Shown here in pieces: positions 1 to 64,000 of a stretch of 64,000 nucleotides of DNA. The stretch's first letter is position 1; every line of letters starts with the position of its first letter. The stretch is from the human T2T-CHM13v2.0 reference genome, Homo sapiens. A program made the translations under genes and the position numbers. The DNA lies in NCBI RefSeq assembly GCF_009914755.1, contig NC_060927.1; one strand, 5' to 3'. The notes below the pieces were generated by a model that had not been told where the DNA came from, made no database searches, and was given only the letters and a program-made list of their open reading frames with translations.

Positions 1-614
1 CTTTAATGCATCCGCTCCCAAGAGCAAGTCAAATATAAAAGAAGCCTCCTACTACATTTTTATCAAATCCCATTTCTTTAACAGATAAATGATCAATGGT
101 TTTACAAACATCTTCTGGAAAATTAACATAAAATTATTTTAAAATTTAGAGTAAATTTTATGTTTGCGTCCTTTGCAATCTAGATTTGACAGATATGATG
201 AATCTTTCCAACTCAGACATAGGGTTACCTAAATTGTTCCAGTCACTAATCATGTCCAGAAACCAACAGGCTCCACATATAGTTTGAATTCCAAAAACTA
301 CAGAAATAAATAACTTGCATATATCACTGAACATAACTTTGCAACCTAAAAGAGCAATGTTTGTCATCAAATATGAAATAGCAACATCTAACTATGTGAC
401 TCAGATGTACAGGTTTTACCCCAAAACAGACTCCATGTATTTCCTTCTTGATCATTTGCATCACCTAGGAAGATACTAAAGACACAACGGTCTCTCTGTA
501 AACAACGTTGGCTAATAATTTACACTGGGTTGCTTCATGGACACTGGAATAACCTTGATGATAAAAATCACCATCATCCAGCAAGGTGCTTCTAAAGCCC
601 TCTGGGGAACAGGT

Positions 615-750
615 GAGCCATTCTCATTCTTCACATCAGGAAACTGAGGCTCACAAGAGCTGAGCATCTTGTCAAAGATCACTTAGCTAGTAAAGGCAGA
701 TACAGGTCTCAAACCCAGGTCTACAATTCCAATTTCAATGACTTTTGTCA
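615..750 (-). mobile_element. MIR fragment
   Basis: MIR core aggaaactgaggctca...aagatcac...aaacccaggtct. Confidence 0.65.
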
Positions 751-894
751 TATCATTCCCACAGAAATAACAAAGGATATTATAATCCAGTCACTTTGTC
801 ATGGTGAAGACATATCTTCACTCCAATTAAATTATAAGCTCCCTGCTGACGGCAACTGCATATTGTTTTCCTTTATAAATTTTAAATTGCCAGA

Positions 895-1297
895 TGCAAT
901 AGCCAGTTTTAGTCAACTTGGCTAGGCTCTAGTCCTCAGTTATTAATCTAGGAGTTGCTAATAGAAGGCATTTTGTAGACATGACTAAAATCTACCATCA
1001 GTTGACTTTAAGTAAAGGAGATTATTCTCAGTATTCTGCATGGGCCTGATCCCATCAAGTGAAAGGCCTATGAGCAGAATTCAGGTTTCCCTGAGGAAGA
1101 ACAAATTCCACCTATTGATTGCAACATCAGCTTCTGTCTAAGACCTTCCAGTCGGCTTTTGCTGATGGCCTGTTCTGCGAATTTTGAAAATGCCTAGCCT
1201 CTGTAACTGTGTAAGCCAATTCCTTATGATAAAGTTCTTAATCTGTAGAAAATGTTTAACGTGGTTCTGTTTTTCTTGCAGAACCCTGACTGACACA
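895..1297 (+). mobile_element. MLT2-family (ERVL) solo LTR
   Basis: gtcaacttggctaggct, gactttaagtaaaggagatta, and the terminus gttctgtt...agaaccctgactgacaca. Confidence 0.75.
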
Positions 1298-2736
1298 CCC
1301 AGCCCAGTGCCAAGCACATCATGCAGAAACAACAAGTGTTTACCAAAATGTCTATCTGAAAGTCATACAATGTTGGCATTATTTACAAAACTATTTTCAC
1401 TTACAGCTTATGCTCCACCACTTCATCAAGATCTCTTTTCATTAGAAGTATATACATTGATTTTAAGGTGCAAACCGACAAATAACACTTGCAACCGGTG
1501 AAGAATGCTATAAACAAAGTCAAAGCTTCCATATCTTCTGTCGCATACAAACAACAGTCATCACAGATCCTCCAACTCAGAATCAGCAGTGGAAGCTAGG
1601 AAGAGAACTCCATTCTTTATATTCATAACAAAGAAATAAGCTCCTTTCTAAAAAGCAAGTAGGTTTAAATTTTAGGAAATACGGATTTTCTTTCTGATTT
1701 TCCTCGAAACTCCTCTTACTCATCCATTCTTTTCCTTCTTCATCTAGATTCCTAATTTATTCAGGACTTTAGTTTGTGTGGAATTATCAGTACCACACGA
1801 GTGAGGAAATACTGCGGAGCTAGGAGATAGATAACTGTGCTGTGGTACCGTCCAGCAGGGTGAAAGGTCTATAACAGCTCTAAAGAAGATGGACAGTTAC
1901 AGCAGACAAAAGTAAGTGTGAAGGGGCCAATTGCAGGCAATCTCCACGCATCTCAGAGCTGTGAGGATTAAATAAAATAATGTGTAATTACTGCTGCTCA
2001 TACTTCTCCACCGAACTATCCCCAAGAAAACTGAGAGGGTTACAGGGATCCCTTGAAGAATGGGGGAATAGCCCAAAGCATCCTCTTCATAACCCCCAAG
2101 CAAGAATTTCTTCAAAGTATAAGATTTTACTTTAAAAACACAGGTGGCATTTATATTCTGTATTCATGTTTGCTATGGTATAAAAATACAGCTCTAAATT
2201 ATTTACTATAATGTAAAAATAATATGCCAGAAGAGCAGCCACACTTAAGCTCTACCTTGGGGTCCAGCATGGTACCACATCTCCTAATCTGAGAGTATTG
2301 GGTGGTCCCTTTGAAAAGTACAGATGAATGCAAAGCACTTGACACAAGGAATAGTACATAGCAGACACCCAATAAAGTAGAGCTATTGTTACTATCATCA
2401 TCGCTGCTGTTGTTATCTCAAGCAAGGGATCATGGGCCTGTGAAAAATACAGAATCCTTTAAGCTGTGCAAATGTGGTAAGACATAAAGAAAAGTTTCAA
2501 GGAGCTACATTGTATATGGTTAGCAGAGCAGAGAAGATAGGCATAGGGCATCACAGATGAAGGAAGTTACAAAAAAAAAAATTCCTTTAAATTCAGGCAG
2601 CTTTACAAAAGAAAGGTTACTACATTCCCCAAGCCTTCATACAGTGCCTCCTACTAAGTCTCTAGTCTCTTGCAGCTTCATTGAATATGGGTTTATGAGG
2701 ACTATCAATGTGGTTCATTTGTTTTTCCAGACTCAC

Positions 2737-2877
2737 CTCTTTCTCAGTCAGTTCAGCCTGTAAAGCATTGACCTTCTCTTTCAGGTCTTTGTTCTCTTTT
2801 CGGAAGGATTCTATCTCTTCTAGTCTTTCCCGATCATCTCTTTCTCGCTGTTCTTTCAAGCGCTCAATTATTCTCTC
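2737..2877 (-). CDS. ERC2: ERC2 next coding exon, 141 nt, 47 aa ERIIERLKEQRERDDRERLEEIESFRKENKDLKEKVNALQAELTEKE
   Basis: Acceptor ttgccttaCAG at 2879-2878 with a pyrimidine tract, donor GAG|GTGAGT at 2736. Phase 0/0, in frame with the 11181-11318 exon (...LSEK|ERII...). Confidence 0.95.
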
Positions 2878-3549
2878 CTGTAAGGCAATTAACAAAAAAG
2901 AAGAGGTGAGAACCCATCAGTGTATATGCCAAAGCATACTGTAAAAGAAAATAAGAGGCAGTACATCTAAGAAATGCTGTACAGGAATCAACACACACAA
3001 GAAAATCAAAATTGGATTCGTGGGGAGGCTGTGCATAACAGCACTTGGGAAGGACAACCAATAACAGCTTTTGACTTGTTAATAAAAGTTAATATCACAG
3101 GGTTGCAAAGGAACGTAATGTTCAAGTTCTGTGGTTGCTCTTGGTTCATGGTAGTATCCAGCAAATTTCTAGAGCAGCTCTAGAAGAGGGAGCTTCAGAC
3201 ACCAAGACTCCAGACCTACCACAGCCTTGCACAGGAAAGGGGAAGAAGTAGAACATGCCTCTTGGCTCCGCCCTCTTTGCTTAGCCTCTCCATTTGTCAT
3301 CAAAGAGCCTTCATTGGTTTCTGAAGACTGTTCTCTGGCTAGATGGGAATGAAGTGGGGCAGGACCCAAACCCTCCAGGACTTAGAGCTGGGACTCATTG
3401 TGAGAACTTGAGACAAAGAATCAGTCCATTGTGTATGTGATTTTCCAGTGTGTCTGAGGATGTTTACTTCTGTGTTTTTTCAGTGGTTTCTTGATAGTCA
3501 GCAGAGAATCCAAAACACTGGCTGAGTTTGAACGAAGTTCAGCAGCAGC

Positions 3550-3720
3550 TTTATTTTATTGAGGGCTTACTACATGCTAGGCACTGTGATGTGCTCTCCT
3601 CATCAGCCCTCATCACAAGCGCAAGGGCAGATCCAGTGCTCTTGGTGACGGTGTAGAGGTGAGGAAACCCAGAGCTCCGAGATGCAAGGTGGCCCAGGTC
3701 ATAAACAGAACGCCTCCCAC
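3550..3720 (-). mobile_element. MIR
   Basis: tttattgagggcttactacatgctaggcactgtg...gaggaaacc...ggcccaggtca. Confidence 0.6.
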
Positions 3721-3892
3721 ATCCCAGGCTCTCTGACTGTCAGCCACACCCATGAGACCACACTGCCACAAACATACACCTGGAGCCATTCAAGGAGGTC
3801 TGCCTTTGACTTTCACACTGAAATGAAAACACTGCTTTGTAGACTTGTTTTCCAAAAATAGGGAATCTGCCTGATATCAAAGTAAGAAACTT

Positions 3893-3894
<2 letters not shown>

Positions 3895-3922
<28 letters not shown>
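3895..3922. repeat. (CA)n microsatellite
   Basis: Direct reading, about 14 units. Confidence 0.95.
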
Positions 3923-3925
<3 letters not shown>

Positions 3926-6014
3926 CACACGAAAATTCCATCTGCGTAAAGCTTGAGTTAGATTTCTGAAATTAGTTTGAAATTATCCAACACATATCTA
4001 AACTTCCTCTCGGATGGCCATGTTAAAAAATACTGGTGCAACAACTGTGGCCAAGGATCCTGATACTATCTTTTATATTCTTATAATTGCATAGTGCAAG
4101 ACAATGCCTGATAAATAAGACAACTGTAAAATAGTATTTAATGCAGAGGGAAGTTAGTTTGAACAGTTAGCCTGTGATTTAAGATCCCCCGAGGAAGCAA
4201 CTGTTCTACCCCACTGACAATAATTTATATATCTAATGCTTTCAGCGGAGGAGGTACCATTACTATTTTCCAATTATTTAAAAACACTTTAAATGAAATA
4301 TATTATTATAAGAGAGGAGGCAGAAATATAACAAATGAAACTATTAATTGCCTATATTTGTTTCTTCTTGATCCCAGACCTAGTTTACCTACCTGTGACA
4401 ATGGTGAGTGGATGACTATGTGATCCACAAGAGAAGGAAATGGCCACAGTACATGGTCAATCTCTCAAGGGTTTTTAATGATTTCAGCAACCAAGACCTT
4501 GCTGCCTTTTGCCCACACTACAACCAATTACCCAGCCACCTCTCCGTCCCATCCCTTCCACTACATGGCTGTTGGAGCGACATTTCTAAAGCTCCAAAAG
4601 GACGTGTCGTCTCACTATTTGGAAACCTTCCCAGGAATCCCTCTGGCTGGATCACGTGGCACTTATTCCCACTCGGCAGCCTTCACGTGGTTTCACTGCA
4701 TGATCATCCTCCCAGCCCCACTTTCAAGAGGGCAGCACTAAAATCCTATGAGTCTTCTTGACCCACAGCTGGGCAAATCATCTGGCATACAACAAGCAAT
4801 TAAAAGAGCTGAAGGAAGGAAGGAGAACTCAATTAGGGATCATCTTGGCTTCAAAGAAAAGGTAATAAAATTAAGCAGACATGTTAACAGCCAGAAGGTG
4901 TCAGAATCGTTTGGAAAGTAGGTCGATTTGCTCTAAGCACTCGTACTATTGACTGGGCATTGATGACAAAAAAAATCAACAAGCACTATAATGTTTTTAA
5001 GTGTTATTGATGATTCAATACTACAACATATTTCTCCGTCAATCACAAAACCAATTTAACTGTCAGCCGCGCAGGGCCAGATGTCAAAAACATGTGTTAA
5101 AAGGCCCTAATATACCATGATGTACTTGATTAAAAACTAACTTGCAGAAATTCCAACAATGTGTTCTTGTTTTAGTCTTATTTGCATTGGCAAGCATTCC
5201 TTGTGCACTCATCTGGCTCTGCACAGGTCTAATCTATTTGTGCTTTATCACAGGGTGGGAACTAAATTACAGTGGCCTCCAGCTCCACTATCTGGCTTTC
5301 TCAACTGCTTATCTGCTATGTGGCTACAGCAAGGCTTTGCGAGACCAGCTTTATAAATACAGTGGGTTCCATCTCTTGAGCTTCTGTGTGTCAATCCTAG
5401 AACCAAGTCATATTCAATCTTAACTCACGGAGAGGCATTATTCTTTGCACTCTGTTAATAGTTGAATAAGTTCCTGGAAAGTAAAAGGAATAACATACTC
5501 CCTAGGATGCCATAATCCAGGGGAAATGGTGAATACTGCCTGATGGATTCTTTTCATCAGCCAAGAGACAGCAAATAATTAAATGTACTTAAAAATTCAT
5601 GAGTTTTTATTAATCATTTTGTTTCACAGCATGCCTTGTTACAGGGGGATTTGTGCAATTAAATGTGGATAAAAATGGGACTTGTGAGCAAAACTCCATT
5701 TAAAGAAGATTGTGATGTTGCCAAAAGCACAAAGATCTTTGAGTTTTAGTCTTATTCTATCACCTGTGAGCTACTGGCCTTGGGATAGTCCAGAGGAGGC
5801 AGCAAAGTCTCAACGAAGGACCAGCTTAGACAGGGTGGAAACAGCTTCCAGGAGCGGTGGGTTGAGAAGTTAGCATGTGCCATGATTAATTAATGATGTC
5901 TCTCTAGGCCCAGAAATGGGGGATGATGCTGTACATGTCGATATTTTTATTTCTGGGCAAATCATTTCACCTCATTGAGCCCATTTCCCATCTTAAAATG
6001 GAAGAGCATAGATT

Positions 6015-6210
6015 TAGTGTTTCTCAAAGTGTAGCCTTCTGACCACTTGGATCAGAACCCTTCGGTATATTTAAAAATCAGAGGTTCCTGGGCTCCACAG
6101 CAGAGCAGCTGAATCAGAATCTCTAGGAAATAGGACCCAGGAAACTGTATTTTAAGAAACCTCCTAGATGATAAGATTATTTGGATATATACAAAGGTTT
6201 GATGCATACT
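6015..6210. mobile_element. MER5A-type hAT-Charlie MITE
   Basis: agtgtttctcaaagtgt...ctgaatcagaatctctagg...cccaggaaactgtattttaa. Confidence 0.7.
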
Positions 6211-7494
6211 GGAATACTTAGAATAAATCTTCTATTATTTGTCCTAAGATAGAGAACCTTGCCAGTTCCTATCCAACGGTTTTATCTGTGCTTTCCAAAT
6301 ACATTAGGCATTCTGATTTTGGCACCTTTAAAAAATTCCCTCCACATCCATTGCTCTATATCTGCTTTTATTCTTCATCGCTATGAAAAGTTAAAAAAAA
6401 ACAGATGCAAACAGAGTTTGGAAATAAATAGCTCACAAAGCTGGTACATAGAGCTCTTTTGTTTGACTTGAGCATCATAATTTTTAAAAATCTGAACTTG
6501 AATGTTTTGAAATAGACCAGGGATCTGCAGCTTACCATAGCTACCAGTAGTCCCTACTACACTTCAGCAAAGCCACATCCCTCATTTTTGTTCCCTCCCT
6601 GGCCCTTCTAGTCGTCTAAGTTCTCAACTCCTCATCTGTTGTCCAATTCAGATGCCATGAGCCTGAGATTGCAGATCAGCAAACTGAATAATTCATTGTC
6701 AAGGGAGTTCCAGGACAGCATGAAACTTAGAGGTCAGCTAATAAAAATGTGTATTTTGAAGATGAGGTACTGAGACGCTGAGAGAAGAGGCTTGCCCAGG
6801 TGATGCAACTGTCAAGCAGTAAAGACAGTCCAAGGGGCCAGACTCCCACAGACCTCAGATTCCTTCCCAGACACCCCCTCAGCCTCAAAGGAAGTACTTA
6901 AATAAAGGGAGTAGTTTCAGATTTGGGAATTACTTTGGGATTTAAGCTAGAATAAATCAAATCTTAATAGGGTCCAGAAAAAAAAATAAAATCCTGCCAA
7001 GAATTCATGACATGAAAAATTATATGGTATATGTTTACTTCTGTGAATTTTAAGAAAGAAATCAAGAGGTAGAAATAGGGTGATATCATACAACCCAAAT
7101 ATGCTAAATGAACACATAAGCAGTAATAGTTTTTGAACAAACATCCCCTCATTCCAATGTTACAAATAAAACTACTGCAGAGAGCTCTGGAAATAAATTA
7201 TTAAAAGATGAAAAGAGAATATCTCTCCCCAAAAAGTCATCTTATTAAATATTCTTATAAGCTTTCAAGTAAAACCTTATCATTCTTATAATTTAATCCT
7301 GAAGTTATAATCTTTCAATGTTTAAATTGTTACAGGATTTATAACTTTATTAACCAGCAACTGTTTCTCCTCCATGGTTTTTTTAGCAAAATTAATTTGG
7401 AAATACATACTAAATATGATGTCAAATAAGGTAACTCAATGTCAAAATGTACATTCTTTATCTTACAAAAGCCTCATTTTAATTGTTTGCTATA

Positions 7495-8641
7495 TTTTAT
7501 TTTATTTACATTCTGGGATACATGTGCACGATGTGTAGGTTTGTTACATAGGTAAACGTGTGTAATGGTGGTTTGCTGCACCTATCAACCCATCACCTAG
7601 GTATTAAGCTCAGCATGCATTAGCTATTTTTCCTAATGCTCTCCCTCCCCCGACCCCTTCCAACAGGCCCCAGTGTGTGTTGTTCCCTTCCCTGTGTCCA
7701 TGTGTTCACATTGCTCAGCTCCCACTTATAAGTGAGAATAGGCAGTGTTTCGTTTTCTGTTCCTGCATTAGTTTGCTGAGGTTAATGGCTTCCAGTTCCA
7801 TCCATGTCCCTGCAAATAACATGATCTCATTCCTTTTCATGGCTGCATAGTATTCCATGGTATATATGTACCACATTTTCTTTATTCAGTCTATCATTGA
7901 TGGACATTTGGGTTGGTTCCATGTCTTTGCTATTGTGGATAGTACTGCAATGAACATATGCATGCACCTTTATAATAGAATGATTTATATTCCTTTGGGT
8001 ATATACCCAGTAATGGGATTGCTGGGTCAAATGGTATTTGTTGTTCTAGGTCTTTGAGGAATTGCCACACTGTCTTCCACAATGGTTGAACTAATTTAGA
8101 TTCCCACCAACAATGTAAAAGCATTCCTTTTTCTGCCCAGCCTCACCAGCATCTGTTGTTTCTTGACATTTTAATACCTGCCATTCTGACTGGCATGAGA
8201 TGGTATCTCACTGTGGTTTTGATTTGCATTTCTCTAATGATCAGTGATGTTGAGCTCTTTTTCATGTGTGTTGGCTGCATAAATGTCTTCTTTTGAGAAG
8301 TGTCTGTTCATGTCTTTTGACCACTTGTTAGTGGGGTTGTTTGTTTGTTTCTTGTAAACTTGTTTAAGTTCCTTGCATATTCTGGATATTAGACCTTTGT
8401 CAGATGGATAGATTGCAAAAATTTTCTCCCATTCTGTAGGTTGTCTGTTTGCTCTGATGATAGTTTCTTTTGCTGTGCAAAAGCTCTTTAGTCTAATTAG
8501 ATCCTATCTGTCAATTTTTGCTTTTGTTGCAATTGCTTTAGACATTTTCATCATGAAATCTTTGCCTGTGCCTGTGTCCTGAAGGGTATTGCCTAGATTT
8601 TCTTCTAGAGTTTTTACAGTTCTGGGTTTTACGTTTAAATC
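7495..8641 (-). mobile_element. 5'-truncated L1PA (approx. L1PA8-10) 3' end
   Basis: T-rich tail and L1PA 3' UTR (tacatgtgcacgatgtgtaggtttgttacataggtaaacg). ORF2 C-terminal remnants in ORF 7930-8124 ([17 protein letters not shown]). Confidence 0.92.
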
Positions 8642-8799
8642 TCACAATTTTTAATAGGACCATGAAGACTAGCCCTAGAGTCATGGGTCTTTTTGTAGCT
8701 TCCTTTTTTTTTCTTTTTTTTTTTTTTAATAACTTTTTAATTTAACTCCAAAAATATGCTTACCCATCTTTTTAGAGCTCCTAGGTTTTTATCATAGAG

Positions 8800-8985
8800 C
8801 CTTGGTTCTCAGACTAGAGTTTACATCACGATGACTTGGGGAACTTGCTAAAGTGCAGATTCCCAGGCCCTATGAGGTTCTGATTTGGTAGGTATAGATG
8901 GGGCCTAACAATAGAGACTTTCAACAGGAGCTTCCTGGTAATTCTGAAGTAACAGAAGAGAAGCCTCCTTTAGGATACACTGGCC
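8800..8985. mobile_element. MER5A-type MITE
   Basis: tggttctcagact...tgcagattcccaggccc...tctgatttggtaggt...gtaattctga. Confidence 0.65.
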
Positions 8986-9729
8986 TAGGAAACCCATGGG
9001 CATTTAATCTAATTCCCCCATTCATCAAATGGGAAATTTGAGGCCCTGAGAGAGGCAATTACTTGCCAGGCTCACCCAGTTAATTAATGGCTCCCCAGTT
9101 AATTAGTGGCTTAGGTGGGACTGGCCCCTAGGTCTCCTTCCAATTACTTCATTACCCCAGAGTTTATAGGCTACTGTAACAGGGAATATAGGAGATAATG
9201 CTATTACTCTAGTAGGGCATCCCAGAGGAAAACCCTCACAACATCCCATGCATGTGTGGACAAATCCTGCAAAGTGCTGCAGGATCAAAAATGATGGGAA
9301 AGATGAAGAAAAAGAACATAATAAAATCTACTCCCACACTTCAAAAGTTAACATTTCTTTTCTTGGTTTCAAGCTAAATTTGAAAATAATGCCAATAACA
9401 TGGGCCTAAAAACTGCGCCAGCACTTCCATGTCCAACCAACAAACAAGCCGTCCCTCCTGAGAATTCCTAGAGAACTTTACCTGCACTGGCTCTTTGACA
9501 TTCAGGAAGTGTTGGAGGAGAGGAGAGAGCATATGCAAACTCAACTCCAGGGTCTGATACCTACAATAGGTGCCCAGAGAATGAATGAACTCATTTAGCC
9601 AGAATGAAATGGACTGGAAATCATTTTAAAAGTAAGTAAACATCAGAATGAGCTGTTTGCCTAAAGGATTTTATTCATTCATTCATTCTTTTATTCAAAT
9701 TAATCCCCTTAAATGTAAGTCAGAAGGAA

Positions 9730-10160
9730 ACCCTCAGGATGGCATCCCATCCCCTTCAAAGTAAAAGCCAATTTTTAAAAATCTTGTCTCACAAGGGCCT
9801 GTGAAATCTGCTGCCCTTCCTCTCACCCACACCCTTGTACTTGCTCTCCCCTCTGCCAGGGCTTTCTCCCTCCACAAGGGCTCCTGGCTCACCACTCACT
9901 TTCTTCAAGTGTTTCCTTAAATGTCACCTTCTCAGCAAGCTCCTACCTGGCCATTCTACTCCAGCACTCCCTGTACCCCTCCCTGCCTTCTCTTCTTTTG
10001 TAGAAAATATTACCCTCTGAAATCCTAGGAATGTCACATATTTATTGTCTGTCTCCCCATCACCTCCACTAGAGTCTAAACTCCATTAGAGCCAGGATTT
10101 TCACCCATTTTCTTCTCTGCTGCATCCCAAGGCTCAAAAGAGGACCTGTCACATGGTGGG
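9730..10160 (+). mobile_element. L2 fragment including 3' end
   Basis: cttaaatgtcaccttctcag, ttattgtctgtctcccc...ctagagtctaaactccat, ctgctgcatcccaag. Confidence 0.65.
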
Positions 10161-10419
10161 GGCTCACTCCACCAGTATCCAGTACTGAGTGAGCATCCCC
10201 AATGCAGGTTATGCTGGGCACAGGGAATGGAAAGATAACACACACATAGCATATGTTTCTTGGGTTTGGAGTCTAGCAGAGAAGAGAAATTAAAAACAGA
10301 TAAATGAACAATTAAGAATGTGACATGAGCTCTGGGGAGTTTGTGGTGTTCCTGAGACATAACGGGGATACCTAGGAGGTGTCCCCAAGGAAATGATAAA
10401 ATAATAATAATAGTGATAA

Positions 10420-10625
10420 CATTACATCTACTATTCTAAACACATTCCATATTTTCATGCATTTTCTCCTCAATATAATCCACTGAGGTGGCTACTATTA
10501 TTACCCTCTTTTACAAATGAAGAAACTGAGAGGTTAAGTAATTTGTCCAAAGTAGAAAGTATCAGACCTAGGATTTGATCCCAGGCAGTCTAGCTCCAAA
10601 GTCCACATTCTTGACTACTGCACAA
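10420..10625 (-). mobile_element. MIR
   Basis: ttttacaaatgaagaaactgagaggttaagtaatttgtccaa...ggatttgatcccaggcagtct. Confidence 0.8.
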
Positions 10626-10629
10626 TACA

Positions 10630-11030
10630 ACTTCTCATGAAGCTGACCTCTCAGAAGAGGAGGAATTAAATTAGCAGAGAGTGAGGAATATCCTCAGCTG
10701 GGGAATAGCATCTGAGGCAGGAAGGAGTATGGTACAGTTGAAAATCTAGAAGCCCCACATAACTAGGGAACAGAGAACCTGGAAAAAGAGAAATGGGGGA
10801 TGAGGCTGGAAATGAAAGAAAGAATGAGGGAGGGAGCAGGCACACAGAGTGGGGGCTTGCCAGATCAGATGGGAGAAGGGACCCTGGGGGCCAGGTAGAG
10901 GATTTCAAATTATATCATCGTAAGAGCAATGGCAAGCTAGTGAAGGTTTTTAAGGAAAGCCAAGAGTGATGTAATCAGATTTGCATTTCAGAAAATGCCC
11001 CTGACTGTAGTATGCCAAGTCCACTGAAGA
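10630..11030 (-). mobile_element. L2 fragment
   Basis: gcaatggcaagctagtgaaggttttt...gagtgatgtaatcagatttgcatttcagaaa. Confidence 0.6.
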
Positions 11031-11180
11031 GGGCTTGTGTGGGAAGAACAAGGACCAGCTGGGACTAAAGGTAGTGTTAGCAAAAGAAGAAAAGCAGTCA
11101 CATTTAAATGCATTGGGATCAACTTTCCCCAACTCTGTTTCCCCATATCCTGATTCCCCAGTTTTTGAGTGCATGCTCAC

Positions 11181-11318
11181 CTTCTCTGACAGAGCTTCCT
11201 CTAGCGTCGCCAGTGCAGTATCTGTATTACTGGAATCCGTCTGCAAGGACTTCACTCTGTCTTTCAGGTTGGTCAGTTGCTTGTCTTTATCCCTAAGTTG
11301 TTCTTGCAAGTTTTCAAT
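11181..11318 (-). CDS. ERC2: ERC2 (CAST1/ELKS2) internal coding exon, 138 nt, 46 aa IENLQEQLRDKDKQLTNLKDRVKSLQTDSSNTDTALATLEEALSEK
   Basis: Minus-strand acceptor tttattttTAG at 11320-11319 and donor AAG|GTGAGC at 11180. Phase 0/0. The peptide is ELKS-family coiled coil, and DKQLTNLKDR/TDSSN match my recollection of ERC2 rather than ERC1. Confidence 0.95.
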
Positions 11319-13838
11319 CTAAAAATAAAAATCAATATTTTAATGCATATTTGATTACATATCCTAGGCCAAAATTCCTGAAGTGGATCTATTAATAAAA
11401 AAAGAAAGAAAAAGACCTGAAATGATAGAAATTGTCAGTAGCTTTGACTTAGACAAAAGGCCATTTTGATGAAATCTTCATTTCTCCATTTAGTTCAAGT
11501 CTGTCTTTAAATGGTGATACAGAGGAGCAGAGTATCTCCCTCCATACAACGGTAAGCCCTTCTGACACGTACGTAATCACTATTATTTCTTTGTATTTCT
11601 ATCCCTTTTACCAGCCTTTTAGGTCTCAAGTCGATAGGCTTGAACTTGGTACACTGAACCAGGGAAATATTATGCAAGATTAATTCATTGATTAAACAGA
11701 CATTTACTGGAGAGCCCATTCTGCACCAAGTACCATATCAGTATATGGCAGATCCCATGTAGCCATTCACTTACTCCTTTATTTCAGTATTAAAGTTTGT
11801 GATATGCCAAATGTTGTCAAGTGGCTGTTTCAAAGTAACCACATGAAAAGCCAAGTAGGTTATCACCAGCAGACTGTTAATGGGAAGAACTTGTGATATA
11901 AGTCAAATGTAACAAGTACTAAACACTCCATTTGGCAACTAAGTCATGTGCTGGCAACCAACCAGCCACTTTTATCCACTATCTGCAGCCTGAAATAAAC
12001 ACGCCAAATAGCCGATTACAATGCCTGTCCAGGAGCAGCAGCAAGGACTTTCTCCTGGGCATTGAGGACATTATCATTCATGTTTTTATTCTCTGCTTTC
12101 AAACCATGTATTTCTTATCTAAGGATTTAAAAAAGCCCCACTATACAAACAATTTATTCATATTAAGGGTTTTAAAATGACAAGGAAAAAAAGCAGTACA
12201 ACTCTAAGATAAGTCCATTCAAAATATTTGCATTCTGCACCCAGCTTTCTCAGGGAATCATTCCAAAAGTATGTTTCACAATGTACACTCAAACAAATTT
12301 TTTGATTACTTGATTCCCTTAGCATGTATCTGGAATGGTAATCCAAATAATAATAATAGTAATCCCAGTAGTAATGAGGAGGAGGAGATGATTACAATGA
12401 CAATGGAGGTGGCAGCAGTAGCAGCGTCAAAAACAGCTCTGGATGCAAAGACAATGGCTCTGCTGACCTTCAATCTGGAGGACATGGTCTTGGCTAATTT
12501 TTTCAATGGCCACAATGGAAACCCGTAAACTTTGTGGCCTAACAAAGATGAAATTTTTTTTCTTTCCTTCCTTTCTTCCAGCCTCCTTCCATCCTTCGTT
12601 CCACCTTTCCTTCATTCATTTTTTTTTCTTCTGCCTTGAGATAGACAGCTTAGAAACTCAGGTTATAGGTCAAATAATTATTCTTTTCCTTCATCAAAAT
12701 GTAATGTGTTCCCATCCAGCTGCCACTGTGAAAATTAATTGCCACTCCTTGGAAAACACAGCAATTCAGAAGGCATAATCATCTCCAGTCAAAACAAAGG
12801 CTTCCTCCCTTCCAGACAAATGTTCACACAAAAATACACATAAGTAAGAATATGGATGGTTATATGTCAGAATGATACTGGTTATGTGGAAGAAGCCAGC
12901 AGCTGAGAGGACTGACTCTTGGAAACAGTGTATGTTATTACTTTGAATACACCCATGGATACATTTGTGTACACACATGTACGCAAATCCACTGTGGTTC
13001 TGAATACACTGATTAGACCCACTGGCCCACCCTGGCAGACAGTGCCCTGGGCATAAGAGGAGGACATCAGCCTTGGGGCAGTAGTAGGCAGCAATTTCAA
13101 AGGACTTTGGGCACGAGAAATAGAGACCAAAGGAAAAGTGGCTGTGCACTTATGTCATAATCCCTGGGGCCTCCTCATATAACTGGAAAGACTAGGGAGA
13201 CTGAGGGTCAGGGTCCTACTGGCATGCAGGTAGGGGTCAAGAGCTGAAGAAATAGGGATGGTGGAGACTGGAGACATGCGATCTGTTTATCTCACATCTA
13301 AGAACCCAGCAGAAGAGCCAATGATACTGCAGGTGTGACTGACTAACAGAGCTGGAATTAAAGATGTATTTATTGAGCTAGGGATGCACCACTTTAAGAA
13401 ATGCTGCAAAAAGATCACCAAGAATGACTCTTAAGAGAAAAAAATAAGGTACAGAACAGTGTGTAGCATATAATCTCTTGCATAAAATTTGAAACATCTA
13501 TAAACAGATAAATATATCTGGAAACAAATCACAAGAAATTTTAACTTTTGTAGGGTAAGGTCTAGGAGGCAGAAGGAAGAAGGAGTTTCTGGTTTTCATC
13601 TTTGTACATTTGTGTAGATTTCTGCTTGAATTTTCTAACCATGTGGGTTTTATTATTTTAAAATGTCAATCAGGGTTATCCAGCTGGTAAAATTATGGGC
13701 CATTTTTGGTTTATATTTATACATAAAAATAATAAATACTATACACATGAGTAAATAATAATTTAATAAATAAAACAAATGCCTACTTAATACTAAATTG
13801 TCCAAGTTGCCAGCAGTTACAGATTGTTGGCATATTTA

Positions 13839-14386
13839 TTTATTTTTTTAATGGGAGCTAAATTTTTTAATTTTAGGTTTGGGGGTACATGTGAAGGTTT
13901 GTTACATAAATAAACACGTGTCAAGGGGGTTTGTTGTACATAACATTACATTGCCCAGGCATTAAGCCCAGTACCCAGTAGTCATCTTTTCTGCTCCTCT
14001 CCCTCCTCCCACCTTCCCCACTCAAGTGGACCCCAGCGTCTGTTGTTCCTTCTTTGTGTTCATAAGTTCTTATCATTTAGCTCCCACTTATGAGTAAGAA
14101 CATGTGGTATTTGGTTTTCCGTTTCTGCGTTAGTTTGATAAGGATAATAGCCTCCAGCTCCATCCATGTTCCCGCACAAGACATTATCTCATTCTTTTTT
14201 ATGGCTACATAATATTCCATGGTGTATATGTACCACATTTTCTTTATCCAGTCTGTCATTAATGGGCATTTAGGTTGATTCCATGGTTTTGCTATTGTGA
14301 ACAGTGCTGCAACGAACATTCACATACATGTGTCTTTATGGTAGAATGCTTTATATTCCACTGGGTATATACCCAGTAATGGGATA
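13839..14386 (-). mobile_element. 5'-truncated older L1PA (approx. L1PA13-16) with TSD
   Basis: ORF2 C-terminus (ORF 14077-14319 MFVAALFTIAK...WIKKMW) plus 3' UTR. TSD TTGGCATATTTA at 13827-13838 and 14387-14398, ending at a TTT/AA endonuclease site. Confidence 0.9.
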
Positions 14387-15439
14387 TTGGCATATTTAAA
14401 CCATGGCCTATTATGCAAGTATTTAAAATCCTGTTTGCATAGCATTGCTAACTAAATGAAAATAGTAGATCTTTAAAAAGCAGAATGTAAAATAGTATGG
14501 CATTAATTTTGTAAAAAGAAAAAATTATTGCATAGAACAAAAATATAAGGAATCTACTAAAATGTTTTATTTGGCAATGGGACGACTGATGATTTTACTT
14601 CTCCTCTTCATGCTTTTCTGCATCTGCCAGTGTGTTTTCATTGAGTGTAAACAGAATAAAAAGATATTTTAAAACCAACTACAAAATATCAGAATGGTTA
14701 TTTAAGTGACTTTTGAACAATAAGTTTTTGCTTTTTAAAAGGACTCTGCAGGAGAAAATAATCCTTTCATACTCCAAAGATGACTGAATTCTTAAAATTT
14801 AAACTTAAAAGACTGGAGAGAATATAAAATTCTGTATCTTTTAAAAAAAAGTACTGCACAGTTTTCTCATGTTCACAAATTGTTATGACATTTATATGAA
14901 AAATGTTGGGAACCTTTTTCTTCAAAGGGTGAGGTTGTGCAAGGCTCAAATAGCAGGAATTGGAAAATAAGCAAATTGAAAACAAGGGTTAGGATGGGAA
15001 GCCTTGGGGGTGGAAAGGGAAGGGTTTTTTTGAGAAATTTCATATTGCAGAATTGGACACCACCTTAGCAACACAGACAACAAAGTATGAGATAGGCCTG
15101 AGTACAAGGGAGCTAGAGAGAAACCCTGCCCTTGCCTTTGACTTGAGCTGCCTTCTGGTCATGGCTGGGAAGATTCAGAAGGAGCCAGTACTGCTGAAGC
15201 AATAGCTATGCCTTCTGGGGCAGAAACCTGGAAAGGGGGTAAGAGAGGAGGAGAGCTCAGACCCTGGAGGTCACTTGACAACCCTAATCCTAATGGCTTT
15301 AGCTGACTTCTGAAGCTCTGCCCAAGAATTAATGGGGTCCTTAACTCTGGGCTTGCAAAGCCTGAGATGGGCCAATGTTCAGCAGGGGAGCTTTGTTGTG
15401 AATTTCACACAAGTGTAGTCCTCAGCACAAAAGGGACCA

Positions 15440-16050
15440 TTGACTAACAGCCACAGCCTCCTTGACTCCACATTTGCTCCTCCTTCCATTTGGTCTCCAT
15501 GCTGCAGTCAAAGGTAACCTTCCCAAAATGCAACTCTAACTGCATGACTTCCTTCCTTAGAACCCTTCAATGGCTCCCATTGCCCCCCACATAAAGCCCA
15601 AACTCCCTGATATCATACATGAGGCCCTCCGAGGGATGGTCCGTGTGATCTTCTACAATCCCTCAGCCAAGCCCTGGCCCTGCCGAATCACTAGTGCTAT
15701 TCCCTAGCACGAGGATCTCCTTATATCTTCCCTATCTTTGCCTATCTATTTCCTTTTCTTGGAGCCCTCTTTGCACTCCAACTGTTCACCTATTCAAGCT
15801 CTACTCAAACCTTTAGATATCAGCACACTCCTTGCCTCCTTCAGGACTCCTTCTCCAACCCCCTAAACCAGGTTAAGTCCCCTAATCTGCATTTTTCATA
15901 CACTATTAAAATTGCTTCCTTACTTATCTATTTCCACAACTTGGCCATGAGCACAATGAAGACAAGAGCTCTGTTCTACTCACTGTTGTATCTCCAGCTG
16001 CAGCACCCAATTGTTGGCAACACCCCACATATTAGCTTACTGAATGAATG
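15440..16050 (+). mobile_element. L2 3' region
   Basis: aacccttcaatggctcccattgc, ctcactgttgtatctccag, and the tgaatgaatg tail. Confidence 0.75.
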
Positions 16051-16061
16051 AAAAAAGGAAT

Positions 16062-16120
16062 GAAGGAAGGAAGGAAGGAAGGAAGGAAGGAAGGAAGGAA
16101 GGAAGGAAGGAAGGAAGGAA
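16062..16120. repeat. (GGAA)n microsatellite
   Basis: About 14-15 perfect units grown from the L2 tail. Confidence 0.95.
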
Positions 16121-16411
16121 TTCTAAAGAAAGTGGCTTGTGTAAAAGGAAGAGGCCAGAGTAGGTGACGGCTGAGTCCCTTCAGCTCCGAGATTCTACAA
16201 AGAAGTAAAGAAGTAATAAAAAGTGATGGAGAAAGTCTATACATAGCTTAAAACAGAGGACCTAAAACATACTTAGGCATCGCTACAGTTTCAAATATAC
16301 CCAAATGTATCTTTCTGGTAGTTTTCATTATAAAATTCCAAAATTCATTCACTAATAAAATTTATCTTCTCTCTAAGATTTGTCTCTGGATTTTGTATTA
16401 CCCACACCTAG

Positions 16412-16965
16412 AGTATCAGTTAATGTTATTAGCTAAAGCAACAGAAACAGCTCAGTCTGATTTAAGCAGAAAAATGGGGAAACTCACAAAACTGCCAGAA
16501 AGGCTAGAAAATCAGGGTCAGGGAAAATAGTATAGAATTATGCCCAGAGTTTTGATGCAAGTGGTCTAGTGCAAACACTGTTGCCCCAACTGCTGAAAAC
16601 TAGACATCGAGGCTTACAGTACAGTGAGCTCTGTCCCACTCGTTCTCTTTGGCCGCAGCACCCAACTGTGTTGGCAATACTACATATTAACTTACTGAAT
16701 AAACGAAAGAAGTGAGAAAGGAAGGAACCCTAACAAGAGTGGCTTCAACTGACCCCCGGACAACACCACTAGCCCTGCAGTCATGTTGCCCCATGATCTT
16801 GACTTTGCAGTCCCTGCAGCAGAGAGAGGGTCCTTCAAAATCCCAACATTCCAATGACACTGGGGCAGGTACATCTAATGAGGAAAGCCAAGGTAAGGCA
16901 TACAGCCCAACTGCAAGGGAGGCTTAGAAACCAAGTGTTAGCAGTTTCATCTTCCATAGTGAGAT
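16412..16965 (-). mobile_element. Old MaLR LTR (MLT1J-N type) carrying an inserted local copy at 16626-16745
   Basis: agcaacagaaac...gatttaagcagaaaa start and cccaactgcaagggaggcttagaaa end. Confidence 0.55.
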
Positions 16966-17576
16966 GTTCTTCATAAAATCAGAACAAAGCTTGGAGTCTG
17001 GATGGCCAAAAATTATGACCCATATCCACAGCACCTAGGGAGAGCTCCAGTGTTAGCTCTTGAGCCAGCAAACTCCACCATCCTAAAACAATTGCTCTGG
17101 ACTTTCTTTCTCTCAAGTTCCTACAGGCTGACAAGGTTAAGGTTTGACTCAGACACTTCTCCAAATATGGTCCCGGCAACTCTTTGTTACCAGTCTTTGA
17201 CAAGATAACTACAGAAATCATAAGTGTGTATACAGCATCCTAATATGCAAGAACATGATCCATGGACCTGTCATCATGAGCAATGTATGGACAAGTTCAG
17301 GTGTTGTTGAACCTGTGTCGCACGTGGCTGGAACTGCACACTGATCAAGTGCACAGTAAGACCACATATTGTTCCATGACAGATTGAAAATTATTTAAAA
17401 AAGAAAAAGCTTGCTTGGGGAGCATGAATGCACAGGTCTGCCAATCTCTCCGTGTCCCTCAGAGGTACCTTTTGCAGAATGCCAAGGATGCTCCTTGAGT
17501 GGAAAAGGCAAGGCTGGTTGCTAGTACAGGGCCTACCAAACCATGGATTTAAACACAAAGATTTAAGTCAACCCAT

Positions 17577-18143
17577 TGTATTAATTTTCTACAGTTGCAT
17601 AACAAATTGCCACAAATTTAGCAGCTTAACAGCATCAGATCAGAAGTCTGGGCATGGCCTGATTGGTTTTTCTGCTGAGGGTCTCACAAAGCTAATATAA
17701 AGGGATCAGTTTGGCTAAGTTCCCATCTTGAATCTGGGGTCCTCTTTCAAGCTCATTCAGGTTGTTGGTATTATTCAGCTCCTTGCTGGCTGCTGGCCAA
17801 GGTTGCTGTCAGCTTCCAGAGGCTATATACAAAGGCCCTTGCCACACAGTACTTCCCTCCCTCTTTAAAACCAGCAACCAAGCATTTCTCACATAGAAAA
17901 TCACCCTCCTGCTTGGAATATCTCTGACTCCCCTGTCTCTGACCTCTAGCCCCAGATTTACTGCGCTCATGTGATTAGGTAGGGCCAACACAGATAATCT
18001 CCCTTTTGATCAACTTAAGGTCAATAGACTAGTGACCTTAATTACATCTGAAAATTCCCTTTTGCATAAAATGTAACCTAAGCATAGACATAACACCAAC
18101 AGGCACATAATATGGGAACCATTCTAGAATTCTGCTTATTATA
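17577..18143 (-). mobile_element. MLT1 (E/F-type) MaLR LTR
   Basis: tgtattaattttct...gcataacaaattgccacaaatttagcagcttaa ... ccattctagaattctgc. Confidence 0.75.
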
Positions 18144-18362
18144 CCCATATTTTTTCTTTGAAATAAAAACATGTTGGTCCTTTAGATCTCTTATACAGAG
18201 AATTCTGTGAGTGGAATTCATTCAAAATGGAGGAATTCTCCACTCTAACAGGATGTGTAACATTTTAATATGGCCAAAAAATGGAATAAAAATTTGAAAA
18301 CAAATTTTCAGCTTATAAAAAAGTAAGTATTGTATGCAGCAAACCCCCTTCCTCCGTTTCTT

Positions 18363-18655
18363 TCTTTTTTTTTTTTTTTTTTTTTTTTCGAGATGGAGTC
18401 TCACTCTGTTGCCCAGGCTGGAGTGCAATGGCATGATCTCGGCCTCCCGGGTTCAAGCCATTCTCCTGCCTCAGCCTCCCAAGTAGCTGGGACTACAGGT
18501 GTGCACTACCACGCCCAGCTAATTTTTGTATTTTTAGTAGAGATGGGGTTTCACCATGTTGGCCAGGCTGGTCTCAAACTCCTGACTCCAAGTGATCTGC
18601 CTGCCTCAGCCTCCCAAAGTGCTGGGATTAGAGGCATGGGCTGCCGCAACCAGCC
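18363..18655 (-). mobile_element. AluS (Sx/Sz-like) with a ~16-nt internal deletion
   Basis: Full dimer with poly-T. TSD CCTTCCTCC(G/A)TTTCTT at 18347-18362 and 18657-18672. Lacks tcactgcaacctccgc near 18443. Confidence 0.95.
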
Positions 18656-18861
18656 ACCTTCCTCCATTTCTTGAACCGATCTCCATTCTTAAGCAACATA
18701 GGTTCCCAGCATTAGGGTCTATTCAGGAAAGCTGCTTTAATGAGATGACTATTTAGAAGGCAACATATAGCTGTCTCCAGTCAAAAAGCAGCCTCACAAC
18801 TTTCAGCTAATATAACAGTGTCATGATGAGGAGGAGGAGGAGGATGAGAATGATGAAGATG

Positions 18862-18916
18862 ATGGCCATTATCTATTAAGTGATTCCTACAAGCCAGGCA
18901 CTGTACTAAAAGCTTT
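18862..18916 (-). mobile_element. MIR left half, interrupted by the L1MC stack
   Basis: atctattaagtgattcctacaagccaggcactgtactaaaagcttt; resumes near 34320. Confidence 0.55.
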
Positions 18917-21900
18917 CTTTTTGACATTTTATTTTGAGATAATTGAAATTTACATACAGTTATAAGAAATAATACAAAGAGAGTCCTTTATTCTTTACCT
19001 AGTTTCTGCTAATGGTAACATCTAGAATAATTATAGTAAAATACTATAACCAGGGAATTGACATTGATACAACCCAACGGCCTTATTCATATATCATGAG
19101 TTTTTATATGCACTCATGTGCATTTGTGTATTTGTGTGCATCTGTATTTAGTTCTATGCAATTGTACCACATGTGTAGATTTACATGACCACCACCAAAG
19201 TCAAGATACAGAACAAGTCCCACACCACAAAAATCTCTTGCAATGCCCTTTTATAGCTGCACACAAATCCCTCCTGCCTCTGTCCCATCCTTAACCCATG
19301 GCAACCATTAATCTCTTCTACATTTCTATAATTTGGTCATTTCACAAATGTTATATAAATAAAGTCACACAGTATGTAACCTGTGGGATTGGCTTTTTTC
19401 ACTCTGCATAATTCTCTGAAGATCCATCAAAGTTGTTATAGTTATCAACAACTTCTTCCTTTTTATTGCTAAGTAGGTATTCCATGGCATGGATATCCAG
19501 GCTTGCTTAAGCATTTACCTGCTGAAGGACATTTCAGTTGTTTTTAGTTTGGGCTGTTACAAATAAACGACTATGAACATTCAACTACGGGTTTTATTTT
19601 TTCGGTGACGTAAGTTTTCACTTTTCTGGGACAAATGCTACCAGAGTGCAACTGCTGGGTTGAATGGAAGTTGTAATTTCTATTATATAAGATACTACTG
19701 CACTGTTTCCCAGAGTGGCTTTACCATTTTAATTCTCATCAACAGTGTGTGAATGATCTGGCCTCTGCACATCCCCACAAACTTTTGGTGTTATCAGTAT
19801 TTTTTATTTTGGTAATTCTTATAGGTGTGTAGTGATATATCAATGTAGTTTTATTTTGCATTTCCCTAATGGCTAATGATTTTTAACATCTTTTCATGTG
19901 CTTATTTACTGTCTGTAAGTCTCCTTCGGTAAAATGTCTCTTCAAGTCTTTTGCCCATTTTCTAAGTTTTTTGTTTTACTATTCACCGTTGTGACTCCTT
20001 TATATTTTCTAGGTATTAGTCCTTTGTCAGATACATGGTTTGCAATTATTTCCTCCAAGTCTATGGCTTGTCTTTTCATTTTCTTAACAGGTCTTTCACA
20101 GAACAAAAGGTCCAATTTATCAGTCTTTCCTTTCATGGATCATACTTTTGATGTCACTTTCAGGGTTTGTTGCCTAGTCCTAAATCATGAAGATTTTCTC
20201 CTATAGTTTTTCTAACAAATTTATACTTTCATGTTTTACATTTAAGTACATGATCTACTTTTTGTTATTTTTTGCATAAGGTGTGAAGTTTAGGTCAATG
20301 TTCATTGTGTTGCCTGTAGATATCTAATTATCTAATTGATCCAGCATCATTTGTTTAAAAGGCTATCCTTCCTCCACTGGAATGCTTTTGCACTTTTGTA
20401 AAAAATCACTTAGGCTTATTTGTGTGGCTGTATTTCTGGGTCCTAGTCTGTCCCATTAATCTATATCTCTATCCTTCAATAATATCACACTGTCTTGATT
20501 ACAGTAACTATATAGTAAGGCTTAATATTAGTAGAGTGAATCTTTTAACCTTATTCTTTTTTCCCCAAGATTGTTTTAGTTATTCGGGGGGTTATGCCTT
20601 TTCATAAGAAATTTATAAAAAGTTTGTCTATGTCATCAAAACCCTTTGGTGGGATTGTGATAGGAATCTCATTAAATCTATATAGCACTATTTGAGCAGA
20701 ATTGACACCTTTACTATGTTGAGTCTTCCAATTCATTAATACAATACTTATCTAAGTTTGTTTAGGTCTTCTTTAGTTGTGCTCATTAACATTTTATAAG
20801 TTTCAGCATACAGATCCTGCAGGTTTTCCTAAGTTTACATCTACATATTTTATTTTCTTTGGATAACTGTAAACCGTCTTATATTTTTAATTTTATCAAT
20901 AGCTTCCACATATTCTGTTGTTAGTATATAGATATGTAGTTAAATTTTGTATGTTGATCATGCATCCTGAGACCTTACTGAAGTCACTTACTAGTTCTGG
21001 GAGTGAGGTGGGTTGTTTTGTTTCATTTTTTGTCCCTTTTTAAAGATTCCTTGGGATTTTCTATGTGGACAACAATGTCATCTTCAAAAAAGGATGACAC
21101 TTTTTTCTTTCCTTATTGCAGTGGCTAGGGCTTTGGAGTACTATGCTGTATACCAATAGTGAGAATAGGCATCTTTGTTTTTATCCTGAATTTACAGGGA
21201 ATATACTCAGTCTTAATGGTGAAAAACAGATGTTCGCTATAGGTTTTTTGTAAATGTGCTTTATCAAGCTGAGATAGCTCTCCTCTGCTCCTAACTTACT
21301 AAGAGTTTTTATTATGAATGGGTATTGAATTGTGTAAAGTGCTTTCTCTGTGTTAATTAACACATTTTTTTCATCTGTATCCTGTTTATACTGTGGATTA
21401 TAATAATTAGTTTTGGTGTGCTAAATCAGCCTTGCACACCGGGAATAAATTTCACTTGGTCATGCCATATTATTCTTTTTAAACATTTTTTAATTTGATT
21501 TATGTAATATTTTGTTGGAGAGTTTTATATCTAAATTCATGAGAGACAGTCATCTATAGGGTTGTTCTGCGGGTTTTTGGCTTTATTCTTTTTGTTTTTT
21601 AATTTGATACTGTCTTTTTCAGGTTTGGGAATCAAAGAGTTACTGCCATCATAAATTAGTAGGAAAGTGTTCCCTCTCATCTCCTATCTGGGAGAAATTG
21701 AGTAAAATTAGGATTAATTCTTTAACATTTTGGTAAAATTCTCCAGTGAAGCCATCAGGGCTTGGAAATTTCTTTTTCAGGAGCCTTTTAACTACACCTT
21801 CAATGTATTTCATGGTTTTAAGACTATTCAGTCATCTATTTCATGTTGGTTACTTTTGGATACTTTGTGGTTTTTTAGAAATTGGTCCATTTCTACTAAA

Positions 21901-22960
21901 CTGTCATATTTATGAGCATAAAGTTGTCTACAGTATTCTTCTATTAGGTTGCTAATAGCTACAGGAACTGTAATGATAGCTTCTGTTTCATTTCTGACAT
22001 TGGCAATATACATCTTTATTTTTCTCAGGGTTTCTGGAGATTTATCAATTTTATTTATGTTTTCAAAGAAGGAGCTTTTAATGTTATTGATTTTCTCTGT
22101 TGTTTCTATATTTTCGATTTTATTAAATTTTGCTCCATTTTTATTATTTCCTTCCCTCTACTTAGTTTCGGTTTATTTTGTTCTTCTGGGTTATTGAGGT
22201 AGGAACTTGGAGTATTCATTCAAGATCTTTCTTCTTTTTTCATATAAGCATCCAATGCTTACATTTTCTTCTCAGCACTGCTCTAGCTGCATCCCACACA
22301 TTTTGATATTTTGTGTTTTTCTTTTCATTCAGTTTCATGTATGTTTTTCCTTTGAAACTTCATCTTTCGACTATGGGTTACTTAGCAGTGTGATATATAA
22401 TTTTCAAGTGTTTATAGATCCCCTTGTCTGTCTGTTATCAATTTCCAGTTTTATTACATTAAGATCATAGAACATACCTTATATAAATCCAGTTTGTTCA
22501 AATTTGGTGAGGTGTGTTCTGCAATGCAGGATATAGTTTATCTTGGTGAATATTATATATGTACTTGCAAATAATGCATTTCAGCAGCTGTTGGGAATAT
22601 TCTATAAATAGCAATCAGTTGATAGAATTGATCAGTTCTTTCCATATTTTTCTAATTTTCTACATTTAGTTTCCTATATTTAATTTCTTTATTTAGTTCA
22701 ATTGCTGATAGTGGTATGTTGAAGTCCCAAACTATAATTGTGAATTCGTTTATTTTACCTTTCAACTCTAATAGTTTTTCTTTCATGTATTTTGAAGCTC
22801 TGTTGCATATACATTTAGGATTGCTATATCTTCTTGGTGAATTACTCTGTTTTATTATGATATAATGTTACTGATGGTCCATAGTAATTTTTTCTGCTCT
22901 GAAGTCTACTTTATCTGATATTAATATAGCCATTCTTGCATTTTAAAAATTAATGTTAGA
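18917..22960 (-). mobile_element. L1MC-type LINE, 3' UTR and degenerate ORF2
   Basis: L1MC 3' end ttttattttgagataattg...atacagttataagaaataataca. ORF2 remnants at 19942-20136, 21181-21363 and 21828-22013. Confidence 0.85.
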
Positions 22961-24163
22961 ACAAAGAGTGATGTCAGTAAGATGGCAGAATAGGAGTTTC
23001 CAGTGCTAATCCTCTGACAGAAACATCAATTTGAACAACTGTCTATGCATGAATAATCTTCATGGATGCGAATTAATCTAGGAGTAAGTAATTATACCCT
23101 CCGAATGGAGCACAAATATAAGAAAAGACTCAGTGAAGAGAGTAAGAACAGTTTCACAGTATCCAGTCAGCCCTTCCTGAATCCCAGGCAGTGCAGCATG
23201 GGGAGAGAGATACATGGGGAAAAGAGAGTGAAATGAGCACCTGACTTTGCCAAAGATCCTAGCATCAGGCCTACTCCGATGAACCCTGGCTCCAGGCTGG
23301 CCCCTGAGCAGTCAGATTCCAGGCCCACTCAATCACCAGGCTAGCCCCTGTGGGCAGAGCTTTAACACTTTCCAGTGAGGATCAGCACTAGGCTGGCCTC
23401 CAAATACTCAAGACCAGGCACATAGCCATAGACCCAGGCACCAGGCCTGCCCCAGCCCAGGTCAGCCCTAATGACCACAGCCTCCAGCCTGTCCCCCATG
23501 GATACAAGCTTTTGGTCTGCACCCAGACAACAGGCTCATCCCTGTGGACCCCAACCCAAGCTGATCCCCATGGACATAAGATCCAGTCCCACCCTAAATA
23601 ACCCAGATTCCAGGTCTCTACCATGGACTCAGTACTGGACCTTCCCATGTACATGCTGGCTCCAGGCCCACCCCCACATACCCATGGCTGGCCCCATGCA
23701 ACCAGGTACCAGGCCAGCCAGCCCAAGGACTCTAGCAGCAAACCTGCCCAGACTCCATCTCATGGCCCCTCCAAAATCTCTGGACAGGCTAACAGGTGAA
23801 GGCCTTTCCCTGCTGAAGCCAGTCTGTAAAGACTAGAAAAGGAGTCTACTTCTTCAAATGTGCAGACAAAAATTCAAGGCCACAAAGATCAAGAATAATC
23901 AGGGAAACTTGATACCACCCAATGAACAAAATTAAGCATGAGTAACCAACTGTAAAGAAATGACTATCTGTAAACTGACTGGCAAACAATTCATAACAAT
24001 CATCTTTAAAAACCTCAGTAAGCTACAAGAAAACACAGACAACTAAAGAAAATAAGGAAAATAACACACAAACAATAAAGAAATACACAAAAACAAGAAA
24101 AAACAATAAAACATTCTGCAGCTAAAGAACACAACTAAACTTGAAAAATTCCACTGGGATTTT

Positions 24164-24586
24164 TGGTATAGTCTGATTTGTGTGACCCCTCCAAATCTCA
24201 TGTTGAAATTTGATCCTCAATCTTGGAGGTGGAGCCTAATGGGAGGTGTTTCAGTCATGGGAGTGGATTCCTCTTGAATGGCTTGGTGACATCCTTGCAG
24301 TAATGAGTGAGTTCTCACTCTGTTAATTCCAATGAGAACTGGTTGTTTAAGAGTCTGCCACCTCCCTCTTCTCTCTTGTCTCCTTTTTTGCCATGTGATC
24401 TCTCTACACACCAGCTCCTATTTGCTTTCCACAAAAAGTGGAAGCAGCCTGAAGCCCTCACCATGCTGACACCAGCATCATGCTTCTTGTACAGCCTACA
24501 AAACCATAAGCCAAATAAATGTTCTTTCCTTTATAAATTCCTGAGCCTCAGGTATTCCTTGATAGCAACACAAATGAACTAGGACA
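24164..24586 (+). mobile_element. MSTB-type MaLR solo LTR
   Basis: TG...CA termini, ccaaatctcatgttgaaattt, gtaatgagtgagttctcactct, ggtattccttgatagcaacacaaa. Confidence 0.85.
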
Positions 24587-25016
24587 AACTTCAACAGGAG
24601 ATTTAATCAGGCAAAAGAAAGAATCCACAAACTCAAAGACAGATCCTTGGAAAGTACCAACTCAAAAGAAGAAAAATTTTAATAAGTCTATGGGACTTAT
24701 GGGCCGCCATTAAGCAAAGCAATATATGCATTATGTGAGTCATAGAAGAAGTAGAGAAAGAGAAAGGGGCAGAAGATTGTTTAAAGAAATAATGACAGAA
24801 AACTACCTAAATCTGGAGAGGGAAATGAGTATTCAGATCCGTGAAGCCAAAAGAATCCCAAATAAATATAAAAAGATCTTCACTGAGATATGATCAAATT
24901 CTCAAAAGTCAAAAACAAAGATAATTTTAAAAGCATCAAGAGAAAAGTGATTCATCACATAAAAAGGAATTTCCTTAAGACTATCAGATTTTACAACAGG
25001 AACCTTGGAACCCCAA

Positions 25017-25140
25017 CCAGGCACTGTGGTGTGGCACATTCCTGTACTACCAGCTAGCTACTTGTGAAGTGAGGCTGTAGGATCACTTGAGCCCAGGAAT
25101 TCAACTCCAACCTGAGAAACATAGTGAGACCCTGTCTGTT
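25017..25140 (+). mobile_element. Alu monomer (FLAM/FAM-like)
   Basis: ggatcacttgagcccaggaattcaa...catagtgagaccctgtct. Confidence 0.75.
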
Positions 25141-25147
25141 GGAAGAA

Positions 25148-25162
25148 CAAAAGAAAGAAAGG

Positions 25163-25199
<37 letters not shown>

Positions 25200-25200
25200 C

Positions 25201-25259
<59 letters not shown>

Positions 25260-25284
25260 AACAGAAAGAAAGAAAGAAAGAAAG

Positions 25285-25323
<39 letters not shown>

Positions 25324-25333
25324 AAAAAGAAAC

Positions 25334-25364
<31 letters not shown>

Positions 25365-25370
25365 AAAGTA
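25148..25370. repeat. Long compound (GAAA)n microsatellite
   Basis: About 220 bp of GAAA with GA/CA interruptions, derived from the Alu monomer tail. Confidence 0.95.
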
Positions 25371-25388
25371 AAGTAAAGTAAAAACAAA

Positions 25389-25562
25389 GGCTGGGCAGAG
25401 TGGCTCATGCCTGTAATCCCAGCACTTTGGGAGGCCAAGACAAGAGCATTATGTCAGCCCAAGGGTTCAAGACCAGCCTGGACAACAGAGTGAGACCCCA
25501 TCTCTACAAAAAAGGAAAAAAGAAAAATTAGCTGGGTGTGGTGGTGCATGCCTGTGGTCCCA
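25389..25562 (+). mobile_element. AluJ left arm and start of right arm, broken by inversion
   Basis: ggctgggcagagtggctcatgcctgtaatcccagc...aattagctgggtgtggtggtgcatgcctgtggtccca, then an abrupt end. Confidence 0.88.
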
Positions 25563-26069
25563 ATTAACAAACTATTGTAGCTATAGTTATTTTTAATATT
25601 TTGTAGAGTAAAAAGTCATTTATGTTCCACTATTACAGTTTTAGAGTACCAAAAATGTGATCAAAGTCTTACCTTTACAGTGAGTTTTAAACTTTTTTAT
25701 ATTTTCATGTTTTGGTTAGCATCCTTTCATTTCAACTTGAAGAATTCCCAGTAGCATTTCTTGTAAGGCATGTATAGTGGTGACGAGCTTCTTTCATTTC
25801 AACTTAAAGAACTACCACTAGCATTTCTTGTAAGGCATGTCTGGTGGTGATGAACTTCCATGGATTTTGTTTGTCTAGGAAACTTTTATCACTCCTTAAT
25901 TTCTGAAGGACAGCTTTGCCAAGTATAGTATTCTTGGTTGGCAGGTTTTTTTCTTCTTTCAGAAATTTGAATCATGTAATCATCCCCACAAGATTTCTCT
26001 CATGTAAGAGAATTTCTCTCATTACAAGATTTGAATCATGTAATCATCCCTCTCAGCCTACAAGATTTC

Positions 26070-26198
26070 TTTTTTTTTCTTTTTTCTTTTCAAAGGCAGG
26101 GTCTTGCTCTGCCACCCAGGTTGGAAGGCAGTGGCATGATCATGGCTCACTGTAGCCTTGACCTCCAAGGCTCAAGTGTCCTTCCCACCTCAGCCTCC
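26070..26198 (-). mobile_element. AluJ remainder of right arm and tail, inverted
   Basis: Reverse complement reads ggaggctgaggtggga...gaggtcaaggctacagtgagccatgatcatgccactg...polyA. Confidence 0.88.
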
Positions 26199-27729
26199 AC
26201 CTACAGACTAGCAGCAGTAAGTCCTTACCTATAAATAATCAGGATAATCAGGATAATTTAATCCATTTACTTTAAATGTAAATAAATTACGGAATCAAAA
26301 GACATAGAATGTCTAAATTGATTTTTAAAAACAAGATTCAACTATATGCGACTATAGAAGACTCACTTTAGCTTAAAGGACACATATAGGCTGAAAGTCA
26401 ATGAAGAGAAAAAGATATTCTATGCAAATTGTAAGCAAAAAAGAATAGGGGTGACTATACTTATATCAGACAAAAGACACTTTAAGTCAAAAACTGTCAT
26501 AAGAGACAAAGAAGGTCATTGCATAATAATAAAAGGGTCATTTCATCAAGAAGGTAAAACAACTATAAATATATATATATATGCACCCAACATCAGAACA
26601 TTTAAATATATTAAGGAAATATAACCAAAACTGAAGGTAGAAACAGACAGCAATACAATAATAGTAGGGGACTTCAGTACTCATTTTAAATAATGACTAG
26701 GTCATCTAGACAGAAAAACAATCAAGAAACAGTAGATCTGAATAACAATATAGACCAAGTGGGCCTAACAGACATATACAAAACATTCCATTCAAAAGAA
26801 GTAGAATACACACACTTTACAAGTGCATATGAAACATTCTCTAGGACAGATTATATCTTGGGCCACCAAACAGTCTTGAAAATTTAAGAAGATTGAAATC
26901 ATATCAAGTATCTTTTCCAACCACAATAGTATGAAATTAGAAATCAATAATGGAGGAAAACTGGAAAATTCACAAATATGTGGAAATTACTCCTGAACAA
27001 CCAATTGATCAAGAAAGAAATCAAAAGGGAAATTTAAAAATATATTGAAACAAATAAAAATGGAAACATAGCATACAAAAATGTAGGGGACATGGCAAAA
27101 GCAGTTTTAAAAGGGAAGTTTATAATAAGAAACACCTATATTAAGGAAAAAGAAAGATATCAAATAAACAACTTAACCTCATACCTCAAGTAACTAAAAA
27201 AATAAGAACGAACAAACCCAAAAGTTAGCAGAAGGAAGGAAATAATAGAAAGCAAAGCAGAGACAAATAAAATTAAGTTTAGAAAAACAACCGAAAGAAC
27301 AAAAAAACTAAGAGTTTGCTTTTTGAAAAGATAAACAAAATTGACAAACCTTTAGCTAGACTAATAAAAAATGAGAGAAGCCTCAAATAAATAAAATTAT
27401 AAATGAAAGATGTGACATGACAACTGACACCACAGAAATACAAAGGATTATAAAAGATTATTACTATGAGCCATTTTACAAGCCAAAAAATTGGATAACC
27501 TAAAAGAAATGGATAAATTTTTAGAAACACGTAACCTACCAAGACTAAAATATAAAGAAATAGAAAATCTAAACAGACCACTGAGTAAGGAAATTAAATC
27601 AGTAATCAAAACTTCCCCACAAAGAAAAGCCCAGAATCTGCTTGCTTCAAAGGTGAATTCTACCAAACGTTTAAAGAATTAATGCCAATCCTTCTCAAAC
27701 TCTTCCAAAAAATTGAAGAGGAGGGAACA

Positions 27730-28119
27730 TGCTATGGTCTGAATGCATCCCTCAATATTCACGTGTTGGAGACTTAATCCACAATGCAAGAGTACTGTGA
27801 GGTGGGACATTTTGAGAGATGTTTAAGTCATGAAGGTTCTGCCCTTATGAATGGATTAACGCCATTATAAAAGGGCTTGACAGAGGGAGTTTGGCCCTTT
27901 ATGCCTTTGTGCCTTTGGCTTTGTGAGGATACAGCCTTCCTCCTCTCTGGAAGATACAGCATTCAAGGTGCCATAATGGAGCAGAGAGCTGCCCTCAGCA
28001 GAGGCAGGCACTTTGAATTGGACTTCTCAGCCTCCAGAAATGTAAGAAATAAATTTCTGTTCTTTACAAACTACCCATTCTCAGGTATGTTGTTATAGCA
28101 GCATGAACAAACGAAAACA
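27730..28119 (+). mobile_element. MSTC/MSTD-type MaLR solo LTR
   Basis: tgctatggtctgaatg...ttgttatagcagca...aaaca. 5-bp TSD GAACA/GAATA at 27725-27729 and 28120-28124 within the host L1 ORF2. Confidence 0.85.
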
Positions 28120-28750
28120 GAATACTTCCAATCTCATTTACAAGGCCAGCATTACCCTGATACCAAAGCCAACAAGAATACTACGAGAAAAAAAAATTAC
28201 AGTCCAATATCCCTGATGAATATAGACGCAAAAATCCTCAACAAAAGACTAGCAAACAGAACTCAACAACATATCAAAAGAGTCATACTTCATGATCTAG
28301 TGGAATTTATTATTGGGATGAAGAATTGTTCAACATATGCAAATCAATAATGGGCTATGCCACATTAATAAAATAAAAGATAAAAATCACAGGATCATCC
28401 CAATAGATGCAGAAAAAGCACTTATCAAAATTTATCCTTTCATGATAAAGACTCTCGACAAATTGGGCATAAGATGAATGTGCCTCAACATAATCAAGGT
28501 TATACATGATAAGCCCACAGCTAACTTAATACTCAATGGAGAGAAGCTGAAAACTTTTCCTCTAAGATCAGGGACACGACAAGGATGCCCACTTTTGCCA
28601 CTTCTTTTCTATATAGTACCTGGCGCCTTCTTTTCACTTTAGTACCTTGCTACAATTAGGCAAGAAAAAAAACAATAAAATCATCCGAATCTGGAAGGAG
28701 TAAAATTGCATCTGTTTGCAGATGACATGATCTTAAATAGAGAAAACTCT

Positions 28751-31520
28751 GAGGGGAGGGACCAAGATGGCTGACTGGAAGCAGCTGCCGTCAGCGGCAC
28801 CAGGAAGAACGAAAACGGCAAGTGAATCCTGCACCTCCAGCTGAGGTATCCAGGTTCTCTCATCTGGGCTGACTAGGCGGTTGGTGCAACCCATGGAGAG
28901 TGAGAAAAAGCAGGGTGGAGTGACGGCCCACTGGGAGCTGCACAGAACAAGTGGAGCTCTCACCCCCAGACAAGGGAGGCAGTGAGTAATTGTGCTACCC
29001 TGCTCGGGAAACCACGCTTTTTCTATGAACCTGTACAACCTGCAAATCAGGAGATTCCCTCATGAGCCCATGCCACCAGAGCCGTGGGGCCCAAGCAAAG
29101 AGCTGTGCAGACACTCAGCAGCCACTCCGGTTGAAGCCAGTGGCAGCAGGCTGGAGACTGCCTAAGATGACCAAGTTCCCAAGGGGAGGGGCAGCTGCCA
29201 CAGCAAACCATAGCAGCCCTATAGAAGACGGGCCTGACTGTTAAAAGAGAAACAAACAAACAAAAAGCAACAACGACAACGACGTCAATAAAAAAGCCCC
29301 TACAAAAACCCCATCCAAAGGTCAGCAGCCTCAAAGATCAAGCAAAGGTAGATAAGCTTACAAAGATGAGAAATAATCAACACAAAAATGCTAAAAACTC
29401 AAAAACCCAGAGTGCCTATTCTCCTCTAAGTGATTGCAATACATCTCCAGCAAGAACACAGAACTGAACTGAGGCTGAGATGGATGAACTGACAGAAGTA
29501 GGCTTCAGAAGTTGAAGAATAATGAACTTCACTGCGCTAAAGGAGTATGTTCTAACCCAATGCAAAGAAGCTAAGAACCCTGATAAAACATCACAGGAGC
29601 TGTGAATGAGAATAACCGGTTTAGAGAGGAACATAAATGACTTGATAGAGCTGAAAAACACAACATGAGAACTTCACAATGCAATCACAAGTATCAATAG
29701 CTGAAGAGACCACGCAGAAGAAAGAATCTCAGAGCTTAAAGACTGTCTTGCTGAAATAAGACAGACAGACGAGATTAGAGAAAAAAGAATGAAAAGGAAG
29801 GAACAAAAGCTCTGAGAACTATGGGATTATATACAAAGACCAAACTTATGACTGATTGGGGTACCTGAAAGAGATGGTGAGAATGGAACCAAGTTGGAAA
29901 ACATACTTCAGGATATCATCCAGGAGAACTTCCCCAGTCTAGAAAGACAGGCCAACATTTAAATTCAGGAAACCCAGAGAACCCCAGTAAAATACTCCAT
30001 GAGAAGATCAACCCCAAGACACAGAATCATCAGATTCTCCAAGGTCAAAATGAAGGAAAAATGTTAAGGGCAGCCAGAGAGAAAGGTCAAGTCACTTAAA
30101 AAGGGAAGCCCAGCAGACTGACAGTGGACCTCTCAGTGGAAACTTTACAAGCCAGAAGAGATTGGGGGCCAATATTCAGGAAATTGAAACAGGACCCCTT
30201 CCTCACACCTTATACAAAAATCAGCTCAAGATGGATTAAAGACTTAAATGTAAAACCCACAACCATAAAAACCCTAGAAGAAAATCTAAGCAATACCATT
30301 CAGGATATAGGCATGACAAAACTTCAAAAGCAATTGCAACAAAAGCAAAAATTGACAAATAGGATCTAATTAAACTAAAGAGCTTCTACACAGCAAAAGA
30401 AACTATCATCAGAGCAAACAGACAACCTAAAGAATGGGAGAAAATTTTTGCAATCTATCCATATGGCAAAGGTCTAATATCCACAATCCACAAGGAACTT
30501 AAACAAATTTATAAGAATAAAACAAACAACCCCATTAAAAAGTGGGCAGAAGACATGAACAGACACTTCTCAAAAGAAGACACATATGTGGCCAACAAAC
30601 ATATGAAAAAAAGCTCAACATCACTTATCATTAGAGAAATGCAAATCAAAACCACAATGAGATACTATCTCACGCCAGTCAAATCCCAATTATTAAAAAA
30701 ATCAAGAAACAACAGATGCTGGTGAGGCTGTAAAGAAAGAGGAATGCTTTTACATTGTTGGTGGGAATGTAAATTAGTTCAACCATTGTGGAGGACAGTG
30801 TGGTGATTCCTCAAAGACCTAGAACCAGAAATACCATTTGACCCAGCTATCCTTCCACTGGTTATATACCCAAAGGAATATAAATCATTCTATTATAAAT
30901 ATATACGCATGTGTATGTTCATTGCAGCACTATTCGCAATAGCAAAGACATGGAATCAACCCAAATGCCCATCAGTGATAGATTGGATAAAGAAAATGTG
31001 ATACATATACACCATGGAATATTATGCAGCCATAAAAAGGAATAAGATCATGTCCTTTGCAGGGACATGGATGGAGCTGGAAGCCATTATCCTCAGCAAA
31101 CTAATGCAGGAACAGAAAACCAAACACTGCATGTTCTCACTTATAAGTTGGCGCTGAACAATGAGAACATATGGACACAGGGAAGGGAAAAACACCCACT
31201 GGGGCCTGTGGTAGGTGGTGGGGGTTGGGAGAACATCAGGAAAAATAGCTAATGTGTGCTGGGCTTTAATACCTAGGTGATGGATTGATAGGGCAGCCAG
31301 TCAAATACCCTTTTATTGCCATCGGGCAGACAGCATCTATTATGTACTTCTCTACCATCCTCACCCTCATACCACTCACCAGCCTAATTGCAAATAAACT
31401 ACTTAGGTGATAGATTGATAGGTGTAGCAAACTACCATGGCACATGTTTACCTATGAAACAAACCTGTACATCCTGCACATGTACCCTGAAACTTAAAAT
31501 AAAAATTAAACAGAAAAAAA
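28751..31520 (+). mobile_element. L1PA (approx. L1PA7-10) with both ends intact but internally deleted (2.77 kb)
   Basis: 5' gaggggagggaccaagatggc (YY1 site 28763-28771), ORF1 from about 29367, a jump to late ORF2 near 30180, then 3' UTR and A-tail. TSD AGAAAACTCT/GGAAAACCCT at 28741-28750 and 31521-31530; the host L1 resumes in register. Confidence 0.9.
31291..31404 (+). pseudogene. NUMT: 3' end of mitochondrial cytochrome b (MT-CYB-derived)
   Basis: In the vertebrate mitochondrial code it reads [38 protein letters not shown]. That is about 26/38 identical to the human CYTB C-terminus as I recall it ([38 protein letters not shown]). C/A-rich, G-poor composition typical of the mtDNA L-strand. 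Confidence 0.92.
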
Positions 31521-32647
31521 GGAAAACCCTAAAGACTCCAGTAAAAAAGTGTTCAAACTAATAAACAAATCCAGTAATGTTGCAGGATAGAAAGTTAACT
31601 TGCAAAAAATCAGTAGCATCTCTATATACTAACAACAAACTATCTGAAAAAGAAATTAGGAAAACAATCCCATTTACAATAGCTTCAAGACAATAAATAT
31701 AACAGGAATAAATTTAATCAAGAAGGCAAAAGGCTTGTACACTGAAAACTATAAAACATTGCTAAAAGCAACTGAAGACACAAATAAATGGAAAGATATC
31801 CCATGTTCACGAATTTGAAAAATTAATATTGCTTAAATCTCCATACTACCCAAAGCATTCTACAGATGCAAATCAATCTCTATGAAAATTCCGATGTCAT
31901 TTTTCACAGAAATAGAAAAAAAAATCCTAAAACTCATATGAAACCAAAAAAGACCCTGAATAGCTAAAGCAATCTTCAGCAAAAAATGAATCTGGAAGCA
32001 TCATGCTACTTGATTTCAAAATATACTACAAAGCTATAGTAATCAAAACAGTAAGGTGCTGGCATAAAAACAAACATACAGATCAATGGAACTGAATAGA
32101 AATTCCAAATATAAATCCATGCACTTGTAGTCAATTTTTCTTTGCAAAATTGCCGGGAACATGCAATAGGGGAAAGAGAATATCTTTAATAAATAATGTT
32201 GGAAAAACTGGATATCCATATGCAAAAAAGTAAAATTGGACCCTTATCTCACACTACATGTAAAAACCAACTAAAATAGATTAAAGACTTAAATACAAGA
32301 GCTGGAACTGCAAAACTGCCCAAAGAAAACATAAGGAAAAAGCTTTTTGACATTGATCTGGCCAATGATTTTTTTTTAAATAAAACCCCAAAACGGGTAG
32401 CAAAGGAAAAATAGGCAAATGGGATTGCATCAAACTAAAAAGCTTTTGCACAGCAAAGGAAACATAGACGTTGAACACCAAAACAGATGTTACAATTTTT
32501 CTTCAACCATCACATACGTGATTTAAGGACCACAAGGAGAAAGATAGCTTGTTTTATTTAGTTTATATGCAGTTTATTATTAATTACTTTGATTTTTTTT
32601 CCATTACACTTTATTTCCTTTCTGCTTGGAGAGCTTCCTTTGCCATT

Positions 32648-32780
32648 CTTTTAGACAGGGTCTCCCTCTGTCACCTAGGCCGGAGTGCAGTAGCATGAGC
32701 ATAGATAGCTCAGTGTAATGACGCACCTCAGCCTCCTCTGAGTAGCTGGGATTACAAGCATAAGCTACAGCACTCATCTC
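32648..32780 (-). mobile_element. Degenerate Alu monomer/AluJ fragment
   Basis: agacagggtctccctctgtcacctaggccggagtgcagt...cctcagcctcc...agtagctgggattaca. Confidence 0.75.
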
Positions 32781-32790
32781 CCTTATAGCT

Positions 32791-33245
32791 ATTCTCTAAG
32801 GGGAGATATATAGATACATATATATCTATATATGTATATAGAGATGTATATATGTATACATATACATATACATGTATATGTATACGTATACATATACATG
32901 TATATGTATATATACATATACATGTATATGTATACGTATACATATACATGTATATGTATATATACATATATATCTATATATGTATATATAATATATAGAT
33001 GTATATGTATATATACATATATAGATGTATATGTATATATACATATATAGATGTATATGTATATATACATATATAGATAGATACATATATCTCTATATAG
33101 AGAGAGATATATAGAGAGAGATACATATAGATATATCTCTATATATAGAGAGAGAGATATAGATACATAGATCTCTATATATAGAGATATATATAGAGAG
33201 ATACATATAGATATATATGTATCTATATATCTCCCCTTAGAGAAT
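32791..33245. repeat. AT-rich (TA/TATG/GA) compound repeat bounded by perfect 41-bp inverted repeats
   Basis: 32791-32831 is the exact reverse complement of 33205-33245. Confidence 0.92.
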
Positions 33246-34319
33246 TTTCTAAGGGTATTATTTTCTCTGTGTTGTTCAGATTAAGTCCTATTGATCTGTC
33301 TTCAAGTTCAGTGATTCTATCTTCTGTCATTTCCACTCTACCGTTGAGTCCTTCCAGTGAGGTTTTCCACTTCTTAAATGAACTTGTAATCACTCATTCA
33401 ATCAATTTTATGATAATTGCTTTACAGCTTTTGTCAGATAATTCTATTATCTGATTCATGTCAGCTGTCTTTTTCTCATCAAAATTGTGATTTTTCTTGT
33501 ATGACAGGTTTCTTGGTATAATGGGTTATTTTCTTGGTATGACAGGTGATTTTCTATTGTATCTTGGACATTTTAGATATATGTTTAAGAGGTGGGGTTT
33601 TTTTCCTATTTACATTCTATGTATATCTTTTACCTAATAGGAAGTCATCTGTTTTGGTTTAGCATAGTAGTTCAGTCTGACCAAAGGAGTGGAAGAGTCT
33701 CCTCCCCGGGTCACTGATATCACTGCTAGGGGCAGAGAGGCTCTACCAGCAGTTTGGGGCTGGTGATAGATTGAGCTACCCTGGCTCTGCTGATGAAGCT
33801 GCTGTAGGCATCCTGCGCTCACCACTTCTGGCAGATGTAAGACAGGAAAATGGGTTGGCTTACTGAGGGCTTGGCTGGCAACATTTCTGGGCAGACTGGG
33901 CCATTACTAAATCCCAGTTGGGCTTCTCCTGTTCCACTCCTTTGGCCAGAGAAAGCAGGCATTCCCTTCCCCTTTCTTCCTTCCTTCCACCTTTCCTCTC
34001 TCACTTTCTCCTTCTTCCTTTCCCTCTTTCATTCCTTCCCTCCACCAATTCTTGCTGGCAATTCAGGGCTGCAGGGCTCTCCAGTGCCCAGTAAGATATA
34101 TATGGGAGATGGGAAGAAAAGTCAGGAAACTCACCATGATGCCGTTCTTCAAGTCCTCAGGTCCCTAGCCAATCCACTTTCTTCTTTACTACCTGTCAAA
34201 GTCCTTTTATGATTGCCTGTCGTACTATTTTCAGGTACTCAATTGTATTTGGAGGGAAGGAACAAGTATTAGTGACTTTATGACACCCTGTTGCAGAAAT
34301 GGAAGCCACTAAATACTTT

Positions 34320-34455
34320 TTAAAAACAGATTATTTTTCACTTACTCTTTGAAAATACCATCAATGATTTAAAGTGAAAAGAAGCAAAGTAACTTGATTA
34401 AGGTGACCCAGCAAATTAGCGGCAAAGTGAGGTTCACACTCAGACAGACTCAAGA
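34320..34455 (-). mobile_element. MIR right half
   Basis: aagtaacttgattaaggtgacccagcaaattagcggcaaagtgaggttcacactcagacagact. Confidence 0.6.
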
Positions 34456-36429
34456 AGCCCCAGCTCCTGCTTCAGGCTCCACACAACTACCCCAGGAGTC
34501 TTTTAGAGAAGGAACTCTCAGCCCCCTTCCTGCACCTGCACATATAGTTATACATTCCCACGAGATGAAGGAGGGAAAAGAACTAGTTTCTAACTGGGGA
34601 ATTTAGTTGTTTGCAAAACCTGATCTTCCATTTCAGATTCATTCCCAAATGACATAAAGCTACATGGGAAATAAATTCAAACACATTCAAGCCAACTCAC
34701 TGTGTTGGTAAATATTCTGTTGGCTGAAATGCCAAACACAAAGCGAAGAAGAGGAGCTTCCTAATACCACTAAGATCTGCATTCCTATCGTGGGGCTGGC
34801 ACATAGGAGGTTCTCAGTAAATATTCCTCAACTGAAAACAAAGTGAACCAGCCGTTTAAAACACTGGATAAGGCTTGGCTCATATACCTCCTACCAAACA
34901 GTGTCCCTGAGAACAACCAACCACATCATGACACCCTGTGGAATATTTGAGATACTGCACTATACAAGCTCTACCAAAGCCCAAATTCAAATGGACGGGT
35001 GAAAGCAGAAAATAAGACCGCTCCCCAAAGTGCATAATCAATGTTTAAAGGTCTAGAATGCTCTTTTATCGTCAGCAGTCTGACTTCAATGAATAAGGTA
35101 CTCTAAAATAAAAGTAGCGGCTTCCCAATTCTCGGTGCTTAACTGAATTTCAGATCATTTATACAATTCATTTTCTCTTAAAACTAATTTTAAAATGTGG
35201 TCGAAACCCCTAACCAAGACAACATGTTTCCAAATGGTAAGGAATTTTGTGTAATTTTTCCTTTAGACATAAAATGAACAGGCAGCAAATTTAAAACATC
35301 CCCAAATTGTCCTAAAACGGAACATCCTGAAAAAGTCCAATGATGGAATGGCAGGCAAAATCCAAAGGAGCTTCTAGAAATATTTTATGATTTCAAAATA
35401 TTAATAAGTGATTACTGTAGGCAAGATCTTCATGGTTTGCTAACCGTGGCTAAACGTATTGAGAGGATGGCAGAGCGGCCAAGAGGTCTGGAGCCCGCAA
35501 AATGAAAAAAACTCCTAATATAGTGTAAAGTCATTTCTGCTGGATATCGTGATAGTCAGAAAGAAGATTTATTTTTGTTTGTTTTCCATATAAAAACCTG
35601 AAGACCTATCAAATTTAGTATGTAAAATATTCTAGTTTTTCAACATTTTGTACTCCCCAAATAAAATAAAAAGCAGAGTGTACACAAGGGGATCATTGTG
35701 TGTGGCAAAAGTACATTTGCACACATTGAACAGAAAATGATTAAGAATTTTTTATGGCACTAATTTTATTGGAAAGTCATAGCTATATATGTTATATAGC
35801 GTTGGGATCAAGTTTCAACCATGCATATACCTTTCATTTGTAATGGACTTCTTTATTTATTCAAATAGTGTCTGACATCAGAAAAATTGGACTGCTTATC
35901 GGAAACACAAGACACTCAGAAAAAAAAAGAGGAATTAAAAAGGAAGCAATAGGACAAGTAAAAAAAAATCTTTTAAAATCTTTAAACTCTCATGAAAACC
36001 ACATGCAAATGACTGATTCTGAGAAATATATCACAGATCTTCCACAGATTTTCGTTAATACATTTTCTTTTAATACTCATACGTTCATTTTCTACCCTCT
36101 AACTCTATTCTAAACTTATAAGTTAGTTGACAAGATAGTACCTGCCTTTCATGGTTGCTTTGTTACTGTTTAATTCCTCATCTACAATTCAATTGCAACT
36201 AACTTTAAAATTCAAACACATCATCTAATCTTTGACTATTTAAATAATGTATATTTTAGTAATTAAGATTTGTCAGTAAGATCACTTAAAAAAAATCATT
36301 AAACTCTTCAGGATAAAAGTCTTTTCTTGTCCACACACTGTCAATAAACAAAGTGCTAATCTTGTCACTTTCTTGGCCACTGTCTCAGGAATGCTTCTTA
36401 AGTACTCAAAGGATTAAATTAAATCTCAC

Positions 36430-36453
36430 CTGCAGACAGGCTTTACAATTCGG
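36430..36453 (-). CDS. ERC2: Candidate alternative 24-nt ERC2 microexon (PNCKACLQ), unverified
   Basis: ttttCAG|CCGAATTGTAAAGCCTGTCTGCAG|GTGAGA on the minus strand. Phase 0, no stop, in a repeat-poor block. Confidence 0.35.
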
Positions 36454-38346
36454 CTGAAAACCTAGTTCTCAAAGTAAAATTACTTTCATTATCTTAAGTT
36501 AAAACCAAATATTCTGTCCTCTGGGATTTGCAGGAAAAAGAACAGCATCAAAGAAAACAATTCACTTCAAGAGAGTTTGTTCTTCAAGACTCTGTCTGAA
36601 AGAATTATTTAAGGGAGAATTCGTTTTGGGAAACATTTTTTCAAGGTCATTCTAAGACAGCTATAAAACTGTGCTATTTAAATTACTTCAAGTTGATGCC
36701 TTTTCACAATTTTGACTGTGTTCTTGGGGTTTTAGGATTTTTTTTTCAAGAATTATTTATGTATAGTCCTTGTTTTGAATTCTAAATTTGGTTATGATCT
36801 TTTACTTTTTTAAGAGATTATGTAACTTTATGAGCTGAACATTTGAAACCTATGGAGGGAATAAAATGAAGAGATTTATTTCCTTTGAGTTCAAAAATGA
36901 AATAATAGAATAAACTAAATTTGAGATTAAAAGTATGTATTCATTTGGGGGGAAAATTGTAGCACTTCAGTACTCAAGAAACTATTTTCCAACTTAAAGT
37001 ACTCTATCTATGCTCTTTAATTTAATTTAAGAAATAATAGGATAAAATACTCATATTGCAGAAAATTTCCTCTTAAGAAGAGATAGCATTTCAAAAAATC
37101 CCTCCACAATGTTGTTATAAGAGTCACCGGGGGCAGGATTAGGACGCGGTTCATTTTTGGACTCTTGCATCTACTTCCTAAATAAACAAATCCTAACTCT
37201 CGCTCCCCAAATCAAATACAAACCCAGAGGAAGGACAGGGAGATGAACTACCAGACTGAAAAATAGAAACATTATGTCAAAGCACCCTACATCGTTATTT
37301 GCAGACAATTTATTTTGTTATTGCTTAGTATCCTTCATGCTAAATGTTCTGTCCCCTACAGCAAATGTTCCATTTCAAAAACATAGTAACATGTGCTAGA
37401 AATAGAAACCACCAAAGCAATAGTTCTAGTGGATATAGAACGTATTTTATGGTAGATTAGAAAAATATACTTTAAAACTGAAGCTCACTATCAATATAAT
37501 CTATAAAATAACCTAAGAGTATGTTAGAATTCTTTTTTAGTTGGCATAAAGTTTTAGAAATAGAGATTAAAGTGCATTTTACCCTCATCAGACTATCTCT
37601 AAAAGAGGGCGGTTAACATGCAAGAATTAAAGGCAAATTTGCAAATTTACTTTTTATTTTCATTTTAGAAACATCAAGAAATGTAAACAGAACCGTAACA
37701 CTTCTTCAATTAGATTCACAAGCATGACCTGTGGGAAGATAATTTACTAATTTAGCATGTTTTTTCTTTGACCTGTGCATTTGAGTCTTTAACAGTGTGT
37801 TCTACCTACATGGCAAGACATACCACAGCCTTATCTTTCCAGAGCCCAGTTTTGAATAGCCCTGATAAGCACCTCAAAGATGGATCCTACCTGTGCCACA
37901 AATCCCCTTCACTTCAGATGCGTTTCTATAGGGAAGTATAATCTTACCTAGCATTCTGACGAAAGCCACGGTGTTGCATCTAAAATTCACAAATGCTATA
38001 CGGTAACTTTGAGCACCTTTAAAATTTATATCAAATATTTTGGAAACTAAACATGAAAGGATTTCTGGAAATTAAGAGTTTCCATGAGGTTAAGGTCAAA
38101 AATTCCTCTCAAGAATTTTTTGTGACACAATGACATATGTTATTCATTGGAACAAAGTGATGGGTGGACAGAAAGCCCATAAGAATATAATTCAGCAACT
38201 TCTGAGACACACCAGCACCCAAATGATTTACACAATTCTATACAGTCAGGGGATCATCATATTCCTATCACTCACCGTGGTGTGATGAATCACACACCTG
38301 CAAAAAATATACTCAATTATTAAAATATAAAAATTACACAAAAATA

Positions 38347-38533
38347 GCGTGGCTTCCAAATTTGACTGCACACGAGAATCATCTGAATACCTGATAATGC
38401 AGATTCCTGAGCCCCCGACTAGAAGTGCTGACACAGTAGATCCAGGGAGAGGTATGGTAATTCACATGTTAAACAAGTGCTACAGGTGATTTTTGATCTC
38501 CCAGTCCCATGAACCAGAGCTCTGGAAACACTT
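38347..38533. mobile_element. MER5A-type MITE
   Basis: gtggcttccaaattt...gaatcatctg...aatgcagattcctgagccc...caggtgatt...ggaaacact. Confidence 0.7.
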
Positions 38534-41059
38534 GCACTGAAACATTTTTACATCAAACTGAGTCTGGAAAATAATAGTTACTCCCAATTTCTCCCTCAAC
38601 CATCACCCTTTTCAAGAAAAATTGACAATGTTCTCCCTAAGTTTCCGGTACTGAACTTATTTTTCAAAGGTCTGAGAATTCAGAAAGCATTATTCACTGC
38701 CATTTAGGGGATACCCACAGGACATGGGTCCAGGAAGAAGCTGGGGGTGAGAAGGGTTGGCGAGTAAGCTCCTCCTCCCTTGCACCTTCCTTAAGAACAG
38801 CATAGACATCGGTGGTATTTACACTGATAAGGGCATCTTTCATGAGAAAGCAAAGGGCATGCAAAGATTCCATCTCTGTGAAAGGCTTCTTCAACGGGAA
38901 GTCACCAGTTACTTATGACAATCATATCCATAGCCTATCTTCACTTAGAACCCATTGGAGGCCAACCATAAAACAAAGAGGCTGAAGATATAACAAATAC
39001 CCATAAAATAATGAGACCTGATAAATTCTAATGGACAGAGTGTCAGCATAAATGAAACAAATTCTGTATATTCTTTGCCTCTCAAGTTCCTGGCAAAAGA
39101 ACTTCATGGAATCTCCCACTTAGAGAGAAGAGGCACAAAAAGATCATGAGCAGTCACCCTGTAGGCCTGTGATCTAAACCCTGGGGCTGGACAGATAAGC
39201 TGAAATAGTTAAGAAACCCTTTCATTTTCTTCCTTTCAAAGTTTAATGTTGTTCATTCCTTCCAGCAGTAACCATCTGCATTTAAGAGGTCTGATTACAG
39301 CACATGCAGAATTTACAAAGTAAAATAATGATGCAGGCCCCAGATTCATTCCGCTAGTGGAAAGGAGTCTGTCTTCTGCAAAGTGTCAAAAATTCAGTCT
39401 CATCTGCTAGCCTGACGCTGAAGAAAACATAAACCCGGGCTTCTTTTCCCAATTAAATTCAGGGTCCCTTAAACTTTCCTAGGAGGCTAGTCTTGTTCTG
39501 AAATCGGATATTTAAAGAAGCAATCTGCTTTTGTCTATGCATTTTTGTTTCCTATTAAGATCCAGAATGTGTTTTGTTCTTTTATTGTCCAAGGCAGCTT
39601 CTCCACATGTAATTTTGGAATCTCACAGATCAATGTTTCGGGATGGCCATCAACAACTTCTATGCTTTGTTAACAAATTCCTCTGGTCCTTTAATACCAC
39701 TGGATCCTGTCCTTAATCAGAGCATATGTTTGGGGTAAGTGATGCAAATCCAGATGTATCCATAGGTGCCATACTGCAGGTCACTGCAAAATTCCCTGCA
39801 AAAGCATATTAAAATGCAAGGGGCTGCTATAAGGCATCAAGGAGTCCTTCTAGAGGAAAAAGGCCAGAGTTCATAAGCCAGATACTTTACTAATAATTAG
39901 TTAAAATGTACAATGAACCAACTGTGAAACCAAATGCAGTGCTTAAAGCACACAGGGTATTTAAACAAGCCCTGAGAACAAAATGAAGGAGGAAAATGGG
40001 GAATATTTGAAGTGATACACCCAGGGAGAGGTGCAAGGAATGACTAGTAGTTTTGTTCCAAGGTAGCTTTCATACTTTCAAGTACTTTTTTAAAAGAAAA
40101 AGATAGCTGTAACTTTGAAAAAGAAAAGCAATTTGCCTTCATGCTTACATTTCCACAGGCTCTCCCGTAGATTTCCTCCTTTCCATGGTTCAGTAATTGC
40201 TGGCAAGAGGGGCCACTTGCACCCTCAAAATAAGGGGCAAGTGGCTAATTATTTCTGTACAAGCCCATGTTCACATTCAGTCAGTTGCAGATGTAGAATT
40301 GTACCCACAAAAAAAGAAGCAGCTTCTATATTATAGGGCCCTAGATGCAGTGGAATTCCAAGAAAGCAACACAATAACCCTGCAATTCATGGGGTGGTGA
40401 ATCCCTATGTAGTACCCCAAATGGGCTGCCTGGTGATTTTCTTTAAAACAAATTAATAAGAACAATTTTTTAAAAAGATTTAAAGATATTCAGATGATAT
40501 TCAGATAAGCAAGTCAAATCTGCTCTCAATACTTATGTTGGTCTAAATATTAAACCGTAAATTACTTCAGTGTTTTGTCTAACTCTAACTCAGCCTTCTT
40601 TAAACTCAGGAACAGAGGGGGCAGGAAGAAGCTATAAGCCAAGAGCAAGATCTCCCAGTGCCAGGCACTGTTTGCTGATTGAATCTGCGTAACAAGTCTA
40701 TGATTTGGTGACAATGATCCCTATTTTACAGACAAGGGTCACATTGCTACAAGACAGCAAAGTAAGACTTGAACCCAAGTCTCTCACATTCTAAACACAG
40801 TGCTTGCTTTGTTAAAAACCATAGTCATCTGCCCACTACTTTAATTTTTTTTTAATATCTAATGTGAATTGGCCAATAGCATGCTCAAGAACAGCTCTTC
40901 TGTAAGCATTTACTTCAAACTGGTCTGACTACATACTATTAGCACCGCAGGTCCAGTCTCAGTGAGAATCAAATAGTTTCAAGACAGCATAGGAAAAATG
41001 TTTCATTAACAAGAAAATCAAAGCATCTTCCTTCTCAATATGCCTGGTTATATGTTTTT

Positions 41060-41725
41060 TGATTCATTCAGTATTGAGCTAATATTTGTTTAATTCCTCC
41101 TGTATGCCAAGTAACCTCTGCAGACCTGGTGAAGAAGCCAGACTCGGTCCCTGCCTCTGTAGAGCTTGTGTACAACGGGGGACACAGTCAATAAACAAGT
41201 CAACAAATGCACACAAAATGTAGTAACTTCAGACAGTGATAAGTACAAAGTGCTAGGTACAAAAATAAACCAGTTCAGGGAACAGTAAGTGATGGGGGTT
41301 TGCAGCTGAGTTACGTGAGATGGGTATTCACGAAGACCTCTTGGAGGAGGTGATATCTAAGGAGAGTGGTAGATGATACCAAGAACCTGCTGGGGAGAAC
41401 TACAATGCAAGGGCCCTAAGGCAAAAAGGAGTTCCAAATGGCCAAAGGGGGGCAGGCAGTACAGAGGAGGCCAGTAAGGCAGGCATAGCCCAGATGATAG
41501 AGGATGTTGGAGAATGCTAAGGACCTTTATTCTGAAAGCAGTAGGTGGCTTTAGCATTTTGAGCATAGAGATAGCATGACTCGACTTGTGTTGACAAAGA
41601 TGAGGCTGGCTGCTCGGGGTGAGCGCATGCTAAGGACACAGTGAAAGCAGAAACGGCTGATAGGAAGCCCCCACAGCCAAGCAGGCGAGATTTCTGTGAA
41701 GAGGTGCCCCATGTGATCATGACTG
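41060..41725 (-). mobile_element. L2
   Basis: attcattca...atatttg...tgtatgcca, gaggaggtgatatctaag, ggacctttattctgaa. Confidence 0.7.
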
Positions 41726-41816
41726 GACCACTTTAACAGGTGAAGGAACAAACAACTGCAGTTCACCCATGCAATGGATTATTACTCCACAATAAAAAAG
41801 AATGGTCTACTGATAC

Positions 41817-42208
41817 TGTGAAGGTTAATACTGAGTGTCAACTTGATTGGACTGAAGGATGCAAAGTATTGATCCTAGGTGTTTCTGTGAGGGTGTTGCC
41901 AAAGAAGATTAACATTTGAGTCAGTGGGCTGGGAAAGGCAGACTCAACCTTAATCTTGGTGGATACCACTAATCAGCTGCCAGTACGGCCAGGATATAAA
42001 GCAGGCAGAAAAACATGAAAAGGCTAGATTTGCTTAGCCTTTCAGCCTACATCTTTCTCCCATGCTGGATGCTTCCTGCTGTCAAACATCAGACTCCAAG
42101 TTCTTCAGCTTTGGGACTCACACTGGCTTCCTTGCTCCTCAGCTTGCAGATGGACTATTGTGGGACCTTGAGATAGTATAAGTTAATGCTACTTAATAAA
42201 CTCCCATC

Positions 42209-42254
<46 letters not shown>

Positions 42255-42290
42255 CCTATTGGTTCTGTCCTTCTAGAGAACCCTAACACA
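41817..42290 (+). mobile_element. MLT2A (HERV-L) solo LTR with internal (GT)n, inserted in an L1ME 3' fragment (41765-42605)
   Basis: tgtgaaggttaatactgagtgtcaacttgattgg...tcctattggttctgtccttctagagaaccctaacaca. Confidence 0.9.
42214..42252. repeat. (GT)n microsatellite
   Basis: About 19 units. Confidence 0.95.
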
Positions 42291-43955
42291 GATTTCCACA
42301 ACTATACAGATGAACCTCAAGTACATTATGCCAAGCAAAAGAAGCTAGACCCAGAAGGCTACATATCTATGGGTCCATTTATATGACACTGTACAAAAGG
42401 CAAAACTATTGGGACGAAGGAGCAGATCAGTGGTTGCCAGGGCACTGAGGCTGACTGCAAAGGGGCATGAGGGAATTCTAGAGGATGATGAAACTGTCAT
42501 ATATGTTGATTGCAGTGATGGTCATGGGACTGTATGGATTTTTTAAATGCATAGATTGTACACCAAAAAGGAGGAATTTAACTGTATGTAAGTAATATCT
42601 CAAGCTTTTTAAGTGACTAGTAAAACATGCTTATATTAATAGGTTTAAAGATTGTACCACTAAGACTCAAGGGAAGGACAGAGCCCATGGCCATGCAGCT
42701 ATTTCTATACAACTGTCTCAGTCTGGGACACCCTCCAGTTGGATCTGGGATCTGCAAGGGACCAGAGTAGAAACAAGCTGGTGGATTGTTGAGGCTGTTT
42801 TGTCTCAGTTTCATAAGCAAAAGGCAATGGAAAAGTGTTGGGGTCAAGTGTGAAATGCGTGCGTCTCCTACAAAACCTTCCCTTAGCCCTGCCTAATTCG
42901 CCAGCCTCCTTTCCACCCTGCCTGTTTACTCCAGTCACACTGAAGTCCTTGAACTGCTAAGCTCCACAACTCCACCCTCTCTGGCTCAGCAAACACCTTG
43001 TCTTCTTTTCTCCTTTCTCTGAAATGCTACATCCTGTCCTTGACAAGGGAAGAGTCCTCCCATATTCTCTCAACACCTGTACTGCTTCATCATACTCCCT
43101 GCAACTGCAGTCAGGTTATTAACTCTGGAATCTTAGCTTGACTTTTGTTTACTGACTAATTTTCCATTAAGCCAAAGCTCCATGGGGGCAAGGACTCCAT
43201 CTCTCTCATTCCAGACTGTATTCCCAATACCTAGCACATACATAGTAGGCCCTCAATACATACATGTGAAATGAATTTCAATAAGTTGCTCATTAGAAAT
43301 ATTAGGTAGGCAGAAGCAGCTCTGGAACAGCTCCTTGATTCTTCTAAAGTAGTAGTTATTAGGGAAAGCACATGAGAAACTCATATAAGGATTTCACAGA
43401 GGAAAGCCCATTCCCCACCCATTCCCTGATGCCTGCAGCCAGAGGTCCTGAAAAGTACTTTCTACCCAACAGAAGACACAGGCAGGTGGGACCTATTTAC
43501 AGTTCAGAATGAAGCACTTCCCTGGGCTGTAGGCTTTACCAGAACTTTGCTCTGCTTGTTGGGAAGGAATGCAATTCATGATTCATACATTCAATAAGAG
43601 ACCCAAGAATAATTTTCCAAGGCCCACTTGGAACTCAGATAAGTGCTAGAATGAAAACATTTACCAGCAGATTAAGATGGTTTTAACATTTTTCATTTCA
43701 AACCCCTATTTGCAGGGGATTACATGATAAGCCAGCTGTAAAACTTAATTCTAAACTGAAACTTGGCAAATAATGATGGACTGCCTTCACACATATTTTT
43801 TAGAAAAAAAGGGGGTGGGAGTGCAGAGAGAGAGGGAGACAACCTTTGGTCACTTGTAAGATACTGAAATGCCAAAAAAGAAGAAGTGAAAAGTCGTTTT
43901 CAGTGTTTCTTTAAATCATCCTTGCAGAGAGAAGATATCTTTGTTTTCAACATCA

Positions 43956-44217
<262 letters not shown>

Positions 44218-44266
<49 letters not shown>
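44218..44266. repeat. (CA)n microsatellite in Alu tail
   Basis: About 24 units. Confidence 0.95.
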
Positions 44267-44268
<2 letters not shown>

Positions 44269-44763
44269 TTTAACCTGGTCACATTTATTTGTCAGAGTTA
44301 GTGTCCTAAGATGTAGAAAATAGCAACTCCTGCTGTTGTTTAGACACAATAAATTGAGTATAAACTATGTTCTCTTAGGTCCTTGTGGCCCCAGAGAGAA
44401 AACCAGACTTTGAGAAATATAGGCAGTGCATGCACTGTCCACTTCGCTTTAAAAGAAACTACAAAAAACAGTCACACAATTCTAGTAATGTGCTGTTGGC
44501 CCAGACTGTAAAATCCCAGCATGTCTCCAACCAAGTTCAGAGGAAGCGCCATCAAGGATGCCCTATGGGTAGCTTAACAGTCATTGCAGACCTGTTTGCT
44601 CTGTGAAAAGCTACAAGATGCTTTCAGCCAGAAAAAGAAAAAGAACTCAAAATGATGTGGCCACATGGATTCTGTCCTGGATTCTGTTCTCAATCCACTT
44701 TAGGTTTTAGAGACATTAAATAGAGAGCCAGTATTACGGGAAAAGGCAGCAGTATGCTAATGC

Positions 44764-44938
44764 GCAGGGTCAGCAAACTCCCGCCCACAGGCCAGTTTCC
44801 GGCCCACCACCTGTTTTTGTAAACAGAATTTATTGAAACCCAGCCAATATCTATACTTGCTGTAGTACTACAAATGGCAGAACTGAATATTTGCAATGGA
44901 GGCCATCTGGCCCTTTAAGAAAACATCTGATGACCCTC
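44764..44938. mobile_element. MER58A-type hAT MITE
   Basis: cagggtcagcaaact...ggcccaccacctgtttttgtaaa...tgatgaccc terminal repeats. Confidence 0.75.
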
Positions 44939-47900
44939 AGACCAGTGAATATGAGGAGATATTTAAATTCTGTGTGTGTTGGGCAGGTTAGCTAATGTCT
45001 TTGAGCCTCATTTTATCCACAGTAAAATGGGATAATAGTAACACCTATCCCAGAAGGTAGTTATCGCAGCTACAAGAGTTAATGCAAATGTAGAAAGCAA
45101 GGGGGAAATGGAATTTTAAGAGCTGGGACCCGAGTTGCATTTTGAGAGAAGTGTTGCTGTTGCTTAGGGAAGTATGAACCACTATTAGTAGTACTAATCT
45201 TTCCCACATAATCATAGGACTGTCAGCCCTACCCTATCTGAAAATAGTGGAGTTGAAGTGTCTTCATGCTCCTCTGCCTCCTGACAGACCACACCTCCAG
45301 CCTCTCATCTTTCCCACACTCTTCAGGTGGGGTAGGACTGACAGTGTGAAGAAAGGTAGTCAGGTGGGCCAAGGAAAAAAGTAGGTAAGGGAAGAAGCTG
45401 AACACATGGCAAGCTGCTGAAACAAGCAGGCAAAGTGACTGATGAAAAACTCCACATGGCGAGGCAGCACCAGCTTTGTGCAGAATCAAGGAAGCCTGAT
45501 GCTCCACTTTCTCAAGTCCTCCTTGTTATGATTATAAGCCCTGCTCTCCCAACCTAAGGTTTCAGGAAAGACTGCTCAGCCCACATGCCTTGTGTGAGTG
45601 GTAAGAGGAGAAGTTAAAGGGAAGAGGCTGTGTGCCACGAGTGGGTAAACTGAACAACCAGACCCACAGGGAAAAGAGGTGTAAGTGAGCAGTATAACGG
45701 GGATGGAAATTCACACCTGGAGGGCATTCTGGAAAGAGGAGACTGTGAGGGATGGGGAGAAGTGGGGAGGAATGGGCTTCTTTCTGGATGTGGGGTAGAA
45801 CATGTAAGCTGTATTTACATCTCAAAGGACAGGATGACCTCAGGTGGCACCCGAGTTACACACATCAAGAACTTAGCTCAACAACTGACATATAAAACAT
45901 TTTCCTGATCTTTTACATGTCCTTGCCATTACAATTATTGTTGGAATCATTATTTACTGGAAGCCAGAAAACTTGATTCCCATTGCTTTTCTATCTCAGG
46001 ATCTCAATCAAGCCGTTTAGCCACTTTAGAACCTCAGCTTCCTTATCTACAAAAATGGGCATAATAGCTGCCCCGATGACTCCACTGGATTTACGGAAGG
46101 GATCAAATGGAAAAACGTGTACTATGAAAATTATAAGTCCCCTTCGCAATGTAAGGTGGCATCATTAAGAAGAAGTTGACTTTTTTTTTTTAAGTAAAAC
46201 CTTAACCAGCCTAACCCTTAAAACCAAAACTTCAAAGCTCTTGAAGCAGTTTACATTTCTCCCCTCTTAATTCCAGGCAATAAAACTGTAACCTCCTCAA
46301 AGTTACAGGAGATACAAAGACGCAGACAGACCAGCTGCAGCTCATGGTCCACCCCCACCCCGAATAGGCTGAGATCATTTATTCAAAAGCACACCTTTGA
46401 ATCATCTGTAAACACTTCCTTCAAGTTCCCAGTAAGTTAAACTTTGCTAACAGCTGGCAATTATATGGCAATTATTACACCCATTTTGTTCTTAGGCTTA
46501 AAGTTATACTCTCTGGAAAAACAGAGAATGATATAAAGTTGGTCTTTTACTAAAATTGTGTACAGTACCTGCCTCCCGACCCATTGCTTTTTAGGAAATG
46601 TCAGGCAGTGCTTAAAGAGAAATAGCAGGACTGTGCCCACACATGGGCCAGAGTGATGAATCTGCTTTGAATTGGAATAAGGAAAAACAAACATCGTTGA
46701 ACGGGGGAGATTTAGTTCAAGGGTTTCAAAGTAAAAATTCCAGAGATAGCTCCATTTCAAACCACTGCACCCAATTTTGAGATAACATATGAATGAAGTC
46801 TAGATGTGGAACATGATGGGAATACAGCTATATTACTGAATAAATGCCTTTCATATATATGATAGCATATTTAAATATGATTGGCTATATAACGTATCAA
46901 ATGTCTATTACGTCCTATCATCTCTGTTGGGTACCTTGTCCCCCCTGCTGGATACTTTTAACATCCATTGTATCATTTCATTCTCCTAATAATCCTATGG
47001 AAAAGATACTGTGTTCTTATTTTATCGATGAGCAAACTGCGGCTTCAAGGGATACAACAACTTGACTCAGTCCATACAACTAGTAAGTCCCTAGTTCAAT
47101 ATACTGTCTGTGGATAAAATATGGGTCATCTCTTTTAGAAAGGCATTTACAATCAAGTTGCTTTGCCAACACTCAAGCAAGCAAGTTGGAGAAAACTGTT
47201 GCAGTAACAATCAAAAGCCTGTTTTCAAGATGCTTCCATTTTTATTAAGTCATTCAAAAATTGCCCTCATGCTCTGTATATGTAGTCTTATATCAAAAAG
47301 CGATTAAGATCTGACATGGGCCAAATGTCGGTCTCCAGAGGCTCACAGCCCTCATGGCAGTGCGATGTAATTCAATATTGCAACACTGAGGCTCGGAAAG
47401 ACAATGCGCGTGTTAGGTTGCAGCATTCATTACCTCAGGCGAGACACAGGCCCTCTGTGTATACACTATCAAAGCCCCACTAAACTTAAACTGAAATGCC
47501 AAACACGGCGACCTGGGCCCCGTTAATCAACATCTGCTCAACAGTTTGCCTCTTTCCACCAGCTAGCAAAGAGAATGCCATACAGCTTTTGTGCTGTAAA
47601 ACCTGGGTAGGCTGAAAGAACAACCTGAGCTGGTGCCTTCTAGCTGGGATGGCAGTATTCCCTGATGGGGAGGGCAGACTTAGGGGAGAAAAGACAGTCA
47701 TAGTTGCCTTTGAGTTTCAGAGATTTTCACTCCCAGCAGAATAGCAAATGAAGCAAGTCATTTTCCTCCCTTCCAAGGAGTGATATCACTTTTTTTTCAG
47801 ACAATAAAATACATGGAAAGTGAAATGGTTTGATTATCTTTAGCACCAGTAAATTTTATTGTAATCCATGGCCAAATATATTTATGTCTGGTTCTGATAT

Positions 47901-48267
47901 ACAACCTTAGCTCCTATTGTTCAGAGGAAATTTTACTTAAAAGACGTTAGTCATTAAGTCTGCCCTGAAGAGCTCAAGCAGAGCTTTTCCTACTAGAATG
48001 TCCCGTATAACAGGCGAGACAGACAAACTGCAGAGGTAATGGAGGCTGGCTTCCAAATCTGCCACTCTCCGGGGGCCTATCAGCCCCATCATTAGTACAA
48101 CACAGCTGCAGAGAGACTCTTCTTATTTTCAGTGAATTCATTCCATCCCAACTTCTTGGCCAATCCCACTCTCAGTCTCCCCTCTCTCTATCTGCACTTG
48201 CATGCCCTCATGCTGAGAATTGCCACATTGTGGTTGGTTCTGTCTGCCCACATTTCAACAACAAATA

Positions 48268-48470
48268 ACAGCCTGGGTGGCTCCAGGTTTCATGGGGCCT
48301 GAATTTGATAGGAGTGTGGAAGGGGGGTTTCTTTAAAGAAAAATCTTACTTTTGCAAAATTTACAAAAACATAAACATGAGAATACACTGCCAGAGTTTT
48401 GGAAGAGACTTGTGCAAAGGAGGGGGCATGAACTTAAGCACCATTAGCTTTCCAGCAAATTCATCTCTGG
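48268..48470. mobile_element. hAT MITE (MER117-like)
   Basis: ccaggtttcatggggcctgaa...aacttaagcaccattagctt...aaattcatctctg. Confidence 0.5.
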
Positions 48471-49529
48471 TATGTAATAATGTTTACTGAGTGATGTCCA
48501 CATAACCCTCAGTCCATCCTGTCTCACCAGACCAAGAGCTTAACCTTTGCCATGTGACAATTCTTCCTTCATCTGGAGACAAATGCTTTTGAACACCTGT
48601 CCCTAGAGGACATAAGGTTTGGTCTGCTCAATTGCTAAGAGATAATTTATGAAAGTCCCCATAAAGAGAGGGAAAGAAGACATGAAATGTCATTTGGTCT
48701 TTATAGTTTCCTCAATGTCATAAGGGTGTTGCATGCTTGCTATAACTTTGTTTCTCTTGAGAAACAGGAGAAACCTACTTCTCAGTGCCCCAGATAAGAA
48801 AGGAAAAGTTACAACTCAGTGGCCTCTCCACCAACCACCTCAGAAAAGAAAGACACAAATGAACAACACTGACCAGGTCATGTCCTTGAAGCTGATCTGG
48901 ACAAAATCTGTTTCCCAAATATGTATGTATTATGTATCATACATTATTATGTATGGGCCTTGTGAGAGAGTTGGGGCCTCCTAGCACTACTTGGACATAG
49001 GTGTCAATCTTTAAGACCTGAGAGATCTGTGCTGGTAATAGCTGGACGTTACTTAATACCCTCTGAGTTGAGAATAGACGAGATGATGTGACAAGTGCTC
49101 TCTGACCGGTTTTGGTCTCTTAGAGCTCTCAATCCTGCACTTAACTGCTTTATTGAAAAGCCAATCAATATATTAAGAGACTGGAATGAATGAAGACACC
49201 TTCCCTGGTCAATAGGCATACTCTTTTTTAAAAAAGGATTCATTAGGCGCCAGTTATTGTACTGAGCTCTTTTCACTCATTCTCCATGAATCCTCATGGC
49301 TTCTCTACGAGGTAGGTACCATGATCATGTTCATTACAGATATGGGGGCAACTAAGGTTGAGAAGGGTAAGGAACTTGTCTAACCTACATAGTTAAAAAA
49401 GAGATAAGCCAAAATTTAACCTCAGGTCTTTTCTTCCTCCCATTTCCCCAATAAGATCCTTTTATTTCTTACCTTCTCCTCCTTCCCCCACAAACACACC
49501 ATTAAACAATGGCTCTAAATCTTAACACT

Positions 49530-49722
49530 TATTTTTTATATTTTATTTCTAATTACAGTAAAATATACAAGCAAGATTTACCATCTCAACCATTTTTAAG
49601 TGTCCACTTCAGGGGCATTAAGTACATTCATATTGTTTGCTGTGCAGTCATCACTGCCATCCATCCACAGAATGATTTTCATCTTACAAAACTAAAATTT
49701 TGTACCTATTAAATAATAACTC
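49530..49722 (-). mobile_element. L1M (L1MB-type) 3' end fragment
   Basis: atttaccatctcaaccatttttaagtgt...cattaagtacattca...ctattaaataataactc. Confidence 0.75.
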
Positions 49723-50854
49723 CTTATCTTAACATTTCTTGTTTAATTTTTCTTTCTTTCTTGTAATGTGTCAGCATCAGGCCCCACATTGCTTACTCAT
49801 TTCTTGGTTTTGCTTTGGGCCTATAAAATCTTCAGAACAGTTGTATTCTTCTTAATTAGAAAGCCTCCATCAAGACCCCAGCTGACTGGGTTGTGTTCTG
49901 GCATAGCTGCATGGTTCTTTCGCCTAAGATGTACCTAAAATGCAGTACCAAAGCAACTTCCCAGAACCTTGTTTTCATCTGTTAAACTGGAATCCAAACA
50001 GTACCTACCTCACTGACATGTGGGTGTTGTGAAGATTAAGATAATCATTCATTGTATTTCACATGTATTGATTAAGCTCCTGTTACATGGTGGATGCCGA
50101 TCTAGGCACTTGGGATACGTCAGTACACAAAACAGACAATGATTCTGTCCTTATAAAACTTAGATTCCAACAGAGGGAGGCAGATGAAAAATAAATATAA
50201 TTAATGAGTAAATGATAGATTGTATTAAAAGGTGAAATACTATGGTTAAAAAAAAAGAACAAGTAGACAAAGGTAAGAAATATAATGATCTACCTCTTTA
50301 GTTTGGTATAAATATTCAAATATGAGAATTTTAAATAACATTACATAATGTTCCACATTAAATTCTTCTCCAATTAATTGATTATTATTTGTCAGGTATC
50401 CTTACAGTGATATAATCAATGTGATTTTCAGAGAAGCACTTGTAAAACAAATCTTCAATTCATATTACAAATTTCTGTAGCAAGATACCTGCACTTGATA
50501 AACAGCTGTGCTCTGGTTATAATTCCTGATATCCAAACATACTCACAAGTTGTGACTACCAGAAAACCCCTCCTGAACCCATGCCTCCCCTTAACTTTTA
50601 GGGAGACATACCCTGACAAGGTAGATGTACAGACCTGCAAGTGGTCTCTGTAACTGTTACGACCCTTGGACTTAATCCAACGGCTGGCTCTTGGGAAAGT
50701 TGAGAGGTTGGAAAAGCCTTACCTTCAGGTTCACAACCTTCTGATTGCTCACCACACCACACTCCAGGTGCCTGGTATTAGTGTCATCCCCACCAACTCT
50801 GCCACCACCCCAATCACTTCTGAAAAGACGAAGTCTCTCAGTCCTCTGGTGACA

Positions 50855-51310
50855 TGTGACTGTTAATTTTATGTGTCAATTTGGCTGGACCACGACACCA
50901 AGATATTTGGTCAAGCATTATTGTGGATGTTTCTATGAGAGTGTTTTTGGATGACACATTAAGTCAGTGGACTTTAAGTAAGCAGATTACCCTCCATAAT
51001 GTGGGAGAGCCTCATCCAATCAAAACAAATGGCTGACCTCCCATAGGCAAGATGGAATTCCTCAGCAGACTGCCTTCAGGCTTCATCTGCAACATCAGCT
51101 CTTCCCGGTTCACTAGCAGACAGCCTTGGACTCAAACTGCAACTCTTTCCTGGGTCTCCAGCCTGCCAGCCTCTCCCATTAGATTCTGGATTCACAAAGT
51201 CCCCATAATCACATGAGCCAATTTCTTAAAACAAATCTTTTTCTTTCTTTCTTTATTTATTTACACACATCCTATTGGTTCTGTCTCTCTGGAGAACCCT
51301 GTCTAATGCA
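50855..51310 (+). mobile_element. MLT2 (B/C/D-type) LTR
   Basis: gttaattttatgtgtcaatttggctgg...agcagattaccctccataatgtggg...ggagaaccctgtctaatgca. Confidence 0.85.
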
Positions 51311-51457
51311 TTTGGTCTTTCCTTCTCTACCACAGAAACTTTGGTCCAGGGCCCTTACCCACTCTCCCTGGCTAAGGGTCAATGAGGGGATCATAGAAAG
51401 CCAGAAAATTATAAGGCTTCATGTGCTCTTGTAATGTCTTTCTCCATGAGCACATAA

Positions 51458-51772
<315 letters not shown>

Positions 51773-52999
51773 ACATAGAGATATTTATATGCACAGATAA
51801 TGGTTAAAATCCAGACTACTTCAGTTCATAACCTATTGCTGCTACTAATCAGCTACAGGAAGTAAGTGACTTTGGACAACTTACTTCAGATCTCTAGGAT
51901 TCAGTTTCCCCATCTGAAAACTGAGGTGTCTTTGGGCTCAAAGATTCTTATTTTAATTTCCATCTTTGCCCAGAAGTCCTCTCTAAACAATTTAGGAGAG
52001 TTGGATGTATTCTCTGTATTTAAGTCTTTTATCTTAAATCATATCCCATTGTGCCACATCACAATTCTTCCTTTAGTGTTGTAGGAAAAAACAAAAAACA
52101 AAAAACTGTGCTTCAATAGAAAATAAATGTTCAGATCATACCCTTTCAAGTTATCTGGTTCTAGTCTTTTATTGTCTTTTAGCTATTGTACAACTTGGTA
52201 AACTGTAAATAACCGATGGCAATGAAAATAATTCCTGTCTACAAACATGCAGATTCTGAGCTGTCCAGTAGAGGTTATATTGACTTTCCCTCTGCACTTG
52301 GGAAAAAGCCAGCTTTGTCTGCATTTGCACATTCATTTCAATATTCCTGATCTACAAATGTGTCTGTTCTCTGAATTCTCTATCCAGTTCTAACATCTGC
52401 CTGGTTCCTCAGCTGACTAATGAGTTAAGTAAAATCTTTAACATGTGTTCATTTTATAACTGTATCAAAGTCATAATTTTACCATTTTAAAAAAATTATC
52501 TTAGAATGAGTTCTATCTCTACTACACTGGGAACGTCTTATGTACATTTAATATGTTTGCTCAATGAACACACAAATGAAGGAACTGACAAACAAACATA
52601 GTCTTTCTCCCATGGGCACATGAAGATTTCTATATCCACAGATAATGGTTAAGAGTAAAATCCAGACTACTTCAGTTCAGTTACCTACTGCTGCTACTAA
52701 TCAGCTGCATTATCCACAGCAATTATCTGTACTTTCCTTTTCCCATCTGTAAAATGGGAAGAAACCCCCACCCTTTAAAGGTTGTCATTAGGATTAAAAG
52801 AAACAATCCATGAGAAAGTTTTAGTACTATGCATGGCAGCCTTGTAAGTATTTAATGAATTGTACTTATCATCATTTTTAGACAGGTTGACCATTTGGGC
52901 AATCATACACATTCTGTCTTTCATCTAACAACCCACAGGGTGCCCCATACCCAACAGGTGCTTCATAAAGGCTAATGACGGTGGCAGTGACCACAACAG

Positions 53000-53560
53000 T
53001 TCCAAAACCTCCTGGCCTGCCAAGCTTAATAAAGTATGTTATCCATTCTTCCAGACCACTGCTGGAGATGTTACAGCCTGACCTTCTATTGATCCCAACA
53101 TCGTCCCAATGGACCCTGTTCCATTGTAATTTATTACAACAGCCAAATTGAATCCACATGACAGTGCTCAGGGCCAATTCTCATTGAGGGTCTCCCCCTC
53201 TTCTGCCCCTGCCCCTACTGCCCCCAAAGATTTGTGGAGACACTGAATTAGATGATTTACTCAATTCCAGATATTACAGCTATTGAATTCCTTTCTTTAA
53301 TCTTGCACATCCACCTAGAAAACGATAAAGATGGCCTGGCATGATTTGTTCTGCACTCTCGTAAATTTTTTATTAATGCAGAGTCAGTAACCTCCACTTG
53401 CCTGCTCAATTCTTCCCAGCCATGGTCTTTATCTTGAGGAATTCAAGTTGCTTGTTGCTACTGACATCTCCTATATTCCTCAAGCCTTTATTCTCAGTTA
53501 GAAAGAAGCAAGTCCAGAAAGATAGTTCTCTGGCTGCAGGCACGACTGCACATAAATAAT
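53000..53560 (-). mobile_element. Possible L3/CR1 LINE remnant
   Basis: Motif ctggcatgatttgttct (reverse complement of CR1 RT aacaaatcatgccag); highly degenerate. Confidence 0.35.
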
Positions 53561-55424
53561 AACAGGATCTAGCAGATTCTACATGCAAGTTTGCCCAAAG
53601 ATGTCTGAGCAAATTAGTGCCTCCTGTGCTCTATAAGACAATTTCAATCGCTAAAATTGACATTCTTGATTTTTCCTTCAATTCAACACAGGGATGGTGT
53701 CTCAGGCTCTTTCTCTATTGACCTTGTAAGCATTTCGAATGTGATTTTCTACCTCCTGCTTTTCTCTCTGGACTAGACTAGTCTGCATGCTGACACTGCA
53801 ATTGGGAGACTTATCTAACCAAACTAGTTTGTCAGCTACCATAACACTTAGCACAGTGTTTGTTTAGTTCCCATGTCCTTGATCATAGAGACTCTACAAA
53901 AGAAAGGAAGGGACTTTAAAGGATGAATTATTCAAAGAAAAAAATATTTAGCTTAAAATTCTAAATAAAGGTCTTGTGGCAATGACGAGAAAAAATATAT
54001 AAACCACACAGAAACATACAACAAATGTTTGGACTATGAATGGAAATGAAATACTAAACCAAAGATTCTTCAAGAACAGTTTCTGAGAGTTTAAATTTGA
54101 ACATAGCAAATAACATATATTTCCTTATGACAATTGCCATGTTTACCAGAAATCTAAGTTAAAGTTACTGTAAACAGAAGAAATACATAAATTACCTTGG
54201 GTGCTTAACTAAGTTCTGTATCTGTAATTCAGTAAACTGCTATAAAAAGTATTTTAAAATGGAGGATTAAAATAATGCAAAGGAAAATTAGCTGATATAC
54301 ACGTGGGTATAAGCACATTACCGTGACCAACTTAAATTAGCAAATAAACATTTCATGCTATGTGTAGAATTTTTTCTGCATTTCATATTATAAACCATAA
54401 ATCTTAATTTTCCTTGTTAATGTTAAATGTTTATTTTGTTCATTGGCTTATGCAATAAAAATAGATAACTATTTTATATAGATTCAAGAGATCCCATTTT
54501 TAAAAGCCTAATTTGATTTTTAAGAATAAAAAGGCTATACTGTTTCTTTTTTAAAAGAAGTATAATATGGTACTTACATGTAAGCTAATTATTTTAAAAT
54601 AAAGAAGTACTATTGCTTTAGAAATGAAAAATAAACAGGATAAATAATAAACGGTAAGAGAACTCTTTTCAGTTCAGGCTTCAGGGCAAAACTGTACACC
54701 TCTGTACAAGATCTGGTGTGAATTTTCTGTGGGGATCTGAAGCTTATCAGGCCAAACTTACACATTTAAAAGGCTTGGCCAATTACCATGTATCTATCTG
54801 CTCTAGGGGTGAAAGCAGCATCTATGATACCTCTGGTCACTCTCCAAACCATTCACTGCTTACTATGAATGCTAGAAAATGAAGATGGATTTGCACAAAC
54901 TCATGCTGATTACAAAAAATAATAATAATGATACAAGGCCCTTTTTTCTCATTCTAAAACAAGAAGCGCTCATTTCTTTTATTTTTAAAAATAGTTAAAT
55001 GCTATCGTTTCAGCACAACCCATTGCACACACATGAACACACACCCAAACACACATATGCATGCCTTTCCCTGCCCTTTAGGGAGTTTATCATTAGTATA
55101 CCACCAGAATTGTTGACCCTACCTAACTTCCCATGTAACTTTGCAAGTTTACCATCAAAGGCTCTGGATTCTGGTCTCAACTCTGACTTGAGCTCACCTG
55201 GGGTAATGCATTTGATTTCTGGCTCTCAGACTAGAAAATCTTACCTTCTCAACAGACGGAGACTAGGTTGTTTCTCCAGTCCTTTTCAGTGCCGACATCC
55301 TACCCTGCCCCAACTCTGGCTTCGGAATAACTTCAGGGATGAAAGACACATATGGTTATGACAGAGATTGTTTCATAAACAACAAGGTTACTCTCAGAGT
55401 TATCTTTAAGAGTATCCTCTTTAG

Positions 55425-55770
55425 AATGAACTATTGATAAAAGCTACAACATGGATGAGTTTCAATGCATTATGCTAAGTCAAAGAAGCCAGACACGAAA
55501 GTCTATCCATATACAGGATGATTCCATTTTTATGACATTCTAGAAAAGGCAAAACTACAAGGCATGGGGAACAAACTGGTGATTGCCAGGGATTGGAGGC
55601 TGGGGAGAGAGATTGACCACAAAGGGCAGCACAAGGGAGGATTACAGAAGTGCCCCGTGTCATGATTGTGAAGGGGCTTACATTACTTTGTTTTTGTTAA
55701 AACACATAGAACTGTACACCACAAAAAGTGAATTTCACTATTAGTAAAGTTAAAAAGCAATTAAAAATTA
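55425..55770 (+). mobile_element. L1ME-type 3' UTR fragment
   Basis: caacatggatgagt...tatgctaagtcaaagaagccagacac...gacattctagaaaaggcaaaacta. Confidence 0.75.
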
Positions 55771-57165
55771 TCTTTGTGAAATAATTTCATTTTCTTTCCA
55801 AGCTCTTAAAAAATTGAGGAGTTTAGCATTTAAGTTCGGATTTTTTGTATAAAATAATAATTTATTGAGCACCAACAGTGATGGTCAGTTTGTTCATTCA
55901 ACAAATACCTCTTGAACACCTACTATGCTGAGAAAAATTCAGACTGAAAGTAAGAGGTGAGCTTATCCTCATTTTAATGACAGGGAAACTGAGGCAGAGG
56001 ATATGTAAGTAACTTGCCAAAGATTAAAAAGACCTTAAGTAACAACACTGAGATTCAAAGCCAGGCCTGTCACAGTTCATGCCCTTAATAAACTAATTAT
56101 ACTGAAGCATGCATGTATGTATGCATAAGTTATGTCTGTGTATAAAGTTTTTAAAATAAAAATCAGGTTATACTATAAAGTGGTGTTGAGGGTGTGGGAA
56201 AATAGGCATTTTCTGATACTTCTCTGTACATACATATTGTAAAGTTTATTTCCATTAACAAAATAGAGTGAATATCTTTCTATATCATTAAATATACTCA
56301 TAAATATACTCATCTATAACATCATGTCTACTGGCAGAATTTCCATGTATGAATATACCATCATTTATTTAGTTACTCCTCCACTTGGGAATGCTTTCAC
56401 TGATCTGGAAAAAAAATTTTTTTAAAGAACTATGCCGTGAACAAGCCTGTAGCTAAATCAATACCTACATCCTCAATCTTTTCCTAGAATGAATTCCTAG
56501 GTAAAGAATCAATAGGTTAAATAGCTCTGGTCAAATGCCCCATGTTTGTTTTCCCCTGACTACCTGACATTTCATACCTGCCATCTACCTGTCCCAAAGA
56601 ACACTACCGGGCAAGCCCTAAGAAACGTGTCGGTAACATGGAACTGCAGCAAAGGACCTTTGCCTCTATTCCTACCTTCCCACCTGGCCACCCTTGTCCA
56701 TGCCCTCAGCTGTTCACAAGTTCACAGACATTCCATTTGGAGACAGCCTTGGTGTGTGTATGCCGACCTTCATAAACTTTTATAAATCAGTCTATCATAT
56801 GTGACCTTAAGAATTTAACTTCTTATTTTAATAACTAAAGAAAGAAATATCTCCACTCCATGTCAATGAGTGCTATTCATTCAAGCACATCCTGTTTGCT
56901 TAGCTTTGCTTCATTCAGACTTTATTCACAAAAAAGCTACAGAACGCAACAGAAACTAAGGAAGACCTCACCCTTGGGAACGAACGACTTACTTCCCTTT
57001 GCACCAGAAAGGATGTCTGAGGCAAACAGTAAATATAGTCTGGAAAAGAAGTGAACTTTGTTTAACTCTATTAAATATTTAGAGTACACTTTTAAAATCT
57101 CAAACTTGCCATGAAGGTTGCTATATGATAGAGTTGCCTAGAGGCTGTAAGAACTTGTGATCTAC

Positions 57166-57265
57166 ACCAGAGTTGAGCAAACTGCAGCCCATGGGCCAAA
57201 CTGGCCCACTGCCTGTTTTTGTAAATAAAGTTTTATTGGAACACAGCCATTCCTATTTATTTACT
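57166..57265. mobile_element. MER58A fragment
   Basis: agcaaactgcagcccatgggccaaa...gtttttgtaaataaagttttattggaacacagcca. Confidence 0.75.
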
Positions 57266-57599
57266 CACTCTGAATCCAAAAAGAACTTTGGACTTATTTA
57301 TTTACTCAATCTATTACATTTCAGTTTTCCAGCTAACATTTATTAAGCACTTATAACATGCCAGCACTGTGCTAAGTACTAAGGATAAAAGAATGACTAA
57401 GACTCAGTCACTTCCTTTGCTGAACTCAGGGTTTAACGAGGAGAGAAACATAAAGATACAACATAGCATTTTAGGAAATCTTAGGTATTTTATCTAAAAT
57501 ACTACAATCTGAAAGCTGTAATAAAGGCTCATTTCCTATGCATACATTTTTAAATAATCCGGGTCCCCCTAAAATTGTAAAACATCATCAAGACTCCCA

Positions 57600-57885
<286 letters not shown>

Positions 57886-57921
57886 TGACATGGACTACTT
57901 TCTTTTAAAAAAAAAAAAAAG

Positions 57922-60900
57922 CATTTTATTTTAGGTTCCAGGATACATGTGCAGAACGTGCAGGTTTGTTGCATAGGTTAATGTGTGCCACGGTGGTTCG
58001 CTGCACCTATCAATCCAACACCTAGGTATTAAGCCCAGTGTGCATTAGCTATTTTTCCTGATGCTCTCCCTTCCCCTGTGACCCCCCTGCCCCTACTGAC
58101 TGGCCCTGGTGTGTGTTGTTCCTCTCCCTGTGTCCATGTATTCCCATTGTTAGCTCCCACTTATGAGTGAGTATATGTGGTGTTTGGTTTTCTGTTCCTG
58201 TGTTAGTTTGCTGAGGATGATGGCTTCCAGCTTCATCCATGTCCCTGCAAAGGACATGATTTCATTCCTTTTTATGGCTGCATAGTATTCCATGGTGTAT
58301 ATATACCACATTTTCTTTATCCAGTCTATTATTGACAGGCATTTGGGTTGATTCCATGTCTTTGCTATTATGAATAGTACTGCAATGAGCATACATGTGC
58401 ATGTATCTTTATAGCAGAACGATTTATATTCCTTTGGGTATATACCCAGTAATGGGATTACTGGGTCAAACAGTATTTCTGGTTCTAGATCTTTGAGGAA
58501 TCACCACTGTCTCCCACAGTGGTTGAACTAATTTACATTCCCATCAACACTGTAAAAGCATTCCTATTTATCCACAGCCTCACCAGCATCTGTTGTTTCT
58601 TGACTTTTTAATAATCGCCATTCTAACCGGCATGAGATGGTAGTTCATTGTGGTTTTGATTTGCATTTCTCTAATGATCAGTGATGTTGAGCTTTGCTTA
58701 GCTTTTCTTCATGTGTTTGTTGGCCACATAAATGTCTTCTTTTGAGAAGTGTCTGTTCATGTCCTTTGCCCACTTTTTGATGGGGTTGTTTTTCTTCTTG
58801 TAAATTTGTTTAAGTTCCTTGTAGATTCTGGATATTAGACCTTTGTAAAAGGGGTGGATTGCAAAAGTTTTCTCCCATTCTGTAGGTTGTCTGTTCACTC
58901 TGATGATAGTTTCTTTTTCTGTGCAGAAGCTCTTCAGTTTAATTAGATCCCATTTGTCAATTTTTGCTTTGTTGCAATTGTTTTTGATGATGTCATCATA
59001 AAATCTTTGTCCATGCCTATTTCCTGAATGGTACCGCCTAGATTTTCTTCTAGGGTTTTTATGGTTTGGGGTTTTACATTTAAGTCTTTAATCCACCTTA
59101 AGTTAATTTTTGTTAAAGTATAAGAAAGTGGTCCTGTTTCAGTTTTCTGCATATGGCCTATTTTCCCAGCACCATTTATTAAATAAGGAATCTTTTCCCC
59201 ATTGCTTGTTTTTGTCAGGTTTGTTGAAAATCAGATGGTTGTAGATGTGTGGTATTATTTCTGAGATCTCTATTCTGTTCCATTGGTCTATGTGTCTGTT
59301 TTGGTACTTGTACCATGCTGTATTGGTTACCATAGCCTTGTAGTATAGTTTGAAGTCAAGCGGCATAATGCCTCCAGCTTTGTTCTTTTTGCTTAGGATT
59401 GTCTTGGCTACATAGGCATGGGCTCTTTTATGGTTCCAGATGAATTTTAAAGTATTTTTTTCTAATTCTGTGAAGAATGTCAATGGTAGTTTGATGGGAA
59501 TAGCACTGAATCTCTAAATTACTTTGGGCAGCATGGCCATTTTCACAATATTAATTCTTCCTATTAACGAGGATGAAATATTTTTCCATTTGTTTGTGTC
59601 TTCTCTTATTTCCTTGAGCAGTGGATTGTAGTTCTCCTTGAAGAGGTCCTTCACATCCCTTGTTAGCTGTTTCCTAGGTATTTTATTCTCTTTGTAGCAA
59701 TTGCGAATGGAAGTTCATTCATGGCTCTCTGCTTGTCTATTGTTGGTGTATAGGAATGCTTGTGATTTTGCACATTGATTTTGTATCCTGAGACTTTGCT
59801 GAAGTTGCTTATCACCTTAAGGAGCTTTTGAGCTGAGACGATGGGGTTTTCTAGATATAGGATCATGTCATCTGCAAATAGAGACAATTTTACTTCCTCA
59901 TTTCCTATTTGAATAATTTCTCTCTCTTACCTGATTGCCCTGGTCAGAACTTCCAATACTATGTTGAATAGGAGTGGTGAAAGAGGGTATCCTTGTGTTG
60001 TGCCAGTTTTCAAAGGGAATGCTTCCAGCTTTTGCCGATTCATGATATTGGCTGTGGGTTTATCATAAATAGCTCTTATTATTTTGAGATATGTTCCACC
60101 AATACGTAGTTTATTGAGACTTTTTAACATGAAGGGATGTTGAATTTTATCAAAGGCCTTTTCTGCATCTATTGAGATAATCACGTGGTTTTTGTCATTG
60201 GTTCTGTTTATGTGATGAATTATGTTTATTGATTTGCGTATGTTGAACCAGACTTGCATCCCAGGGATGAAGCCAACTTGATCATGGCAGCTAAGCTTTT
60301 TGATGTGCTGCTGGATTCAGTTTGCCAGTATATTATTATGGATTTTCGCATCGATTTTCATCAGGGGTATTGGCCTGAATTTTTTGTTGTTGTTGTGTCT
60401 CTGCCAGATTTTGGTATCAGGATGATGCTGGCCTCATAAAATGAGTTAGGGAGAAGTCCTTCCTTTTCAATTGTTTGGAAATATTTCAGAGGGAATCTAC
60501 CAGCTCCTCTTTGTACCTCTGGTAGAATTTGGCTGTGAATCCATCTGCTCCTGGGCTTTTTTTGGTTGGCGGGCTATTTATTACTGCCTCAATTTCAGAA
60601 CTTGTTATTGGTCTATTCAAGGATTTGACTTCTTCCTGGTTTAGTCTTGGGAAGGTGTACGTGTCCAGCAATTTCTCCATTTCACCTAGATTTTCTAGTT
60701 TATTTGCATAGAGGTGTTTGTACTCTTCTCTGATGGTAGTTTGTATTTCTGTGGGGTCAGTGGTGATATCTCCTTTATCATTTTTTATTATGTCTATTTG
60801 ATTCTTCTCTTTTTCCTTCTTTATTAGTCTAGCTAGTGGTCCATTTTATTTATTTATTTATTTTTTTCCAAAAAACCAGCCCCTGGATTCATGATTTTTT

Positions 60901-61553
60901 TGAAGGATCTTTTGTGTCTCTATCTCCATCAGTTCTGCTCTGATCTTAGTTATTTCCTGTCTTCAGTTAATTTTTGGATTGGTTTGCTCTTGCTTCTCTA
61001 GATCTTTTAGTTTTGATGTTACAGTGTCAATTTGAGATCTTTCTAGCTTTCTGATGTGGGCATTTAGTGCTATAAATTTCCCTCTTAACACTGCTTTAGC
61101 TGTGTTCCTGAGATTCTGGTACATTATCTCTTTGCTCTCATTGGTTTCAAAGAACTTGGTTTCTGCCTTAATTTCATTATTTACCCAGGAATCATTCAGG
61201 AGCAGGTTGTTCAATTTCCATGTAGTTGTGTGGTTTTGAGTGAGTTTCTTAATCTTTAGTTCTAATTTGGTTGCACTGTGGTCTGAGAGACTGTTATGAT
61301 TTCAGTTCTTTTGCATTTGCTGAGGAGTGTTTTACTTCCAATTTTGTGATCGATTTTAGAGTAAGTGCCATGTGGCACTGAGAAGAATATATATTCTGTT
61401 GTTTTGGGGTGGAGAGTTCTGTAGATGTCTATCAGGTCCACTTGATCTAGAGCTGAGCTCAAGCCCTGCATATCCTTGTTAATTTTCTGTCTCAATGATC
61501 CTATCTAATATTGACAGTTGGGTGTTAAGGTCTCCCACTATTATTGTGTGGGA
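57922..61553 (-). mobile_element. 5'-truncated L1PA (approx. L1PA8-10), 3.6 kb, disrupted ORF2
   Basis: Successive ORF2 fragments (58150-61495, including [14 protein letters not shown] and [17 protein letters not shown]) and the 3' UTR. Confidence 0.95.
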
Positions 61554-61730
61554 AGACTGCCATTATTTCTATGCTGAGCAGTCAAGGTATTGAAAACTGC
61601 TTTAGTTCCTAGCGGTGCCACTTTAGTGGACCAGCAGCATTCCTTGTCAGTATCCTGTGAACTCTACTACTGTTTACTTGCCTCTGAATTTCCATGAGAG
61701 GTTTGGGAACTCTGAAAAGTTATTTTAACA

Positions 61731-62050
61731 TGTACTTACATCAGTTTTCTATTGCTGTATGACAAAATGCCACCAAATGACTTAAAACAACATCCATTTA
61801 TTAGTTCACAGTTGTGTAAGTCAGAAGTCTGTCAAGGTGTGGCTGGGGTCTCTGCCTGTGGCTGGGGTCTCTGCCTGGGGTATTACAAGGGTGAAATCAA
61901 GACGTCAGCCAGAAGAGCATCTCTCTGGAGGCTCTAGGGAAAAATTCACTTCCAAATCCATCATATTCATAGTCCCAGGCATTATTCAAAGCACATACAA
62001 CAGGGAAGTGGGAAAGCTCAGGGGTCCATCTTAGAATTCTATCTACCACA
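61731..62050 (-). mobile_element. MLT1 MaLR LTR with an internal 19-bp tandem duplication
   Basis: agttttctattgctgtatgacaaa...gacttaaaacaaca...catcttagaattctatctaccaca; tgtggctggggtctctgcc twice at about 61838-61876. Confidence 0.75.
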
Positions 62051-63159
62051 GTACTTTTGTTAGAGTTATAAATGACTTTTATAAACCATAATTGTATTAT
62101 CTAAGGACTGATTATATGTGGGTGCTACTGCTGGTTCTCAAAATCAGCAATCTAAAAAGGAGGTATGATAAAAATGTTATGACAAAGGCTCCAAATTGCC
62201 ATATAGTTTGTGCCATTAATTTAGAATACAACTTCCATGAAAACAGTCTGTTTAAAGCAGTTACATATTTTAGTCTGCAAAAGTTGTAGTATAATCAGGT
62301 GAGTACAAAGGAAAGTACAAAGTACAAAGACTGCAGTATCAGAACAGTAGAAAAATGCTATTACCCACAGTAACTGTGAAGCAATATGCCCCACAAGAAC
62401 ACATTACCCTTACTTTACATTTATACTTATGGGAAACTAAAACAGGTATTATAGACATTTTGAATCATGGACTTCCCTTACAATATAACATGATAAATGC
62501 CAATATAGATATGTGTAAAATTCTTCACAGCAAAGCAGAGTCCATTGGCAAACAAAAGATAAGTAAAAAAAGACAGAACATTTTCCTTCCCACATAAATA
62601 AGGTTGATTTAAATCAAATGGCCTGGGAGTATGTAGGGAGAAAAACAGAATCATCTGCAGACTGAAATATGTAAAGGCTCAACCACCTCTAATCCCATTT
62701 CAAAAACTATAAGCAATAGCTGGCAGCTTGGATTGACAGATGTGTCAAGATGCCTGTACCCGTTAGGGTAGCAGCCGTGGTCAGGGCACTCTGGGCATTT
62801 TTATTTTAAATCTTCAAGGAATTTTGCAAGTAATTATAAACAAACCTTTTTAAAAAAAAAAAATCCATCATAGTGAAATTGAGTATAGAATATAAGGTCT
62901 TAACCCAGAAGCAAATATTTATTTAAAAGAGAATTTGCCTCCCCTGGGTGGGATCAGCTTTTTCATTGAACGAGAATCAATTCTCAGCATGATCTGGCCC
63001 TGAACTGCATTTTTAAATAACACTGATAATTGTTATTGCCACTTGCAAGTCACAAAGGACTAGAACATTTATAATATAGAAGTCAAAATGACTCTCCAAC
63101 TTTAATTATAAAATATATTTGATTGCTAGAAGACGTAAAGAATAGAAAAGCTCCGAAAT

Positions 63160-63575
63160 GTGAAATCTGTTTCCTAAGTGGGCCAAGAAAGTGTGGTCCA
63201 GCTATATTAAATTACTTCTAATTCCACCAAATGCACCGTGCTGCCTCTTCCTGCCAAACCTTTGCAAATGCTATTCTCGCTTTGACTGGACCACTACTCC
63301 TAGCCCCTCATCTCTCAGTTTAGCCATTATCTTTTCCAGGAAGTCCTCCTTATTCATCCCACTCCCCTGGCTAGGTGAGGTGCCCCTCCTATGTGTAGTA
63401 TACCTGGCTGATAGAGCACACATCATCTACAGTCCTGTAACTTGCCTATTTAGTAATTTTCTCCATGAGTCTGAGTTCCCAGTGGGCAGAAATTACAACT
63501 TCTTCAATAATATATGTATCCCCAGTACCTTTGAGGCAGCCAGCTCATTACAGATGCTGAATGTGGACTATTGGA
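63160..63575 (+). mobile_element. L2 fragment
   Basis: cttttccaggaagtcctcc, gagtctgagttcccagtgggcag, tgtatccccagtacct. Confidence 0.6.
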
Positions 63576-64000
63576 TGGCTGGACAGCAGGAGGGCAGGCA
63601 AACAAACAGGCCAGAGTAGGGCAATGGTGCCCAAGGCCTCATATGCCATAGGGACATGGAAAGAAGGAAAGGAAAAGTGTAATCAGATTCAGACACTTGA
63701 GTACAGCCCAGGCTCTGTCACTAATTAGCTCCATGACCCTACATAAGTCACATCATCCCTCAGGTACTCTATATCTTGAGTGGAGAAATGAAGAGGTTGG
63801 ACTAGGAGGCTCCATCAAGTCTCTTCCAGGTTTACTGTTGTCTCATGTCTTCCTGTCTTCAAGACTGTCCAGGCTTCATCAGCATAACCAAAGTTACATG
63901 TCTTTTAAAATCAAATAATATTGGGTTGTGTACACTAGAGCCCAAAGGAAGAAAAATGGAGCTATGTGAAGACAGTGCCTGTAGATGCTGAATGAATGGA

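What the first reader, a model, noticed from the sequence alone, without database searches (positions are those of the whole stretch)
31270..31422. Mitochondrial CYTB fragment captured inside an L1 3' UTR with a 23-bp flanking duplication: possible L1 RT template switch onto mitochondrial mRNA
Seen: 31291-31404 is an indel-free, 38-codon cytochrome b C-terminus. It lies between two copies of L1 sequence, TACCTAGGTGATGGATTGATAGG (31270-31292) and TACTTAGGTGATAGATTGATAGG (31400-31422). Sibling L1s in this window (about 7575-7610 and 58001-58035) show the uninterrupted single-copy site. The insert is in the L1's sense, ends only a few codons before the CYTB 3' end, and overlaps L1 at both junctions (GG on the left, TAC(C/T)TA on the right). 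Established: NUMTs usually integrate from DNA by end joining and typically lack long target duplications; L1 ORF2p can template-switch between RNAs. Inference: RT left the L1 RNA, copied about 110 nt of CYTB mRNA and returned about 20 nt downstream, giving an RNA-derived NUMT. The alternative is capture at a staggered DSB after the L1 inserted. Divergence from the human protein suggests an old primate mtDNA fossil. The NUMT may already be catalogued; the junction architecture is the point of interest.
Basis: partly seen in the sequence, partly recalled or inferred. Interest (0 to 1): 0.85.

Follow-up and report, generated by a model that had tools for sequence, protein, structure and literature searches.

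The report
Mitochondrial CYTB fragment inside an L1
A real, roughly 110-base fossil of the mitochondrial cytochrome b gene sits inside an old L1 retrotransposon, flanked by an unusually long 17-23-base duplication, and it most likely entered by DNA break repair after the L1 was already in place.

Summary
Bases 31291-31404 read in the mitochondrial code as 38 open codons matching cytochrome b residues 340-377 of 380 (E 2e-10). They interrupt the 3' UTR of a sense-oriented L1 between two copies of a 23-mer that differ at 2 of 23 positions. That 23-mer is single and uninterrupted in the two sibling L1s in the window and in 29 of 29 relatives fetched from the genome.

Refinements:
- Long NUMTs elsewhere in the genome show the mitochondrial sequence at both junctions.
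- The left overlap is AGG (3 nt).
- The right-hand TACTTA is probably mitochondrial, because the L1 has TACCTA. The certain L1 duplication is therefore 17 nt with a 2-nt overlap.
- Longer similarity at the junctions is no better than chance.
- The chimera is unique. None of 18 other CYTB-3' loci has L1 flanks, and no other locus spans either junction.

The reverse-transcriptase template-switch idea is not excluded, but the limited dating leans against it:
- The insert's terminal branch is 0.036, against 0.075-0.12 for the L1 flanks.
- The repeat copies differ less than expected.
- Both copies share a private A that the nearest L1 relatives lack.

My best reading is later capture at a break in a resident L1, at about 55%. 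Orthologous primate loci, which I could not reach, would decide it.

The parts
28742..28753 (+). Left target-site duplication of the host L1 (GAAAACTCTGAG)
   Evidence: Read. In 9 of 11 older L1 paralogues the two window flanks abut and overlap by about 6-11 nt at GAAAACCCTAAAG.
28754..31521 (+). Host L1. It has a 5' UTR start, ORF1, an internal deletion of about 3.3 kb by my estimate, the ORF2 C-terminal part, the 3' UTR and an A-rich tail. It is nested in an older L1.
   Evidence: Relatives in the genome are 88-91% identical over 30900-31292.
30170..30182 (+). Internal deletion junction of the host L1. ORF1 ...CCAATATTCA is joined to ORF2 ...CCATATGCAG/AAAATTG.
   Evidence: Compared with ORF1-bearing relatives L051-L055 and ORF2-bearing relative L015.
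31270..31292 (+). Left copy of the 23-mer (L1 3' UTR). Its last 3 nt, AGG, are also mitochondrial.
31290..31292 (+). Left junction microhomology AGG
   Evidence: The L1 has ...GATAGG|TG. NUMT proxies have ...GGAGG|GCAGCC.
31293..31399 (+). Unambiguous CYTB-derived insert (107 nt); codons run 31291-31404
   Evidence: There are 19 genomic matches, and the 18 others lie in mitochondrial gene-order context.
31400..31405 (+). Right junction overlap TACTTA. It is identical to mtDNA and matches the L1 (TACCTA) at 5 of 6; the certain overlap is TA at 31404-31405.
31406..31422 (+). Right copy of the certain 17-nt L1 duplication. It pairs with 31276-31292, with one mismatch at 31412 versus 31282.
31423..31521 (+). 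Remainder of the L1 3' UTR and A-rich tail
31522..31534 (+). Right target-site duplication of the host L1 (GAAAACCCTAAAG)

Best explanation
A short piece of mitochondrial DNA covering the last ~110 nt of CYTB was captured in the 3' UTR of an L1 that was already resident in the chromosome. Capture happened during repair of a chromosomal break. Either a staggered break was filled in on both sides of the filler, or a repair or replication polymerase switched templates by microhomology: onto the mitochondrial fragment at AGG, and back 17-19 nt behind its leaving point at TA/TAC-TA. Either route duplicates 17-23 nt of L1. The result is an ordinary DNA-derived NUMT with an unusually long target duplication. 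Its position in a sense-oriented L1 is coincidence.

Shown: the anatomy, the uniqueness of the chimera and the short in-register microhomologies.

Inferred: the timing (later than the L1) and the DNA nature of the template.
For: (1) Relative decay.
- The insert's ML terminal branch among 19 CYTB NUMTs is 0.036, about 4 changes in 116 nt. That is an upper bound on nuclear decay, because it also contains mitochondrial-lineage change.
- The L1 flanks have terminal branches of 0.085 (merged), 0.075 (left) and 0.119 (right).
- The binomial P that the insert holds 4 or fewer of the changes is 0.046, 0.098 and 0.015 respectively.
- Together with the repeat-pair mismatch, P is 0.013-0.032.

(2) Only 1 of 116 insert bases is private among the 19 NUMTs (31391 C, Glu to Ala). 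All 38 codons are open, while 8 of 18 other NUMTs carry a stop in this span.

(3) The repeat copies differ at 1 of 17 (or 2 of 23). The host L1's own TSD differs at 2 of 12 plus an indel.

(4) Both repeat copies carry A (31284 and 31414) where 29 of 29 nearest L1 relatives do not (consensus G).
- Genome-wide, the A form has 47 exact 23-mers against 694 for the G form.
- Of 20 A-form loci fetched out of the 47, 10 aligned over at least 250 nt. These are farther from this L1 than the G-form relatives (mean 84.3%, against 89.5% for n=29).
- So A looks like a private change that predates the duplication.

(5) Precedent.
- 17 of 71 primate NUMT integrations have target duplications, and 53 of 152 junctions have microhomology of at least 2 nt (PMC2567098, passages).
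- Captured-DNA insertions without poly(A) show TSDs of 4-21 nt (PMC2671141, passages).
- Metazoan NUMTs are held to be DNA-mediated (PMC1925129, passage).

(6) The insert has no poly(A). I read no L1 endonuclease-type site at either end of the duplication; that reading comes and uses the motif as I recall it.
Against: - The 17-23-nt duplication exceeds the 1-11-nt range seen in 71 NUMT integrations (PMC2567098).
- The fragment is in the L1's sense. It also ends 8-14 nt from the CYTB transcript's 3' end, which a random mtDNA fragment would do only about 1-3% of the time by my estimate. An RNA template would explain that more naturally.
- The dating loses significance if L1 decay is taken as half the nearest-neighbour distance (4.8%: P 0.28-0.35).
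- The stricter 'private base' measure does not separate insert from L1 (0.86% against 2.3%).
- Relatives were selected by similarity, the sequences are short, and the L1 terminal branch includes source-element differences.
Confidence: 0.55

Rival explanations
1. During target-primed reverse transcription of this L1, ORF2p copied the L1 3' UTR back to about 31406. It then switched to CYTB mRNA about 10 nt from its 3' end and copied about 110 nt. It switched back to the L1 RNA 17-19 nt downstream of where it had left, and carried on. L1 and NUMT would then have arrived together, and the NUMT would be RNA-derived.
For: - The insert lies inside the L1's own TSD-bounded unit and is in the L1's sense.
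- It lies entirely within one mature transcript and starts 8-14 nt from that transcript's 3' end.
- Both junctions have short microhomologies.
- The same L1 carries a homeology-joined internal deletion, CCAATATTCA / CCATATGCA, which could be another template jump.
- L1 template switching to other RNAs is established, and 83% of the 28S/L1 chimeras are in sense (PMC13174262, section 11).
- Double jumps have been proposed for a fungal LINE (PMC2104539, search listing only).
Against: - Dating leans towards a younger insert and a younger duplication.
- The shared private A must then have been in the source RNA, yet 0 of 29 nearest relatives have it.
- There is no poly(A) between CYTB and the L1, so the acceptor would have to be a trimmed or internally engaged RNA.
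- No mitochondrial partner appears in the L1 chimera catalogue: 'mitochondrial' occurs 0 times in the main text, and the terms MT-CYB, mitochondri, MTCYB, ERC2 and numt occur 0 times in the 4 held supplementary files.
- Known chimeras have the partner 5' of the L1, not inside it.
- Mitochondrial mRNA is normally shielded from L1 particles.
Confidence: 0.15
2. A later but still RNA-templated event. A break or nick in the resident L1 was repaired by reverse transcription of a 3'-trimmed CYTB mRNA fragment, by ORF2p acting in trans without its endonuclease or by another RT-competent polymerase. Priming was by microhomology, and the 17-19-nt stagger became the duplication.
For: - It fits the younger-insert dating.
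- It fits the closeness to the transcript's 3' end.
- The duplication length is typical of L1-type staggered breaks; the host L1's own TSD is 12-13 nt.
Against: - There is no poly(A).
- I saw no endonuclease-like motif at the duplication boundaries (my reading; the motif is recalled).
- Endonuclease-independent L1 insertions usually lack TSDs (recalled).
- No case of a retro-copied mammalian mitochondrial mRNA turned up in my literature searches.
Confidence: 0.12
3. The insert was copied from a pre-existing nuclear NUMT or its transcript, not from the organelle, by template switching or gene-conversion-like repair.
For: The closest relative is a nuclear NUMT, L002 on contig 2, with 8 of 116 differences. 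Nuclear templates avoid the need for organelle nucleic acid in the nucleus.
Against: - No extant NUMT is a convincing donor. The window shares only 1 base exclusively with L002 (and L045), and it lacks L002's two in-frame stops.
- The window and L002 join at the base of the tree with separate terminal branches of about 0.036 each.
Confidence: 0.08
4. The NUMT entered the 3' UTR of a progenitor L1 at another locus, and that chimeric L1 then retrotransposed here.
For: It would explain co-location, the sense orientation of transcription and the intact L1 TSD unit.
Against: - No second locus spans either junction. Of 12 matches to the left junction probe and 3 to the right, only the window itself spans the junction.
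- None of the 18 other CYTB-3' loci has L1 flanks.
- Dating suggests the insert is younger than the L1 insertion, not older.
Confidence: 0.05

Closest known systems
NUMT integration at double-strand breaks by end joining with target sequence duplication (Hazkani-Covo & Covo 2008, PMC2567098; passages read)
   Same: Mitochondrial filler, short microhomology at the fusion points, duplication of flanking chromosomal bases, no poly(A).
   Different: Reported duplications were 1-11 nt (17 of 71 events); here the duplication is 17-23 nt. In that study, 7 of 8 events with microhomology on both sides had deletions; here there is a duplication.
Repair-mediated duplication by DNA capture at breaks (Pace et al. 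2009, PMC2671141; passages read)
   Same: Captured DNA without a poly(A) tail can carry TSDs of 4-21 nt plus microhomology or filler.
   Different: Those donors were chromosomal; here the donor is mitochondrial.
Chimeric L1 retrocopies made by template switching or RNA ligation: U6/L1, and tRNA, 28S, 7SL, Y and 7SK with L1 (Law & Burns 2026, PMC13174262; outline and sections 9 and 11 read)
   Same: A foreign RNA segment in the L1's sense, inside one TSD-bounded unit.
   Different: In those chimeras the partner lies 5' of a truncated L1 after a single switch. This case needs two switches, with L1 on both sides. No mitochondrial partner is listed. The dating here leans against simultaneous arrival.
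Tripartite chimeric pseudogene in Magnaporthe attributed to double template jumps of a LINE RT (PMC2104539; search listing and start of abstract only)
   Same: It invokes two successive template jumps in one reverse transcription.
   Different: Fungal element; three different RNAs joined head to tail; no return to the original template.
Microhomology-mediated template switching in replication or repair (FoSTeS/MMBIR; recalled, and cited within PMC2567098)
   Same: A templated insertion bounded by 2-3-nt microhomologies, with duplication caused by re-entry behind the leaving point.
   Different: Templates are usually nearby chromosomal DNA, not organelle DNA.

Membership tests
NUMT (nuclear mitochondrial DNA segment) | Sequence homologous to the mitochondrial genome | tested here: met
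   38 codons match cytochrome b residues 340-377 (E 2.2e-10). The DNA is 75-93% identical to 18 other genomic loci. In 15 of these the sequence continues downstream as mitochondrial sequence. Mammalian-mode ARAGORN calls mt tRNA-Thr beside CYTB in 9 of 18 loci, and also calls tRNA-Pro and tRNA-Glu in the gene order I recall for vertebrates.
NUMT (nuclear mitochondrial DNA segment) | Embedded in nuclear chromosomal sequence | tested here: met
   Flanked on both sides by L1 3' UTR, on contig 3 of the assembly.
NUMT (nuclear mitochondrial DNA segment) | Not part of an amplified nuclear repeat | tested here: met
   Only the window spans either junction. 0 of 29 L1 relatives carry the insert.
L1 chimeric retrocopy (template switch during TPRT) | Partner and L1 arrive in the same event (same presence/absence pattern across species) | not testable with these tools
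   No primate genomes are held. The indirect dating leans against it.
L1 chimeric retrocopy (template switch during TPRT) | Whole chimera bounded by one TSD with an A-rich tail | tested here: met
   The TSD at 28742-28753 / 31522-31534 encloses both the L1 and the insert. This is also true of any later insertion into the L1.
L1 chimeric retrocopy (template switch during TPRT) | Partner joined at or near its RNA 3' end, in the L1's sense | tested here: inconclusive
   Sense orientation: yes. The join is 8-14 nt short of the CYTB 3' end and carries no poly(A).
L1 chimeric retrocopy (template switch during TPRT) | Partner lies 5' of a 5'-truncated L1 (the usual anatomy) | tested here: not met
   The L1 continues upstream of the insert to its own 5' UTR start at 28754.
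Trans-mobilised processed retrocopy (TPRT of the mitochondrial mRNA itself) | Poly(A) tail at the 3' end and an endonuclease-type target site | tested here: not met
   The insert ends ...AATAAAC/TACTTA and runs directly into the L1. I read no A-run and no TT/AAAA-like site at the duplication boundary (the motif is recalled).
Trans-mobilised processed retrocopy (TPRT of the mitochondrial mRNA itself) | Target-site duplication of about 7-20 nt | tested here: met
   17-23-nt duplication.

The most novel reading that the evidence does not exclude
The insert is a cDNA of mitochondrial CYTB mRNA, made by L1 ORF2p through two template switches (L1 RNA to CYTB mRNA and back) in the very event that inserted this L1. 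It would be the first documented RNA-derived NUMT in a mammal, and the first L1 chimera both with an internal foreign segment and with a mitochondrial partner.
Probability: 0.15. Interest if true: 0.8.

Novelty: new member of a known kind. Interest (0 to 1): 0.3.

Why it matters
Animal NUMTs are taken to be DNA-derived. One clean RNA-derived case would show that mitochondrial transcripts can reach the L1 machinery in the germ line, and that ORF2p can leave and re-enter its own template.

As the evidence stands, the locus is mainly a well-resolved example of a NUMT with an exceptionally long target duplication. It extends the known range of overhangs or template re-entry distances at natural breaks.

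It is also a convenient test locus. A single presence/absence series across primates would settle RNA co-integration against later capture.

Tried and rejected
(1) Extended homeology at the junctions. I thought the L1 segment TGGATTGATAGGTGCAGC resembled CYTB TGAATTGGAGGGCAGC, and that TACCTAGGTGA resembled TACTTAAATGA. Local alignment scores at the true junctions, set against 20,000 random L1/NUMT position pairs, gave p = 0.22-0.87 for three NUMT proxies. I dropped the idea; only the in-register 2-3-nt overlaps count.

(2) The 'private base' count as a decay measure. The insert has 1 of 116 and the L1 flanks 2.3% against 18 random relatives. This has no discriminating power.

(3) Pfam on the 38-mer gave 0 families. 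The peptide is too short, so I used the PDB sequence search instead.

(4) ARAGORN in default mode found no tRNA in L002-L005. The mammalian mitochondrial mode in a script did.

(5) Rfam over 28000-33000 found nothing.

(6) Is the A variant of the 23-mer a subfamily marker? 20 of the 47 A-form loci were fetched, and they are not closer to this L1.

(7) NUMT catalogue check. Whether this NUMT is already catalogued is therefore unknown.

(9) Placing the fragment on a primate CYTB tree and naming the L1 subfamily. No primate mitogenomes and no repeat library are held. My guess of an L1PA8-L1PA13-like age rests on recall only.
Full report
**What is there**

Reading 29800-33300 and the repeat finder confirm a 23-nt direct repeat. 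One copy is at 31270-31292 (TACCTAGGTGATGGATTGATAGG). The other is at 31400-31422, with 2 mismatches and a spacing of 130.

With up to 3 mismatches the 23-mer occurs 4 times in the window, against 0 in 100 shuffles. The two other copies, at 7581-7603(-) and 58006-58028(-), lie in sibling L1 3' ends that read straight through the site.

Bases 31291-31404, translated in the vertebrate mitochondrial code, give [38 protein letters not shown] with no stop. The frame closes at once on either side.

A sequence search of the PDB matched 21 distinct sequences at E<=10, and all are cytochrome b. The best has E 2.2e-10 and aligns to residues 340-377 of 380. I count 26 of 38 identities to the best chain, 5xte_J, which I recall to be human; the table names no organisms. 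Pfam found nothing for so short a peptide.

**Context in the genome**

The window's assembly (24 contigs, no mitochondrial contig) holds 19 matches to the 107-nt core, at 75-100% identity. I looked at all 18 others: L002-L010, and L041-L049 fetched and aligned.
- All 18 continue upstream as CYTB.
- 15 continue downstream as mitochondrial sequence.
- 3 are cut short by other insertions. One of these, L042, is interrupted by an Alu.
- None has L1 3' UTR flanks.

In mammalian mitochondrial mode, ARAGORN calls mt tRNA-Thr immediately after the CYTB end in 9 of 18 loci. It also calls tRNA-Pro on the opposite strand beyond it, and tRNA-Glu about 1.1 kb upstream, which is the gene order I recall for vertebrates.

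Probes across the left and right junctions found 12 and 3 places respectively. Only the window spans a junction.

The chimera is therefore unique, and the element did not amplify after acquiring the insert. One caveat applies: the genome tool scores only its best candidates.

**Junction anatomy**

The long NUMTs supply the mitochondrial sequence beyond the insert...GGAGG|GCAGCCAGTC on the left and ...AAACTACTTA|AATGAA... on the right.
- On the left, L1 (...GATAGG|TG) and mtDNA overlap by AGG (31290-31292).
- On the right, the second 'repeat copy' starts TACTTA. That is exactly the mitochondrial sequence in 14 of 15 NUMTs with data. The L1 has TACCTA in the left copy, in both window siblings and in the consensus of the 29 relatives, one of which also reads TACTTA.

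The economical reading is that 31400-31405 is mitochondrial. The certain L1 duplication is then 17 nt (31276-31292 and 31406-31422, with 1 mismatch), and the certain overlap is TA.

I suspected longer homeology at both junctions, but it is no better than chance (p 0.22-0.87 against 20,000 random pairings).

The last shared base, 31405, is 8 nt from tRNA-Thr in L002.

**The host L1**

The element begins at about 28754 with an L1 5' UTR start and ends in an A-rich tail at about 31521. It is bounded by GAAAACTCTGAG (28742-28753) and GAAAACCCTAAAG (31522-31534).

In 9 of 11 paralogues of the surrounding older L1, the two window flanks abut and overlap by about 6-11 nt exactly there. This is therefore an ordinary target-primed insertion.

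The element lacks about 3.3 kb (my estimate), between ORF1 (...CCAATATTCA) and ORF2 (...CCATATGCAG|AAAATTG), and the two are joined at homeologous 9-10-mers.

Its 3' part is 88-91% identical to the best 40 scored of 7,664 candidate relatives. Against the majority of 29 relatives it differs at 25 of 390 positions (6.4%) left of the insert and 14 of 115 (12.2%) right of it. The relatives themselves average 7.8%.

**Timing, the crux**

No primate genomes are available here, so I compared decay.
- ML terminal branches are 0.036 for the insert, in a tree of all 19 NUMTs over 116 nt. The window L1 gives 0.085 when merged, 0.075 on the left and 0.119 on the right. The median for the other L1 copies in the merged tree is 0.084.
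- The insert's branch also contains mitochondrial-lineage change, so it is an upper bound on nuclear decay.
- Conditional binomial tests give P = 0.046, 0.098 and 0.015. Adding the repeat-pair mismatch gives P = 0.013-0.032.
- If L1 decay is instead taken as half the nearest-neighbour distance (4.8%), nothing is significant (P 0.28-0.35).
- A stricter private-base count does not discriminate either.

A second hint comes from a shared base. Both repeat copies carry A (31284, 31414) where none of the 29 nearest relatives does (consensus G).
- Genome-wide there are 47 exact A-form 23-mers against 694 G-form.
- Of the 20 A-form loci I fetched out of 47, the 10 with at least 250 nt aligned are farther from this L1 than the G-form relatives (mean 84.3%, against 89.5% for n=29).
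- The A therefore looks like a private change that existed before the duplication. That is easy to explain if the L1 had already sat in the genome for a while. Under co-integration it requires a private variant in the source RNA.

A third hint is in the insert itself. Of the insert's few deviations from its relatives, only one is private and non-synonymous at a conserved residue (31391, Glu to Ala). The rest are shared with other NUMTs.

All three hints point the same way, and none is strong.

**Weighing the mechanisms**

For an RNA template:
- The insert is in the L1's sense, which is worth a factor of two.
- It lies inside one mature transcript.
- It ends 8-14 nt from that transcript's 3' end. 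By my estimate that is a 1-3% coincidence for a random mtDNA fragment.
- The L1 shows another possible template jump, its internal deletion.

Against co-integration by ORF2p:
- The dating hints above.
- The absence of poly(A).
- The need for two switches.
- The lack of any mitochondrial partner in the recent L1 chimera catalogue. 'Mitochondrial' occurs 0 times in its main text, and my terms occur 0 times in its 4 held supplementary files. That pipeline looks only at sequence 5' of L1 fragments (section 11).
- The general view that metazoan NUMTs are DNA-mediated (PMC1925129).

For DNA-level capture:
- NUMT integrations commonly show microhomology. 24% show target duplications, though only of 1-11 nt (PMC2567098).
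- Captured DNA without poly(A) can carry TSDs up to 21 nt (PMC2671141).
- The human genome holds well over a thousand NUMTs (PMC1925129). If about a sixth of the genome is L1 (recalled), a hundred or so sense-oriented NUMTs in L1s are expected by chance. One with a rare long duplication is then not surprising.

My estimates:

| Explanation | Probability |
|---|---|
| Later DNA-level capture or template switch | about 0.55 |
| ORF2p double switch at L1 insertion | about 0.15 |
| Later RNA-templated repair | about 0.12 |
| Copy of a nuclear NUMT | about 0.08 |
| Chimeric progenitor L1 | about 0.05 |
| Other | the remainder |

**Verdict**

The NUMT is old: 26 of 38 residues match the best PDB chain, and its closest relatives are other old NUMTs at 83-93%.

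The striking interpretation is possible but not favoured. The finding is a good, cheap test case, but on present evidence it is an ordinary NUMT with an unusually long target duplication.

I could not check whether it is already catalogued (one search was inconclusive, and paper reading closed).

Noticed in passing
window 30170-30182 (host L1): The host L1 keeps its 5' end but lacks about 3.3 kb (my estimate) between the ORF1 end and the ORF2 C-terminal third. The two parts are joined at homeologous 9-10-mers, CCAATATTCA and CCATATGCA. Three of four relatives that reach this ORF2 point (L030, L038, L016) lose L1 homology within a few bases of it, which may mark a recurrent truncation or jump site.
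   Followed up: partly
L042 (G000 contig 11, about 87,757,050-87,757,780): Another CYTB NUMT is interrupted by an Alu at ...CTACTTAAG|GCCAGGCAC.... That is within a few bases of the CYTB position where the window insert joins the L1. The A/T-rich CYTB end (TTAAAT) may be a favoured nick site.
   Followed up: no
window 32795-33250: A long, imperfect (TATA/CATA/GAGA)-type simple-repeat block is bracketed by an inverted repeat (ctattctctaagggga ... tccccttagagaat).
   Followed up: no
L002-L010, L041-L049: The 18 other CYTB-3' NUMTs fall into sequence groups that look like successive time slices of the ancestral mitochondrial lineage (peptides EHPF..., then EYPF..., then KYPF...; the best PDB chain has SYPF). 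The window insert belongs to the youngest of these groups.
   Followed up: partly
window 27720-28110: A block of about 400 nt of another repeat interrupts the older L1 upstream of the host L1. I did not identify it.
   Followed up: no
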